This document shows, piece by piece, positions 1 to 64,000 of a stretch of 64,000 nt of DNA. Numbering within the stretch: position 1 is the first letter of the stretch; the number at the start of each line of letters is the position of its first letter. The notes under the pieces were generated by a model. The model made no database searches, was not told where the DNA came from, and was given only the letters and a program-made list of their open reading frames with translations. A program made the translations under genes and the position numbers. The stretch is from Nitrosopumilus sp. (lineage in GTDB: Archaea > Thermoproteota > Nitrososphaeria > Nitrososphaerales > Nitrosopumilaceae): positions 1,248,001 to 1,312,000 of the forward strand of contig OZ242041.1 of NCBI GenBank assembly GCA_965205215.1, given 5' to 3'.

Positions 1-2
1 AA

Positions 3-677
3 GATTATACTGTCGAGATTCCATCTGACAAAGAAGGTCTAGTTTCGGCCGTGTGTAACCTAGTTGAGGAGGGTGACAGGATCCACAGGGAGGAAAACGA
101 CACCCTCCCGAATGTCCACTTCGACCGGCATCTGTACCAACCTCTTCTGCTGGCTCGCGAAAATGATGTCAGGATTTACCCGCCCGGGCTGACGGAAGGC
201 GAGGCAAGGTTTGTCCGACACCTACGGGAGTACTGCGCGGACAAAAAGGACACCGTATTGGCCGGCAAAGAGGTATTCTTGTTGCGGAATCTCGGTCGGG
301 GCAAGGGTGTGGGCTTCTTCCAGACCTACGGCTTTTACCCTGACTTTATACTGTGGGTCAAGTCAGGCAATGTGCAGAGAATAGTGTTCGTCGAGCCGCA
401 CGGTATGCGCCAAGAAGATGCGCCGGATCATAGCGAAAAGGTGCAGCTCCACCGCACTATACGGGAACTGGCAGGTGAGATTGGACGCAGGCCTGGTATG
501 GCGGATGTTACGTTGGACGCGTATATAGTGTCGGAGACTGCATTTGAAGATGTGGCTAAACGGTACGGTGGTGATTGGAATCGGCGGCGATTCGTGGATG
601 AGTGTCATATCTTGTTTCCGGAACGCGGCATCGATTATGATTATCTGAAAGAGATCATTTGTGAAAATGACATGTAG
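3..677 (+). CDS. Type III restriction enzyme Res-like subunit, C-terminal nuclease part (5' partial)
   Basis: Frame is open from the window edge. FLLRN...GFYPDFILW...IVFVEPHG is a PD-(D/E)XK-type motif typical of Res C-termini. Confidence 0.7.
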   Translation, partial: DYTVEIPSDKEGLVSAVCNLVEEGDRIHREENDTLPNVHFDRHLYQPLLLARENDVRIYPPGLTEGEARFVRHLREYCADKKDTVLAGKEVFLLRNLGRGKGVGFFQTYGFYPDFILWVKSGNVQRIVFVEPHGMRQEDAPDHSEKVQLHRTIRELAGEIGRRPGMADVTLDAYIVSETAFEDVAKRYGGDWNRRRFVDECHILFPERGIDYDYLKEIICENDM

Positions 678-836
678 CTTTGCATGTAATAAAACGAATA
701 AATTAATTTGCACAAGTTCATGATCTTCTCCGAGGTTGAGAGCCGTCTACGACCACAGATTCTGTATGTTGTGAGGTGTTGGCCTGTTACCGTGATTATA
801 CAAAAAGATATAATGTCACCACAGCGTAATGTGCGC

Positions 837-3800
837 ATGCATAAACACCTTACTGTCCGTATGGCATGGCATGACAACAACTGGGATGGCAAAGTGTGTC
901 AGAACCCCGAAGAAAACATCTATTGCGTTGGAAGACACTCCCTACTCTCTGAGAGGTTGAGCCGGAGACGCATACTGTCAACAGAATCTACAAACGCTGG
1001 AAAGTGTCTTGACAAGTTGGGGGATTATATTCCGCCCTGTTTTTGGACCTCAAACGCGTTTTCTAATAAATCTGTCAATGTGCGACACGATCATCCATTT
1101 CTAAAGTATGAGAAAACCCATCAAGTACGAGAAAAACTCTCGAGCTATTCTGTATTTACGTGGCCGTTTAAGCTGTCGTTTAGCAACTCACAAGCGGACG
1201 GAAATTATCCTCCTGATCTTGAAGATCGTATTGATAGATTCATGTCAAAATTCACACCCCGAGAATCAATTGTCTTTTTTTATCTAAACTACGACAATCC
1301 AATCTCTGCAGACGAAAACAAGTACGTCCTTGTAGGATGCTCCACTTTAGCTGGCATGAAAAAGAGTGGGCATTTTGACTTTGGTTCAGAGCTATCAAAG
1401 ATCCGCAAAGGCCCCGGTATGAAGAATTTTCCCACCCTTAACTGGGCTCTCAATGTCTCTTACAACTTTGAGGATGAAGGAATCCTGCTCCCATACAAAG
1501 AGTACCTAGACCACATTAAGGATAATCCCGACGACAAGTACAAGCTCGATGAGATGCGAATCGTGATAGACGAGGAGGGGATGATTCCAAACTTCAAATA
1601 TGTGGCAATAGACATGGACGACGACTCCTGCATATACCTGCTGACAAAGATGAGGAACTCACTCTCTAAGATCAAAAATCATGACATACTTGATCCTGCA
1701 CGTACACAAAAATACATGCGCGTGATTGAAACTCTGCTTGAAAGAACATGGAAGCTTCGCGGAACGCACCCGGGTCTTGGAAACGTCTTGGATGTTGCAA
1801 TGCAACTAAACGAAGAGGATTATGGAACCGGTGATGAGATAGTAAGACTTGTCGCGCATCATAATGATGCAAAGCACGTCATGCCGGAGATCTTTTCTAT
1901 ACTATCTGGAGATTCCGAAATCCCAGATTATCTAGATGGATACTGCGGAAACCTAATGGAAGAAGCTAAGTCACAACGCATGAAGTGGGGGCTAGGACTC
2001 TTGCAAAAACTCTCGCTCTTTTCCCTGACTCACGGGCAGATCATAAATATACTAGAGGAAACCCCTAGTTGCCTTGGCCAGATCACGGAGATCAACAAGA
2101 TAGAATCTAACCCATACCTACTCTGCGAAGAGTATAATCCTACGGAACAAACTCACACGGACGACGGTGTATCTTCTTGGGACAAAAAAATCGGAACATT
2201 TGTGATTGATGTGGGCATGTTTCCAGATCCGAAATTTCTCAGAAGAAACTCCAAGCTGCAAAATCTGAGGCCTGATTCTCCGGAGAGATTACGTGCCATA
2301 ATCATAGATCATCTAAAATCTCTAGAAGGGAGAGGAGACTGTTACTCTTCACTTACTGAGATTGTAAAACACATACAACAGCATCCACTCTTCTACAAGG
2401 AAAAGATTGCGGTTTCAGCAAATGATGTGGTTTCCAATACGGGGGAATATACAGAACATTTTTGCAAAAGACTGCATATTTCCAATGGAATAGACGGTGC
2501 CCACTATGTCTACCTATTGGAGATATACCAAGCCGAACGCGAGATTGAAAAGTTTATCCGAACCCTGCTTGAACGCCCAAATTATGACACGGACAATGAC
2601 ATACAAGGCGCGAATAGGGACATAAATGAAAGCGCAAAAATACTGAAAACAAAGATACACAATTTTCCAGTGGACGAATTTATGTCGGAGCGGAAGCAGC
2701 TCTTTGAGGGAGCTGTTTCAAAATCACTTTATGTGATATCTGGTAGGCCTGGATCAGGAAAGACACGTGCCTTAAAGACGGTCATAGATACGCTGCGGAA
2801 CAAAGGGGAGAAGTTAATGTTGCTTGCCCCCACTGGCAAGGCATCGTTGAGGCTCAAAGAGGCTACCGGACATGATTCCATGACAATTGACAGGCTGATC
2901 AACCAATATGGCTACCGCTGCATGCTTGATGATCTCAGGAACACCACATGTGAGTCACAAAAAACTCTCGATGTAGAGAATATAATAATAGACGAGTCGT
3001 CCATGGTTGACCTTACAAAGCTTACTGTGTTGTTTAGAATGCTCACATCTAAGTCTAGAATTGCCGCAAAGAGGATGATATTTGTAGGGGACGAGAATCA
3101 GCTTCCGCCCATCGGATACGGAAGACCGTTCTATGACTTGATCATAATGATGAAGAGCAGTCCGAGATACAGGGATGCTAACATGATATGGTTGTCTGCC
3201 AACTGCAGGCAGAGATTTGACAGTACAGTTACGGACGTGGCAGAGATATTTCAACGTGATAACAAAAACTACGAGGAGATCTTACCCCGAATAGAAATGG
3301 GCAAATTTTCCTCATCGGGGTTCAAAGTTAGAATATGGGAAAATAAAACAAAGCTTTATTCCATGCTTGATAAAGAGATATCTAGGGTGGCAAAGGAGGT
3401 ACAGGGCGCTGACACCCTTCCGGTCGAGATGGACAAGCAGCTTAACCTGTTACTCGGACTGACGGAATCCGGTCATGCTACAGGGCAAAAACCTGATACT
3501 ATGGAATTGGATAGATTTCAAATACTGAGCCCGTACAATGGAGAATATTTTGGAACACTTGGACTTAACGAATACATTGGAAAGCAGTACAGGAAGAATC
3601 GACACCCTGCAGAATCAAGTATATGGGGAAAGACAATCCCGTTTTTACATTCTGATAAGATCATTTGTATTAAAAATCAATACAGTTATGGATATGGAAG
3701 AAAAATGATGCTCTCCAATGGCTCGATCGGAGTAGTAAACATAGTATATGATAAATACCCAAAGCGTATTTTCTTGTTTCCAGATAGCCAAGAACCTTTG

Positions 3801-4517
3801 ATAAAATTACCGGGTAATTTAGACCATTATGATCTCGCATATGCAATAACCGTGCACAAGTCACAGGGAAGTGAATTTAGCCATACATTCATAGTGATCC
3901 CAGAGAAAAGGGCCATTCTTTCAAGAGAGCTTGTCTATACAGCTTTGACGCGCTCTACGGGCAAAGTTACATTGTTCTTACAGAATGTGGGAGATGTCAG
4001 AAATAATACACGCGCAGCCAATGCAGGAATTCTTGAATATGCCAGAAGTCGCTCAGATATACAACCCAGACTGACATCAATTTTCGAGGCGCCCGAAGAT
4101 CGAAGGAACATGTACCAACCAGAGAAAGGAACATTTGTAAGATCAAAGGCTGAGTACATTATATTTACAGAACTGAGAAAACGGGAAGCAAAATTTGAGT
4201 ATGAACGACCCTGTGATCTTGAGTTGGAAGATGGGAGGAAGATCCCGTTCAAACCTGACTTTACCATATGGACGAAGGATGGAAGAGAATACTATCTTGA
4301 GCATCTGGGAATGTTAGATCGAAAAGATTATGCAGACTGCTGGAGGCGCAGACGGAAATGCTACGAACGGACAGGTTTGGCAGACATGCTAATTACCACA
4401 GATGATCGCAATGGAATAGATGCAGAGAACATAGGCCGGATACTTAACGATCTGGAATCTGGCAGGTTGGAGGCTACTATGGAACCTTCTCTTCATCACT
4501 ATGTGTTGCAAGGATAG
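837..4517 (+). CDS. RecD-like superfamily 1 helicase with long N-terminal domain and C-terminal PD-(D/E)XK-like nuclease
   Basis: Walker A GRPGSGKT, LAPTGKA, IIDESSM, VGDENQLPPIG, AYAITVHKSQGSEF, YTALTR. C-terminal RSKAE...PDFTI...YLEHLGM. Likely start is ATG 837 (MHKHLTVRMAWHD). Confidence 0.85.
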   Translation: MHKHLTVRMAWHDNNWDGKVCQNPEENIYCVGRHSLLSERLSRRRILSTESTNAGKCLDKLGDYIPPCFWTSNAFSNKSVNVRHDHPFLKYEKTHQVREKLSSYSVFTWPFKLSFSNSQADGNYPPDLEDRIDRFMSKFTPRESIVFFYLNYDNPISADENKYVLVGCSTLAGMKKSGHFDFGSELSKIRKGPGMKNFPTLNWALNVSYNFEDEGILLPYKEYLDHIKDNPDDKYKLDEMRIVIDEEGMIPNFKYVAIDMDDDSCIYLLTKMRNSLSKIKNHDILDPARTQKYMRVIETLLERTWKLRGTHPGLGNVLDVAMQLNEEDYGTGDEIVRLVAHHNDAKHVMPEIFSILSGDSEIPDYLDGYCGNLMEEAKSQRMKWGLGLLQKLSLFSLTHGQIINILEETPSCLGQITEINKIESNPYLLCEEYNPTEQTHTDDGVSSWDKKIGTFVIDVGMFPDPKFLRRNSKLQNLRPDSPERLRAIIIDHLKSLEGRGDCYSSLTEIVKHIQQHPLFYKEKIAVSANDVVSNTGEYTEHFCKRLHISNGIDGAHYVYLLEIYQAEREIEKFIRTLLERPNYDTDNDIQGANRDINESAKILKTKIHNFPVDEFMSERKQLFEGAVSKSLYVISGRPGSGKTRALKTVIDTLRNKGEKLMLLAPTGKASLRLKEATGHDSMTIDRLINQYGYRCMLDDLRNTTCESQKTLDVENIIIDESSMVDLTKLTVLFRMLTSKSRIAAKRMIFVGDENQLPPIGYGRPFYDLIIMMKSSPRYRDANMIWLSANCRQRFDSTVTDVAEIFQRDNKNYEEILPRIEMGKFSSSGFKVRIWENKTKLYSMLDKEISRVAKEVQGADTLPVEMDKQLNLLLGLTESGHATGQKPDTMELDRFQILSPYNGEYFGTLGLNEYIGKQYRKNRHPAESSIWGKTIPFLHSDKIICIKNQYSYGYGRKMMLSNGSIGVVNIVYDKYPKRIFLFPDSQEPLIKLPGNLDHYDLAYAITVHKSQGSEFSHTFIVIPEKRAILSRELVYTALTRSTGKVTLFLQNVGDVRNNTRAANAGILEYARSRSDIQPRLTSIFEAPEDRRNMYQPEKGTFVRSKAEYIIFTELRKREAKFEYERPCDLELEDGRKIPFKPDFTIWTKDGREYYLEHLGMLDRKDYADCWRRRRKCYERTGLADMLITTDDRNGIDAENIGRILNDLESGRLEATMEPSLHHYVLQG

Positions 4518-4592
4518 AAGTACGTCAAATTCATGTCCAAATTCAGAGATCAGATGTATTGAGCGCAATTTAAAAAACGTATTTGCTCAAGT

Positions 4593-4628
4593 TATAGCGA
4601 CGTTCATAAATTTATGAGCGTCGCTGTA
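4593..4628 (+). terminator. 18-bp-arm hairpin between convergent genes (putative terminator or processing site)
   Basis: tatagcgacgttcataaa / tttatgagcgtcgctgta; both mismatches are U-G wobbles on the + strand. Confidence 0.5.
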
Positions 4629-4629
4629 G

Positions 4630-5330
4630 TCAACCAAGCCTTGTCTGTATCTCGCCATCGACATCCAAGGTCTGTTGGCCAAGTGCCTGTAGCGCCTTCT
4701 CACTATTATTGATCTGTTCTGTCGGATCCATGCCTTCAAATTCATTGGGTAATTCAGAAATTATACGATCGGATTCTACGCCAACGTGAACTAGACGTTC
4801 CACCATAGCGTGCAATTCTTTGCCTGTCATGTTGCGAAACGGCGCGCGATCAATGCCTGCTCTTGATGCCTTAGGAACCCATGTGAGCCACCCTACTGGT
4901 GTACGACCGTTTACCTTGTAATTACACACAGGAAGATTGTCAAATATTTTGACACCGTCTACGATTAGTGTGGTGAGATCATCAATTGTCTTAGGGCCGG
5001 GGCCTACGTTACTCTTGCGTCCAAATTTAATTGAGCGTGGGTTGTCCGGAATTGGATTGAGTGGCTTGCCCAATCTGTATCTTTTACAGGTTTCATAGTT
5101 CAGATGAAGGTCCGCAAGTTTACGACCTGATTTTGAAAACGCCCAAAAATCTGGAGCCATAGGTATGTGCGGTATTCCTCTTATCAAATTTGCTTGGTAT
5201 GTGTCACGGTATTCTGGCGAGTGCAACAGGCCGTATGTGTAAAAGAATATGTCCTCCTTGGTTATTGTATTATCTTGATAGATATTTTGATATCGTTCAA
5301 GAGCCCAGTCAGTAATGTTATCCTGCATTA

Positions 5331-5334
<4 letters not shown>
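4630..5334 (-). CDS. Type ISP restriction-modification enzyme C-terminal domain (separate ORF or frameshifted segment)
   Basis: DNITDWAL...ITKEDIFFYTYGLLHSPEYR...IPHIP...GRKLADLHLNYE matches the LlaGI/LlaBIII-type C-terminus. Its start overlaps the upstream stop (ATGA). Confidence 0.8.
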
Positions 5335-9688
<4,354 letters not shown>

Positions 9689-9730
9689 TGACTTCTCATC
9701 ATATGTCCTGTTTTTCTATATTTCTCTTCT

Positions 9731-10126
9731 CTAACTTGGTGATCCCTGCCTGTGTCTACTGTGTTGGTTCTGATGCCTGTGCGCTGCTGTTGTTCTACCG
9801 TGTGTCTTTTTGGACTGCCACTTTGAGATCCTGCTGTTTAGCCTGCTGATCTCTTCTGTACTATACTGCTTGTGCAGATCCGGCGGCAATAGCAAGAGCA
9901 GTTCGTCAATGGACTTGTCATAGTGGTTTGACCTCTCCCATGCATACTCCAGCGCCCGTACCACGTTGTCTGCTTTTACCTTGCCTGGATCGCTTTTGGG
10001 GCCTATGTATATGGAGCTCTTGCCGGCCTGAAAGTACAGGTACTCGTTTCCCTTTAAGATCTTCACATTCAATGCCATTCTGATGTTATCCGATTGTATG
10101 TTATCTTTTTTATACATTTCTGTCAT
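9731..10126 (-). CDS. Small basic protein divergent from the integrase (candidate DNA-binding or directionality factor)
   Basis: 131-aa ORF with KILKGNEYLYFQAGKSSIYIGP, reminiscent of small MGE proteins with a YLY...YIG beta-sheet. Function is inferred from position. Confidence 0.55.
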   Translation of the reverse strand: MTEMYKKDNIQSDNIRMALNVKILKGNEYLYFQAGKSSIYIGPKSDPGKVKADNVVRALEYAWERSNHYDKSIDELLLLLPPDLHKQYSTEEISRLNSRISKWQSKKTHGRTTAAHRHQNQHSRHRQGSPS

Positions 10127-10139
10127 AGTTAGACTGTTT

Positions 10140-10169
10140 TACGTTAACTATAAATAGGAAGTTAACGTA
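10140..10169. promoter_or_regulatory. Perfect 10-bp inverted repeat enclosing a TATA-like box between divergent genes
   Basis: TACGTTAACT-ataaatagga-AGTTAACGTA. Confidence 0.6.
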
Positions 10170-10181
10170 TATTATTCTAAC

Positions 10182-11591
10182 ATGGATCCAAACATGGTGT
10201 CGCTGGATGAGTACTGCCAGAATGCGGTTGCTCGCAGTGATGGTGCCTGCACTTCGCACAATGATAAAATACGTGTGGATTGCTGTACATACAGTGAAGT
10301 CACCGAAAGGTTGACCGATATGGGAAACAACAAGACGCACACAACACAGAACACTGCCAACAAAAAACGAAGCAAGCGAACATCAAGAAAGGACAAGTTG
10401 CTTGTACATCCTGAAATCAGGAGATGGCATGCAAACTTGGCGCGCGGATCCGTGCTCACGGCCGACGTAAGAATCAGGCGTCTGGACGCGTTCTGCGAGA
10501 TGCATGACATGAGTCCAATGCAGCTTGCGGATCTAGGCATGAAGGACCTGAGGTCTGCGACCAACCTACTGGAGGATCACATCACGTGGATGGAGGACAA
10601 GAACTATTCGCCTGGCTACATAGAGGACTATGTCAAGGCCGTAAAGTCTTGGCTCTCGCACTTTGACGTGCAGGTACGCCGCAAGCTCAAGATAAGGAAT
10701 CCTGACTTTGCGCCCACGCTGCAGAACGAGAGGGTGCCAGACGCAGGGGAGATGTCAGAGCTTTTCTCCAGGGCGCCCCTGCGTTCGTCCGCGATGATAT
10801 CGCTGATGGCAAAGTCCGGCATCCGTCCGGAGGTCATGGGGAACCACGACGGCACGGACGGCTTGAGAATGCGCGACCTGCCAGACGTGGTGATACACCA
10901 GGGGGTGGCAAAATGCATCCGCACGCCAAACCAGATCGTCGTAAGGAGGACGCTCTCAAAGACGCGGCACCAGTATTTCACGTTCCTGACCACATCGGGA
11001 ACTGACAAGCTGCTGGCATACCTGAACGACCGGCTTGCGGCAGGCGAGCCCTTGCACGGGGATTCTGCGGTAATTGCGCCGGACCACAAGTACAAGACGA
11101 ACCGGAGCTCAAACCGCGGCAAGCAGTTCCTGCCCACCACGCAGATAAGCAGGGAGATTCGCAGGACGTTTCGGCCCCGGTTTTCATGGAGGCCCTACAT
11201 ATTGCGGGCGTACTTTGATACCGAGCTGCTGGTCGCAGAGTCCAAGGGGAAGATGGCACACGACTTCCGGGTGTTCTTTATGGGACACAAGGGGTCGATG
11301 GAGTCCAAGTATACCACAAACAAGGGCGTGCTGCCCGAGATACTGCTGCACGAGATGCGCGAATCCTTTGCACGGTCCGAAGAGTTACTTGACCTCGAGG
11401 CCGGTACCAAGAGGGACGGCGTTCTGGAGCAGAAGGAGGAAATGCACCACCTGATACGAAACGCGACGCCGGTACAGCTGGACCTGATGCTAGAGGCGCT
11501 CCATCATGTGATGGTGGGCGCCGGCAATATGACAGGTCCGGCAGCCGTAACAGCGGCAACGACGACAACGGCAACTGCAATGGCCAGCTAG
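10182..11591 (+). CDS. Site-specific tyrosine recombinase (integrase)
   Basis: SGIRPE (catalytic R), SKT (K), PYILRAYF (YxxR variant of HxxR), FFMGH and downstream Y. Adjacent to a tRNA. The true start may be ATG 10320. Confidence 0.9.
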   Translation: MDPNMVSLDEYCQNAVARSDGACTSHNDKIRVDCCTYSEVTERLTDMGNNKTHTTQNTANKKRSKRTSRKDKLLVHPEIRRWHANLARGSVLTADVRIRRLDAFCEMHDMSPMQLADLGMKDLRSATNLLEDHITWMEDKNYSPGYIEDYVKAVKSWLSHFDVQVRRKLKIRNPDFAPTLQNERVPDAGEMSELFSRAPLRSSAMISLMAKSGIRPEVMGNHDGTDGLRMRDLPDVVIHQGVAKCIRTPNQIVVRRTLSKTRHQYFTFLTTSGTDKLLAYLNDRLAAGEPLHGDSAVIAPDHKYKTNRSSNRGKQFLPTTQISREIRRTFRPRFSWRPYILRAYFDTELLVAESKGKMAHDFRVFFMGHKGSMESKYTTNKGVLPEILLHEMRESFARSEELLDLEAGTKRDGVLEQKEEMHHLIRNATPVQLDLMLEALHHVMVGAGNMTGPAAVTAATTTTATAMAS

Positions 11592-11787
11592 TCATACCCT
11601 GTGCAGACATAGAACGGATGCTATCGCAGGGCTGCCGGTTCGTTGCAAGCCTGCCTGACGGGCGGATCATAGTCGAGCGGCCCACCGCGGCCGCATCCTC
11701 GACGGCGGCTACCGCGGACACTCCTGCGGCAACAACAACACCCTCCGCACAACAACGCGCAGCCGGGATTAAGATCCAGAGTGGGAA

Positions 11788-11878
11788 TGGACCGGGTGGG
11801 ATTCGGACCCACGACCTTTGCGGGCTGTGCCTTACGCAGTGTGAGTGCGTCATCCAAACCAGGCTAGACGACCGGTCC
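11788..11878 (-). tRNA. tRNA-Val(CAC) with a 16-nt intron at non-canonical position ~44/45 (11817-11832)
   Basis: Acceptor stem GGACCGG/CCGGTCC-A, anticodon arm ACGCA-CTCACAC-TGCGT, T arm GTGGG/CCCAC. The BHB motif TGCG-TAA-GGC...GCC-CGCA-AAG flanks the insert. Confidence 0.9.
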
Positions 11879-12065
11879 GTCCTGACTGGACAATGAGCTG
11901 CTTTTTTGTCTTTTGCTAGCCCGTTGGGTACTTGCAACTCCTGCATGCTCATGAACTGGGCCGCAGTCACTCCGTTGCCGGTGCATGCTGGAGCGAGTCA
12001 CGCGTCACGTGCCAACCCGCCGTCGCATTTTGAACGTTTTTAAACGCAATGTACTCGATTGCTGT

Positions 12066-14141
12066 ATGACCATGCCGTTGCGGCATCCTTCCCTCGTACT
12101 GATCTCAGCCGTGGCGCTGATCGCGGCAATGGCAGTTGCCGTGCCGCAGGACGCCTCGGCAGAGACGTTGGGGGCATACGTGGACAGTGTGACGTTCACA
12201 AAGCAGGATCCGGCCGCGGCCGTAGGCAACCTGATAGCCGGGGACATCGACATGTACTATCTCTCCATATCCAAGGCCGAGTCCCAGGCGGTGCGCGATG
12301 CCGGACACAGGGTGTTTCAATCCACGGGCGGCACGGTCTACTCCATATACGTGAACCCTACAACCGACACAGCAAACGGCTTCAACCCTTTCTCGCTGCA
12401 AGAGGCCAGGTATGCGATAAACTACCTGGTGGACAGGGGCGACATAATAGACAACGTCCTGCCCAGCTCGGGCACCGAACTCTTCTCTGCCATAACCCCG
12501 GGGCATCCGGACTACGACCTGGTGCAAGACGTACTGGCACCTCTCGGACTGCGGTACGACCCTGCGGAGGCCGACCGCCTCTTTGAGGCAGCCCTTGTTC
12601 CGGCGGGCGCCTCGAAGGGTTCAGACGGCAGGTGGACCTACGGCGGGCAGCCCATAGAGATAACGGTGTTTGTCAGAAGCGACGACGCGGTGCGCAAGTC
12701 GATAGGAGATAAACTTGTGGCGGATCTTGGCAGGGCGGGCTTTGCAGCGAAGCCGGTATACGGGGATCTGTTCGACGCATTCCGCGTCGTGTACGACTCC
12801 AACCCCGCGGATCAGGCGTGGCACCTGTACACGGAGGCTTGGAACGGATTCGGGACTGTCAAATACGACAATTCCAGACTCGCGTCATACTATGCCCCTT
12901 GGACTGAAAGACTTCCGGGCGGTCTGGAGGACGGCCTGTGGAACTATGAGCACGCGGAGCTTGACAGGCTGACCCAGTCTCTTTACAATATGGAGTATAA
13001 CTCGCAGGACGAGAGGGCGTCCCTGGTAGAGGACGCGGCCCGTCTTGCCGTCCAAGAGTCCGTCCGGGTCTTTCTTGTCTCCGAGCACCAGTCGTACGCG
13101 GTAAGGGACGGAGTCACGGGCGTGGTAAACGCCCCGGGTTCCGGAATTGCAAACAGGTTCACGCCGATCAACGCGCAGCTGCCGGGCGGCGACACCGGCC
13201 TCGACATCGGCGTGCGCCATGTGGCGCAGAGCTCTTGGAATACTGTCGGAGGGTTGTCTGACTCGTACAGCACTGACGTGTGGCATATCCTGAGCGACCC
13301 GGGGGCGGTGCGCAACCCGCACACCGCGGACCTGATACCTGCAAGGAACGTCTATACCTCCGTGGAGACTGCGGGGCCTGACGGCGTGCTTGCGATACCG
13401 CCGGGTGCGGTGACTTGGGACGCGGATGATCGCGAGTGGGTCGGCCTGCCTTCGGGCAAGGGCGCCGCCAGCAAGGTTACTATAGATCTGCGCTTCTCAG
13501 AGTGGCACCACGGCCAGCCGATGGACATGAACGACATATTTTACGCCGTATATCTCCAGTTTGAGCACGGCCTGCTGGTGGACGACGACCCGCGCATTCC
13601 AGTGGGGCTGAGGGTGCCGGACGCGGGCCGGGACACGGTCGAGGTGTATCTGGATTATTGGCATTTTGACGAGGCCGAGATTGCCGCCGTCGCAACCACG
13701 TGGAGCACGCTGCCCTGGGAGGTATACGCCGCCATGGAGCAGGCGGTTCGCAACAACCAGACCCATTGGGACGGGGACGCGGCGCTTGCGCGTGGTGTGA
13801 GCTGGCTTGACATGCTTGACGCCTCCGACACCGCCCTGATAAGAAGCCACTTGGTCGCGCTCAGGGATACTGGCCACGCCAGCCATGTGCCTGACTTTCT
13901 GCCCCCGGGTGCGACGACCGCGTACGTAGACGGGCGGTACGACGCGGCCATATCGTGGATAGACGCCCGGGGACACCTGGCGGTGAGCAACGGGCCGTTC
14001 TATCTTGACTCCTACTCGGCAGGTTCGGACGGCGCCATTGTGGAGATGACGGTGAAAAAGTACGACGACCCGTCGTACCCGTTTGCAGCGGGCCACTGGA
14101 ACGCGTTTACAATCGACTCTTCGCAGCGGATCTGCCGCTGA
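12066..14141 (+). CDS. ABC transporter substrate-binding protein (peptide/nickel, family 5)
   Basis: Signal peptide, NPFSLQEARYAINYLVDR, WHHGQPMDMNDI, SNGPFYLDSY. No permease gene is adjacent. Confidence 0.85.
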   Translation: MTMPLRHPSLVLISAVALIAAMAVAVPQDASAETLGAYVDSVTFTKQDPAAAVGNLIAGDIDMYYLSISKAESQAVRDAGHRVFQSTGGTVYSIYVNPTTDTANGFNPFSLQEARYAINYLVDRGDIIDNVLPSSGTELFSAITPGHPDYDLVQDVLAPLGLRYDPAEADRLFEAALVPAGASKGSDGRWTYGGQPIEITVFVRSDDAVRKSIGDKLVADLGRAGFAAKPVYGDLFDAFRVVYDSNPADQAWHLYTEAWNGFGTVKYDNSRLASYYAPWTERLPGGLEDGLWNYEHAELDRLTQSLYNMEYNSQDERASLVEDAARLAVQESVRVFLVSEHQSYAVRDGVTGVVNAPGSGIANRFTPINAQLPGGDTGLDIGVRHVAQSSWNTVGGLSDSYSTDVWHILSDPGAVRNPHTADLIPARNVYTSVETAGPDGVLAIPPGAVTWDADDREWVGLPSGKGAASKVTIDLRFSEWHHGQPMDMNDIFYAVYLQFEHGLLVDDDPRIPVGLRVPDAGRDTVEVYLDYWHFDEAEIAAVATTWSTLPWEVYAAMEQAVRNNQTHWDGDAALARGVSWLDMLDASDTALIRSHLVALRDTGHASHVPDFLPPGATTAYVDGRYDAAISWIDARGHLAVSNGPFYLDSYSAGSDGAIVEMTVKKYDDPSYPFAAGHWNAFTIDSSQRICR

Positions 14142-14268
14142 CTATGGTAAGCCCGCGCCCCCTCCAGTCCTTCTGAATTCCACCCGCGCGGGGCCGCGCG
14201 CAGTCTTGCGGTGTATCCTTGCAGGGTCTGCGGCAGCGGGCGCATGCTTTTGGCATGCGGACGCCGCG

Positions 14269-14436
14269 CTACTTCTTGATGCCCAGGTTGCGGTTCTTGA
14301 GCCGCAGGTACGGGTTGCGGCACTTGCGGCACCTGGTCGCGCCTATGTCGTTGCGGCAGCCGCAGTTGAAGCATATCTTCATGACCAGGCGCGCCTGCTG
14401 GGCTATGCGCTTTTTCTCCGGGTCTGTAATGGGCAT
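14269..14436 (-). CDS. rpl40e: 50S ribosomal protein L40e
   Basis: Manual translation MPITDPEKKRIAQQARLVMKICFNCGCRNDIGATRCRKCRNPYLRLKNRNLGIKK (below the ORF-track cutoff). Confidence 0.93.
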   Translation of the reverse strand: MPITDPEKKRIAQQARLVMKICFNCGCRNDIGATRCRKCRNPYLRLKNRNLGIKK

Positions 14437-14466
14437 CACTGAATCGCCTCGGTTGCTCCTTTTATT

Positions 14467-15444
14467 CTAATCGCCGCTGCCTGCTGTGTTTGGACCGCTG
14501 CTGCTGCCGCCACCACTGCCACCAACGCCGCTGCCGTTCTCCATCTTTTTGGCAAGCAGGACCGGCACCTCGGCGGGCCTCTTTGCAACCGGGATGTTTG
14601 CCTTGTTGAACATGGATATCTTTGACTCCGCGGAGCCGTACGTGCCCATCACGATTGCGCCCGCGTGCCCCATGCGCTTCTCCTTGGGGGCCGCCCGTCC
14701 TGCGATGTACGCGACCGTGGGCTTTGCAAACCCCGTGTCCATTATGCGCTGCGCCAGCATCTCCTCGGAGTCGCCGCCTATCTCGCCTACCACCACCATG
14801 CCGTCTATGTCCGGCACGTCCCTGACCATCTCAAACGCGTCGATCAGCCTGGTCCCGTTCACTGGATCCCCGCCTATTCCTATGGTGATTGCCTGCCCGA
14901 ACCCCGCGCTGCTCAGCGCGTCGGATATCTCGTACAGCAGGGTGCCGCTCTTTGAGAGTACCGCTATCTTGCCGGGCTTGAACGGCGTGGGGGGCATTAT
15001 GCCTATCTTTATGATCCCGGGTATCATTATTCCCGGCGTGTTGGGGCCTATGATCCTGGCGTCCCTTTTCTGCGCCATGTCCAGCGCGCTCATGGTGTCG
15101 CGTATCGGTATGTGCTCCGGTATCGCGACCAGCAGCTCGATTCCGGCCTCGAGCGCCTCCTTTGCGGCGCCCAGAAAGAACTTTGCCGGGACGAACACGG
15201 CAGATATCCTGGCGCCCGTCGCCTCCACTGCCTCGGACATCGTGTTGTATATGGGTATGGCATCATCAAACCTCTGTCCTCCCTTGCCGGGGGTTACGCC
15301 TGCCACTATGTTGGTCCCGTATGAAATCATGTTTCTCGTGTGCAGCGAGCCGTACGCCCCGGTTATCCCCTGCACTATGACGCCCTTTTTGTTGTGGTCC
15401 GCGTCACCCGGGTTTCCCCTCAGCACCTCGAATATGTCCTTCAA
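14467..15444 (-). CDS. sucD: Succinyl-CoA synthetase alpha subunit
   Basis: VQGITG, GVTPGKGG, IIGPNTPG, GIGGDP, RMGHAGA phospho-His motif. Confidence 0.95.
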   Translation of the reverse strand: MKDIFEVLRGNPGDADHNKKGVIVQGITGAYGSLHTRNMISYGTNIVAGVTPGKGGQRFDDAIPIYNTMSEAVEATGARISAVFVPAKFFLGAAKEALEAGIELLVAIPEHIPIRDTMSALDMAQKRDARIIGPNTPGIMIPGIIKIGIMPPTPFKPGKIAVLSKSGTLLYEISDALSSAGFGQAITIGIGGDPVNGTRLIDAFEMVRDVPDIDGMVVVGEIGGDSEEMLAQRIMDTGFAKPTVAYIAGRAAPKEKRMGHAGAIVMGTYGSAESKISMFNKANIPVAKRPAEVPVLLAKKMENGSGVGGSGGGSSSGPNTAGSGD

Positions 15445-16550
15445 CTCTTCTTGCCCCCAAGAACGGCCGCGTTTATGGCGCCCTCTACAGAGTCGAACAT
15501 CTCTGTCCTTGAGTCCCTCAGCATCTCCTTGGCCTTGTCGGACTCGGTCCCCTTCAGCCTGGCGTATACCGGCATGTCTATCAGGCCTGACTCGTACGCC
15601 TTCAGGAAGGCCTCGGCCACCACCGTCGTCTTGACTATGCCCCCGTACAGGTTCACAAGTATGCTCCTGACGCCCCTTATGCGGCTTATCAGCGTGAGGG
15701 CCTCGTATACCGACTCGGTGGTGGCGCCCCCGCCCACGTCAAGAAAGCACGCCGGCTTGCCGCCGCTGTCTGACAGCATGTCAAACGTGGACATTACCAG
15801 CCCCGCGCCGTTTCCCACTACCGCGATGTCGCCGTCTAGCTCTACAAGCGAGAACCCGCTCTTCTCGGCCCTTTCCTCTATCTCTGACTTTTCCTGGTAC
15901 TTTGCCAGTTCGGGGTGGCGGAAGTTGGAGTTGTCGTCTGTCACGAACTTGCCGTCGAGCGCTATTATGGAGTCGCCGGGAGTGATTGCCAGCGGATTTA
16001 TCTCCGCGAGCTCGGCCTCCTTCTCTATGGTCAGCCTCGAGAGCTTGACCAGGGTGTCTGCAAAGCCGTCTGCCAGCCTCCCGTCAAGGCCGATCTGGCC
16101 CGCGACCTCCAGGGCGGTCTCGCGCGACACGTCGCCCATACCGACCTCCCTTATGGTCTGGCTCTTTACCGACTCGATCTCGACTCCGCCCTCAGACGAC
16201 GCTATTATCGTGTAACACCTCTTTGAGCGGTTCAGGAACAGCGACACGTACAGCTCCTTTTTGATGTCGGCCATCTTCTCAAGGAGTACGGCCCTTGCCT
16301 TCTCGCCTTTTATCACCAGGTTCATGACCTGTGGGTATCTTATCTCAAACTCGTCTGGGTTGTTGCAGGACTGGACGCCGCCGGCCTTGCCCCTTCCTCC
16401 GACTGGCACCTGTATCTTTATCACAAACGGGTACCCGAGCTCCCCGGCGTGCTCCCTGGCCTCCTCGATGCTGGTAGACGACCTGCCGTCAAGAAGCCTT
16501 ATGCCGTACTCCCTGAACAGCTCCTTTGCCTGGTATTCCAAGAGGCGCAT
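15441..16550 (-). CDS. sucC: Succinyl-CoA synthetase beta subunit
   Basis: MRLLEYQAKELF, GGRGKAGGV, EINPL, GNGAGL, FLDVGGGA. Confidence 0.95.
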   Translation of the reverse strand: MRLLEYQAKELFREYGIRLLDGRSSTSIEEAREHAGELGYPFVIKIQVPVGGRGKAGGVQSCNNPDEFEIRYPQVMNLVIKGEKARAVLLEKMADIKKELYVSLFLNRSKRCYTIIASSEGGVEIESVKSQTIREVGMGDVSRETALEVAGQIGLDGRLADGFADTLVKLSRLTIEKEAELAEINPLAITPGDSIIALDGKFVTDDNSNFRHPELAKYQEKSEIEERAEKSGFSLVELDGDIAVVGNGAGLVMSTFDMLSDSGGKPACFLDVGGGATTESVYEALTLISRIRGVRSILVNLYGGIVKTTVVAEAFLKAYESGLIDMPVYARLKGTESDKAKEMLRDSRTEMFDSVEGAINAAVLGGKKS

Positions 16551-16657
16551 GTCTGTACCGGTTTGGCGCCGTAATTTAACGACTGTGACTTGCGGTTCCC
16601 GCCGCGGTAGCCAAAACGCCTGCCGCGGCCCTCCTGCCGCCTGCCTGCCGCCCCCTG

Positions 16658-17017
16658 TCAGCCCGGTGCCCCTTCGTCTTCTTCCTGTATCCCGAGCTGC
16701 TCCTCGAGCCTGCTTGTTACGTCCGCGAACCTGTCCTTGCTCTGGCCAAGAAGCACCTGCGGGTACTCGACTATTGAGTGCACCACTTGGCGCCGGAAGC
16801 TCGGCACCAGCATCCCCCCCGACGTGACTATTTGCTCTATGACAAAGCCCGCGGTAAGCGTGCACACGATCTCCTCGTAGCATCCGTCCTCCTCCTCCAG
16901 CGTCTGCCTGTACAGTATTATGGCCCTGTCAGTCTTTGATGCGATGTCCGAGCCCATCATGAGCAGATTCTGCAGGCGCTGGACCTGCCACGCGTCAAGG
17001 CTTACCTGCTTTACCAT
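16658..17017 (-). CDS. Hypothetical protein (thaumarchaeal-type)
   Basis: Compact ORF (MVKQVSLDAWQVQ) co-oriented upstream of sucC with an AT-rich promoter-like region. Confidence 0.7.
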   Translation of the reverse strand: MVKQVSLDAWQVQRLQNLLMMGSDIASKTDRAIILYRQTLEEEDGCYEEIVCTLTAGFVIEQIVTSGGMLVPSFRRQVVHSIVEYPQVLLGQSKDRFADVTSRLEEQLGIQEEDEGAPG

Positions 17018-17237
17018 GAATTACATTGTGTGGTTTTGTATTTAACCGTGAACAGGGACTGCGTGCGTGGGTTCTGTCGCACGTGCGCCGGCACGTACCT
17101 GCGTAAAGTTTGCAGCGGGCCGCCGTTTTCCAAATGCGCGGGGTGGCCGGCGCGGATTGCCTAGATTTGCGGCGCAGTCTTTTTACACATAATTGCAACA
17201 AAATCTGGCAAACCGCCGCGGCGCGGCCGCTGCCCGG

Positions 17238-17890
17238 TCACGCCATGTCGAGCGCGCGCGAGTGCTTTCTCGTGTGCGGCCTCTCGCCGGAATACTTGCG
17301 CCTCATGTGTCCGGACGGCCTGCCGTACAGGAGCTCCAGAAACCACGACTCGTGCTCTATCTCCTCGGCCAGTATATCCTTTGCAATGTCGTACGTGGCC
17401 GGGTCCTTGCCGAGCGTCATGTTACATATGTTGTTCCAGTTGACTATGGCCCCCTGCTCCGCCTTGAGGCACTTTTCGAGTATCGCCTTGTGGTCAGTCG
17501 GGTCAGGCGGCAGCTTTAGAAAGTCGCACCCCGAGATGCGTATGAACTCCGTCGCGTCGTTGGGCAGTGATCCCCCTAGCTGGTATATGCGCTCTATGCA
17601 CGACTCAAAGTGGCTCAGATCCTCCAGCCTTGCGTCCTCTATTATCCCCTTTAGCCCCTCGCCCTCCATTCCGGTGCAGTGCGCCCTGAGGTTGGTAAAG
17701 TAGTAGTACGCGGTGAACTCGACGGCGGCGTTGCGCACAAGCTCGCTTATCAGCGCGTCGACGTCAAGGCCGTTCTTCTCAAGTACGGTGATCCCGATTA
17801 CGCCGGGTGACTTTTTCTGCCTGGAGGCGGCCGAACCGCTCTTCTTTCTCTTTGCTGCTCCCGGCTTTGCAGCGCGACCCGTCCCTGCCA
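17238..17890 (-). CDS. DPS-like (DPSL) ferritin-family protein
   Basis: EFTAYYY..LR, EDARLEDLSHFE, AEQGAI, ILAEEIEHE, GRPSGH di-iron motifs; basic N-terminal tail. Confidence 0.9.
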
Positions 17891-17920
17891 TGTTGTTGTG
17901 CACCGATATTCCCATAAAAG

Positions 17921-20900
17921 CTATTCTACGGACACCCTGATCTCCTGGCCGTCTATGTCCTCGTCCTTGTAGGCGCCGCAGGTCTCTTCAAAGTTTACCC
18001 CGCGCACCCTGACTAGGAACGCGAGCTCACCGGCCCTCTCCTCTAGCATCTCTTTCTGCTCTGCAGTCAGCCCCAGTATCGATGCGCGCTCCAGCATGTC
18101 TGTGGGATTGTAACCCCTCTCCTTTCTGAGCGACTGCAGCCTCCTTGCGACGTCCTTTACGAGCCCCTTTGCAGTCATCTCCCTGTTCCTTGACGTGGTC
18201 AGAAATACGGCGCAGCTGTCGGTGCCGGCGCCCCTCGAGGCAGTCGCGTACCCCTCGGCCGCGTCGTATCCTATCGCAACGTCATTGCCGTCAAGGCTTA
18301 TTGTAACTCCGTCTTCGACGCGTATGTCGTGGGAGCCGCGGCGGCGCAGCGACTCGGCAATCTCCTTTGGGCTCGTCTCTCCGAACTTTTTTACCAGATC
18401 CGGCATGTGCCTTTTGGCCTTTGGGCCCGCGCTCTTGCCGTTGAGCTCTGCCGTTATTGTAATGGGCATGCCGATCTCCTCGAGTTCCAGGGCCAGCCTT
18501 GCGGCCGACTCGCCTGACGCGCCGCCACTGCCACCGTCGCCTGTACTGTCTCCCGCACCGATGCCACCGTCGCCGCCCATGTGCTCTGCCTCCATAATTG
18601 AGAGCCTCTCGACGTTGATCTGCTCTTGGAGCATCGGGGCAAGCGGCTCGAGCCTTGACTTTTGTCCCGCGCGCACGCATATGACCGCCTCGTCAAGGGG
18701 CCACCTTCCCTTCAACTTCTTGGACATGCGGGCCGCGCCGCATGCCGATATCGCGCCTGTCATCATGTCAAATGACTCTTCAAGCGCGGAATCCTCCATG
18801 CCGGCATCGCGCTTGGGCCATGCCGCGAGCAGTATGCTTTTGCCCACTGCGCCGCCGCCTGCATCGCCGGAGCCAAATGCGGACTGCCACAGGTATTCCG
18901 TGACAAACGGGCACAGCGGGTGCATCATCACGTCAAGCGCCCTGAGCACGTGGCACAGCACCGCGTATATGGCCAGCCTTCTGTCCCTGTTGCCGCCGTC
19001 CTCGTTCCATATCTCGGCCCTTGTCATCCTCACGTACGTCTGGCTGAACGCGTTGACGATATAGTCGTCTAGCGCCCTGGCCGCCTCGTGGAACCTGCAC
19101 CTCTCGTTTTTCTCCGTCACGTTGGATATTAGCCCCTGCAGCCTTGAGAGCAGCCACCTCTCCGGCTTCCTTAGCAGGTCCTGGCCGTCCGCCCACTGTA
19201 TAGTGTGCGCCGATTCGTCGAACCCGTCGTATCGGCTGTTCTGCGCAAAGTACAGGTGCAGGTTGTATAGCGTGCTGATGGTCTGGTGCGGCCTGGCGTT
19301 CATCTCCTGTATGCTAAAGCTCAGGGGCTCTATCGGCGAGGCCTTCCACATGCAGTACAGGCGGATCATGTCGGCCGGGTGGTCCTCGAGCAGCTTTCTG
19401 CCCTCCAGGACGTTCCCCTTACTCTTGCTCATCTTTTGGCCGTTCTCGTCAAGCACGTGCCCCTGGAACAGGAACGCCCTGAACGGGGCCTCGGGCTCCC
19501 CCCTGAGTATGACGTTCTCAAGGAGCAGCGTGTAGGCCCATCCCCGGGTCTGGTCAATACCCTCTGTCAGGAACGGGGCCGGCACGTCGCTGTGGTACGT
19601 GTAGTCGTCAAGCGACGACCATGGGGCCGAGCCGCTGTTGTGCCACGTGTCAAGCACAAAGTCCTCCCTTGTCGTGTTCACGCCGCTGCAGCTGCTGCAC
19701 CTCACCTTTACGTTGTCAATCCAGGGCCTGTGCAGCTCAAAGTCAACCCCATCGGGAAGGTACACCGAGTTGTTCACTATCTCGGATCTGGAATAGAGCC
19801 ACGTGGACTCCCAGCAGTCGTTGCACTTCCACACGGGCAGCGGGCATCCCCATATGCGCTCCCTTGATATGCACCAGGGGTGCCTGTCGTTTATTATGCC
19901 AAGGAACCTGTTTCTTGGCTGCTCAAAAAAGTACTCGACCTCCTCGGCGGCCCGCGTGGCGTTGCCCCCTATCGCGCCGGTGTCGTAAAAATACCCCCTG
20001 CGCGCAAGCCATACTAGCGCGTGCCCGGAGCGCCAGCAGTGCGGATAGCTGTGCTTTATCCGGCCAATCCTTACCAGGGCGCCGCGCGCCCTCAGCTCCT
20101 CCACTATCGCGCGGTCCGTATCCCTGACGGGCACGCCGGCATACCTGTCGCCGGCCTCCCAGGTGAACCGCACCTGGTCGTCAATGGGGCAGAAGACCTC
20201 GACGCCCCGCTTGGCGGCCACCTTGATGTCTTCCTCGCCGTTTGCGGGAGCTATGTGCACGAGGCCGCTTCCGGCATTGACGTCGACGAACTCCTCGGCC
20301 ACGACCTTGTGGTACTTGTCCGGGTGTTTTTTGAGCATTGCGTCAAGCCCCGGTACGGTGTCGCGCAGGGGGTGCTTGTAGCCGAGGCCGTCCAGGCTGG
20401 AGCCCTTTGCGACCTTTATGATCTCGTGTGACTCTGCCTTTATCTCCGATAGGAACCCGTCCAGCCGGGTCTTGCCCACTACCCATACCCTGCCGTCGCC
20501 GCCGTCGCCGCCATCGTTGCCACCGTCGGGATCCTGCTTGACCCTGACGTACGCGTACTCCTCGTCGGGGTGGACGCCGACCATCGCGTCGGTCAGCAGC
20601 GTAAAAGGCATGGTGGTCCACACTACCAGATGGACGCGGCCGTCCTCGCCGCCGCCTGCCTCCCCTTCCAGTTCTACTGTATAGTACAGCGAGGGGTCCA
20701 CCACCTCCTTGTATCCCTGCCCGACCTCGGCGTGGCTCAGCGACGTCTGGCAGCTCGGGCAGTATGCGATTACGGTATAGTCCTCCCTTATGACGCCGGA
20801 TTCCTTTGCGCTTTTCAGTACCTTCCACTCGCGCTCTATGAACTTGTCATCAAAGGTGCGATACGCCTTGTCGTGATCAAGCGAGATGCCAAGCTGCCTG

Positions 20901-21304
20901 TCCGCCTCCTCCCACTCCGTGGTGTTCTTTGCGACTATCTTTTTGCACTCCGCCACGATACGCTCTATTCCAAACCTCTCGATTGCCTCTGCCTTGCCAC
21001 CAGTCACCCCGAGCTCCTTTTCTGCCTGCAGCTCGATTGGCAGCCCCTGCGTGTCCCATCCGGCGTTGAACTCTACATACGCGCCGCGCAGCGTGCTGAA
21101 CCTGTACCACAGGTCCTTGATTATCCTGCCCCTCAGGTGCCCCACATGCGGCGGGCCGTTCATGGTGGGAGGCCCCTCTATGAACCTGGCCCTTTCTCTG
21201 TCCTTGACGGACTCGAGCAGATCCGACGCGACGTCAGTCTCGGCCAGATATCCCCTCACGCGCAATTCTATGCGCTTGGCATCGAATTTCTGAGATAACT
21301 CCAT
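17921..21304 (-). CDS. ileS: Isoleucyl-tRNA synthetase
   Basis: EGPPTMNGPPHVGH, GWDTQGLPIE, WTTMPFTL, EGIDQTRGW, KMSKS. Confidence 0.97.
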   Translation of the reverse strand: MELSQKFDAKRIELRVRGYLAETDVASDLLESVKDRERARFIEGPPTMNGPPHVGHLRGRIIKDLWYRFSTLRGAYVEFNAGWDTQGLPIELQAEKELGVTGGKAEAIERFGIERIVAECKKIVAKNTTEWEEADRQLGISLDHDKAYRTFDDKFIEREWKVLKSAKESGVIREDYTVIAYCPSCQTSLSHAEVGQGYKEVVDPSLYYTVELEGEAGGGEDGRVHLVVWTTMPFTLLTDAMVGVHPDEEYAYVRVKQDPDGGNDGGDGGDGRVWVVGKTRLDGFLSEIKAESHEIIKVAKGSSLDGLGYKHPLRDTVPGLDAMLKKHPDKYHKVVAEEFVDVNAGSGLVHIAPANGEEDIKVAAKRGVEVFCPIDDQVRFTWEAGDRYAGVPVRDTDRAIVEELRARGALVRIGRIKHSYPHCWRSGHALVWLARRGYFYDTGAIGGNATRAAEEVEYFFEQPRNRFLGIINDRHPWCISRERIWGCPLPVWKCNDCWESTWLYSRSEIVNNSVYLPDGVDFELHRPWIDNVKVRCSSCSGVNTTREDFVLDTWHNSGSAPWSSLDDYTYHSDVPAPFLTEGIDQTRGWAYTLLLENVILRGEPEAPFRAFLFQGHVLDENGQKMSKSKGNVLEGRKLLEDHPADMIRLYCMWKASPIEPLSFSIQEMNARPHQTISTLYNLHLYFAQNSRYDGFDESAHTIQWADGQDLLRKPERWLLSRLQGLISNVTEKNERCRFHEAARALDDYIVNAFSQTYVRMTRAEIWNEDGGNRDRRLAIYAVLCHVLRALDVMMHPLCPFVTEYLWQSAFGSGDAGGGAVGKSILLAAWPKRDAGMEDSALEESFDMMTGAISACGAARMSKKLKGRWPLDEAVICVRAGQKSRLEPLAPMLQEQINVERLSIMEAEHMGGDGGIGAGDSTGDGGSGGASGESAARLALELEEIGMPITITAELNGKSAGPKAKRHMPDLVKKFGETSPKEIAESLRRRGSHDIRVEDGVTISLDGNDVAIGYDAAEGYATASRGAGTDSCAVFLTTSRNREMTAKGLVKDVARRLQSLRKERGYNPTDMLERASILGLTAEQKEMLEERAGELAFLVRVRGVNFEETCGAYKDEDIDGQEIRVSVE

Positions 21305-21533
21305 TGTGGCCCTTGGCTGTGGCATCTGCGCGCGGCATTATAAAGCTAGGATCAGGGCCGCCCTGCGCGATGGCGTGCTTGGGGGCAGGAGCAGTTGCAC
21401 CGCGCGCGGCGGGGTTTGGCATGGGCCGGTTCCGGCACGCGCACGCTTTGCCGCCACATGTGGCATGTCGAAGGTGGGCCGTACGTGTCCAATCTTTTAA
21501 TTACGTTCGTACCCTGCCGTCACTACGACCCGA

Positions 21534-23000
21534 ATGAAGTTTCTCCTGGTGGGCGGGGGCGGACGCGAGGCCTCCTTTGCGCTAAACCTTGCAGGCGCGG
21601 CGACAGAGATGCAGAGTTCTCCCGGCGGCAGTCTGGACGCGCCCCTCGTGTACGCCGTCACGCCCCACGAGAACCCGCTCATCGCAGACTGTACGAGGCG
21701 GTCCGGCGGTGATTACACGATTGGCAACCCCAGCGACCCGGATACCGTGCTGGAGTATGCCCGCCTGCACTCTGTAGACTATGCGTTTGTAAACGCCGAC
21801 GAGCCGCTTGCCAACGGGGTGGTGGATGCCCTCGTACGCGAAGGCTTCAAGGCGGTGGGCGGCACCAAGTCCGCCACCCGCATAGAGTGGGACAAGGTAT
21901 ACGCAATGGAGATGATGAACCGGCTCTGCCCCGAGCATACCCCACTTTACAGGATCGTACGGGACGAGCGACAGCTTGTCGATGCGATATCCGAGTTTGA
22001 ATCCCGCGGCATGCACCTCGTGGTAAAGCCGCAGGGGCTGACGGGGGGCAAGGGAGTTAAGGTGATGCCGGAGCACCTGGCGTCATACGAGGAGTGCGCC
22101 AGGTATGCATCAGAGCTGCTTGGCGCGCACGGCGGCCGGCAGCAGGTGCTGCTAGTCGAGAAGCTGGACGGGCTTGAGTTTACCATAATGGGACTCACTG
22201 ACGGGATGCATCTTGTGATGTCCCCCGCCACATACGACTATCCGTACCGGCTCGAGGGCGACAGGGGGCCCGGGACGGGTGGCATGGGCTGCTTTTCTGA
22301 CTGCGTCACGCTCCCGTTTCTGTCCGATTCGGATCTGGAGGACTGCCAGACTATAATGCAGAGAGTGATAGACGACATGCGCGCGCGAGGCCTCGGGTTT
22401 ACCGGCGTGCTCAACGGCGGATTCTTCAAGACCGCGGACGGAATCAGGTTCATGGAGTTCAACAGTCGGTTCGGGGATCCGGAGTGCCTCAACATAATGT
22501 CCGTACTGGAGACGCCACTGTCCGAGGTGCTGGTGCGCATGTGGGAAGGCACGCTGTCCGGGGGCACGGTGTCTTTTGCAAACAAGGCGAGCGTCTGCAA
22601 GTATCTGGTTGCAAGGGAGTACCCCTCTGCGAGCCCTGATGCCTCCTGCTTTGAGGTGGACGACGACTCGGTGGGCAGGCTGGGCGTTACGGCATACTAT
22701 GCGTCCTGCGTGCGCGCCGTCGATGGCGGTGGCGGTAGCGATGCCCATGATCACACCGGCGATGACGGCGCGTCAGGCGCTGGCCATACGTACAACAAAT
22801 ACCGCACGCTCAAAAAGTCCCGGGTGGTGGCATTTTGCGCCGCGTCGGACACCGTGCAGGGGGCCTCTGACAGGGTCAACGAGGCAATCGACACGTGCGT
22901 CAGGGCCGGGGGGCTAGAATACAGGCGCGACATAGGCTCCGCCCAGAGCCTGGACGCCATGGATGCGCGCGCAAGGGATCTTGGAGCCTTGCGTACCTGA
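21534..23000 (+). CDS. purD: Phosphoribosylamine-glycine ligase
   Basis: VGGGGRE, GGKGVKV, GPGTGGMG, EFNSRFGDPE, YRRDIG. Confidence 0.95.
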   Translation: MKFLLVGGGGREASFALNLAGAATEMQSSPGGSLDAPLVYAVTPHENPLIADCTRRSGGDYTIGNPSDPDTVLEYARLHSVDYAFVNADEPLANGVVDALVREGFKAVGGTKSATRIEWDKVYAMEMMNRLCPEHTPLYRIVRDERQLVDAISEFESRGMHLVVKPQGLTGGKGVKVMPEHLASYEECARYASELLGAHGGRQQVLLVEKLDGLEFTIMGLTDGMHLVMSPATYDYPYRLEGDRGPGTGGMGCFSDCVTLPFLSDSDLEDCQTIMQRVIDDMRARGLGFTGVLNGGFFKTADGIRFMEFNSRFGDPECLNIMSVLETPLSEVLVRMWEGTLSGGTVSFANKASVCKYLVAREYPSASPDASCFEVDDDSVGRLGVTAYYASCVRAVDGGGGSDAHDHTGDDGASGAGHTYNKYRTLKKSRVVAFCAASDTVQGASDRVNEAIDTCVRAGGLEYRRDIGSAQSLDAMDARARDLGALRT

Positions 23001-23067
23001 TGCCAGCTCGCTCTTTTTTTTTTGAGACGCGCGCGCAGAGCCCGGATCATCTGGTGTGTGCCGCGCG

Positions 23068-23682
23068 TTATTTCTTGCCGTCCACGTATCTTGTCTTTTT
23101 CTCGGTTATTATCATGTCCACCCTTGCGTCGTGCGGGTCGGCCGGGATCCTTTTTGTGACCTGCTTTTCAAAGAGTATTGCGCATACCGTCGTCGCGGCC
23201 CCCCTGCGCCTTTCAAGATACCTGTCATAGTATCCGCGCCCGTAGCCGAGCCTGTGCCCGTCGGCTGACGCGGCTATGGAGGGCACTATGACCATGTCAA
23301 GCCCGCGCTGCGGGGCCTCCGCGCACGGGCCCGCCGGCTCCATTATCATGCTGTACCTGCGGCCCCACTCGAGTTTCGACGCGTCGCGGACGCGGCAAAA
23401 CTCCATCGCCTCGTCGTCCGTCACCCTTGGCAAGTAGAGCTCCTTGCCTCCTGACATAATCTCTGACATTATCCCTCGCGTGGGCACCTCGCTGCCTATT
23501 GGGTGGTACGCGCCCACGGTCAGGGCCTCTGAAAACTCCCTGCACGAGAGCAGCCTGCGCAGTACGCGCCCCGCGGCAATCTCCGCGTACTCGGCCGACG
23601 TGGCGTCCCTCCTCTCAAGCAGGAGCTTGCGGAGCCTGCTCTTCTCTGCCTGCACGCGCTCAGAGCTCAATTCCGTTTGCAC
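23068..23682 (-). CDS. 5-formyltetrahydrofolate cyclo-ligase
   Basis: KSRLRK, SEVPT, GHRLGYGRGYYDRYL, PHDARVDMIITE. Confidence 0.92.
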   Translation of the reverse strand: MQTELSSERVQAEKSRLRKLLLERRDATSAEYAEIAAGRVLRRLLSCREFSEALTVGAYHPIGSEVPTRGIMSEIMSGGKELYLPRVTDDEAMEFCRVRDASKLEWGRRYSMIMEPAGPCAEAPQRGLDMVIVPSIAASADGHRLGYGRGYYDRYLERRRGAATTVCAILFEKQVTKRIPADPHDARVDMIITEKKTRYVDGKK

Positions 23683-24523
23683 CCGCCGCCGCGGCCGTGG
23701 TGTTCTTTAGCAGCATCGCAACTGTCATGGGCCCGACCCCGCCGGGCACCGGCGTCGCGTGGGAGGCCTTTGATGCCACCTTCTCATAGTCCGCGTCGCC
23801 TGCAAGCTTTCCGTTGTGCCGGGTGATTGCCACGTCTATCACGACGCACCCGTCGCTAATCATGTCCGGCGTCAGCTCGAACCTGCTCCTGTCGCCGACT
23901 GCCGTGATCACCACGTCTGCCATGCCGCTGAACCTGGCGATGTCTTTAGTCTTTGAGTGGCACGTGATTACAGTCGCGTCCCTGCCAAGAAGTAGCTGGT
24001 ACAGGGGCTTGCCGACGAGGCCGCTCCTGTTTATTATCGCGACCGTCTTTCCCGCGAGATCTATCTTGAAGTGGTCAAGCATGTACATAACCGCAAGCGG
24101 GGTGCACGGCACGTGTCCAGCCTGCCCCGCCGCGAGGCGGCCCATGTTGGATATGCCGAGCCCGTCGACGTCTTTTTCCGGCGATATCCTCGATATCGCC
24201 TCTGACGCGTCCAAGTGTCCTGGCAGGGGGAGCTGGAGCAGTATCCCGTGCACCCGGGCGTCCGAGTTCAGTTTCTCGATGAGCGCGTTGAGCTCGTCCT
24301 GTCCGACGCCGGCCCCGAGCCTGTGGTCTATTGCGTTGATCCCGACCTCTGCGCACGCCTCGTGCTTTTTCTTGACGTACGTGGCCGAGGCCTGGTCGTC
24401 TCCGACCAGTATGGTCGCAAGGCACGCCTCGACCCCTTCGCGTTGGAGCCGGAGCACGGATCCCTTGACGTCCGCCTTTACCGCGTCTGCCAGCTCGACC
24501 CCGTTGATTCTGACGCAGGCCAT
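23660..24523 (-). CDS. folD: Methylenetetrahydrofolate dehydrogenase/cyclohydrolase
   Basis: YVKKK, GILLQLPLP, KDVDG, PCTP, TPVPGGVGPMTVAML. Confidence 0.95.
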   Translation of the reverse strand: MACVRINGVELADAVKADVKGSVLRLQREGVEACLATILVGDDQASATYVKKKHEACAEVGINAIDHRLGAGVGQDELNALIEKLNSDARVHGILLQLPLPGHLDASEAISRISPEKDVDGLGISNMGRLAAGQAGHVPCTPLAVMYMLDHFKIDLAGKTVAIINRSGLVGKPLYQLLLGRDATVITCHSKTKDIARFSGMADVVITAVGDRSRFELTPDMISDGCVVIDVAITRHNGKLAGDADYEKVASKASHATPVPGGVGPMTVAMLLKNTTAAAAGANGIEL

Positions 24524-24644
24524 GCGGTGGTGCGCGCCCGCGAGGGTATTAAATCCCATGCATGACAGGCGCCGCGACGCACGGGCCGGGCGCCGCCCTC
24601 CCGATCACCCTCATGTTAAAATCAGAGGCCCCTGCACTCCGGCC

Positions 24645-25649
24645 ATGCCGCCGAGTATACGAATGACTGCAAACGGCATCGTGTGCCGGGACGGATCGCA
24701 GGAGGTCTGGCTCGACCCAAAGGCGCCCGTTCCCGGGGCGGTAAACTTTGTGTCGCACGCGCACACCGACCACCTGCCGGCGGCCCGAAACGGGCGCGGT
24801 GGCGACCGCTGCACGCTGCTGGCATCCCGGCAGACGCACGCGATAGCCGCCGTGCGCGGGTTTCAGCTGGACGATCATTCCGAGCACGCCGACGGCTTTG
24901 AGATGGTCGACAGCGGCCACATCCTGGGATCAAAGGGGCTCCTGTTCGGCGAGACGTTCTATACGGGCGACGTCTGCACCCGCGACAGGGGGTTTCTGAG
25001 GGGGGCCAAGGTGCCCCGGTGCAAGACGCTGATTACGGAGTGCACGTTCGGGCTGCCGGAGTTCGAGTTTCCCCCCGTCCAAGACGTAACGGAGCGCGTA
25101 AACCGCCTCATATCCGAGATGTACGAGCGGAGCGTCCCGGTCGTACTGATGGGGTACCAGCTTGGCAAGGCCCAGACCCTGACCCGCCTGTTCGGGCACT
25201 GGATGCCTCTTTACTTTCATGACTCCGTGCTTGAGATGAACTCGCTGCACGGGCAGCTCGGCGTAAGCCTTGCCGGCGGCATCGGGCATACGGAGGCCGA
25301 GTCCAGAGGCCTGCTTGAGAGGAGGCCGTGGCTGATGATATCGCCAATGCTCTCCGAAAAGACCCGGTTCGTCCGGGATCTAAAGTCGAGGTACGGGGCC
25401 GTTACGATCGGATTCAGCGGGTGGGCAAAGTCCCCGCGGTTTGCGTTTGGCAGGAGGGCCGACTATTCTATACCGATGAGCGACCACTGCGACTACTCCG
25501 AACTGCTCCGGATGGTGCGGCAGTCGGGGGCGGAGACTGTGTATACGACGCACGGATTTGAAGAGGAGTTTGCGCGGGACTTGCAAAAGAAGCTTGGAAT
25601 CGACGCCGTGCCGCTGACTGCCGCGGGGGCCGGCGGTCCGGCGCACTGA
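24645..25649 (+). CDS. Metallo-beta-lactamase/beta-CASP nuclease
   Basis: SHAHTDH, SGHILGS, YTGD, ECTFG, GKAQ, SDHCDY, THG. Confidence 0.88.
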   Translation: MPPSIRMTANGIVCRDGSQEVWLDPKAPVPGAVNFVSHAHTDHLPAARNGRGGDRCTLLASRQTHAIAAVRGFQLDDHSEHADGFEMVDSGHILGSKGLLFGETFYTGDVCTRDRGFLRGAKVPRCKTLITECTFGLPEFEFPPVQDVTERVNRLISEMYERSVPVVLMGYQLGKAQTLTRLFGHWMPLYFHDSVLEMNSLHGQLGVSLAGGIGHTEAESRGLLERRPWLMISPMLSEKTRFVRDLKSRYGAVTIGFSGWAKSPRFAFGRRADYSIPMSDHCDYSELLRMVRQSGAETVYTTHGFEEEFARDLQKKLGIDAVPLTAAGAGGPAH

Positions 25650-25839
25650 CGGCCCTGCGCTTGCTGCCACACCCTGAGTTTGGCATTACATGGCAGACCA
25701 GACTGTTTGGGGGGAGGGGGGGGGGGAAAGAGAGGAGGTCCAAGCGCACAGATCCATACGGTGCTATTGTCCGGCCTGATACTCGTTCAGTCGCCCCCTT
25801 TGTCTCGGCTCACTGCAGACTCATTGATCGGGCCCTGAA

Positions 25840-27354
25840 CTAGGTTAAAAGCAGAAACATTGACGCGGGGATAATCACATAATCCTGTTTCACCTCCAGA
25901 TCTGATTTTGAAATGACGAGTCCGCTCTTGGTCTTGGTTTTGCCAAGAAAACTGACCAGCCCGGTTATCTCCTTGTGATTAATCCTGTTTCTGTATTTTA
26001 CTTCAATGGGGACCTCTATCCTGCCTCCGTCGTACAGAACAAAGTCTACCTCCTTATTTCTTTCATCTTTCCAGTAGAAGACGTGATTGCAATAGTCAAA
26101 GGTCTGCTTCTTCCTGCTTAGTAAAAAAGCCCACCGAATCAAGTGATCTGCAATTATGCCCTCTGCAATCCTACTCTGGTGGTCTTCCTTCTCAACGTAG
26201 TCTAGGCTGGCCTCGAAGCTGTCCTTTGTACTCATTAGGCCGTTGAATATGTGGAAGAAATAGGGGTCATGAAAATAGAATTTCCTGTCTTTTTGAATCA
26301 TCGGTATTCGCTTGTCAGTGCCATACAGGTGGATAATTGACAAAACAAACAGGTCTTTTAGTGTGTGTGCATAATCGAGGGCAGTGTTCGGGCTGCCTAG
26401 GGCTGCCTCTCTAGAAAGGCCGCTCCAGGATATGTGGCTGCCTTGGCTTTTAATCACTGCCCCGCAAAATTGTTTCAGCATGGTCTCATTTTTTCGAAGC
26501 TCGTTCCATTGGCCGGTCACACTTTCCAGATGCCTCGTATACAAGCCTTCATCAATGGTGGCCGTCTTGATCTTTTCATCTATTACTCCGGGCGTTCCTC
26601 CGGTTAGCATATACTCGCGTAAAATACCGTTTAACTCATCCTGATATGGATGAAGATCGTCCAAGATTTCGTCTATCTCTAGATTTAATAATTTCATAAA
26701 TACTGCTTCCCTGTGCGAGAATGAAAGAAGCTTGTCTTTGCAAATTATCTTCCTGATGTCATCATTTATCAACGGTGCATATTCTGAAAACTTCATCGGA
26801 AGTAGAATTTTGTCATAATTATCCTTGACTTTGCCCCTGCGGCCCGGCAGCTTCTCCGTAGCGTTTCTTATGTCGACTGCGTGCGATCCCGTGACCATGA
26901 CGGTACAATTTCTTAACTTGTTGCTGTCGACCAGCCATTTGATCCCCCTCTGCCAGTCCCGCACTGATGAGACTTCGTCTAAAAACAAATAACGGCGCTT
27001 GCCGTTATACTGTCTGGCGCTGATTCTGAGATAAGTCTCGACAATGTCGACCACGTCCTGCGGCGTGTTCGCCAAATCTAGCGAATAGTACAGAATGTTC
27101 CACGGGGAGACACCCTCTCCCAAAAACTCCTTTATCTGTAATTTGACGAGCGTTGTTTTGCCTACCTGCCTTGGGCCGCGAAGTGAATACACCACTGTAT
27201 TGGAGGGCTCAAACTTATAGTCAATCTCGTACTTGAGCCTGGGGACGTACCTTATCGCTGAGCCTTCCCATTCTTTGATTTTTTGATCGTCCAGTATGCT
27301 TGCCTTGTCTTTCCACCAGGGATTCAAATCTCGTACTGCGCTTTCGTAAACCAT
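25840..27354 (-). CDS. AAA+ ATPase (AAA_14/DUF4143-like) with C-terminal nuclease-like motif
   Basis: GPRQVGKTT, FLDEV, VTGS, YMLTGGTP, KFYFHDP, EVDFV...PIEVKY. AT-rich relative to its neighbours. Confidence 0.88.
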   Translation of the reverse strand: MVYESAVRDLNPWWKDKASILDDQKIKEWEGSAIRYVPRLKYEIDYKFEPSNTVVYSLRGPRQVGKTTLVKLQIKEFLGEGVSPWNILYYSLDLANTPQDVVDIVETYLRISARQYNGKRRYLFLDEVSSVRDWQRGIKWLVDSNKLRNCTVMVTGSHAVDIRNATEKLPGRRGKVKDNYDKILLPMKFSEYAPLINDDIRKIICKDKLLSFSHREAVFMKLLNLEIDEILDDLHPYQDELNGILREYMLTGGTPGVIDEKIKTATIDEGLYTRHLESVTGQWNELRKNETMLKQFCGAVIKSQGSHISWSGLSREAALGSPNTALDYAHTLKDLFVLSIIHLYGTDKRIPMIQKDRKFYFHDPYFFHIFNGLMSTKDSFEASLDYVEKEDHQSRIAEGIIADHLIRWAFLLSRKKQTFDYCNHVFYWKDERNKEVDFVLYDGGRIEVPIEVKYRNRINHKEITGLVSFLGKTKTKSGLVISKSDLEVKQDYVIIPASMFLLLT

Positions 27355-27362
27355 GTCTGATC

Positions 27363-27452
27363 TTACTGAACGATTCTTTATATATATTATTGAATTTACT
27401 GAACGTTTCTTTATATATATTATTGAATTTACTGAACGTTTCTTTATATATT
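27363..27452. repeat. 33-bp tandem repeat (~2.7 copies) containing TATA-like boxes
   Basis: ttactgaacg(a/t)ttctttatatatattattgaat starting at 27363, 27396 and 27429. Confidence 0.9.
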
Positions 27453-27497
27453 CTGCTCGATCCCCTGAACAGTCATTCTAAGTTGGCGCGGACCCCT

Positions 27498-27866
27498 TCA
27501 AACTAGGTGCTGGTTGTTCTTGCCTGCCTGCATGCCGCTGTCCGTCATTGCCGCCGCCGCAGCCATCGTAACGCCTGAAGCGCTTGCCTTCTCCCCCTCG
27601 TTTCTCGAGAACCCTGCCCGCATTCCGCGCCTATTTGTAAATTTGCTGCACGTGCAGCCGTCTGATAGGCATATCCCGGTGTTTCGAAGATGGTCGTGCG
27701 AAAAGTGGCCGCACCCCTCCGTCGTGCATATGCGCCTTTGCGCCTCTCTCTGTACTACGAGCTGTGCTATGGTGTTTGCCTTTGCCTTGTCGTATCCCCT
27801 CCTGTCCATGTAATAGTGGACTATTTTGCCGTACAGCACGTCTGGATTGAATTCTTTTTCAATCAT
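27498..27866 (-). CDS. Small hypothetical protein with a Cys/His cluster
   Basis: LYGKIVHYYMD...C-x4-C-x-H...H...C-x4-C-x-C; possible zinc binding. Confidence 0.7.
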   Translation of the reverse strand: MIEKEFNPDVLYGKIVHYYMDRRGYDKAKANTIAQLVVQREAQRRICTTEGCGHFSHDHLRNTGICLSDGCTCSKFTNRRGMRAGFSRNEGEKASASGVTMAAAAAMTDSGMQAGKNNQHLV

Positions 27867-29016
27867 ATCTGTAATACGGCTTTATCGTATTAAAACAGGA
27901 CGTACCGCGCCGCCCGGTTCGTGTATTTACTAGAGTGCCGCCCACTGAAAATTTCGCCTCATGCGCGGCGGTACAGGAATTTGCAGATGTCTGGCCTGGT
28001 TGAGTGCGCCCCGGAGCATTCTGGCATCGCGTGCGTCAGGCCCACCGGAATCCGCGCCTTGCGGAGATTGGGTCAGACGGCGCGCCCTGCGCAGGCCCCG
28101 GGATGTGCGGCCCCTGCGGGCGTCTGCCAAGGCCGCGGCCGCTGCATGCATGGTGCGGGACGCGGAGTATTCCGGTGCAGGGGAACGCTGCAGTCTCTGT
28201 CGCCAGATCCGCCTTCTGTTGCCGGCTGGCGTACCCCGCGTCCCAACCTACTCCTTGCAGAGTTCGAATCGAAAGTAACTCGAACTCAACCAGCAGTTAA
28301 ATCTCACTTTCCCCTGAACCTGCATGTTGACAGGCGTGAATCCGGATGGCAAAGTTTGAATCATAACCGTTCAAGACGCGTCGGCCCCGCCGTAACCGAG
28401 CCTGCCGCAGCCTGCCGCGGCAGGTGATGTCCGGACTGTGGGCAACCTGCACTCCGCGCGCTGTCTTGAACCCGCGACTCCTGCGAGTCTGGCATGATGG
28501 CACCTTGCTGTGGCGTTGTGTTCGCGACTCTTTTGCCCCAACCAGGCCCTCCGCAATCCGTGTCAGAAGCTTGCAACCGCTCGTCGTGCCATGTGGACAT
28601 CTCTGGCACTGTTCGGTTATTGTACTATATGACCTTATATTATGACTATCGCGCTTTGGCAACATGACATGCGCCCCGTTTTCAGGCAGACAGGGTGCGT
28701 GCGATGCTCGTGCTTATGGTCATTATCGGGGGGGGGGGGAGAGGGGTACTCGCGTCGCTTCCTGTTGCCGCACCGGTAGAGGCGGCCGTTGTCACACATG
28801 CCTCCAGAGCTGTGCTGGTGGGGGAGTGCGCGTCAGGCGATCCGGCCCTGATCAAGGCGCAGCTCGACCGGCAGGCTGAGGGCCATTCCATGAGGGATGT
28901 CGGCGGCGATCTAGATGTCTGTGTCACTCACTTCACGACATCGTCAGTAGTAGCCCGTGAGCTGCAGGTAACCCGCGGCGAACAGAAGAGAAATCCAGAT
29001 CGGGGGGGATGGTGAC

Positions 29017-30111
29017 TTGTCGGACGTGGAATTCTGGACTTGGCTCGCATCCGAACCCGCAAGAATCGCAGACTTCGCTCGGCGTGCCGAGGCGCAGGGC
29101 TGGGACGGCGTCGGGGCGGGGGACTCCCAGAGCCGGACGGGAGACCCCTACGTACGCCTCGCGTTCGCAGCCGCCGTAACCGACACGCTTGGTCTTGCCA
29201 CTTCCGTGACGAACCCCGTCACCCGTCACGCCTCGGTGACCGCCACCGCGGCATTTACGATCCAGCGCCTCTCGCGGGGCCGTATGGTCGTCGGCATTGG
29301 CCGCGGCGACAGTGCCCTTGCGCACCTTGGCCGCGCGCCGGCTCGTCTGAAGTGGTTTGAGGCCTATCTTGGACAGCTCCAGACCTACCTTTCTGGCGGT
29401 GAGGTAGGTTTTGACGAATCCAACATACCCGACGAGGTGGCGCCCCTGGTGGACCGGCTCAGTCTCGCGAAAGCGCCCGAGGCCAGCTCCATCCGCTGGG
29501 CCGGAGATGAACCGGACGAGCCGAAGGTGCCGGTCGAAGTCGCTGCAACAGGGCCTCGCGTCATCGGCATCGCCGCCCGGCAGGCCGACAGGATCATGCT
29601 AGCCGTTGGCGCCGACCCCAGGCGCATTGCTTGGGGCATCTCGGCTGCGCGCGAGGCGGCTCGCCTCGCCGATCGGGATGTCGACAGCCTCGGGTTTGGC
29701 GCTCACGTCAATGTAATCTGCGCCGACGATCCAGCCGTGGCCCGCAAGCTTGGTTGCTCCTCCGTAGGGTTGTTCGCTCGCTTCTCCGCAATGTACGGCG
29801 AAGCGGCAGGTCCGGCCGACGACTCGCAAGTCGAGGTCTTTCGTCGGTTGCACGACCGCTACGACATGAACGAGCACGGCCGGCAGGCCGGGCAGCAGGT
29901 CACGGCCCTCACAGACGATTTTATAGATAGATACGCGATTGTCGGATCTCCGGAGTATTGCGCCGACAGGTTGACCGAGCTCTGGAAACTCGGAGTGACG
30001 AAGTTTGCTATAGTCGGCCCGAATTTTATCACGTCAACCCATGAGACCGAAGCGGCCGCGGCGCGGTTTACAGACGAGGTGCTGCCTCTTCTGCGGCAAT
30101 GTTATTGTTAG
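29017..30111 (+). CDS. LLM-class flavin/F420-dependent oxidoreductase (Mer-like)
   Basis: GDSQ...DPY, VTNPVTRH, GIGRGDSA, VAATGPR, IVGSPEYC. Confidence 0.88.
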   Translation: MSDVEFWTWLASEPARIADFARRAEAQGWDGVGAGDSQSRTGDPYVRLAFAAAVTDTLGLATSVTNPVTRHASVTATAAFTIQRLSRGRMVVGIGRGDSALAHLGRAPARLKWFEAYLGQLQTYLSGGEVGFDESNIPDEVAPLVDRLSLAKAPEASSIRWAGDEPDEPKVPVEVAATGPRVIGIAARQADRIMLAVGADPRRIAWGISAAREAARLADRDVDSLGFGAHVNVICADDPAVARKLGCSSVGLFARFSAMYGEAAGPADDSQVEVFRRLHDRYDMNEHGRQAGQQVTALTDDFIDRYAIVGSPEYCADRLTELWKLGVTKFAIVGPNFITSTHETEAAAARFTDEVLPLLRQCYC

Positions 30112-30272
30112 TGAGCTGTCGGCGGTGTCGTTGGGGGGGGGGGGGAGGAGGAAGAAGGAGAGGAGAAAAAAGTAAACGTCCAGTTTGCCACAGGCGCGTG
30201 GGAACGGCCACGATTATCGTTTACATTCACCGGACAGGCCTGCGGATCCGGCCGGATTAGAATTACTGCGAC

Positions 30273-31754
30273 TCAAGTCAGTACGACTCCTATGTCCATC
30301 AGATTTGTGTGCGTGGGTCCCGTCCTGATGAGCGACGGCGGCATGGCCCCGCCGCTCTCGCTTCTTTTGCGCCGACCAAAGAACCCCCCCGAGTCGCTGT
30401 TCCTTATCGCGTCGTTTATCAGTCCGATGTCTACGCTCTCGTTTTCTGCAATGGCCCCTGCGTTTATGGAGTTGCCGTCGATTCCGTCCGTGCCCGCCGA
30501 CGCGATTACCAGCCTTCTCCCCCTTCTCCTCTTCCTGTCCTGCCCCGCGGCGCCGCGCATCCTCTGGCTCTTTTTGAGGAGCCTGAGCACCATCTCCTGG
30601 TTCCTGCCGCCTATGCCGCGCCCGAGTACCTTGATCGTGGCCTCCCCCCCGAATATGACGCACCTGCGCCCGTCAGGCGGTATCTCGCCATAAACTGCGT
30701 CTGCGGCCTCTTTGATGTCGCCAAACACCTGGAGCGGTGTGGAATCAGACGGCCCGTACCCGAGCCTTTTGGCGGCCGCGACCATCGCCTCCAGGCAGTC
30801 CCTATTTCTTGCAATCACATAGTTTCCCATCATGCGGCCCGTGCCGGAACCGGCGGACTCTGCGGGGCCGTCACGTCGCTCCCGGGCCCCTTTGCAGAGG
30901 TGGTCGATGACTGCCTTGTCTGCCTTTTTTGACAGCCCGTACCTGGCAATCACTCCAAGCGCCGCCTCGTACCTGTCGTGCCGCCTGCCGTCCTCGCCGC
31001 CTGCGGCCTCTCCCAGGTACGTGGGGCCTGACGCTATGCTTGCAACGTCGTCGCCCTCGACGTCTGACATTATCAGGCTCACTGCGTCGCACCTGAGTTG
31101 CCCCGCCAGCCTCCCGCCCTTTACGCCGGAGAGGGCGCTTCTCACGGTGTTGATCTCGCGTATCGGCGCGCCGCACCTGAGCAGCAGGTTGGTCATGTGC
31201 ACCTTTTGGCCCAGCGTGATTCCGTCGGGAAGTGCAAGCAGTGACGATCCCCCGCCCGATATCAGGAATATCACGAGATCGCCGCGCCTCCTTGCGCGCA
31301 GAAACTTGATGGACTCCTTTGCGGCCCTGACGCTCGTCTTGTCCGGCACCGGGTGGCCCGCGTTGAATATCCGGAACTTTCTGCCCCTTATGGCGGACTT
31401 GGACCCCCTTGGAATCGTTATGACGCCGCCGGACAGCCTGTCCTGCAGTATGCCGTTTGCGGCCCTGGTCATAGAGTCCGCCGCCTTGCCAAACGCCACC
31501 GTGTATACGCCGCTATAGTCGTCTAGGCGCACGGTCGCGCCGGTGCCGGGCGTGCATATCCTGTCCTCCTTTACGTATCTTGGTATGAATATGGCCGGAT
31601 CCGCCGCGGCCAGCCCCGCCTCCAGAATGGAGATGCAGTCCCTCCGCCTGTCGCTTTCTGCGATTATCTCCTCCCTGCTCGATATGGATATGGTGGCGGT
31701 GGTGGTGTCACCGACGTTGCTGCTGCCATTGTGGTTGTCGCCCCCGGACTGCAA
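30273..31754 (-). CDS. Glycerate kinase (DUF4147/MOFRL family); start uncertain
   Basis: FGKAA, AGHPVPD, LISGGGSSL, IASGPT, GGEAT, GGRNQE, GTDGIDG, TGPTHTNLMD. Confidence 0.9.
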   Translation of the reverse strand: MQSGGDNHNGSSNVGDTTTATISISSREEIIAESDRRRDCISILEAGLAAADPAIFIPRYVKEDRICTPGTGATVRLDDYSGVYTVAFGKAADSMTRAANGILQDRLSGGVITIPRGSKSAIRGRKFRIFNAGHPVPDKTSVRAAKESIKFLRARRRGDLVIFLISGGGSSLLALPDGITLGQKVHMTNLLLRCGAPIREINTVRSALSGVKGGRLAGQLRCDAVSLIMSDVEGDDVASIASGPTYLGEAAGGEDGRRHDRYEAALGVIARYGLSKKADKAVIDHLCKGARERRDGPAESAGSGTGRMMGNYVIARNRDCLEAMVAAAKRLGYGPSDSTPLQVFGDIKEAADAVYGEIPPDGRRCVIFGGEATIKVLGRGIGGRNQEMVLRLLKKSQRMRGAAGQDRKRRRGRRLVIASAGTDGIDGNSINAGAIAENESVDIGLINDAIRNSDSGGFFGRRKRSESGGAMPPSLIRTGPTHTNLMDIGVVLT

Positions 31755-31785
31755 GATATAATAATGAACCACATCTCGGCCATTT

Positions 31786-32730
31786 ATGCACACCGTGCGC
31801 ATCCCGAAGATCATCAACTTTGGCAAGGACGCCCTGTCTCAGACCGAGTATCCTAGAAACGCGCTCATAGTCACCACGGTCCCGCCGGAGCTGTCCGACA
31901 AGTGGACCTCCAAGATGGGAATAAAGGACTTTATGCTGTACGACAAGGTGACGCCGGAGCCGTCGATTGAGGACGTCAATGCCGTGATATCGCAGTTCAA
32001 GGACAAGGATCCCTCCGTCCTGATAGGGCTCGGGGGCGGGAGCTCGATGGACGTGGTAAAGTACGCGGCTCCCGAAATGAAAAAGGAGAAGATATTGATA
32101 CCGACCACCTTTGGGACTGGCGCCGAGATGACCACCTACTGCGTGCTAAAGTTCGAGGGCAAGAAGAAGCTGCTCCGAGAGGACAGGTTCCTTGCCGACA
32201 TGGCAGTGGTTGACTCGTACTTTATGGACGGCACGCCGGAACAGGTAATCAAGAACTCCGTGTGCGACGCGTGCGCGCAGGCCACGGAGGGGTACGACAG
32301 CAAGATTGGAAACGACATGACAAGGACGCTGTGCAAGCAGGCGTTTGACATTCTGTACGCCGCCATCATGGAGGACAGGCCGGAGGACTATCCCTACGGT
32401 TCCATGCTCTCCGGCATGGGATTTGGCAACTGCTCGACTACGCTTGGACACGCGCTCTCCTACGTGTTTTCAAACGAGGGAGTGCCCCACGGGTACTCGC
32501 TGTCGTCGTGCACCACGGTGGCGCACAAGCACAACAAGTCGGTATTCTATGAGAGGTTCAAGGAGGCGATGGAAAAGCTCGGATTTGACAGGCTCGAGCT
32601 AAAGGCAGACGTGTCGGAAGCCGCCGACGTGGTCATGACCGACCGCGGGCACCTGGATCCCAACCCTATACCGATATCAAAGGGGGATGTCGTAAAGTGC
32701 CTAGAGGACATCAAGGCCGGCAACCTGTGA
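31786..32730 (+). CDS. Iron-containing alcohol dehydrogenase, probable malonic semialdehyde reductase of the thaumarchaeal 3HP/4HB cycle
   Basis: GLGGGSSMD, PTTFGTGAE, GHALSY, VPHG. Closely resembles my recollection of N. maritimus Nmar_1110 (not verified by search). Confidence 0.8.
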   Translation: MHTVRIPKIINFGKDALSQTEYPRNALIVTTVPPELSDKWTSKMGIKDFMLYDKVTPEPSIEDVNAVISQFKDKDPSVLIGLGGGSSMDVVKYAAPEMKKEKILIPTTFGTGAEMTTYCVLKFEGKKKLLREDRFLADMAVVDSYFMDGTPEQVIKNSVCDACAQATEGYDSKIGNDMTRTLCKQAFDILYAAIMEDRPEDYPYGSMLSGMGFGNCSTTLGHALSYVFSNEGVPHGYSLSSCTTVAHKHNKSVFYERFKEAMEKLGFDRLELKADVSEAADVVMTDRGHLDPNPIPISKGDVVKCLEDIKAGNL

Positions 32731-32916
32731 GCATCTGCCTTTTCTGATCTTTTCTGCCGATTGCGTGATGGTACCGTCTTCTTCTTCTTCTTCTTCTGCC
32801 TGTGCTTCCCGCGGCGCCGGGGCCGCTGCCATTTATACGCCATAAGCCACCCGCAAGCAGCGCCCGACCCCTGCCCATCGATACACTTTTGTATTCTCAC
32901 ACAGGAGTTTTCATGA

Positions 32917-34020
32917 ATGGGCAGGACTGGGATAAAGTTTGGGATTCAGAACGGGCTGAATGTGGCCCGCGCCGGCTATACGGAGGACCAGATCCTGACT
33001 GCCTGCACGCTTGCCGACAGGACTGGTTATGACTCCATATTCTACATGGATCATACGAATGTCCCGCAGTGGACCAATGCCATTGTGCTTGACCCCTGGG
33101 TCATGCTGTCCGCAATTGCGGCCGTCACTAACAACGTGGAGCTCGGGACGTGCGTAACGGACGCCATCCGCAGGCACCCCTCAAACATCGCCCTTGCGGC
33201 AATCACGCTTGATCGCGTCTCAAAGGGCAGGGCCATACTCGGCATAGGCGCCGGCGAGGCTCAGAACCTCAAGGAGTTCTGCATTCCGTTTGAAAAGCCC
33301 GTCTCAAAGTGGGAGGAGCAGATAGAGGTCGTACACACCCTCTATGACTCGACGCCGGACAACACCGTGGACTATGACGGCAAGTACTACAAGCTGGAGG
33401 GGGCCTGCCTGCAGGCGCCGCCGATCAGGAAGCCCAGGCCGCCCACGTACATGGCGGCCGGCGGCAAGCGCACGCTCGCCCTCACGGGCAAGCTCGGCGA
33501 CGGCTGGCTTCCCATCGGGTACACTCCGGAGCTCTTCGAGGACCACGCGGGCCAGATCAAGGCGTCAATGGACGCAAGCGGCCGGACGCAGGAGGAGAAG
33601 GACAACTTTGAGTACGCGCTGGACATAGACGTGTACTTTTCAGACGACTCTGAGGAGTCGTGGGCGCGCATGAAGGAGGCCGTAAAGGTGAGCCTCTTCA
33701 AGCCCGAGATACTGCGGGTGCATGGACTCAAGGAGATAGAGGGCTTTGACTTTAGAAAGTACTTTACGGAATACTCGATGTCAAACCAGGACTGGATAGT
33801 AAAGATGAGGGAGGCGGCAACGAAGATTCCGGACCCGATTGCGCGCTCGTCCACCGCCGTGGGAACCCCCGACGACGTGATACCGATATTCGAGAGGTTC
33901 ATGGAGGCCGGCGTCAACCACTTTGTCATCAGGTTCTGGGGCAAGAACTATTTCGGCTCGATTGACAAGTTTGCCAGCCACGTGATGCCCGCTCTGCGCG
34001 AAAAGGCGGCCGCGGCGTGA
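32917..34020 (+). CDS. LLM-class (luciferase-like) oxidoreductase
   Basis: MDH, DPWVMLSAIAA, GTCVTD..RRHP, GIGAGE, GDGWLP, GTPDD. Confidence 0.9.
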   Translation: MGRTGIKFGIQNGLNVARAGYTEDQILTACTLADRTGYDSIFYMDHTNVPQWTNAIVLDPWVMLSAIAAVTNNVELGTCVTDAIRRHPSNIALAAITLDRVSKGRAILGIGAGEAQNLKEFCIPFEKPVSKWEEQIEVVHTLYDSTPDNTVDYDGKYYKLEGACLQAPPIRKPRPPTYMAAGGKRTLALTGKLGDGWLPIGYTPELFEDHAGQIKASMDASGRTQEEKDNFEYALDIDVYFSDDSEESWARMKEAVKVSLFKPEILRVHGLKEIEGFDFRKYFTEYSMSNQDWIVKMREAATKIPDPIARSSTAVGTPDDVIPIFERFMEAGVNHFVIRFWGKNYFGSIDKFASHVMPALREKAAAA

Positions 34021-34100
34021 CTGCCGCACCCGCAACATCTGTTCCACGCTGCCCGTGCCTGCACATTTGATTTATAGCACTATGCGGGGTACCTCCCCCC

Positions 34101-34733
34101 ATGCAGCATGCGGGCATACTGCGCATCAAATCCCGGGAAAAGATGATCGAGTTCCTTGACTCTGAGCACATAGGGCGGATCGCAAGCATAGACCGCGACG
34201 GGTACCCGCAGGTCATACCGATGAACTTTGCGTACATTGACGGATCCGTATACATGCACTCGCACACGCGCGGCGAAAAGCTAGACAACGTCGCCCGTAA
34301 CCCGAGGGTCGGATTCGAGGTCGACAGGGAGCTGGAGTTCCTGCCGTCCTACTTTGAGGATCCGCTCGACGCGTCGGTTGCCGACACGCTGTACATCAGC
34401 GTGGTGATAAAGGGCGCGTGCAGCATCGTCTCCGACCGCGGCGAGAAGACGCTTGCGCTCAACGGCCTCATGGCAAAGTACCAGCCGGAGGGCCACTACG
34501 AGCCGATCAGGCCCGACATGGGGGTGGTCGACGCGGTCGCCATCCTGAAGATCACGCCTGAGGTCATGCACGGCAAGTACAAGATAGGGCAGCACATGAG
34601 CCGGGAGCGCCGCCGGGAGCTCGCAGGCCAGATACTCGGGCGCGGCTCCCCGACGGCCGCGGAGACGCTCCGCATAATGGGGTTCGAGGTGACTGATGAT
34701 GGGCCCCGGATGGTCGACGAGCCGGTGTGGTGA
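34101..34733 (+). CDS. Pyridoxamine 5'-phosphate oxidase-like flavin-binding protein
   Basis: GRIAS...PQVIPMNF, HS...GEK, NPRVGFEVD, YISVVIKG. Confidence 0.85.
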   Translation: MQHAGILRIKSREKMIEFLDSEHIGRIASIDRDGYPQVIPMNFAYIDGSVYMHSHTRGEKLDNVARNPRVGFEVDRELEFLPSYFEDPLDASVADTLYISVVIKGACSIVSDRGEKTLALNGLMAKYQPEGHYEPIRPDMGVVDAVAILKITPEVMHGKYKIGQHMSRERRRELAGQILGRGSPTAAETLRIMGFEVTDDGPRMVDEPVW

Positions 34734-34735
34734 TC

Positions 34736-36916
34736 ATGGGGCGCGCAAGAACCGTTGCAGCAGACGTGTCGGCAGCTGCCGCCACTACCGCCACGGGCAC
34801 GTCGTTCTCCCCCCTGTATGATCACGCCCCCGAATTCGAGCTGGTCTCCCCGTTCGAGCCCACCGGGGACCAGCCGCAGGCCGTGTCGGCGCTGGCATCC
34901 GGCGTGCGGGATAACAAGAGGCAGACCCTTCTCGGCGTGACGGGCTCCGGCAAGACGTTTACCGTGGCAAACGTGATTGCCAAGTGCGGCAAGAACACGC
35001 TTGTGATATCGCACAACAAGACGCTTGCGGCCCAGCTGTATTCTGAGCTAAAGCAGTTCTTTCCGCGCAACAACGTGGGCTACTTTGTGTCATACTACGA
35101 CTACTACCAGCCTGAGAGCTACATACCGCAGACTGACACGTACATCGAAAAGGACACGCAGGTCAACGAGAAGATCGAAAAGATGCGCCTGGAGGCCACC
35201 GCGATGCTGCTCTCCGGCGAGCCGACCATAATCGTCGCCACGGTGTCGTGCATATACTCCCTTGGAAACCCCCGGGACTGGGACAACCTGGCCCTGCGCG
35301 TACGCCGCGGCGACCAGCTGGGGCGCGGCGCGCTGATCCAGAGGCTCGTCGACGCGCGCTACGAGCGCAACGACACGGAGGTCGCGCCCGGAAACTTTAG
35401 GGTCCGCGGCGACACGCTTGAGATCACGCCCGCGTACTCCGAGGACCTGGTGCGCATATCCATGTTCGGGGACGAGATAGAGCGGGTGTCGATACTTGAC
35501 AAGGTGTCGCGCGACGTGGTGCGGGACCTGCCGGAGCTCCGCATATTTCCGGCAAAGCACTACCTTATCGCAAGCGACGTGCGGGCAAACGCAATCCTGT
35601 CGATTAGGGAAGAGCTTGCCGGCAGGCTGCCCGAGCTTGCGGAGCTCGAGCGGCAGCGGCTGGAGTCCCGCACGACGTATGACCTCGAGATGATCGAGGA
35701 GCTCGGATACTGCTCCGGCATAGAGAACTACTCGAGGCACTTTGACGGCCGCAGGCCGGGCCAGCAGGCGTTCTGCCTGATGGACTTTTTTGACGAGGAC
35801 TTTCTGCTGGTCATAGACGAGTCGCACGTGACGCTGCCGCAGCTGCACGGCATGTACAAGGGGGACCACTCGCGCAAGCGCGAGCTGGTGACGCACGGGT
35901 TCAGGCTGGCCAGCGCGTACGACAACAGGCCGCTGAGGTTCGAAGAATTCGAGGAGTACGTGATGAGGCACCCGACTATATTCGTGTCCGCCACACCGGC
36001 CGCGTACGAGCGCGAGGTCTCCTCGGGGGTGGCCGAGCAACTCGTGCGGCCCACGGGGCTGCTTGACCCCCGCGTGGAGCTGCGGCCCACGCAGGGGCAG
36101 ATGGACGACCTGATATCAGAGATAGGCGACAGGGCCGGGCGCGGCGAGCGAGTGCTTGTGACCACGCTTACAAAGAGGATGGCCGAGGATCTGGCCGAGT
36201 ACCTGTCGCGCAGGGACGTGCGCGTACGGTACCTGCACTCTGAGATAGAGGGGCTGCAGCGCACGGAGCTGATACGGCAGCTGCGGCTGGGCGAGTTTGA
36301 CGTGCTTGTCGGGATAAACCTGCTGCGGGAGGGGCTTGACATACCCGAGGTCTCGCTTGTGGCCATACTTGACGCGGACAAGGAGGGATTTTTGCGCAAT
36401 ACCACGAGCCTCATACAGACGTTTGGCAGGGCGGCGCGCAACGCAAACGGCTCCGTTATAATGTACGCGGACACCGTGACCGACTCGATGAGGGCCGCCA
36501 TGGACGAGACTGAGCGCCGCCGTCGGAGGCAGTCCGAGTACAACGAGCGGCACGGGCTCGTGCCGAGAACCATAACCAAGGCAATCCCCGCGGGCGCCGA
36601 GGACTCGGGCAGGTTTGACGACTCGAAGACAAAGTCCGTACACGACATACACAAGGAGCTTGCAGACCTCGGGGCCAAGATGGAGCGGTATTCGCACGAT
36701 CTTGACTTTGAGCAGGCCATAAAGTGCAGGGATACAATAAAAAGACTGACGGAGGAGCTCGAGTCAAGAAATGGTGAAAAGGGTGGCGGGGGCCGCGGAC
36801 GGCAGAAAAAGAGGACTCGCGCTGGCAAGAAAAAGGACGGCGGGGGCCGCGGCAAGGACCGCAACGGTCGCGACGACACCGGCGGCGATGGCAGCATCAA
36901 AAAAGGGCGCCCGTAA
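34736..36916 (+). CDS. uvrB: Excinuclease ABC subunit B
   Basis: PTGDQP, GVTGSGKT, YYDYYQPE, DESH, GINLLREGLD, GRAARN. Confidence 0.97.
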   Translation: MGRARTVAADVSAAAATTATGTSFSPLYDHAPEFELVSPFEPTGDQPQAVSALASGVRDNKRQTLLGVTGSGKTFTVANVIAKCGKNTLVISHNKTLAAQLYSELKQFFPRNNVGYFVSYYDYYQPESYIPQTDTYIEKDTQVNEKIEKMRLEATAMLLSGEPTIIVATVSCIYSLGNPRDWDNLALRVRRGDQLGRGALIQRLVDARYERNDTEVAPGNFRVRGDTLEITPAYSEDLVRISMFGDEIERVSILDKVSRDVVRDLPELRIFPAKHYLIASDVRANAILSIREELAGRLPELAELERQRLESRTTYDLEMIEELGYCSGIENYSRHFDGRRPGQQAFCLMDFFDEDFLLVIDESHVTLPQLHGMYKGDHSRKRELVTHGFRLASAYDNRPLRFEEFEEYVMRHPTIFVSATPAAYEREVSSGVAEQLVRPTGLLDPRVELRPTQGQMDDLISEIGDRAGRGERVLVTTLTKRMAEDLAEYLSRRDVRVRYLHSEIEGLQRTELIRQLRLGEFDVLVGINLLREGLDIPEVSLVAILDADKEGFLRNTTSLIQTFGRAARNANGSVIMYADTVTDSMRAAMDETERRRRRQSEYNERHGLVPRTITKAIPAGAEDSGRFDDSKTKSVHDIHKELADLGAKMERYSHDLDFEQAIKCRDTIKRLTEELESRNGEKGGGGRGRQKKRTRAGKKKDGGGRGKDRNGRDDTGGDGSIKKGRP

Positions 36917-37007
36917 CGGCTCCGCGAGAACTAGGCCCCTGGGTTCTGTATCCCTTTCCTCCTCTTCCTCCTCTTCCCACTCGCCCCGTCACCCGTACGG
37001 TTATGAC

Positions 37008-39980
37008 ATGGCATCCGACGGGATCGACCCTGCGCAGTATGCCGGAAGGCTCACCGTGCGGGGAGCCCGGCACCACAACCTCAAGAACATCACTGCAAGC
37101 ATGCCGAAGAACAGCCTGGTGGTGATAAGCGGCCTGTCCGGCTCCGGCAAGTCGTCGCTTGCGTTTGACACCATATACGCGGAGGGGCAGAGACGGTACG
37201 TCGAGTCGCTCTCCGCGTACGCGAGGCAGTTTCTGGAGATGATGGAAAAGCCAGAGGTGGACTACATCGAGGGGCTGTCCCCCGCAATCTCCATACAGCA
37301 GAAGACCACTGCAAAAAACCCGAGGTCCACTGTGGGAACCACCACCGAGGTATACGACTATCTGAGGCTACTGTACGCGCGCATCGGCGTGCCGCACTGC
37401 ACGGGGTGCGGGAGGAAGATATCGACGCAGTCCCTTGACGCCATATGCGATTCCGTGCTCCGGATGTACGAGGGGCGGCCGGTTCTGGTACTGGCGCCCG
37501 TAATACAGCGCAAGAAGGGCACGCACGAAAAGGTGTTTGATGATGCGAGGCGCGACGGCTTTTCGCGCGTCCGGGTCAACGGCGAGATGGCATCGCTTCT
37601 GGGTGGCGGCGGCGGGCGCCTCCCGGTGCTTGACAAGAAAAAGTGGCACGACATAGAGATCGTGGTGGACCGCATAACGCCCACCGTGCAGGAGCGCTCC
37701 CGGCTCTTTGAGTCCGTACAGTCTGCGATAAAGGCGTCAAAGGGCACGGTTGTAATATCCGTCGCGTCATCGCGCGGTGCGGGCAGCAGCAGCAACAGCG
37801 GCAGCAGCAAGAACATCCGCACCCGCGGCCGCGCCAAGGATTCTTTGAAGGACGCGGTATTCTCCCAAAAGAATGCGTGCCCGCACTGCGGGCTGAGCGT
37901 AGGCGAGATGGAGCCGCGCAACTTTTCGTTCAACTCGCCCTTTGGCATGTGCGACGAGTGCCACGGGCTGGGCGTCAACCTGCAGTTTGACGAGGATCTC
38001 GTGATTCCAGACCGGTCCATGTGCCTGCTCGAGTACCCGATCGTACCGTGGCGTAGCCAGTACTCTGCATACAAGACTGACAAGCTGATCGAGGTCGCGG
38101 AATACTTTGGGATCGACCTGACCACCCCGCTTGGGAACCTGGGCAAAAAGGAGATGCAGCTCCTGCTGTGGGGGGCCCCTGAGACCGGCCTGAGGCGGGA
38201 GAAGATGTCCACCCTGAAGGATCCCGATACGTACAGCGGGGTGATGAACGACATGTACTACATGCTTGAGAATACCACGTCAGACTCGAAGAGGGACTGG
38301 CTTCGAAAGTTCATGCGCGACATACCGTGCGGCAGGTGCGGGGGCAAGAAGCTCCGGCCCGAATCGCTTGCAGTCAGGGTGGGCGGCAGGGGGATAATGG
38401 AGGTGTGCGACATGTCAATAGAGTCGTGCCACGAGTTCTTCTCCGATCTGCGGCTCTCGGACATGGAGGCGTACATTGCGCGCGACATACTAAAGGAGAT
38501 CACGGAGCGGCTGGAGTTTCTGATGAACGTCGGGCTCACCTACCTGACCCTTGACAGGCGGAGCTCCACCCTGTCCGGCGGCGAGTCGCAGCGCATCAGG
38601 CTTGCGACCCAGATAGGCTCCAACCTGACCGGCGTCCTGTACGTGCTCGACGAGCCCACCATCGGGCTGCACCAGCGGGACAACGAGCGGCTCATCCGCA
38701 CGCTCACAAAGCTGCGCAATCTGGGAAACACGGTGATAATAGTAGAGCATGACGAGGAGGTCATACGCAGCTCCGACTATATCGTGGACCTGGGGCCCGG
38801 GGCCGGGATACACGGGGGGCACGTCGTGTTTGAGGGTACGGTCCAAGAGATGCTGGCCGACAGCCGGTCGCACACAAGCGCGTACCTGCGGGGGGAGATG
38901 ACCGTATCGACTGAGGCGCGCAGCGCAGACCCCGAAGGCGACGGCCGCCGCCACAGCCGCGCCGTCGTGATCCGGGGCGCCTCTGAGCACAACCTAAAGG
39001 GCATAGACGTGGAGATTCCGCTCGGGCGGTTCGTCTGCGTGACCGGCGTGTCCGGCTCCGGCAAGTCGACCTTGGTCACGGAGGTCCTCTACAAGGGGCT
39101 TATGGCGCAAATGTACCAATCCACCGCCAGGGCGGGCGCGCACAAGAGGATAGACGGCATGCAGCATGTCGACAAGGTGATAGAGATAGACCAGTCCCCC
39201 ATAGGAAGGACGCCGCGCTCGAACCCGGCCACGTACATAGACGTGTTCACCCCCGTGCGCGTCATATTCGCCTCGACCCCACTTGCGCGCACGCGTGGCT
39301 ACGAGCCGGGCCAGTTCTCATTCAACGTCAAGGTGGGCCGGTGCTTTGCGTGCGAGGGGGCGGGCGTAAAGCAGATCGAGATGCAGTTTCTCTCCGACGT
39401 GCAGGTCACGTGCGACGAGTGCGGCGGCAAGCGGTACAATTCTGAGACGCTTGCAGTCACGTACAAGGGAAAGAACATCACGGAGGTCCTTGACATGTCG
39501 ATAGACGAGGCGCTCGAGTTCTTTGCAAACGTCCCCGCGGTGCGCTCAAAGCTGCAGACCATGGCCGACGTGGGACTCGGGTACATCAAGCTGGGGCAGC
39601 CCTCCACCACCCTGTCGGGCGGGGAGGCGCAGAGGGTAAAGCTTGCATCCGAGCTGTCCCGCCCCAGCACGGGCAGGACCATGTACATACTCGACGAGCC
39701 CACCACCGGGCTGCACTTTGCAGACGTGCAAAAGCTGCTTGACGTACTTGACCGGCTTGTCAGGATGGGAAACACCGTGGTGGTCATAGAGCACAACATG
39801 GACGTGATCAGGAACTCGGACTGGATAATAGATCTGGGTCCCGAGGGCGGCGAGGCGGGCGGCCAGATAGTGTGCACGGGGACGCCCGAGCAGGTGGCCG
39901 AGGTGCCGGAGAGCCACACGGGGCGGTACCTGCTCCGGGCGCTTGCCGCAAAAAGGCGCGGCAGGGCAGACAAGCAGTGA
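37008..39980 (+). CDS. uvrA: Excinuclease ABC subunit A (start uncertain, 36888 or 37008)
   Basis: GLSGSGKSS, two LSGGE signatures, zinc fingers, [14 protein letters not shown]. Confidence 0.97.
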
Positions 39981-40014
39981 TATTTGACATGGTTCTTGCA
40001 GTGACTGTTTTGAA

Positions 40015-41865
40015 ATGACGCCTGCTGACACCGCTGCCGCCGCCGCTGCTAACGCGCCGCAGCCCTCACCACCACCACCACCACCCACACCGCAGCGGCC
40101 GTTTGACATGCAGCCTTCTGCGATACCCGACAGCCCCGGGGTCTACATAATGAAGGACGTCAAGGGGCGCATAATCTACATCGGCAAGGCAAAGAGCCTG
40201 CGCAAGCGCGTAAGGTCGTACTTTGGCAACAAGACGCACGATAACTACAAGACGCAGAGGCTGGTGGAGCTGGTGGCCGGCGTGGAGTTTGTGGTAACCG
40301 ACACGGAGGGCGAGGCCTTCCTGCTCGAGTCCAACATGATAAAGCGGCACCGGCCGCGCTTTAACATCGAGCTCAAGGACCAGCAGCGCTACACGTACCT
40401 GCGGATATCCGATGAAAAGTACCCGCGGCTGCTGGTGTCCAGGCGGACCCGGGACGGGCGCTTTCTTGGCAAGGGGCAGACCTTTGGGCCGTTTGTGCAG
40501 GGGAGCTCCAAGATACTCACAGTCGGGGCGCTGAGAAAGGCGTTTCAGATACGCATCTGCAAGACGCTCCCAAAAAAGGTCTGCCTGGAGTACCACCTTG
40601 GAAACTGCGAGGGGCCCTGCGAGTTCGAGTCGGCCCAGAAGAGGTACCAGGGTCACGTCGACGCCCTCAGGGACGTCCTTGCGGGATCCGACCAGCTAAA
40701 GATTTTCTCTGAAAAGCTGAGGCTGCAGATGAAAGAGGCTGCCGACGCGAGGCACTTTGAGCGCGCAATCGAGATACGGGACACGCTTGTCCGCCTTGAC
40801 GGGCTGAACTCGGGCCAGAAGATGGAGCGCGTGAAGAGCTCCGACGAGGAATACTTTGGCATCGCAGTACGCGACCACACGGCCGTGGTCATGACGTTCC
40901 GCATGATTCACGGGGTGATTCGGGACAGCGACAAGTTCGTGTTTGACGCGATGGCCGACAACACGTTTGCCGGGTTCCTGTACCAGTATTATACGACTAG
41001 GCGCATACCGCACCACATCGTACTGAGCGAGATGCCGCAGGACGCGGAACTCTTGGAGTCCCTGCTCTCTGAGCGCGCAGGCCACGCGGTGGACATGTCG
41101 GTGCCTCAGAGGGGCAGGCGCAAGGAGATGATTGACCTGATACTAAGAAACGTAGCGATAGTGCATGAAAGCGGCGCCGGCGATTATGGCGAGGCCGGCG
41201 ACTCTCTTGGCGCCGTGGACGGCCGTATTGGGAGCGGCCGCTTCCCCACATCTGCAGAGTCTCCCGGACTCTTGCAGCTGCAGGGCGCGCTCGGGCTCGC
41301 GCGCATCCCGCACGTAATAGAGTGCTTTGACGTTTCAAACCACGGCGAGGCGTTTGCGGTGGGCTCGATGTCGCGGTTTGTGGGGGGCGTTCCTGACAAG
41401 TCGGGGTACCGCAGGTTCAGGATAAAGACCGTGGACGGCCGTGACGACTATGCGATGATATCTGAGATTGTCCACAGGAGGTATCGCCGCATCCTGGACG
41501 GGAGGGCGGGTAGCCGCGGCGGCAGCGGCCGCGGCGATGCTGATGACAATGATGTTGCCCCTGCCGCCGACCCCGGCACGGACAAAAAGACCGCAGAGCT
41601 TCCAGACTTGGTGGTAATTGATGGCGGCAAGGGACAGCTTGGCGCCGCGCTAAAGTCGCTTTTCAAGCTGGGGCTGCACGACCTGCCCTGCGTCTCGCTT
41701 GCAAAGGAGAACGAGGAGGTGTACGTGCCTGGGCGCAGCGACCCGGTCGTGATCCCGAGAAGCGACCGGTCACTTAAGATACTGCAGCATGCCCGGGACG
41801 AGTCGCACAGGTTCGGCGTGTCGTACAACCGCGCCCTCCAGAAAAAGATGATGCAGAACCGGTAA
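40015..41865 (+). CDS. uvrC: Excinuclease ABC subunit C
   Basis: PGVY..YIGKAKSLRKRV GIY-YIG domain, ECFDVS, DDY, IDGGKGQL, RDESHRF. No C-terminal HhH visible. Confidence 0.95.
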   Translation: MTPADTAAAAAANAPQPSPPPPPPTPQRPFDMQPSAIPDSPGVYIMKDVKGRIIYIGKAKSLRKRVRSYFGNKTHDNYKTQRLVELVAGVEFVVTDTEGEAFLLESNMIKRHRPRFNIELKDQQRYTYLRISDEKYPRLLVSRRTRDGRFLGKGQTFGPFVQGSSKILTVGALRKAFQIRICKTLPKKVCLEYHLGNCEGPCEFESAQKRYQGHVDALRDVLAGSDQLKIFSEKLRLQMKEAADARHFERAIEIRDTLVRLDGLNSGQKMERVKSSDEEYFGIAVRDHTAVVMTFRMIHGVIRDSDKFVFDAMADNTFAGFLYQYYTTRRIPHHIVLSEMPQDAELLESLLSERAGHAVDMSVPQRGRRKEMIDLILRNVAIVHESGAGDYGEAGDSLGAVDGRIGSGRFPTSAESPGLLQLQGALGLARIPHVIECFDVSNHGEAFAVGSMSRFVGGVPDKSGYRRFRIKTVDGRDDYAMISEIVHRRYRRILDGRAGSRGGSGRGDADDNDVAPAADPGTDKKTAELPDLVVIDGGKGQLGAALKSLFKLGLHDLPCVSLAKENEEVYVPGRSDPVVIPRSDRSLKILQHARDESHRFGVSYNRALQKKMMQNR

Positions 41866-42265
41866 CTGGGGTCCCGTCACCTGCCCGAGTTGGGAATTCA
41901 CTTGCGGGATGGCACTCGCGCCCTGCCCCACGTCCACCTGATTCCCGTACCGTCTATCTGTCCTGCGGCGCATTGCCTGCGCCCCTGGTGGTTCCGCGGA
42001 TCCTGGCCGTGCGTGCTGCGCGGCGTCCTCTGGCGGGGGACTTGGCGTCTACGGGGCCGAATCTGTCGAACTCTGTCTTTTTTATGCGTGCCTGGAACGG
42101 TGCGGGGTGCAGGAAGTACTGCGTTTGCCGGCATGCTGCCCGCGGGTTTTTGCCTGATGCCGTACACTGAAGCATGGCTGATCTTGGCGTAAATTCCGCG
42201 TGGTTGGCATATGCACGGGCTGCGCACGGCGCGCACCGCCGGTTAAAAAACAAAAATAAAAAATC

Positions 42266-43315
42266 CTAGTTTACAGTTACCGTGCCTTCCATCCATGGAT
42301 GGACCATGCAAAAGTACTCGATGGTGCCTGCCTCTTCAAACGTATACTCGAAGCCGGCGCCGACCATGACCAGACTGCTGTCAAAGATGCCTGTAGGTCC
42401 GTCCGTTGCACTGCCGCTGGTTATGGTGTGCGCCGCCGTGTCGGAATTGATCCATGATACTGTGTCTCCTACGTTGATTACAACATCTGCTGGTACGAAG
42501 CATGCGTCGTCTACCTCACATCCCGGCAATGCCGTTCCTTCTGGCATGTCGACTGTGACTGTCTGGGGTCCTGCCATGGTATCCTCTTTCTCAGCTGGCT
42601 CTGCATCCTTGTCCTCTTTTGCCATGCCGTCTCCATATTCAGAGTCGCCATCCTTTTCCTTCATTGCATCCTTGTCCTCTTTTGCCATGCCGTCTCCATA
42701 TTCAGAGTCGCCATCCTTTTCCTTCATTGCATCCCTTTCTTTGTCCTTCATCATTTCTGACTTTTCCATCACACTGTAGTCGTCTGTCTCTTCGCCGTCT
42801 ACAAGTATGAGATCGACTACTTCAATGCCTTCTTTTGACTTGATGAGTGTCAGCTTTCCGTCCTCTGCTGCGTCGATTGCGATGACCACCGAGTTGTCCT
42901 CCATGTTGACGCTGGCGTCAGTTACCATTCCTCCCTTGATGTAGTACGGGACGCAATAGCCGCTGATTCCGAGCTTGTTTTCTGGACATTCGGTCTCTTC
43001 GTCGCTTAGCTCATACGATGGCGATATGAGTATCTCGATCGTCTCTGCTCCTGCTCCAAATTGGATGGTAAGCGCCATCTTGTCCTCCATTGTCGTCTCT
43101 TTGTCCTTGTCCATCACCTCTGGCTCCGGTTCCATCACCTCTGGCTCCGGTTCCATCACCTCTGGCTCAGGCTCCATGACTGGTGCCGGTCTCTCAACTG
43201 GTGCAACAGGTGCAAGCGTATTGCTCTGCGTCGCCTCTCCGGCCATTGCAAAGGCCACGCCTATCGCCACAATTGCAATTGAGAATCCTATTGCTGCCTT
43301 GTCAATTGCTGCCAT
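42266..43315 (-). CDS. Membrane-anchored blue (type 1) copper protein, plastocyanin/azurin family
   Basis: N-terminal hydrophobic helix; C-terminal WINSDTAAHT...YFCMVHPWM. Confidence 0.9.
   Translation of the reverse strand: MAAIDKAAIGFSIAIVAIGVAFAMAGEATQSNTLAPVAPVERPAPVMEPEPEVMEPEPEVMEPEPEVMDKDKETTMEDKMALTIQFGAGAETIEILISPSYELSDEETECPENKLGISGYCVPYYIKGGMVTDASVNMEDNSVVIAIDAAEDGKLTLIKSKEGIEVVDLILVDGEETDDYSVMEKSEMMKDKERDAMKEKDGDSEYGDGMAKEDKDAMKEKDGDSEYGDGMAKEDKDAEPAEKEDTMAGPQTVTVDMPEGTALPGCEVDDACFVPADVVINVGDTVSWINSDTAAHTITSGSATDGPTGIFDSSLVMVGAGFEYTFEEAGTIEYFCMVHPWMEGTVTVN
42602..42734. repeat. 63-bp coding tandem duplication (DAMKEKDGDSEYGDGMAKEDK x2)
   Basis: Identical units start at 42602 and 42665. 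Confidence 0.9.
43110..43177. repeat. 21-bp coding tandem repeat x3 (EPEPEVM)
   Basis: ccatcacctctggctccggtt units read directly. Confidence 0.9.
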
Positions 43316-43751
43316 AATTACCCTGTGTATCTCTTCATACTAAATAAACGTTCTAAACCTGATTCCCTGGTACATGCATGAAGGCCGCGCGGCAGCTGGC
43401 AACGCGCTGTACCGCCTGCCCTTGCTGTCTCCGACATGTCTGCGCTTGGGCTTGGTCCGCCTTCCTTGGCACTTGCATGCGGCAATTCTCCCCTTCTGTC
43501 TTCGTCATCCTGATGTGCACTTGCTGGCAGAAGGGTTGGGGAGGAGAAGGGTTGGGGGGGGGGGGAGGAGACGACAGGGGAGAACAGTGGTGACAGACGC
43601 GGGACTGCACGTCCTGCGATGACTCGCGCCTCGCTGCGCCATCGCCTACCTCGTAGCGGCCGTGCTTCCCCCTCCCCCCGCTTGTAACCTGCGATCAGCT
43701 CTTGTCAAAAAAATAAACTGCTTTTGTTTACATATTTTGAATGCATGCCTT

Positions 43752-43982
43752 ATGGACTCTTTTTTTACATCTGGAGTCATGAGCGACTCCTTCTTTACGA
43801 GTGTGATGGACGAGCTGGTCCAGACTGCCGACGACGATCCCGAACTGGCCGATGGACTCAGGTGGCTTGATGACCAGGCCCAGAGGCGCGGCATCTCGTT
43901 TTACGACATGGCCTTTGAGGTCTTGTACCGTCGCGAACATTCCATGTCCGATCACAGGGCGTGGCTTGACAGCCGCAACTAG
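43752..43982 (+). CDS. Small hypothetical protein
   Basis: DDDPELADGLRWLDDQAQRRGISFYDM; protein-like composition, AT-rich upstream region. Confidence 0.65.
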   Translation: MDSFFTSGVMSDSFFTSVMDELVQTADDDPELADGLRWLDDQAQRRGISFYDMAFEVLYRREHSMSDHRAWLDSRN

Positions 43983-44122
43983 GATTCTGCATGCTCTGCG
44001 CATGATGGCGGGCGCTTGGACGTGGACCGCCTTGCATCCGAGTCTGTCTGGTGTATCGGCGCGCTGCCGCCGCCTCCTGCGTGCATCATAATTACTGCCG
44101 CAACCCTGATCTGCCGCGCCGG

Positions 44123-45286
44123 CTAGCTGCGCAGGTCGATGGTCTTGTACTCGCACCCCTCGGGGCCGCAGTACTTGCCCACGTAGACTGCCTTTGGCCT
44201 GTACAGCGCGGGCTTGGGCGCGGCCTCTGCGAACTTTTCCTCTATTATGTGGGCGGCCCACCCTACTGAGCGCGATATTGCAAATATCGGGGTGTTGAGG
44301 TCGACGGGTATGCCGAGCATATAGTATATCGACGCGCTGTACAGGTCGACGTTGGGGTAGATGTCTATGCCCTTCTTCGTCTTCATCTCGGACATGGTGG
44401 TGGTCTCCACCCCTTCTGTCATGTCAAACCATCTCTGGCCGGTCTTTGCTGCAAGCTGCCTTGACATCTCCTTTAGCACCTGGGCCCTGGGGTCAAACGT
44501 CTTGTACACTGCGTGGCCCATGCCCATTATCCTCTGGCCCTCCGACAGCCTCTCCTTTATCCACGTCTCTACGTTTTCCTGCTTGTCAATCTCAAGCAGC
44601 ATCTTCATCACCTCTGTGTTCGCACCCCCGTGCAGCTCGCCGCTCAGAGCCCCGATTGCGGCGCTTGAGGCCGAATACATGTGAGCCCTGGTGGAGGCGA
44701 CCTGCCTTGCCGTAAAGGTCGACGCGTTGAACGTGTGGTCCGCGTGCAGTATGAGGCACGTGTCAAATATCTTCTCGACCTCGGGATCCGGCCTGCGCCC
44801 TGACATCATGTATAGGAAGTTGCCAGCATGGGTCAGACTGGGGTCCGGATCTATCGTCTCCTCGCCGTTTCGGAGCCGCTGCCAGCTTGAGACTATGGTC
44901 GGCACCTTTGCGACGAGGTTGATCGCCCTGTCGTAGCTTGCCTCCTTTGTGGAGAACTCCTCGTCGTAGTACCCTGCCAGGGCCGCCACGAAGGCCTGCA
45001 GCATGTCCATGGGATCCGCGTCCTTCCTCCAGTTGGACATGTTCCGCTGCATCTGCCTTGGTATGCTACGCGCGTCTGACAGCTTTGACTTGAACTCGTT
45101 GAGCTGGTGCGTGGTCGGCAGGTGGTCGTAAATCAGTATGTACGCCGTCTCCTCGAACGTGGAGTACTTGGTGAGGTCGATTATGTCGTATCCCCGGTAT
45201 ATCAGCTTGCCCTTCTCGCCGTCGATGTTGGATATCCTGGTGTCCGCAACCTCTATCCCCCTCAGGCCTATATTCTTGGTCTTCAT
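44123..45286 (-). CDS. gltA: Citrate synthase
   Basis: GLRG, LHADH..NAST, LHGGAN, MGMGHAVYK..DPR, PNVDLYS. Confidence 0.95.
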   Translation of the reverse strand: MKTKNIGLRGIEVADTRISNIDGEKGKLIYRGYDIIDLTKYSTFEETAYILIYDHLPTTHQLNEFKSKLSDARSIPRQMQRNMSNWRKDADPMDMLQAFVAALAGYYDEEFSTKEASYDRAINLVAKVPTIVSSWQRLRNGEETIDPDPSLTHAGNFLYMMSGRRPDPEVEKIFDTCLILHADHTFNASTFTARQVASTRAHMYSASSAAIGALSGELHGGANTEVMKMLLEIDKQENVETWIKERLSEGQRIMGMGHAVYKTFDPRAQVLKEMSRQLAAKTGQRWFDMTEGVETTTMSEMKTKKGIDIYPNVDLYSASIYYMLGIPVDLNTPIFAISRSVGWAAHIIEEKFAEAAPKPALYRPKAVYVGKYCGPEGCEYKTIDLRS

Positions 45287-45415
45287 GCCACGCGTATGGG
45301 ACGGCGTCTATTTATTCTGTTTTGGAGCGTTTCGCCCACGACGCGCGGCTCTGCACCGCCGAGTTGTGTCAACAAACTTTAGCAAATGGCCTAATAGTTT
45401 AATCCTCTGCCATAA

Positions 45416-45661
45416 ATGCGCATAATGGAAGAATGCAACATGACCCCTGATGAGCGCAGAAGGCTTCAGGAGCTCGACGACATGGTGCTGGGAGCGTCAC
45501 CGGACGAGCTCCGGCGCATACAGCAAGTGGACTACCGCACGCAGGTGGACGGCCTGCCCTTTTACGACGTGTGCGTGGACTCGGCTGCCCTTGTAAGCGG
45601 CCGGTACGGGGGCAGTGACGGTTATGCCTGCCAGCGCCACGGGAGCCGCCGCCGGGAGTGA
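45416..45661 (+). CDS. Small hypothetical protein
   Basis: ELRRIQQVDYRTQVDGLPFYD; divergent from gltA. Confidence 0.55.
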   Translation: MRIMEECNMTPDERRRLQELDDMVLGASPDELRRIQQVDYRTQVDGLPFYDVCVDSAALVSGRYGGSDGYACQRHGSRRRE

Positions 45662-45772
45662 CGCTTCTTGCTTGTGCGCGGGAGCCGCCGGCGGTTGCAT
45701 TTTGGCTGACTTGTGGTTTTTTCGCACATCCTGATTCTCCATTTAAATTGAGGCGCCCTCGTGCGGTTTTGT

Positions 45773-47017
45773 ATGGCCTCTGCTACCACTACAAAGCCCC
45801 ACGCTAGCCGTACTCCGACGGCATCCGCGTCCGCCGGGACGCGCGCGGCCAAAAAAAGGACCGCTGCTGCCACCGCGGCGTCACCACCATCATCTGGCAG
45901 GGCCGCGAGAGGCTCTGCTGCTGCAAAGGCGTCCGGGACCGCGCGGGCCGCTGCCAAAAGGACGCCTCCGGCAGGCGCCGCGAAGACTGCGCCCGCAAAA
46001 ACCCGGAAGGCGAGGGGGCGCGCGGCCGCGCCAAAGCGCACCCGAGTCGTGTGCCTCTCGCACAGGGAGGACCTGGACGGGATAAGCGCCGCCGCGCTGG
46101 TAAAGCAGGCCCACGGCGGGGAGACGGTCCTGACTGACTACCCGGGACAGATGAAGGCCCTTGAGGAGATTGCGGCCGAACCGTCCCTCAAAAAATTGTT
46201 CATATGCGATCTCGGACTCAGCAAGAAAAACCAGGACGAGTTTGTCGATATCGTCTCGTCGCTTCGAAAAAAGCGCGTGCCCGTCACGTACGTGGATCAC
46301 CACGCGATAGATGCCGGCACGGCGCGGCGCCTCTCGAACCTGGGCGTGCGCATGATACACAACACAAACGAATGCGCGTCGGTGCTCGTGTACGACTCGT
46401 TCAAGTCAAAGATGTCGGACCATGCGACGTTTGTCGCCTCGTGCGCCGCCATAACGGACTATATGGAGGACAGGCCCCTGGGCTCGCGGCTGCTGCAGAT
46501 GTACGACAGGCAGTTTGCCCTGATCAGCGCGACGGTAATGACGTACAACATCGTCGGGCACCAAAAGGACGGCGCATACCTGCAGTCGCTGGTCGACGCG
46601 CTGGCCGACTCGAAGTTTCCGCACGAGATCCCCGGCTCCTTTGAGTTTGCGCAGTCCCAGGTCGAGCGGCTCTCTGAGATGATTGCAAAGGTAAAGGCCG
46701 GCCTCAGAAGGACCAGGAACCTTGCGCACATGGAGATAACCGACGCGGGGGCCGGCGGCGCCGTGAACTTTGTGCTGGGCCTGTCCGGCAAGGACGTGGG
46801 CGTGGCATACAAGGCAAAGAAGAACGAGGACTTTTACTCCGTGTCCGTACGCGGCTCCAGGTCCTGCAGGGTGCACTTGGGCAAGATTGTAAACGTGTTG
46901 GCCGCCGAGCTGGGGGGTTCTGGAGGCGGCCACGACAAGGCATGCGGCGCCCTGATCCCGCTTGCAAGGATCAAAAAGTTCGTCTCGGAGCTTAACAAGC
47001 GGATCGCCGCCGCGTAA
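45773..47017 (+). CDS. DHH-family phosphoesterase (RecJ/NrnA-like) with Ala/Lys-rich N-terminal tail
   Basis: SHREDLDG, ICD, YVDHH, SVR, GGSGGGHDKACG. Confidence 0.88.
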   Translation: MASATTTKPHASRTPTASASAGTRAAKKRTAAATAASPPSSGRAARGSAAAKASGTARAAAKRTPPAGAAKTAPAKTRKARGRAAAPKRTRVVCLSHREDLDGISAAALVKQAHGGETVLTDYPGQMKALEEIAAEPSLKKLFICDLGLSKKNQDEFVDIVSSLRKKRVPVTYVDHHAIDAGTARRLSNLGVRMIHNTNECASVLVYDSFKSKMSDHATFVASCAAITDYMEDRPLGSRLLQMYDRQFALISATVMTYNIVGHQKDGAYLQSLVDALADSKFPHEIPGSFEFAQSQVERLSEMIAKVKAGLRRTRNLAHMEITDAGAGGAVNFVLGLSGKDVGVAYKAKKNEDFYSVSVRGSRSCRVHLGKIVNVLAAELGGSGGGHDKACGALIPLARIKKFVSELNKRIAAA

Positions 47018-47083
47018 TGCCCGCCTGTACGGGACGCCTCCGCGCGCCGTGACTCGCGCGCGACACTTGTCCCTGCTGCACTG

Positions 47084-47479
47084 TTATGCCGACCCTGCAG
47101 CGTCGTGTGCATCGTCAAGCTTTATTGCAAACGCAAAGAGCTCGCCCTTGCCGCCGGTGAGGGACCTTGCCAGGCGGGCCATCATTCCGTACTTTTTGTC
47201 CCGCGCCTTTACCGCCGCGTCAGTCTGCTCCCCGTCCAGTATGACGGCCCCGCCTGACGCCCACGGCCCCTTGACCCTGCCCCTTATGGTGCACGGCGCA
47301 ATCCTGACCCTGCAGTTGGCCCTGAGCCGCTTTGCCTTGCCCGTCTCGGATCTCGTGACCACGATCACCCGCCCATCCCTGACGTGAAACCAGACCGGCG
47401 TCCTCACCGGCGTGCCATCCCTCTTGTAGGTCTCTACCGTGATGTACTTTTGCCGCTCCATCATGGCTGCAACGTCCAT
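47084..47479 (-). CDS. PPOX-class F420-dependent oxidoreductase
   Basis: YITVETYKRDGTPVRTPVWF...GKAKRLR...APCTIRG. Confidence 0.88.
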   Translation of the reverse strand: MDVAAMMERQKYITVETYKRDGTPVRTPVWFHVRDGRVIVVTRSETGKAKRLRANCRVRIAPCTIRGRVKGPWASGGAVILDGEQTDAAVKARDKKYGMMARLARSLTGGKGELFAFAIKLDDAHDAAGSA

Positions 47480-47578
47480 GCTGCCTGAGTGTACACGCCG
47501 CACAATAAAAAGCAAGGCTGCACGGGTTCCGGAGCCGGATACGTCGGGCCGCACGCCTTGCGGCAGCCGCGTGCGCGG

Positions 47579-48055
47579 CTAGCCCTTCGCCTGTATTACG
47601 GCCCCTATCTCCGTCATGACGCCAAGCGGGAGGCTCGAGGCGCCAACTGCCATCCTGCTGTGGCTCCCCCTGTCGCCTCCGAATATCCCCACAAGCAGGT
47701 CGGATGCCGCGTTGATTACCTTGGGATGCTGTGTAAACTCCGGCGCGCTGTTGACAAAGCCTGTCAGCGACACTATTTTCTCGACCTTTTCGAGATCGTT
47801 CAGGTACGACTTTGCCTGCGCCAGTATGTTTATGGCGCATAGGCGTGCTGACTCTTGGGCCCTTGCGATGTTCGAGTCTGACACCTTTCCTGCGAACATT
47901 ATCTTGCCGTCCCTTTGCGGGATCTGTCCTGAGACGTAAAGCAGGTCGCCGGATCTCACAACCGGGACATACGAACCGGCCGGGGGCGCCGGGGCGCTCG
48001 GCAGCACGATTCCCATCTCGTTCATCCTCCCCTCTATCATGCTACGACGTGGCAT
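47579..48055 (-). CDS. RidA/YjgF family protein
   Basis: YVP...VSGQIP, INAAS, HSRMAVG..LPLG..EI. Confidence 0.9.
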   Translation of the reverse strand: MPRRSMIEGRMNEMGIVLPSAPAPPAGSYVPVVRSGDLLYVSGQIPQRDGKIMFAGKVSDSNIARAQESARLCAINILAQAKSYLNDLEKVEKIVSLTGFVNSAPEFTQHPKVINAASDLLVGIFGGDRGSHSRMAVGASSLPLGVMTEIGAVIQAKG

Positions 48056-48067
48056 GTCGGTCTGTTT

Positions 48068-49294
48068 TTAGTTTTTGTCTATACGTATGTGGAACCTTTC
48101 GCCCGTGTCGCCGTGCTTGGGGGGCGTATTGTTCTGCCTGACCGTCCTTATGGCATATCCGCGCCCGCGCAGGTATCCCTCGAGCATGGAGACCCAGGGA
48201 AGCGAACTGCTGCTGTTCTGGGGGGACTCTATCGTGACGTTTCGGCCCCTCGCATCCATGCAGGCGCTCCCCGAGCACATGATCTGCATTATGGCATCGA
48301 ACATGTCGAGCACCTCGCCGAGCGGCCTTTTGGAGTCTGGCGCTATTCCATCCCGTTCTAGCAGCCCGTATAGTCTTGCAGTATGGCCGCTGTTGTTGCC
48401 GTTGCCGTCATCCCCGTCGTCGTTCCTTGGATCTGCCCCGGCCATCTCCCCTAGCAGGTACTGCAGTCCGCCCGTACCCGTTGTGCTTATGATGCGGCAT
48501 ATCTGGCGCGCATCCTCCGGGGCCATGTCCGCAAGAACATCAACTGGCATGGACTCCGACCACATCTTCTCAAATATCGCCGTATGCGCCGAGCCGAGCG
48601 TAGGGGCCGACTCGAATACCGCCCCGCGCCCGTCGGCTCCGTCGAGAATCATCACGTCCGTCCCGTCAAATACGATGCAGCTTCCCGACACACCGTGAGA
48701 GGCCCTGGCCTCCACGCCGCGCGGCAGCGCCCTGTGCTGCTCGGAGCATACCTCGCCGTGCGGTATGACGCACCTGATCCTCACGTCCTTCTTCTGCGCA
48801 GCAAGCAGCTGGTCCCTGCATCCGGACAAGAGGCCCAGGCCCCCGTCGTCGGCAGTTATTGTGATGGACGCCTCTGCGCTGATCGTCATCTCCTGGAGCT
48901 TTGGAAGCACGCTGCCCGTCCCTATCTGCATGTAGCGCTTCTCCTCCGAGTCACCTGCCCTCCTGTTCATCTCGCTTATGTTCTTGAGGTCCGCCACGAG
49001 CGCGTTCATTGCGGTCACCTTCTGGATCTGCTCGTGTATGATGCCATCAAAGGCGTCCTCCGGCCGGACCGCCGTGCACACCATCGCGGACTTTGTGTTG
49101 GAGGTTATGGCAAGGTTCTTGCTTGCAAGCTTTTTCATTGTGGAGTATATCTTGGCCCTCGGGATCTCCGAGTAGAACGCCAAGTCGCCTGCCGACATTG
49201 TCCCCTTTGTTATCAGGGCGACGTACGCGCGCGCCTCGTACCTGCTGAGGCCCAGCTCCTCTAGGCTGACTGTAAGCGCGCTCTCACCCTCCAT
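48068..49294 (-). CDS. TrmB-family transcriptional regulator
   Basis: LGLSRYEARAY..L...IPRAKIY winged HTH. Confidence 0.88.
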   Translation of the reverse strand: MEGESALTVSLEELGLSRYEARAYVALITKGTMSAGDLAFYSEIPRAKIYSTMKKLASKNLAITSNTKSAMVCTAVRPEDAFDGIIHEQIQKVTAMNALVADLKNISEMNRRAGDSEEKRYMQIGTGSVLPKLQEMTISAEASITITADDGGLGLLSGCRDQLLAAQKKDVRIRCVIPHGEVCSEQHRALPRGVEARASHGVSGSCIVFDGTDVMILDGADGRGAVFESAPTLGSAHTAIFEKMWSESMPVDVLADMAPEDARQICRIISTTGTGGLQYLLGEMAGADPRNDDGDDGNGNNSGHTARLYGLLERDGIAPDSKRPLGEVLDMFDAIMQIMCSGSACMDARGRNVTIESPQNSSSSLPWVSMLEGYLRGRGYAIRTVRQNNTPPKHGDTGERFHIRIDKN

Positions 49295-49447
49295 ACATGT
49301 GTGTCGCAGCACCCATAACTAAGCTGCAAAGTTAAATTCGTTTGAACAACTGATAAAAAATTTCCTAGTAACTGCGCCCGTGCGTGACCGCGGTCACTCC
49401 GTGCGGAAGCACAACCCGCTCAAATACGCGCCGCGCAACATGCATGC

Positions 49448-50113
49448 ATGCTGGCATCGGACTTGCAGGTGGGCATGAAGGGGCACGCGGCCGCCGGGAG
49501 CGCCGTGCGCGGCGTCACCGCGGGGCGTGCGGGGCACGGCGCGGGCTCCCTGCACTGGACGAACCCCGCCACGGTCGGCGCTGCCATCACTGCCTCTGGC
49601 ATACTTACGAGGCTAGAACTTGCCACGGCCGCGCTTGACTCCGCGATTGCGTCCATGAGGGGGCAGGTGCGCGACGTGCGCGCACGCAACAGGAGGCTGG
49701 CCCCTAGGTACGACCCCTGCAACGAGGTGCACGCCAAGTCGATGGGACTGGAGCACGCGATGTCCGTCATGCTTGAGGCGCTGGACCGCGCCCGCCAGAG
49801 GATGGTGACGCCTGCCACGGCGCGCCAGATGCCACGCGCGCTGCTGCCTGCGCTGTATGTGGTGCGCACCGCACACATGCAGCTGGCCCAGGACGCGGCA
49901 CCCGAGTGCCAGAGAAGCCTGCACAACGCGTCTGCACATCTGGGCGGCATCATTCTGGACGCGGCCACCATATCTGGCTCCAACCTGAGCCTTGACCGGT
50001 CCAACGCGGAGGTCTCGGCAATATTTGATCAAGCAAAATTGATCGTCGACTCTAAATTAAGAAAGCAGTATGATAAACTAGAGATACCGGGAGCATGCAG
50101 ACGATGCTGCTAG
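49448..50113 (+). CDS. Divergent ESCRT-III/CdvB-like helical protein
   Basis: All-helical pattern ending in AIFDQAKLIVDSKL. Lies two genes upstream of cdvC, where a CdvB paralogue sits in Nitrosopumilus (recalled synteny). Confidence 0.55.
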   Translation: MLASDLQVGMKGHAAAGSAVRGVTAGRAGHGAGSLHWTNPATVGAAITASGILTRLELATAALDSAIASMRGQVRDVRARNRRLAPRYDPCNEVHAKSMGLEHAMSVMLEALDRARQRMVTPATARQMPRALLPALYVVRTAHMQLAQDAAPECQRSLHNASAHLGGIILDAATISGSNLSLDRSNAEVSAIFDQAKLIVDSKLRKQYDKLEIPGACRRCC

Positions 50114-50838
50114 GCAAGATACGGCGCCCGGCGACAAACAGACAGGGGTTTGACGCGGCCGCCTCCCTGATTGGCCAGGAGAAGGCGCGACGTGCGGCCG
50201 GTGACGACACGGCCGGCGCCTCCATAAAGAGCGCCGCCTGCAGTTGTGGCGATGACAGTAAAAATAATTGCAACGATGCCGCCCGCGCCGCAGCTCCTCA
50301 GTCGGCCGGGACAGAGGAGCCGTGCATCGACTTCATATCGGCCGATGACATGCGGCGCCTTGATGATGGCGAGCTGGTGGACCTGGGCAGACTCGTCTGG
50401 ATTGCCGAGTATATCTCGACAAAGCATGCCGAGAAGGGAGCCCTTGGGGACGTGACAGGCCAGCTTATGTCCATAATACGCAACTCTGCAGAGTCCCTCG
50501 ACGTCATAGAGGACGACGTGCAGGAGATGCTGATCTCGGCGCAGGCGTCATTTGAACGCATAAGGGAGATGCACACGCGCATGTGCGGAGACGGATCCGA
50601 TTCTCTAGGTGGCGGGATCAGATCCGAACCTGGGACGGACTCCTATGCCGAGGCGGGGCCGGTGGCGACCGTGGCATCTGCCGCAGGATCCGCCAAGGAG
50701 GCAGTAGCCGATACTGCTGTTCGCTCCGTTGCCACCACCGCCGCCGCCGAAGAGGAGCCGGCAAAAGAGGCCGCATCGTGTGGCAGCCTGGGATGTAGCG
50801 CGATGCCGAACCTGGCCGACATCGAGATCAAGAACTAG
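50095..50838 (+). CDS. Hypothetical protein in the cdv cluster
   Basis: Acidic coiled-coil core (ESLDVIEDDVQEMLISAQASFERI); co-oriented between the CdvB-like gene and cdvC. Confidence 0.65.
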   Translation: MQTMLLGKIRRPATNRQGFDAAASLIGQEKARRAAGDDTAGASIKSAACSCGDDSKNNCNDAARAAAPQSAGTEEPCIDFISADDMRRLDDGELVDLGRLVWIAEYISTKHAEKGALGDVTGQLMSIIRNSAESLDVIEDDVQEMLISAQASFERIREMHTRMCGDGSDSLGGGIRSEPGTDSYAEAGPVATVASAAGSAKEAVADTAVRSVATTAAAEEEPAKEAASCGSLGCSAMPNLADIEIKN

Positions 50839-51086
50839 CAGACAGCCTGCGGCCTTGCACACGCCTAGTTGACTTGCACGCCTGTGGTTACATCTACCCT
50901 CTGGCCGCGGTGCTTCCCCCTATCCACGGGACTCTACGCGTATGTTGACGCCTTTTTCCCGCACGCGCGTGGCAAAAACCCCCCGAATCGGGGGCCGTCC
51001 GTACATGAATGGTGCAAAAAATTTGACATCTAGGTATGCGTTAGTTCACATTGCCTTATACTAATTGTACCGGGCATCACACAAAC

Positions 51087-52343
51087 ATGAGCCAGACTCC
51101 AAGCGATCCCGAGGTGCTGCGGCCGCCGATGGGGCCCTCCGACGACCCGTCCATGAGCGCGCCCCAGCAGCTGGAGCGCACCGCAAGCATGTGCGCAAAC
51201 GAGGCCATAAAGTGCGACTCGCAGGGGGCGCGGGGCATGGCGATTACGTACTACCAGCAGGCGATAGACGCGCTGGTGAAACTCATCAACCTGTACCCCT
51301 CAAGCAAGCTCAACCCGCTGTACAAGGACAAGTGCAACTCGTACCATGAGAGGATAACCGTACTGCAGCAGGCCCACGGGGTGGAGCCGGCAGTTGACCC
51401 GTCTGCCACGCCCGAGGAGCAGAAAAAGTCGATACAGCGCCAGGAGGACGAGAACGACTTTGAGGATCTCATAATGCGGGACAAGCCCGACGTGACATGG
51501 GACCAGGTGGTGGGGCTAGAGGAGGCAAAGAGCTCGCTGCGCGAGTCGATCGTGTACCCCACAAAGCGCCCCGATCTGTTTCCGCTTGGATGGCCAAAGG
51601 GCATGCTCCTGTACGGCCCGCCCGGGACGGGCAAGACAATGCTGGCCGCGGCCACCGCAAACGAGATGGACGGCTACTTTATCAGCGCCGACGCCTCCTC
51701 GCTGATGAGCAAGTGGCTTGGCGAGGCCGAAAAGAACGTCTCGAAGCTGTTCGACATGGCGCGCCACTACGCGGAGAAGGAGTCCAAGCCGGTGATCCTG
51801 TTCCTGGACGAGGTGGACTCCCTGCTCGGCTCGAGGCAGAACGAGATAGGGGGCGAGTCGCGCTCCAGAAACCAGTTTCTCACCGAGATGGACGGCATCA
51901 ACACGAAGGGCAAGGAGCTCATGCTGTATGTCATAGGCGCCACCAACAAGCCGTGGACGCTTGACTGGCCGTTCCTGCGGAGGTTCCAGAAGAGGATATA
52001 CGTGTCGCTTCCCACCCAGGACGCGCGGCAAAACCTGTTTGAGCAGTACACCGCAAAGCTGAAGACCGACTACCGGCTCAACAGCGCGGGGCTGGCAAAG
52101 CTGTTTGACGGGTACAGCGCAAGCGACATCAAGGACATATGCCAGGCCGCGCAGATCATGACGGTCCATGAGATATTCGAGTCGCCGGACTACAAGGAGC
52201 CCGTGGAGGGAGACGAGCCCCCGCAGCCGAGGGACCTGACGATGTCCGACTTTAGAAAGATAATGGAGCGCCGCAAGCCGAGCGTCTCGCCGGACATGAT
52301 CCGCTCGTACCACCAGTGGAGCACCGAGTACCAGGCGCTCTGA
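51087..52343 (+). CDS. cdvC: Vps4/CdvC AAA ATPase (MIT + AAA)
   Basis: MIT-like N-terminus (AITYYQQAIDAL), GPPGTGKT, SKWLGE, DEVD, ATNKPW, RRFQKRIY, SASDI. Confidence 0.92.
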   Translation: MSQTPSDPEVLRPPMGPSDDPSMSAPQQLERTASMCANEAIKCDSQGARGMAITYYQQAIDALVKLINLYPSSKLNPLYKDKCNSYHERITVLQQAHGVEPAVDPSATPEEQKKSIQRQEDENDFEDLIMRDKPDVTWDQVVGLEEAKSSLRESIVYPTKRPDLFPLGWPKGMLLYGPPGTGKTMLAAATANEMDGYFISADASSLMSKWLGEAEKNVSKLFDMARHYAEKESKPVILFLDEVDSLLGSRQNEIGGESRSRNQFLTEMDGINTKGKELMLYVIGATNKPWTLDWPFLRRFQKRIYVSLPTQDARQNLFEQYTAKLKTDYRLNSAGLAKLFDGYSASDIKDICQAAQIMTVHEIFESPDYKEPVEGDEPPQPRDLTMSDFRKIMERRKPSVSPDMIRSYHQWSTEYQAL

Positions 52344-52485
52344 TGACGCACTGACGGCGCCCCCCCTACCTGCAGGCGTCGGGCCTGCATGGAGCCCCAA
52401 TCCGCCACGCTGCTGGCGGCACGCTGCCCGTCCCATGGCGCAGGGCGGCTGCGATCCGTTTCATAAAATTTAAATTTAAACCGCC

Positions 52486-53862
52486 TTGACTCCACGAGGG
52501 TTAAAAATAACCATAAAGGAATCTAGTCACGCAGGAAAGCACGCAAAGCTGATCCTTGATGACGGAACCGTCCTTGAGGGGGATGGCTTTGGGAGTTCTA
52601 CCACCGTATTTGGGGAGATCGTGTTCAATACTGGAATGGTCGGGTATACGGAGGCCCTGACCGACCCGTCGTACAACGGGCAGATACTCACGCTGACCTA
52701 TCCGCTTGTGGGGAACTACGGGGTGCCTGACCCGTCCGCACTCGACGCGGACGGCATACCGAGGTTCTTCGAGTCGGACCGCATACAGGCCCGCGGGCTC
52801 GTAGTGCATGAGCTCTCTCTTGTCGCGAGCCATTGGAACATGCACATGACCCTTGACGAATGGATGCACGGACAGGGCATCCCGGGAATATCCGGTCTGG
52901 ACACGAGGGCCCTTACAAAGGGGCTCCGGACGGGCGGCGTGATGATGGCGGCCCTTGCAGTGTCCGATTCTGAGATTGACGCGGACCTGGTAAGGGCCAG
53001 ACTTGCAGAGTCGCCCCGGTATACGTCAGAGCAGTTCATGGACGCAGTGTCGACCAAGTCCCCGCGCTCGTACGGGTGCGGCGCGCAGCGCGCGGCCGGG
53101 GGGGGCAACGGCGACGGAGGCGGGGAGAGAAAAAGGCCGATCGTGGTGATCGACACGGGCGCAAAGCATGCGATACTGCGCAACGTACGCTCTCTTGGAT
53201 ACGGCGCCATACTGGTGCCGTGGAACACCCCGTACGAGGACGTGATGTCGTACGACCCGGCAGGCGTCGTCATCAGCAGCGGGCCCGGAGATCCGGAGAA
53301 ATGCAAGGAGACCGTACAGACTGCCGCGCGCCTGATAAAAGACGACGTTCCGACCCTGGGCATATGCCTGGGCGCGCAGATACTGGGCCTTGCGGGAAGC
53401 GCCCGCACGTACAAGCTAAAGTACGGACACAGGGGCCAGAACAAACCCTGCACCAACCTTGAGACCGGGCAGACGTACGTGACGAGCCAGAACCACGGGT
53501 ACGGGATATCCCCCGACTCGTTGCAGGACTCTGAGTTTGACCTGTGGTTCTCAAACGCCGACGACGACACGGTGGAGGGCATTAAACACAAGTCGAGCCG
53601 GTGCATCGCAGTGCAGTTCCACCCGGAGGCGTCGCCGGGTCCATACGACTGCCGGTTCGTGTTTGAGAACCTGAGGGACCTCATAGAGGGGGGGCCGGGC
53701 GAGGCGGCCGGCGGGAGCGCGCAGGATGGCAGTAATGGTAGCGACCACGGCAACGATAACGGCGGCAGCAGCGGCAGCCACGACGGCAGCAGCAGCAACA
53801 CCCAAAAAACATCACGCTTGCAGGATGCAGAGGAGGTGATAACAGCAACTGCCAAAGAATGA
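52486..53862 (+). CDS. carA: Carbamoyl-phosphate synthase small subunit
   Basis: GEIVFNTGMVGY, TDPSY, GPGDP, GICLG, HRGQN, QNHGY, QFHPEASPGP. Confidence 0.96.
   Translation: MTPRGLKITIKESSHAGKHAKLILDDGTVLEGDGFGSSTTVFGEIVFNTGMVGYTEALTDPSYNGQILTLTYPLVGNYGVPDPSALDADGIPRFFESDRIQARGLVVHELSLVASHWNMHMTLDEWMHGQGIPGISGLDTRALTKGLRTGGVMMAALAVSDSEIDADLVRARLAESPRYTSEQFMDAVSTKSPRSYGCGAQRAAGGGNGDGGGERKRPIVVIDTGAKHAILRNVRSLGYGAILVPWNTPYEDVMSYDPAGVVISSGPGDPEKCKETVQTAARLIKDDVPTLGICLGAQILGLAGSARTYKLKYGHRGQNKPCTNLETGQTYVTSQNHGYGISPDSLQDSEFDLWFSNADDDTVEGIKHKSSRCIAVQFHPEASPGPYDCRFVFENLRDLIEGGPGEAAGGSAQDGSNGSDHGNDNGGSSGSHDGSSSNTQKTSRLQDAEEVITATAKE
53831..53840 (+). promoter_or_regulatory. Shine-Dalgarno sequence for carB
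   Basis: AGGAGGTGAT, 8 nt upstream of CTG 53849. Confidence 0.7.
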
Positions 53863-56800
53863 GACGCTCAAGAAGATACTCGTGCTTGGAAGCGGGGCCA
53901 TCAAGATCGGAGAGGCCGGCGAAAGCCGCTGAAACGGCCGCCATTTCGACTACTCCGGCAGCCAGTGCCTCAAGGCCATACACGAGGACGGACTGGACAG
54001 CGTGCTGATAAACCCGAACATTGCGACGATCCAGACTGACACGCGGTTCGCAGACAAGGTATACCTGCTGCCCGTCACTCCGGACTACGTATCCTCCATA
54101 ATAGAGACCGAGCGGCCTGACGGGATAATGCTCGCGTACGGGGGGCAGACCGCGCTCAACTGCGGCGTCAAGCTTGACGAGTCCGGCGTGCTTGCCAAAT
54201 ACGGCGTACGCGTGCTCGGCACTCCGGTATCGGGCATCAAGAATACCGAGGACAGGCAGCTCTTCAAGGACGCCATGGGCGGGGCGGGGGTGCCCGTGCT
54301 GAGGAGCAAGACCGTGACAAACTTTGCAGACGCAAAGACCGTGGCAGAGGAGCTCTCGTACCCCGTGATAGTCAGGGTGGCGTACACGCTTGGCGGGCGC
54401 GGCGGGGGCGTCGCGTACAACGAGATCGAGCTGCACGAGATTGTGGAGCGCGGCATAAAGGCGAGCCTGGTGGGGCAGGTGCTGATAGAGGAGTACGTGG
54501 GCGAGTGGAAGCAGATCGAGTATGAGGTCATGCAGGACTATTCGGGTAACAGCGTAATCGTGTGCAACATGGAGAACGTCCTGTCCATGAAGGCGCATAC
54601 GGGCGACAACATCGTGGTGGCGCCGTCCCAGACCATAGACAACGCCGAGTACCACATGCTGCGCTCGGCCGCCCTGCGGGCCACCGCGTACGTGGGGATT
54701 GTGGGCGAGTGCAACATACAGTACGCGCTGGCGCCGGACTCTGACCGGTACGTGGCAATTGAGATAAACCCGCGGCTCTCGAGATCCTCGGCGCTTGCAA
54801 GCAAGGCGACCGGATATCCGCTTGCGTACATGTCTGCCAAGATAGGGCTTGGGTACAAGCTGTCCGAGCTTGTCAACCGCATTACGAAAAGCACCACGGC
54901 CTGCTTTGAGCCGTCCCTTGACTACGTGGTCTGCAAGCATCCCCGGTGGGACTTTGCAAAGTTTGAGATGGCCAACAGGCGCCTCGGCCCCACCATGAAG
55001 TCCGTCGGCGAGGTGATGGCGGTGGGCCGCACGTTTGAGGAGTCGCTGCAAAAGGCAATACGCATGCTTGACATTGGGAACGACGGGCTGGTGCTGAACC
55101 GCGTTGACTATACAATATATGGCCACAATGAGGGTGGCGACGGCCGCACCCCCGACGTCGAGGAGATAGAGGAGCGCCTCTCGCACCATGACGACCGCAT
55201 ACTGTACAACGTGGCGGCCGCAATCAAAATGGGGATAAGCACCGAGCGGATATACAAGCTGTCCGCGATCGACCCGTGGTTCATAGAAAAGATACGGCAC
55301 GTGGTGCAGGTTGCCGACAGGCTCGTCTCAAGTGACGGCAAAGGCGGCAGAACCGGAGCAGGCGGCGACAGCAGCGGCAGCGACAGCAGCGGCGACAACA
55401 ACAACGGTGGTAGCAGCAGCAGCAGCAAGGTGCCCTCACGCCTCATGTGGGAGGCCAAAAAGGCTGGATTCTCCGACGCGCAGATAGCGCGTGCGCGCCA
55501 GACGTCCCCGGACGCCGTCCGAGAATGGCGCAAGTCGATGGGCGTCACTCCGTCTGTAAAGCAGATAGACACGCTAGCGGCCGAATGGCCCGCCGTGACA
55601 AACTACCTGTACGTGACGTACGGGGGCGGCCACGACGACGTACGCCTGTCCGGCCCCGACGACCGCGGAATCGTGGTGGTGGGGGCGGGGCCCTACCGCA
55701 TAGGAAGCAGCGTGGAGTTTGACTGGGGGACAGTAAACATGGTGTGGGGGCTGCAGGAGAACGGCGAGAAGAACGTAGTCGTAGTCAACTGCAACCCCGA
55801 GACGGTCTCTACCGACTATGACATCTGCTCCCGCCTCTACTTTGAGGAGCTTACGCAGGAGAGGCTGCTTGACATATCCGACTTTGAGAGGCCAAAGGGG
55901 GTCATAACGTGCGTCGGGGGGCAGACTGCAAACAATCTTACGCTGGGCGCGGCGCGCCGCGGCGTCCACATCATGGGGACTGCCGCCTCCGACGTCGACA
56001 GGGCCGAGGACCGCTCCAAGTTCAGCGCCGAGCTTGACAAGCTGCGCATACGGCAGCCGGAATGGCAGGCGTTTGCCAGCATGGCAGACGCGCGCGCCTT
56101 TGCGGCTTCGGTCGGCTACCCGGTTATAGTGAGGCCCTCGTACGTGCTGTCCGGCGCCGCGATGAAGGTGGTGTGGTCCCGGGACGAGCTCAGCACGTAT
56201 GTCAGGGAGGCGGCCGACGTCTCGCCCGACCACCCGGTCGTGATATCAAAGTTCATGCTCAACTCGCTGGAGGTCGACGTGGACGGCGTGGCCGACGGCA
56301 AGGACGTGGTGATAGGGGCGATCGTGGAGCATATAGACAGCGCCGGCGTGCACTCGGGGGACGCCATGATGTGCATCCCGCCATGGCGCCTGAGCAACAA
56401 CACCATAGACACCATCACCGAGTACACCAAGAAGATCGCCCTGACCTTTGGCGTGAGGGGCCCGTTCAACCTGCAGTTTCTGGTGAGCGACGGGCAGGTG
56501 TACGTGATAGAGCTGAACATAAGGGCCTCCCGGTCCATGCCGTTTGTCTCAAAGTTCGTGCGCTCAAACCTCATCGCGCTTGCGGCACGGGCGATTCTCG
56601 GCAAGCCCCTGAGCCCCATACCCGAGGAGAAGTGGCGCCGCACCGCCACGTACGGGATAAAGGTGCCGCAGTTCTCCTTTATGCAGCTTGACGGGGCCGA
56701 CATTGCGCTGGGAGTCGAGATGCAGTCGACAGGCGAGGCCGCCTGCTTTGGAAACAGCTTTTATGACGCACTCTCAAAGGGACTCACCTCCGTGGGCTAC

Positions 56801-57250
56801 AACCTGCCCGATTCCGGGGCCGCGCTGGTGACTGTGGGCGGGGCCAGGAACAAGGAAAAGCTGATTCCTGCAATCGCAAAGCTGAAGGATCTCGGGTTTG
56901 AGATCATGGCAACGGAGCACACCGCGGAGTTCATCTCCGAGGTGGTGGGGCCGGTCCGTACGGTCCACAAGATATCCGAGCCGGATCGCAAGCCGAACAT
57001 CGCGGACCTGCTGTACGAGCGCAAGATTGACTTTATACTCAACATACCAAGCACCTCTACCTTGGAAAAGTACGTCGGGATGCTGGAGGACGAGTACCAG
57101 ATACGCCGCAAGGCGCTCGAGCTCGGGGTCCCTGTCCTGACCACAGTCGAGCTTGCAGACTCTTTTGTAAAGACTCTGGAGTGGCTGCGCACAAACAAGA
57201 CGACAAGGGACCACCTGCCGTCGTATTCTGACGGCAGCGGCAATCGGTAA
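53849..57250 (+). CDS. carB: Carbamoyl-phosphate synthase large subunit, interrupted by a 21-nt putative intron; join(53849..53923,53945..57250)
   Basis: (M)PKNETLKKILVLGSGAIKIGEAGE [SR*NGRH] FDYSGSQCLKA...INPNIATIQTD. The rest is an intact two-ATP-grasp CarB with an MGS domain. Confidence 0.93.
53924..53944 (+). other. Putative bulge-helix-type mRNA intron in carB
   Basis: GGCG-AA^A-GCCG-CTGAAA-CGGC-CGCC-AT^T. Contains an in-frame TGA; canonical cuts restore GAA-TTC. Confidence 0.8.
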
Positions 57251-57426
57251 CGACGGCGGCGACGACAACGGTGATCTGAGAATAGACGCCGTCAAGCGTC
57301 GTGACTGGCTTGCGGCTCCGCTGCCGCCAGACCCCACACCGGCCGCCCCTGCCGCCACCGCGCTCCGCACGCATGATGGGCCACCCTGGATTGTCCCTGG
57401 ATGGGACATAGCGTTATACGCACCGC

Positions 57427-57801
57427 ATGCGACTACACCGTGTGAGCGCGCACGACTCTGCCTCGGCAGCCGCTGGTACGGAGGCCGACGCCCCCCCGGA
57501 TTCCGCCGCCGACAGGGCCATCTCTACCGCGTCGGCAGGCAGGGTGAAGGTGCACCGGTTTGAACCGAGTGGGAGGAGCATAATGACCGTGGTGGGAAAG
57601 GGGGACGAGCACTGGGTGGACTCGGGCATGGGGTTCTGCTCGTGCCGCGCGTTCTATTTTGCGATGACGCGCGGCGGGAACCCGTCGTGCTACCACATAA
57701 AGTCGGCCCGCGTCGCGTTGGACTCTGGAAAGGCAGAGGTGATTGTATTTGGCGACGAGGAGTTTGACGATTTTGTGCGGGGGCTCGTGCCGGAACTATA
57801 G
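57427..57801 (+). CDS. SWIM zinc-finger protein
   Basis: FCSCRAFYF...CYHI. Confidence 0.8.
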   Translation: MRLHRVSAHDSASAAAGTEADAPPDSAADRAISTASAGRVKVHRFEPSGRSIMTVVGKGDEHWVDSGMGFCSCRAFYFAMTRGGNPSCYHIKSARVALDSGKAEVIVFGDEEFDDFVRGLVPEL

Positions 57802-57955
57802 GGCGACTGCACCACTGCCGCTGTAGATGTGGCTGTCACCGTTGCCGCATCACGGGGTGTCTGGCCATGGGCCGGAGCCCTGCCCGCCCGCCCCGCCCAA
57901 ATGCCACAGTTAATAGGGTTCCTGCGCGTATCCATAGCTGACATGGGAGGAATGC

Positions 57956-58261
57956 GTGCAGATGCCCGATGAGATCGGAATCAACTCAGAAGTGGAGAGA
58001 CTGGCAAACCTGATGCTGCACGACGGGATCCCTGCCGACGAGCAGGACCGCGGCAAGCTTGAGCCGTATGCGCGGCAGGTGCGCCTTGACGCATGCGGCA
58101 TCTCAGAATCCGACGAGAACAGGGACGAAAAGGCGATGAACGTCGTATACGAGGCCCTCTTGTACCGGAAGATGAAGGCCTCTGATGAGAGCAGCGGCAG
58201 TCGCGGCCGGAGCACAAGCATACTTGACCGGGGCTCCGAGTTCGGGGCCGGCTTTAGCTAG
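57956..58261 (+). CDS. Hypothetical protein
   Basis: Compact protein-like ORF (EALLYRKMK...FGAGFS). Confidence 0.65.
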   Translation: MQMPDEIGINSEVERLANLMLHDGIPADEQDRGKLEPYARQVRLDACGISESDENRDEKAMNVVYEALLYRKMKASDESSGSRGRSTSILDRGSEFGAGFS

Positions 58262-58262
58262 C

Positions 58263-58562
58263 TCATCCAAGCGGTATAGTATCTATCACGTCGCTGGATA
58301 CGCCCTTCCACAGTCCTATCATGCCCTCTGGCTCCACCTGCTCGACCTTTGTTATGCGCTGTATCTTTATGTGATCCGGGTTGGGTGGCATCCAGAGCAT
58401 GGCCATATAGTCGTCCACGTTCCCCACGGCATCGGGCCTTGCCATTGTTATCTTGTCCGCACCAAATCCAGAGGATGTCAGGGCGGCAGTCGCCTTTTCC
58501 CTGAGGTCCATCCTGCCGTGCAAGAAGAGGTAGACGTCCTTTGTAGTGTCGTACTCTGCCAT
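58263..58562 (-). CDS. Hypothetical protein
   Basis: MAEYDTTKDVYLFLHGRMDLREKA...; convergent with the previous ORF, stops adjacent. Confidence 0.7.
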   Translation of the reverse strand: MAEYDTTKDVYLFLHGRMDLREKATAALTSSGFGADKITMARPDAVGNVDDYMAMLWMPPNPDHIKIQRITKVEQVEPEGMIGLWKGVSSDVIDTIPLG

Positions 58563-58891
58563 GCAGTGCGGTCGCGACTGGCGGTAAATCAACCTTTCTG
58601 ACTGGCATGATCCGCGTGACGGCCGTACGCGCCCTCGGATCGATTCCATATTCATTTCCGGCCGCCCCGCGTCTTGCCATTCTGGGCGTAAAACTTCAAC
58701 CGGCCTGAACGTACGCTGGCGGCCAACTGAAACTGGAACAAGAGCATGCGCACGGCCCTGATCCATACCGGGATCCGCCTTGCGCATCGGGGTCTCCGAG
58801 CACATGCATGGTGCGCCGGGGGAGGGGCGATCCCCTTCGAAGACGGCGGCGGCCGCAATAGGGTTAAATTGGAACGGGCAGTCGGCAGGGC

Positions 58892-59185
58892 ATGAAGGTG
58901 GTCACGGTTGGGAGCAAGTCATTTGTTACTAGCTTTCAGCTTGCCGGGGTCCAGGGCGTGATATCCGAGGATCCGCGCGAGGCGCTCGGGCACATACGCA
59001 AGCTAACCGACGACTCCGATGTGGGGCTGGTACTGGTAAGCGACGACGTGACAAAGGAGATCGGGGACGCGCTGACGGCGCTGCGCGCAGAAAAGTCCGC
59101 CCTAGTGTTTGCGCTGCCTGCGGCCGGAAGCGAAAAGACAGAGGTCGACTACAGGGCGATGCTAAAAAAGATCCTCGGGGTCTGA
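58892..59185 (+). CDS. atpF: A/V-type ATP synthase subunit F
   Basis: MKVVTVG...FQLAGV...DVGLVLV...ILGV; located apart from the main ATPase operon. Confidence 0.88.
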   Translation: MKVVTVGSKSFVTSFQLAGVQGVISEDPREALGHIRKLTDDSDVGLVLVSDDVTKEIGDALTALRAEKSALVFALPAAGSEKTEVDYRAMLKKILGV

Positions 59186-59227
59186 CTGCCCGCGCCTGCT
59201 AGCGGTAGCCCGATTGGCATTCTATTT

Positions 59228-60334
59228 ATGGCTGGCCACACGCATCCGATTCTAATGAAGACCGTAACGGTGGCGGGGCCATCGCAGGTGAGGGTGCTTG
59301 ATAACGAGGATGCCAGGCCGGGGCCCGGCGAGCTCGTAGTCGAGATGAAGGCCTGCGGCATATGCGGCTCTGACCTTGAGAAGGTGTTCGGGCAGTACGG
59401 ACAACCGTCGATGCGGCTCGGCCACGAGCCTGCCGGTGTCGTAGTGGACGTGGGGGAGCCGGTTGCCGGCGACCCCGATGGTGGCGCACGCCCCGTAGGA
59501 TTCTCCAGGGGCGACAGGGTTTTTACGCATCACCACGTCCCGTGCTACTCGTGCCACCTGTGCGCGCACGGGCAGGAGACCATGTGCCCGAGATACTACG
59601 AGACCAACCTGTCGCCATGCGGCCTCTCCGAGCGGTACGTGGTTCCTGCATGGAACGTCTCGCACGGGGGCGTCCTAAAGCTGTCTGACTCAACCACGTT
59701 TGCCGAGGCCGCGATGATAGAGCCGCTTGCGTGCTGCGTGAGGGCATGGCGCAAGATCGACCACCGTCCTGGGGACAGCGTGGCAGTGTACGGCGTGGGG
59801 CCGACCGGTATAATGCACGTCATGCTTGCGACTATGCGGAACTCGTCGAGCATAACGTGCCTTGACCTGAACGACTACCGCCTGCAGTTTGCATCGGGTG
59901 TAATGGGGGAGGACTCCCCGTCGGCCGTACGGACGGTGCGCTCCGATGACAACTCGCGACGGGACGTGATACTGGGACAGAGCGGGGAGCTTGGCGCCGA
60001 CGTGTCGATAGTGGCCACGAGCAGCATTCAGGCCCTCGCGGACGCGATATCCATGACGCGCAAGGGCGGCACGGTGATGATGTTCGGCGTGCCGTCAAAG
60101 GGCGCGACGATGGAGGCAGACATGGCCGACATCTACTCGCGCGAGATCACCCTTCTTACAAGCTATGCCGCGTCCGACCGCGATACTGCCGAGGCGCTCG
60201 GACTGATTGAGTCGGGAAAGATAGACGTCGGCCGACTCATCACGCACTCCTACGGCCTGTCCGACTCGCAGAGGGCGTTTGAACACGCGCGCGCGGGAGA
60301 CGGGGCGATGAAGATAATAATTACGGGCGACTGA
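59228..60334 (+). CDS. Zinc-dependent (MDR) alcohol/polyol dehydrogenase
   Basis: CGICGSD, LGHE, C-x2-C-x2-C-x7-C, EPLAC, GVGPTG. Confidence 0.92.
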   Translation: MAGHTHPILMKTVTVAGPSQVRVLDNEDARPGPGELVVEMKACGICGSDLEKVFGQYGQPSMRLGHEPAGVVVDVGEPVAGDPDGGARPVGFSRGDRVFTHHHVPCYSCHLCAHGQETMCPRYYETNLSPCGLSERYVVPAWNVSHGGVLKLSDSTTFAEAAMIEPLACCVRAWRKIDHRPGDSVAVYGVGPTGIMHVMLATMRNSSSITCLDLNDYRLQFASGVMGEDSPSAVRTVRSDDNSRRDVILGQSGELGADVSIVATSSIQALADAISMTRKGGTVMMFGVPSKGATMEADMADIYSREITLLTSYAASDRDTAEALGLIESGKIDVGRLITHSYGLSDSQRAFEHARAGDGAMKIIITGD

Positions 60335-60377
60335 CCTGCAGCGGCCACCCGCCTAGGCTTATATTTAGACGGGCGAC

Positions 60378-61583
60378 ATGCGTTCAGTGTTGGAGTGCAA
60401 GCAGATGTGTGCCGATTCAAAGGCCTCCAAGCCGGCCGACGGCAGGGGCAGATACGAGGCAGGGCAGCGCCGGTGCAACACATGCGGCGTGTTTTTTGAC
60501 ACTGCGAACATGCACTGCCAGTGCTGCGGCACCAAGCTCAGGACAAAGCCGCGCTCAAAGGCAGGCAAGGAGAGGCTGGCGACCGTCCACTCCGGACCCG
60601 CCGCAACGGCCGCGGGGACGACGGCCCCGAATCATACCAAGACAAAACCCGCCTCTGCCCCCGAACCGAAGCGGGCGGCAAAGACGTCGGGCTCCAAGCC
60701 GCAAAAAGGACGGAACGGTGCTGCGACGACGACAACGACGACTGCCAAATCCGCCACCGCTGTCACAGCCACGCGCGGCCCGAATCTTGGCGGGATGGAC
60801 TGGGGGCTTGCAAACAGAATGGCGTCCATAATCAGGCCCGAGGACAACCGTGCCCTCATGCTTGCCGTGGATCACGGGTACTTTCTAGGGCCCACCGAGA
60901 GGCTCGAGGAACCCGACAGGGTCATAGCCCCCCTCTTGGAATACTGCGACTCGCTCATGCTGACGCGCGGAGTCCAGCGCACGTCGGTTCCTCCGACCAC
61001 CCGGACCCCGATGGTACTTCGCGTATCCGGCGGTTCTAGCATCATAGGGGAGGATCTATCACAGGAGGACGTCACGGTATCCATACAGGACGCCATAAGG
61101 CTCAACGCCTCGGCCCTTGCGCTCTCCATCTTTGTCGGCTCAAAGTACGAGTACCAGACCATAGCGAATCTGGGGCGGCTTGTCGGCCAGGCGCAGGAGT
61201 ACGGCATCCCGGTACTCGCTGTCACGGCAGTCGGCAAGGAACTCGGCAAGGACGCCAGGTACCTGTCGCTTGCGTGCAGGATCGCCGCCGAACAGGGTGC
61301 GCACATTGTAAAGACGTACTATTGCGAGGACTTTGAAAAGGTCACAAGGTCGTGCCCCGTCCCGATTATAGTTGCCGGTGGAAAAAAGATACCAGAGCGG
61401 GACGCGCTGGAGCTCACATACAATTCCATACGCGGGGGCGCGGTAGGGGTGGACATGGGGCGCAACATATGGCAGTCAGACCACCCGGTCGCAATGATAC
61501 GCGCGGTCCGCTCCATCGTTCACGGCACAAACGACGTGGACCAGGCGTATCGCATGTATCTTGACTTGGCAAAGTCCGGCTAG
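60378..61583 (+). CDS. lsrF: LsrF/DhnA-type class I aldolase-thiolase with an in-frame N-terminal Cys-rich domain
   Basis: MDWG..NR (60795), LAVDHGYF.GP, VKTYY, AGGKK, GVDMGRNIWQS. The frame is open upstream through a Zn-ribbon-like segment. Confidence 0.85.
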   Translation: MRSVLECKQMCADSKASKPADGRGRYEAGQRRCNTCGVFFDTANMHCQCCGTKLRTKPRSKAGKERLATVHSGPAATAAGTTAPNHTKTKPASAPEPKRAAKTSGSKPQKGRNGAATTTTTTAKSATAVTATRGPNLGGMDWGLANRMASIIRPEDNRALMLAVDHGYFLGPTERLEEPDRVIAPLLEYCDSLMLTRGVQRTSVPPTTRTPMVLRVSGGSSIIGEDLSQEDVTVSIQDAIRLNASALALSIFVGSKYEYQTIANLGRLVGQAQEYGIPVLAVTAVGKELGKDARYLSLACRIAAEQGAHIVKTYYCEDFEKVTRSCPVPIIVAGGKKIPERDALELTYNSIRGGAVGVDMGRNIWQSDHPVAMIRAVRSIVHGTNDVDQAYRMYLDLAKSG

Positions 61584-61622
61584 CGCGCGACAATTAGGGC
61601 GCCAGCAGCTTCGGGCCTCCGG

Positions 61623-62027
61623 TCAGTCCGTCCTTGAGAGGTGTATGTGGACTATCTTCCATGCGGCGCCGTCCTTTATCAGCACGAACGTCGCCCGTCC
61701 CGACACGGTCATGTGCTTGCCTGTAAACGACTTGTTGTCTACCAGCATGCCAGTCTGCACCAGCTCTGCTGCCACTACCGCCGCGTCATCGTACACGCTT
61801 ATCTTTGGGTTCTTTATCTCGTATGAATAGTCCGATATGCTCACAAAGCGCAGCTCCTCGAGCTCGATGGTCTCCTTGTACCCCTTGAGGTCGTACGGCG
61901 GCAGGTCGCTGAAGCTCGAGAACCTCGAGTCGTCAAGCTGTATCTCCCCGAGCCTCGACAGGTCCTTTGTGATTCCCGCCCTGAAGAACTCTTCGATCAC
62001 GCTGATTACGCTGCCGCTCTCGCCCAA
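61623..62027 (-). CDS. NTF2/SnoaL-like (DUF4440-type) protein
   Basis: DDAAVV...GRATFVL...WKIVHIHLS. Confidence 0.8.
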   Translation of the reverse strand: MGESGSVISVIEEFFRAGITKDLSRLGEIQLDDSRFSSFSDLPPYDLKGYKETIELEELRFVSISDYSYEIKNPKISVYDDAAVVAAELVQTGMLVDNKSFTGKHMTVSGRATFVLIKDGAAWKIVHIHLSRTD

Positions 62028-62204
62028 GCCGCTGTTGTCACATGCGGTATCGGTTTAAGTCTTGTGAGCATGCCTGCCTCCTTTTTTTTGCACTGCGGAC
62101 ACCATTCCCGATACCGGTAACGGGAGTTACGGAGGCGCCCTGACAGGCAAGCCGCACTCAGTCGGTCATAAACGCAAAGGCCGGGCGCTGCGGCAAGCGG
62201 CAGA

Positions 62205-62951
62205 TCACGGGAGCGGGCCGTGCGGCTGCGACCACTTTTTGATGTACATACGCTCGAATTCCTCATACGGAGGCAGCCCCAGGTCGTAGTCTATCTGGAG
62301 ACTCCTGTTGATTATCTTCTTGGGGTCGCACGGCGACAGCTCGGGCGGCTGGGGCAATATGTGGGCGGCCCAGAACTCCGCCATTGTCGTCCCGTCCCGA
62401 TCAAACGTTCCCGTGTACTCTACCAGATGCCAGACGTTTTGCCTCTCTAGATGGCACTCCACGTAGGTGTCACCGGGCGACATCTCGGCCACATGGATTA
62501 TGTCGCCCCATCCGTCCGGCGTGTAGGAATAAAAGTTGACTGCAATTCTGTCCTCTGGCTCGTCTACCAGGACCACCTCGCCGACATGGTGGAAACCCCT
62601 GTCGCTGCCGTCGGTCGCGACAACAAAGATTTCGCCGTACGACGCGTTGGACACCGCCACATACACGGGCGGGTAAGCTTCCTTATAGAGGTCATAGGCC
62701 CCGCGCGGCGGCCGGCAGATGTACCTGTCCGGGCTGACCTCCACGCACGCGTAGCCTTCTTCATATCTGTGATAATTAGAGGTCATGCGTTTTGTCCGCA
62801 GGCGGAATCGCAGTAGGAGCCGTCGTCAATGCCGAGGCCCAGCATGTGCCTGTGAAACTGGACGTAATCCACGGCATAATACACGGCCGGAACAATCACC
62901 AACACCGCCGCCACCGCGTAGATGGTGTTCTTGACGTTGGCATTCACCGGT
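62205..62951 (-). pseudogene. Membrane-anchored exported protein split into two frames at ~62783-62786
   Basis: A TM helix (IYAVAAVLVIVPAVYYAV) plus YCDSAC ends at TGA; the -1 frame continues YEEGYACVEVSPDRYICRPP. The start is uncertain. Confidence 0.45.
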
Positions 62952-63400
62952 ATATTGTGGTCGTGTGAGATTATTAACTGATGGTGATCTACAAATGTGT
63001 CGCGACACGGTGACCTAGCGAAAGGCATCAGACAAGCGATCCGTTCTGAGTGGAAACGGCCTGCGTCGACTTGCCCTCCGACAGGCGGCTCGGTGGTACG
63101 CCGCATTGCAGATGATTCCGGACTCGGCAGGTTATGCGCGCCGTCGGGTCGCAATCCGGGCGCGTCCCTGATGCGCGGCCATATGTGGAAGCGCCGCCGT
63201 GGCAAACTAACACTGGTGGCTGCTTCTGACAGACACCGGCGGGTTTGGAATCGTGGATTGGTAATTCCCTTGAATGATTAGGGACTGGTTAGTGGAAGCT
63301 GTATTCTCGTGGAAAGCGTCGGGATCTGATGGCTGAAGGATCGGATCTTCCGACATGGTGGAGCATAGACTAACATACAAGGGGCTGACTGGCAACCGAC

Positions 63401-63793
63401 ATGAGGCACTGGACCACAGTAGTGGACCTCTCAACTGTGGCATGGTTCTGCATCTTTGTAGTCGGCTTTATGGCGTTTGACGCGGATCTTGTGGGGCTGG
63501 AGCCTCTGATCAAGATTCCCGAATCCTACCAGACTGTGTGGATTGTTGCAAACTGGTCAATCTGGGGCGTCTTTGCAGTAGACGTGTGGTTCAAGTACCG
63601 CAGAGTTCGAAGCCCGCGGGAGTTTGTGCGCAGACACTGGTTCGACCTGTTACTGCTCATACCGTTCTTTAGGGTGCTGGCAATACTCAGAGTCCTGAGG
63701 CTGCTGCGCATGTTGAGGCTTGCAAGGGCGGGCCTCGGCGCATACAGGGCGTACAGAAAAGCAAAAAGATTCGGGGGGGGGGGGAGGGTCTGA
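63401..63793 (+). CDS. Stand-alone voltage-sensor-like (Ion_trans S1-S4) membrane protein
   Basis: Hydrophobic helices, VFAVD, WFDLLLLIPF, and an S4-like R-x-x-R series (LRVLRLLRMLRLAR). Confidence 0.75.
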   Translation: MRHWTTVVDLSTVAWFCIFVVGFMAFDADLVGLEPLIKIPESYQTVWIVANWSIWGVFAVDVWFKYRRVRSPREFVRRHWFDLLLLIPFFRVLAILRVLRLLRMLRLARAGLGAYRAYRKAKRFGGGGRV

Positions 63794-64000
63794 AAAGTGC
63801 GGAGGACATGGTGGTTCTCCCAACCGCAGGTTAGCCAGTCTGAATGATTGGGAAACTTTATTAGATGTGACGCAGGTTATTTATGTGGTTTGAATATGAT
63901 GATACTAGTGACGATGTGTGCGCGTGCCAAGGCGCCTAGGGCGCACGCCGCGGACGCCATGGCAGGGCCGGCGCCGGGCGCGGCATCGCACGCCGCCGGG

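Follow-up and report, generated by a model that had tools for sequence, protein, structure and literature searches.

In the literature searched, bulge-helix-bulge (BHB) introns in archaeal messenger RNA are described for cbf5 and for one 5′ untranslated region in Haloferax, and no description of an intron in carB was found. The cbf5 introns of Crenarchaeota (Desulfurococcales and Sulfolobales) are 16–44 bp long, often have a relaxed motif, go together with a hetero-oligomeric endonuclease and show a patchy pattern of gain and loss; annotation frequently overlooks or misinterprets them (PMC2738675). An initial annotation of the DNA described here, which proposed that its carB messenger is spliced, named cbf5 as the classic protein-coding case, in agreement with PMC2738675 and PMC7714728. 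In Haloferax volcanii, a BHB in the 5′ UTR of HVO_1309 is a substrate of the splicing endonuclease, both in vivo and in vitro (PMC7714728). The relaxed tRNA introns of TACK archaea (hBH, HBh′ and BHL forms) share their structural grammar and their class of enzyme with the carB intron (PMC5829648). They differ in that the host in carB is a messenger, and its exon helices are built from synonymous codon choices.

A more distant parallel is found in eukaryotes, where a tiny intron is excised from the coding sequence of HAC1 or XBP1 by IRE1 and a tRNA-type ligase (tRNA ligase or RtcB) then seals the exons, while the unspliced mRNA gives an altered or truncated product. IRE1 is, however, not homologous to EndA, and HAC1/XBP1 splicing is a regulated stress switch. 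The pathway is named in the review PMC13149111.

The carB intron resembles those of cbf5 in being a short BHB-type intron within a gene that encodes a protein, with a relaxed motif, a hetero-oligomeric endonuclease, a patchy distribution and the ability to trap annotation (PMC2738675). It differs in its host, since carB encodes a central metabolic enzyme and cbf5 an RNA-modification enzyme, and in its lineage, the carB intron being present also in a second phylum. For the cbf5 genes of Cenarchaeum symbiosum and Nitrosopumilus maritimus, the table of PMC2738675 gives 0 introns. HVO_1309 and carB are both messenger substrates, but the former carries its motif in an untranslated leader, where there is no frame to restore, and is known from a single species, whose endonuclease is of another type, whereas in carB it is the coding sequence that is interrupted (PMC7714728). 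The kind of intron is already known; the gene is new in the literature searched.

The window, by which we mean the whole stretch of 64,000 nucleotides that was analysed, comes from a Nitrosopumilus sp. genome of 2.1 Mb. On its forward strand carA, the glutamine amidotransferase small subunit (open reading frame 52486..53862; PF00988, E 3.3e-47; PF00117, E 3.5e-45), lies directly upstream of carB, and its TGA stop (53860–53862) falls 14 nt within the first carB exon. The carB frame opens after a TAA at 53840 and runs through exon 1 (53849..53923; 25 codons, LPKNETLKKILVLGSGAIKIGEAGE) into an insert of 21 nt (53924..53944) that reads SR*NGRH, followed by FDYSGSQ and the remainder of exon 2 (53945..57250; 1101 codons and a stop; Pfam CPSase_L_D2, D1, D3 and MGS), which is open to 57250. 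The TGA within the insert (53930..53932) ends the reading of an unspliced mRNA. The full set of CarB domains is present (PF25596 twice, PF02786 twice, PF02787 and PF02142). Exon 1 matches positions 3–20 of PF25596 and exon 2 continues from position 21, so that the junction joins positions 20 and 21; in an intron-less relative, positions 3–117 are matched without a gap. A near-identical version of the exon 1 peptide runs uninterrupted into FDYSG in 20 intron-less relatives. There is no other carB in the genome, the second match being an ATP-grasp protein that is 27% identical.

The start of carB is less conventional. No in-frame ATG, GTG or TTG is found between the TAA at 53840 and the insert, leaving the gene without a canonical start codon, and the CTG at 53849 is the putative start. 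The initial annotation used this CTG implicitly, without comment. Its 27-residue peptide from unspliced mRNA is correct only if translation begins there. A +1 frameshift fusing carA to carB, weighed as a way to account for the absent start, was rejected: no slippery site is convincing, and in many relatives a stop lies in frame a short way upstream.

The letters and positions originally given for the insert, helices and bulges are all correct. In the predicted fold, an exon–exon helix pairs CGGAG (53908..53912) with CTCCG (53953..53957), as found by RNAfold and by RNAalifold on 37 sequences, and its synonymous exon sites are constrained. A central helix pairs GGCG of the exon (53918..53921) with CGCC of the intron (53939..53942), on the basis of RNAfold and the comparison of variants. 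The 5′ bulge AAA (53922..53924) contains the 5′ splice site, between 53923 and 53924. The intron forms a hairpin (53925..53938) with stem GCCG (53925–53928)/CGGC (53935–53938) and loop CUGAAA, and the 3′ bulge or loop AU|U (53943..53945) contains the 3′ splice site, between 53944 and 53945. The 3′ side can be drawn in several ways: with AU|U as a 3-nt bulge, with 7 nt open (RNAfold), or as a 5-nt bulge (RNAalifold, which pairs G13 with the third base of the Phe codon). The unpaired stretch may reach 53949, which would be a relaxed form. The modelled 3′ splice site does not lie in a clean 3-nt bulge, and fits the relaxed forms rather than a strict hBHBh′. The folding energy of the single sequence is no better than chance (RNAfold, z = −0.49; 58 of 200 shuffles fold as well or better), so that the structural support comes from comparison and not from energy.

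The window also contains a tRNA intron. On the minus strand, tRNA-Val(CAC) (11788..11878, ARAGORN) has a 16-nt intron at approximately 11817–11832, with borders placed by eye, following the anticodon stem. It folds with a UGCG/CGCA helix, a 3-nt bulge and a GGC/GCC stem, and bears out the earlier remark that it has the same geometry as the insert in carB; as modelled, it is an in-genome example of the carB cleavage geometry.

The machinery that such introns need is encoded in the genome. The splicing endonuclease is represented by separate genes for two proteins (225 and 215 aa), both carrying PF02778 and PF01974, and RtcB by one gene (E 5e-172). Endonucleases of the (alpha-beta)2 type occur in Thaumarchaeota and cleave relaxed motifs (PMC5829648), which agrees with the background given in the initial annotation, and by analogy with that work the two subunits here would assemble as (alpha-beta)2.

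The 21 nt might instead be removed from the RNA by some other structure-specific RNase together with a ligase, or by self-cleavage. This is suggested by the departure of the 3′ site from a canonical 3-nt bulge, and by the lack of any Rfam family match in 53400–54400 at E up to 1. The known inserts, of 17–40 nt, are to our knowledge too small for any known self-splicing intron, which counts against self-cleavage. Known endonuclease substrates show this geometry, with cuts placed two bases into each bulge; the tRNA intron in the window has the same geometry; and the lineage has the broad-specificity two-subunit enzyme (PMC5829648). We consider a different enzyme, or none, to be very unlikely, and return to the endonuclease and RtcB below.

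The wide occurrence of the insert was missed by the first reading. A pattern search found inserts at the same site in 226 of the 401 genomes of the order, with no matches for a reversed control pattern; carB itself was found in 350 of the 401, both tallies including two unpublished genomes. The pattern requires A-G-E before the site, and so may miss other lineages. Elsewhere in the same phylum, one of 341 genomes matched it, and the match reads as ordinary uninterrupted coding sequence. Six genomes belonging to a second archaeal phylum also have an insert at the identical codon boundary. Two of the seven pattern matches in that phylum do not, by eye, resemble carB and were rejected. In one further locus, left out of all counts, the insert at the site is 31 nt long and lacks the AG...CCGC signature. 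Intron-bearing and intron-less species can occur side by side, 11 of 46 members of one genus carrying the insert; the intron-less relatives sampled in the genus have 85–88% protein identity over 300 residues. The intron is either old or mobile; it is common to most ammonia-oxidiser families and to some genomes of the second phylum, and has been precisely lost several times. Separately, two genomes have a second mini-insert, 24–27 nt upstream of the intron site.

The possibility that the insert is an assembly or sequencing artefact in the window can be considered together with these counts. Homologous inserts occur in more than 200 other genomes, and two independent DNA runs covering the site, X3 (depth 38.8) and X5 (depth 19.7), contain the insert, with a depth of 0 for the deletion. 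An artefact is refuted.

Same-site inserts with compensatory changes, for which an alignment of carB 5′ ends had been proposed, are abundant. There are 104 distinct introns of 17–40 nt, in 155 of 213 parsed loci, and the first three anchored stem pairs are intact in every one. Among 90 variants there are 18 types of 4-bp intron stem. Over the 37 distinct variants of 21 nt, the intron stem is 100% paired, with changes on both sides at three of its four pairs, and 96.9% of cells pair, against 17–56% with slid partners. The covariation score of these 37 is reached by none of 500 shuffles, a count that overstates independence because the sequences compared are kin. RNAalifold independently recovers the helices from the same 37 sequences. 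In the central helix, GGCG/CGCC types dominate, with GGTG/CACC and GGTG/CACT as compensatory variants; the inner three pairs are kept in 90 of 90 variants, while the outermost pair is loose, being G-C, G-U or G-A (G-A in 22 of 90), and RNAalifold pairs its G elsewhere. The 5′ bulge is A-R-A, with A as the first intron base in 89 of 90 variants, and the penultimate intron base is always A.

The exon–exon helix is paired in 98.4% of cells and shows no covariation, because its sites are coding. The constraint can be seen instead in codon choice. Among 109 intron-bearing loci, the synonymous sites predicted to be paired are nearly fixed (GGC 106, TAC 109, ATC 106, GGA 104, GAC 103) and those predicted to be unpaired vary (GCN: C 47, A 56, G 6; GAR: A 68, G 41; GGN: C 20, A 35, T 53, G 1). 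In 20 intron-less loci all of these sites vary, including those of the paired type.

The lengths of the variants bear on a further alternative, in which the insert stays in the mRNA and the ribosome copes with it, either by read-through or recoding of the stop codon or by bypass (hopping) as in phage T4 gene 60. The locus is superficially bypass-like, with a hairpin directly after the last codon of exon 1 and a stop close behind. However, the length of 54 of the 104 distinct introns is not a multiple of three, so that read-through cannot repair the frame, and here it would lengthen a conserved domain by seven residues, between its Pfam positions 20 and 21. Hopping is no better served: the last codon, GAA or GAG, has no matching landing codon before TTC or TTT, the inserts ending in CAT, CAA, TAA, AAA and so on. 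An RNA contig that has lost the 21 nt, described below, also argues against both, and a ribosomal solution is extremely unlikely. A frame-0 stop is found in all 50 of the multiple-of-three introns, against 38 of the other 54; in the other two frames, 2 and 10 of 45 introns have stops. This differs from cbf5, in which some introns of 33–39 bp keep the frame and disrupt a catalytic codon (PMC2738675). That in-frame introns always contain a stop is direct evidence that ribosomes in archaea do meet unspliced mRNA, and that this exposure is under selection.

Loss of the insert from RNA was seen in metatranscriptome run X1, from a sponge, where a contig of 297 nt (depth 14.6) covers 53827–54144 with exactly 53924–53944 missing; this support consists of one assembled contig from one metatranscriptome and a near-identical strain, and contigs give no spliced fraction. 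The site is not covered in RNA run X2. The deletion corresponds to cuts after the second base of each bulge, as originally predicted, joining the exons exactly, and no alternative placement of the cuts yields the same product.

The contig could also be explained if the insert were never removed: it would then derive, as transcript or as DNA carry-over, from a close strain that has no insert in its DNA, and the carB of the window would be broken or decaying. The contig does come from a different strain, since it differs from the window at six other positions in 297 nt (about 98% identity), RNA libraries can carry DNA, and intron-less and intron-bearing species do coexist in one genus. Nevertheless, the 85–88% protein identity of the intron-less relatives in the genus is far below the 98% nucleotide identity of the contig, and the deletion is found in neither DNA run. 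The carB of the window has 1101 intact codons and no second copy, and decay would not explain why 226 of 401 genomes retain the insert, with covariation in its structure and constraint on the exon sites. We regard this explanation as highly unlikely.

Splicing of carB, as first proposed, is supported by the conservation of the site, the covariation of the stems, the non-triplet lengths, the exon constraint, the RNA contig and the presence of the enzymes. A central helix of about 4 bp, a 3-nt bulge on the 5′ side, an intron stem with an exon–exon helix, and removal at the predicted sites are all found. We conclude that 53924–53944 is very probably a relaxed archaeal bulge-helix-bulge mini-intron in the carB mRNA, cut by the splicing endonuclease and joined by RtcB. 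In the proposed mechanism, the transcript would form the intron hairpin (53925–53938), a central helix of 3–4 bp, the 5′ bulge of 3 nt, a less strict bulge or loop on the 3′ side, and the exon–exon helix. An endonuclease of two different subunits, of the broad-specificity (alpha-beta)2 type, would cut after 53923 and after 53944, and RtcB would ligate the exons to give ...GEAGE|FDYSG..., the 21-mer probably being circularised. We infer the identity of EndA as nuclease and of RtcB as ligase, as well as the ends left and the circular 21-mer. The CarB of 1126 residues would be made from spliced mRNA only, and on unspliced mRNA ribosomes would halt at the TGA of the intron.

More tentatively, and with low confidence, we hypothesise that the intron is a checkpoint and no mere relic. 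The output of CarB, with which arginine and pyrimidine synthesis begins, would be gated by how active the tRNA-splicing endonuclease and RtcB are, with a logic like that of HAC1/XBP1. The in-frame stop would be a fail-safe, and the CTG at 53849, a weak start over which the end of carA extends, would hold back the first ribosome long enough for splicing to occur while the structure is still folded. Splicing may in this way regulate the supply of arginine and pyrimidine precursors. The same tentative scheme has EndA-type mRNA splicing as old and recurrent in archaea: occurrence in two phyla at one codon boundary, together with the second upstream mini-insert, would make it so, and not a curiosity of cbf5.

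The genome itself was scanned for BHB motifs. With a general motif and an ORF-fusion filter there were 1914 and 1886 hits, and reversed/complemented controls had 697 and 656; with a sequence-restricted motif the forward hits numbered 335 and those of the controls 346 and 384. These scans are too noisy in a genome of 60% G+C, so no further mRNA intron is either claimed or excluded.

With the carB intron, archaeal coding sequences very probably have a second family of introns spliced by the endonuclease. The archaeal group concerned is among the most abundant, the comparative support is unusually strong, and there is a first observation in RNA. It is also an annotation trap: in approximately two thirds of the carB-bearing genomes of the order, a gene finder will report carB as truncated, frameshifted or a pseudogene, and models of ammonia oxidisers and symbionts may mistake such a false loss for auxotrophy for arginine or pyrimidine. 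The 104 variants are a natural series, with and without a frame shift, in which all of the in-frame members contain a stop. As named enrichments and isolates appear to carry the intron, the efficiency of its splicing and any regulation can be tested directly.

The N-terminal frame of CarB starts past a TAA at 53840 and encodes LPKNETLKKILVLGSGAIKIGEAGE as far as 53923, the end of exon 1 (53849-53923). The following 21 nt (53924-53944) translate as SR*NGRH, with the TGA at 53930-32, and from 53945 the frame runs FDYSGSQCLK... and is free of stops to 57250. In Pfam terms, positions 3-20 of PF25596 correspond to exon 1 and exon 2 starts at position 21, while an intron-less relative matches PF25596 3-117 in one piece; exon 2 encodes the full CarB domain set. 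The genome is a single contig of 2,098,239 bases, 95% complete, and it contains archaeal amoA, so the host is an ammonia oxidiser.

The gene lies downstream of carA (52486-53862), and it has no in-frame ATG, GTG or TTG from the TAA at 53840 up to the conserved N-terminus (53840-53862). A CTG (53849), overlapped by the carA stop (53860-62), occupies the position where relatives have ATG or TTG. Among 70 intron-bearing loci the aligned codon is CTG in 38, ATG or TTG in 13 and something else in 19 (GCG, TCG, CTA, ATA, CAA and AAA occur); in intron-less loci it is ATG or TTG in 18/20. The link to the intron is not absolute, since CTG occurs in two named loci that lack the intron and ATG in some loci that have it. 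The C-terminal end of CarA itself (within 53560-53862) is a Gly-, Ser-, Asp- and Asn-rich tail (…GGSAQDGSNGSDHGNDNGGSSGSHDGSSSN…), about 60 residues long and lying beyond its Pfam domains, which stop at residue 397 of 458. Here the DNA contigs of X3 have loose ends as well as small joints, so the stretch may be repeat-variable.

Eight public runs contain part of the window: six are of DNA type and two are metatranscriptomes of sponges, the latter with small shares. Runs X1, X2, X3 and X5 were compared over 52486-57250. The RNA run X1 yields a 297-nt contig (depth 14.6) that covers 53827-54144 with six other letters and leaves out 21 nt at 53924; it is a single contig, of a strain with about 98% identity, in a type of library that may hold DNA, and the spliced fraction is not readable from it. 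The deletion cannot be slid by even one base without altering the product, and thus coincides with the predicted cuts. The second RNA run, X2, has no coverage of the intron site. The DNA runs X3 (depth 38.8) and X5 (19.7) have zero depth for the 21-nt deletion, and the insert is thus not missing from DNA, as an assembly error would require; the probability that it is an artefact is negligible. The X1 contig could in principle come from an intron-less strain, with the carB described here decaying. There is a single carB in the genome, the next match being an ATP-grasp protein at 27% identity, so that no other intact copy is present, and we consider this reading very improbable. As a separate observation, the X1 contigs cover carB from about 53760 on and carA (52486-53757) not at all, as could happen if carB were transcribed separately or carA had diverged in that strain, or simply by chance.

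The initial annotation had interpreted the insert as a tRNA-type bulge-helix-bulge (BHB) intron. Every helix that it proposed is drawn by RNAfold where it had been placed, its cut sites match the ends of the X1 deletion, and the helices together with the comparison with relatives show its structural reading to be right. Taken alone, this one sequence does not fold better than shuffled sequence (RNAfold z -0.49, with 58/200 shuffles as stable). The comparative evidence comes from 213 parsed loci, 155 of which have the insert; these amount to 104 distinct introns, 17-40 nt long (the 31-nt insert of locus L117, discussed below, was left out). They follow a common plan: the exon ends in GG(C/U)G-A-R, the intron opens with A, and a hairpin running from G to C leads into a tetranucleotide complementary to the exon GG(C/U)G; A-N follows, and the exon resumes with UU(C/U). 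Since the stem keeps a constant spacing from either end of the intron, its pairs could be counted without an alignment.

Stem pairs 1-3 are standard in all 104 distinct introns. There are 18 types of four-base-pair stem among 90 exon-plus-intron variants, with pair 2 being C-G in 45, U-A in 39 and U-G in 6, and pair 4 being G-C in 46 and A-U in 36, with others in the remainder. The central helix combines GGCG with CGCC, CGUC, CGCU or CGCA, and GGUG with CACC and CACU, the last two being two-sided changes. In a gap-free alignment of 37 distinct 21-nt variants, 96.9% of cells are paired, as against 17-56% with slid partners, a control that is unaffected by the kinship of the sequences. The covariation score was reached by 0/500 shuffles, a figure that overstates independence because the sequences are kin. 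The intron stem is 100% paired in this alignment, with changes on both sides at three of the four pairs, and RNAalifold on its own recovers the identical intron stem, central helix and exon helix, drawing the 3' bulge with 5 nt. Run X5 also reveals a second strain (53926-53944), with five differences in the intron; one of them is an extra base that brings the length to 22 nt, and the stem pairing is kept via G-U.

The exon side of the structure is similarly constrained. Across 109 intron-bearing loci the paired synonymous sites are near-fixed: the GGC codon of the central helix has C in 106 and U in 3, UAC is found in 109, AUC in 106, GGA in 104 (plus G in 4), GAC in 103 and UCC/UCU in 108. 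Three unpaired synonymous sites in the same loci are free (GCN: C47/A56/G6; GAR: A68/G41; GGN: C20/A35/T53/G1). All of these sites are variable in the 20 intron-less loci, a group whose GC content is unequal to that of the intron-bearing group; the contrast inside the intron-bearing group is independent of GC.

The genome encodes the enzymes that such an intron would need. Two separate genes encode endonuclease proteins of 225 and 215 aa, both having an N-terminal and a catalytic domain, and there is one RtcB, the RNA ligase. The two-subunit (alpha-beta)2 endonuclease occurs in Thaumarchaeota and cleaves the relaxed motifs HBh', hBH and BHL, according to a passage of PMC5829648. The intron of tRNA-Val(CAC) (11788-11878, minus strand) had been said to share the geometry of the carB insert, and its fold indeed shows a helix of UGCG/CGCA, a bulge of 3 nt and a stem of GGC/GCC; the two motifs are closely alike in that (U/G)GCG pairs with CGC(A/C), the 3-nt bulge is A-rich and the stem opens with G and closes with C. 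By our parse this 16-nt intron lies at about 11817-11832, following the anticodon stem toward the variable region, and not at the usual 37/38. Very probably, carB contains a relaxed BHB intron that would be excised by the endonuclease, with the exons joined by RtcB. That other enzymes take the insert from the RNA has a slim chance of being correct.

Distinct introns with a length that is a multiple of three have a CarB-frame stop in 50/50 cases, and frame-shifting introns in 38/54. In a first set of 45, stops in the other two frames numbered 2 and 10, and shuffled introns gave a mean of 11.7 and a maximum of 21 (2000 trials); the frame-shifting introns of the first set had a stop in 29/41 (Fisher p 5e-5, kinship ignored). 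The stop is mostly within the loop, and in six introns it is solely at the last codon. We read this pattern as selection against translation of unspliced mRNA to a CarB with additional residues, which would mean that ribosomes do encounter unspliced transcripts. The ribosome might instead read through or bypass the insert, leaving it in the mRNA, but many intron lengths are not multiples of three and the take-off and landing codons do not match, making this exceedingly improbable. Excision by the tRNA splicing enzymes had also been suggested to regulate carB; that the intron serves as a regulatory checkpoint is conceivable and rather unlikely.

The genomes of 41 relatives yielded 30 carB loci, of which 10 carry an insert at the exact codon boundary and 20 have GEAGEFDYSG unbroken. 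A wider search used a pattern of 15-45 added bases between A-G-E and F-D-Y-S-G, with the reversed pattern as control. Within the order Nitrososphaerales it matched 226/401 genomes (control 0), with carB detected in 350/401, both tallies taking in the unpublished genomes G279 and G289, which no other claim uses. The alignment across relatives proposed in the initial annotation thus finds inserts at the same site, with compensatory stem changes. By family, the insert is present in 71/112 genomes searched of f1, 9/9 of f4, 40/97 of f10, 98/111 of f15, 2/4 of f13 and 1/1 each of f2, f3, f8 and f11, and in 0/11 of f9, 0/10 of f12, 0/15 of f14 and 0/6 of f19. In the rest of the phylum this narrow pattern, for which alone the negative holds, matched 1/341 genomes, and by our reading the letters of that lone match are those of ordinary coding sequence.

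Among named records the insert is found in 42/80 loci, including those titled Nitrosopumilus (some), Nitrosarchaeum, Nitrosomaritimum, Nitrosopelagicus (one), Cenarchaeum sp., Ca. Nitrosopumilus salarius BD31, Nitrosopumilus sp. b1, Ca. Nitrosotalea bavarica SBT1, Nitrosotenuis, Nitrosocosmicus and Nitrososphaeraceae; all bacterial-titled named loci are without it. At L117 (G096:C1:7013-7131), from one genome of family f7, the same boundary is occupied by 31 nt that lack the AG...CCGC signature; they may represent an intron in decay, an insert of a different kind, or an error. The locus L187 is on a 2.5-kb contig titled Heimdallarchaeota, and its carB is of Nitrosopumilaceae type (85% identical) with the common 21-nt intron.

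Two further named loci, L202 (titled Woesearchaeota) and L212 (titled Methanosarcinales), are interrupted at the identical boundary by 32 nt built in the same way. Despite its title, the 1.2-Mb genome of L212 groups with the small-genome phylum of L202 and genome G757, and the titles of L187 and L212 look unreliable. In that phylum the pattern matched 7 of 351 genomes, with clear carB inserts in five (G757, G1064, G958, G878, G1031); by eye, the remaining two are something else. A sixth genome with a carB insert is G758. The intron of G878 has a CUGAAA loop and a CGCCAU end identical to those of the window. In L217 (G1064, 1-82) and L220 (G1031, reverse strand 1-81), exon 1 has another break: after KVLVLGSGA (or LLLGSGA) come about 29-35 added stop-bearing bases, beyond which (L)KIGEAGE is in another frame. 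This may be a second mini-intron, upstream of the first by some eight codons.

On a CarB tree of the 30 loci, presence or absence of the intron requires five changes, at least three of them forced by well-supported branches; in one case a species lacking the intron is nested with two that carry it. The tree is blind to gain versus loss. Repeated precise loss would be the simpler reading, because the site is identical and the sequence signature is shared.

Introns of this kind are rare in mRNA. Besides the Haloferax 5' UTR case, crenarchaeal cbf5 alone is reported in a passage of PMC7714728. A passage of PMC2738675 gives cbf5 introns of 16-44 bp, none in the cbf5 of Cenarchaeum symbiosum and Nitrosopumilus maritimus, and no gene other than cbf5 with confirmed splicing; extracts of a 2026 review mention BHB for tRNA alone (PMC13149111). 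The initial annotation knew of no description of a carB intron, and our literature search likewise found none, although earlier papers or supplements might mention one. The carB mini-intron is genuine, spliced and widely conserved, and adds to a known, very small class.
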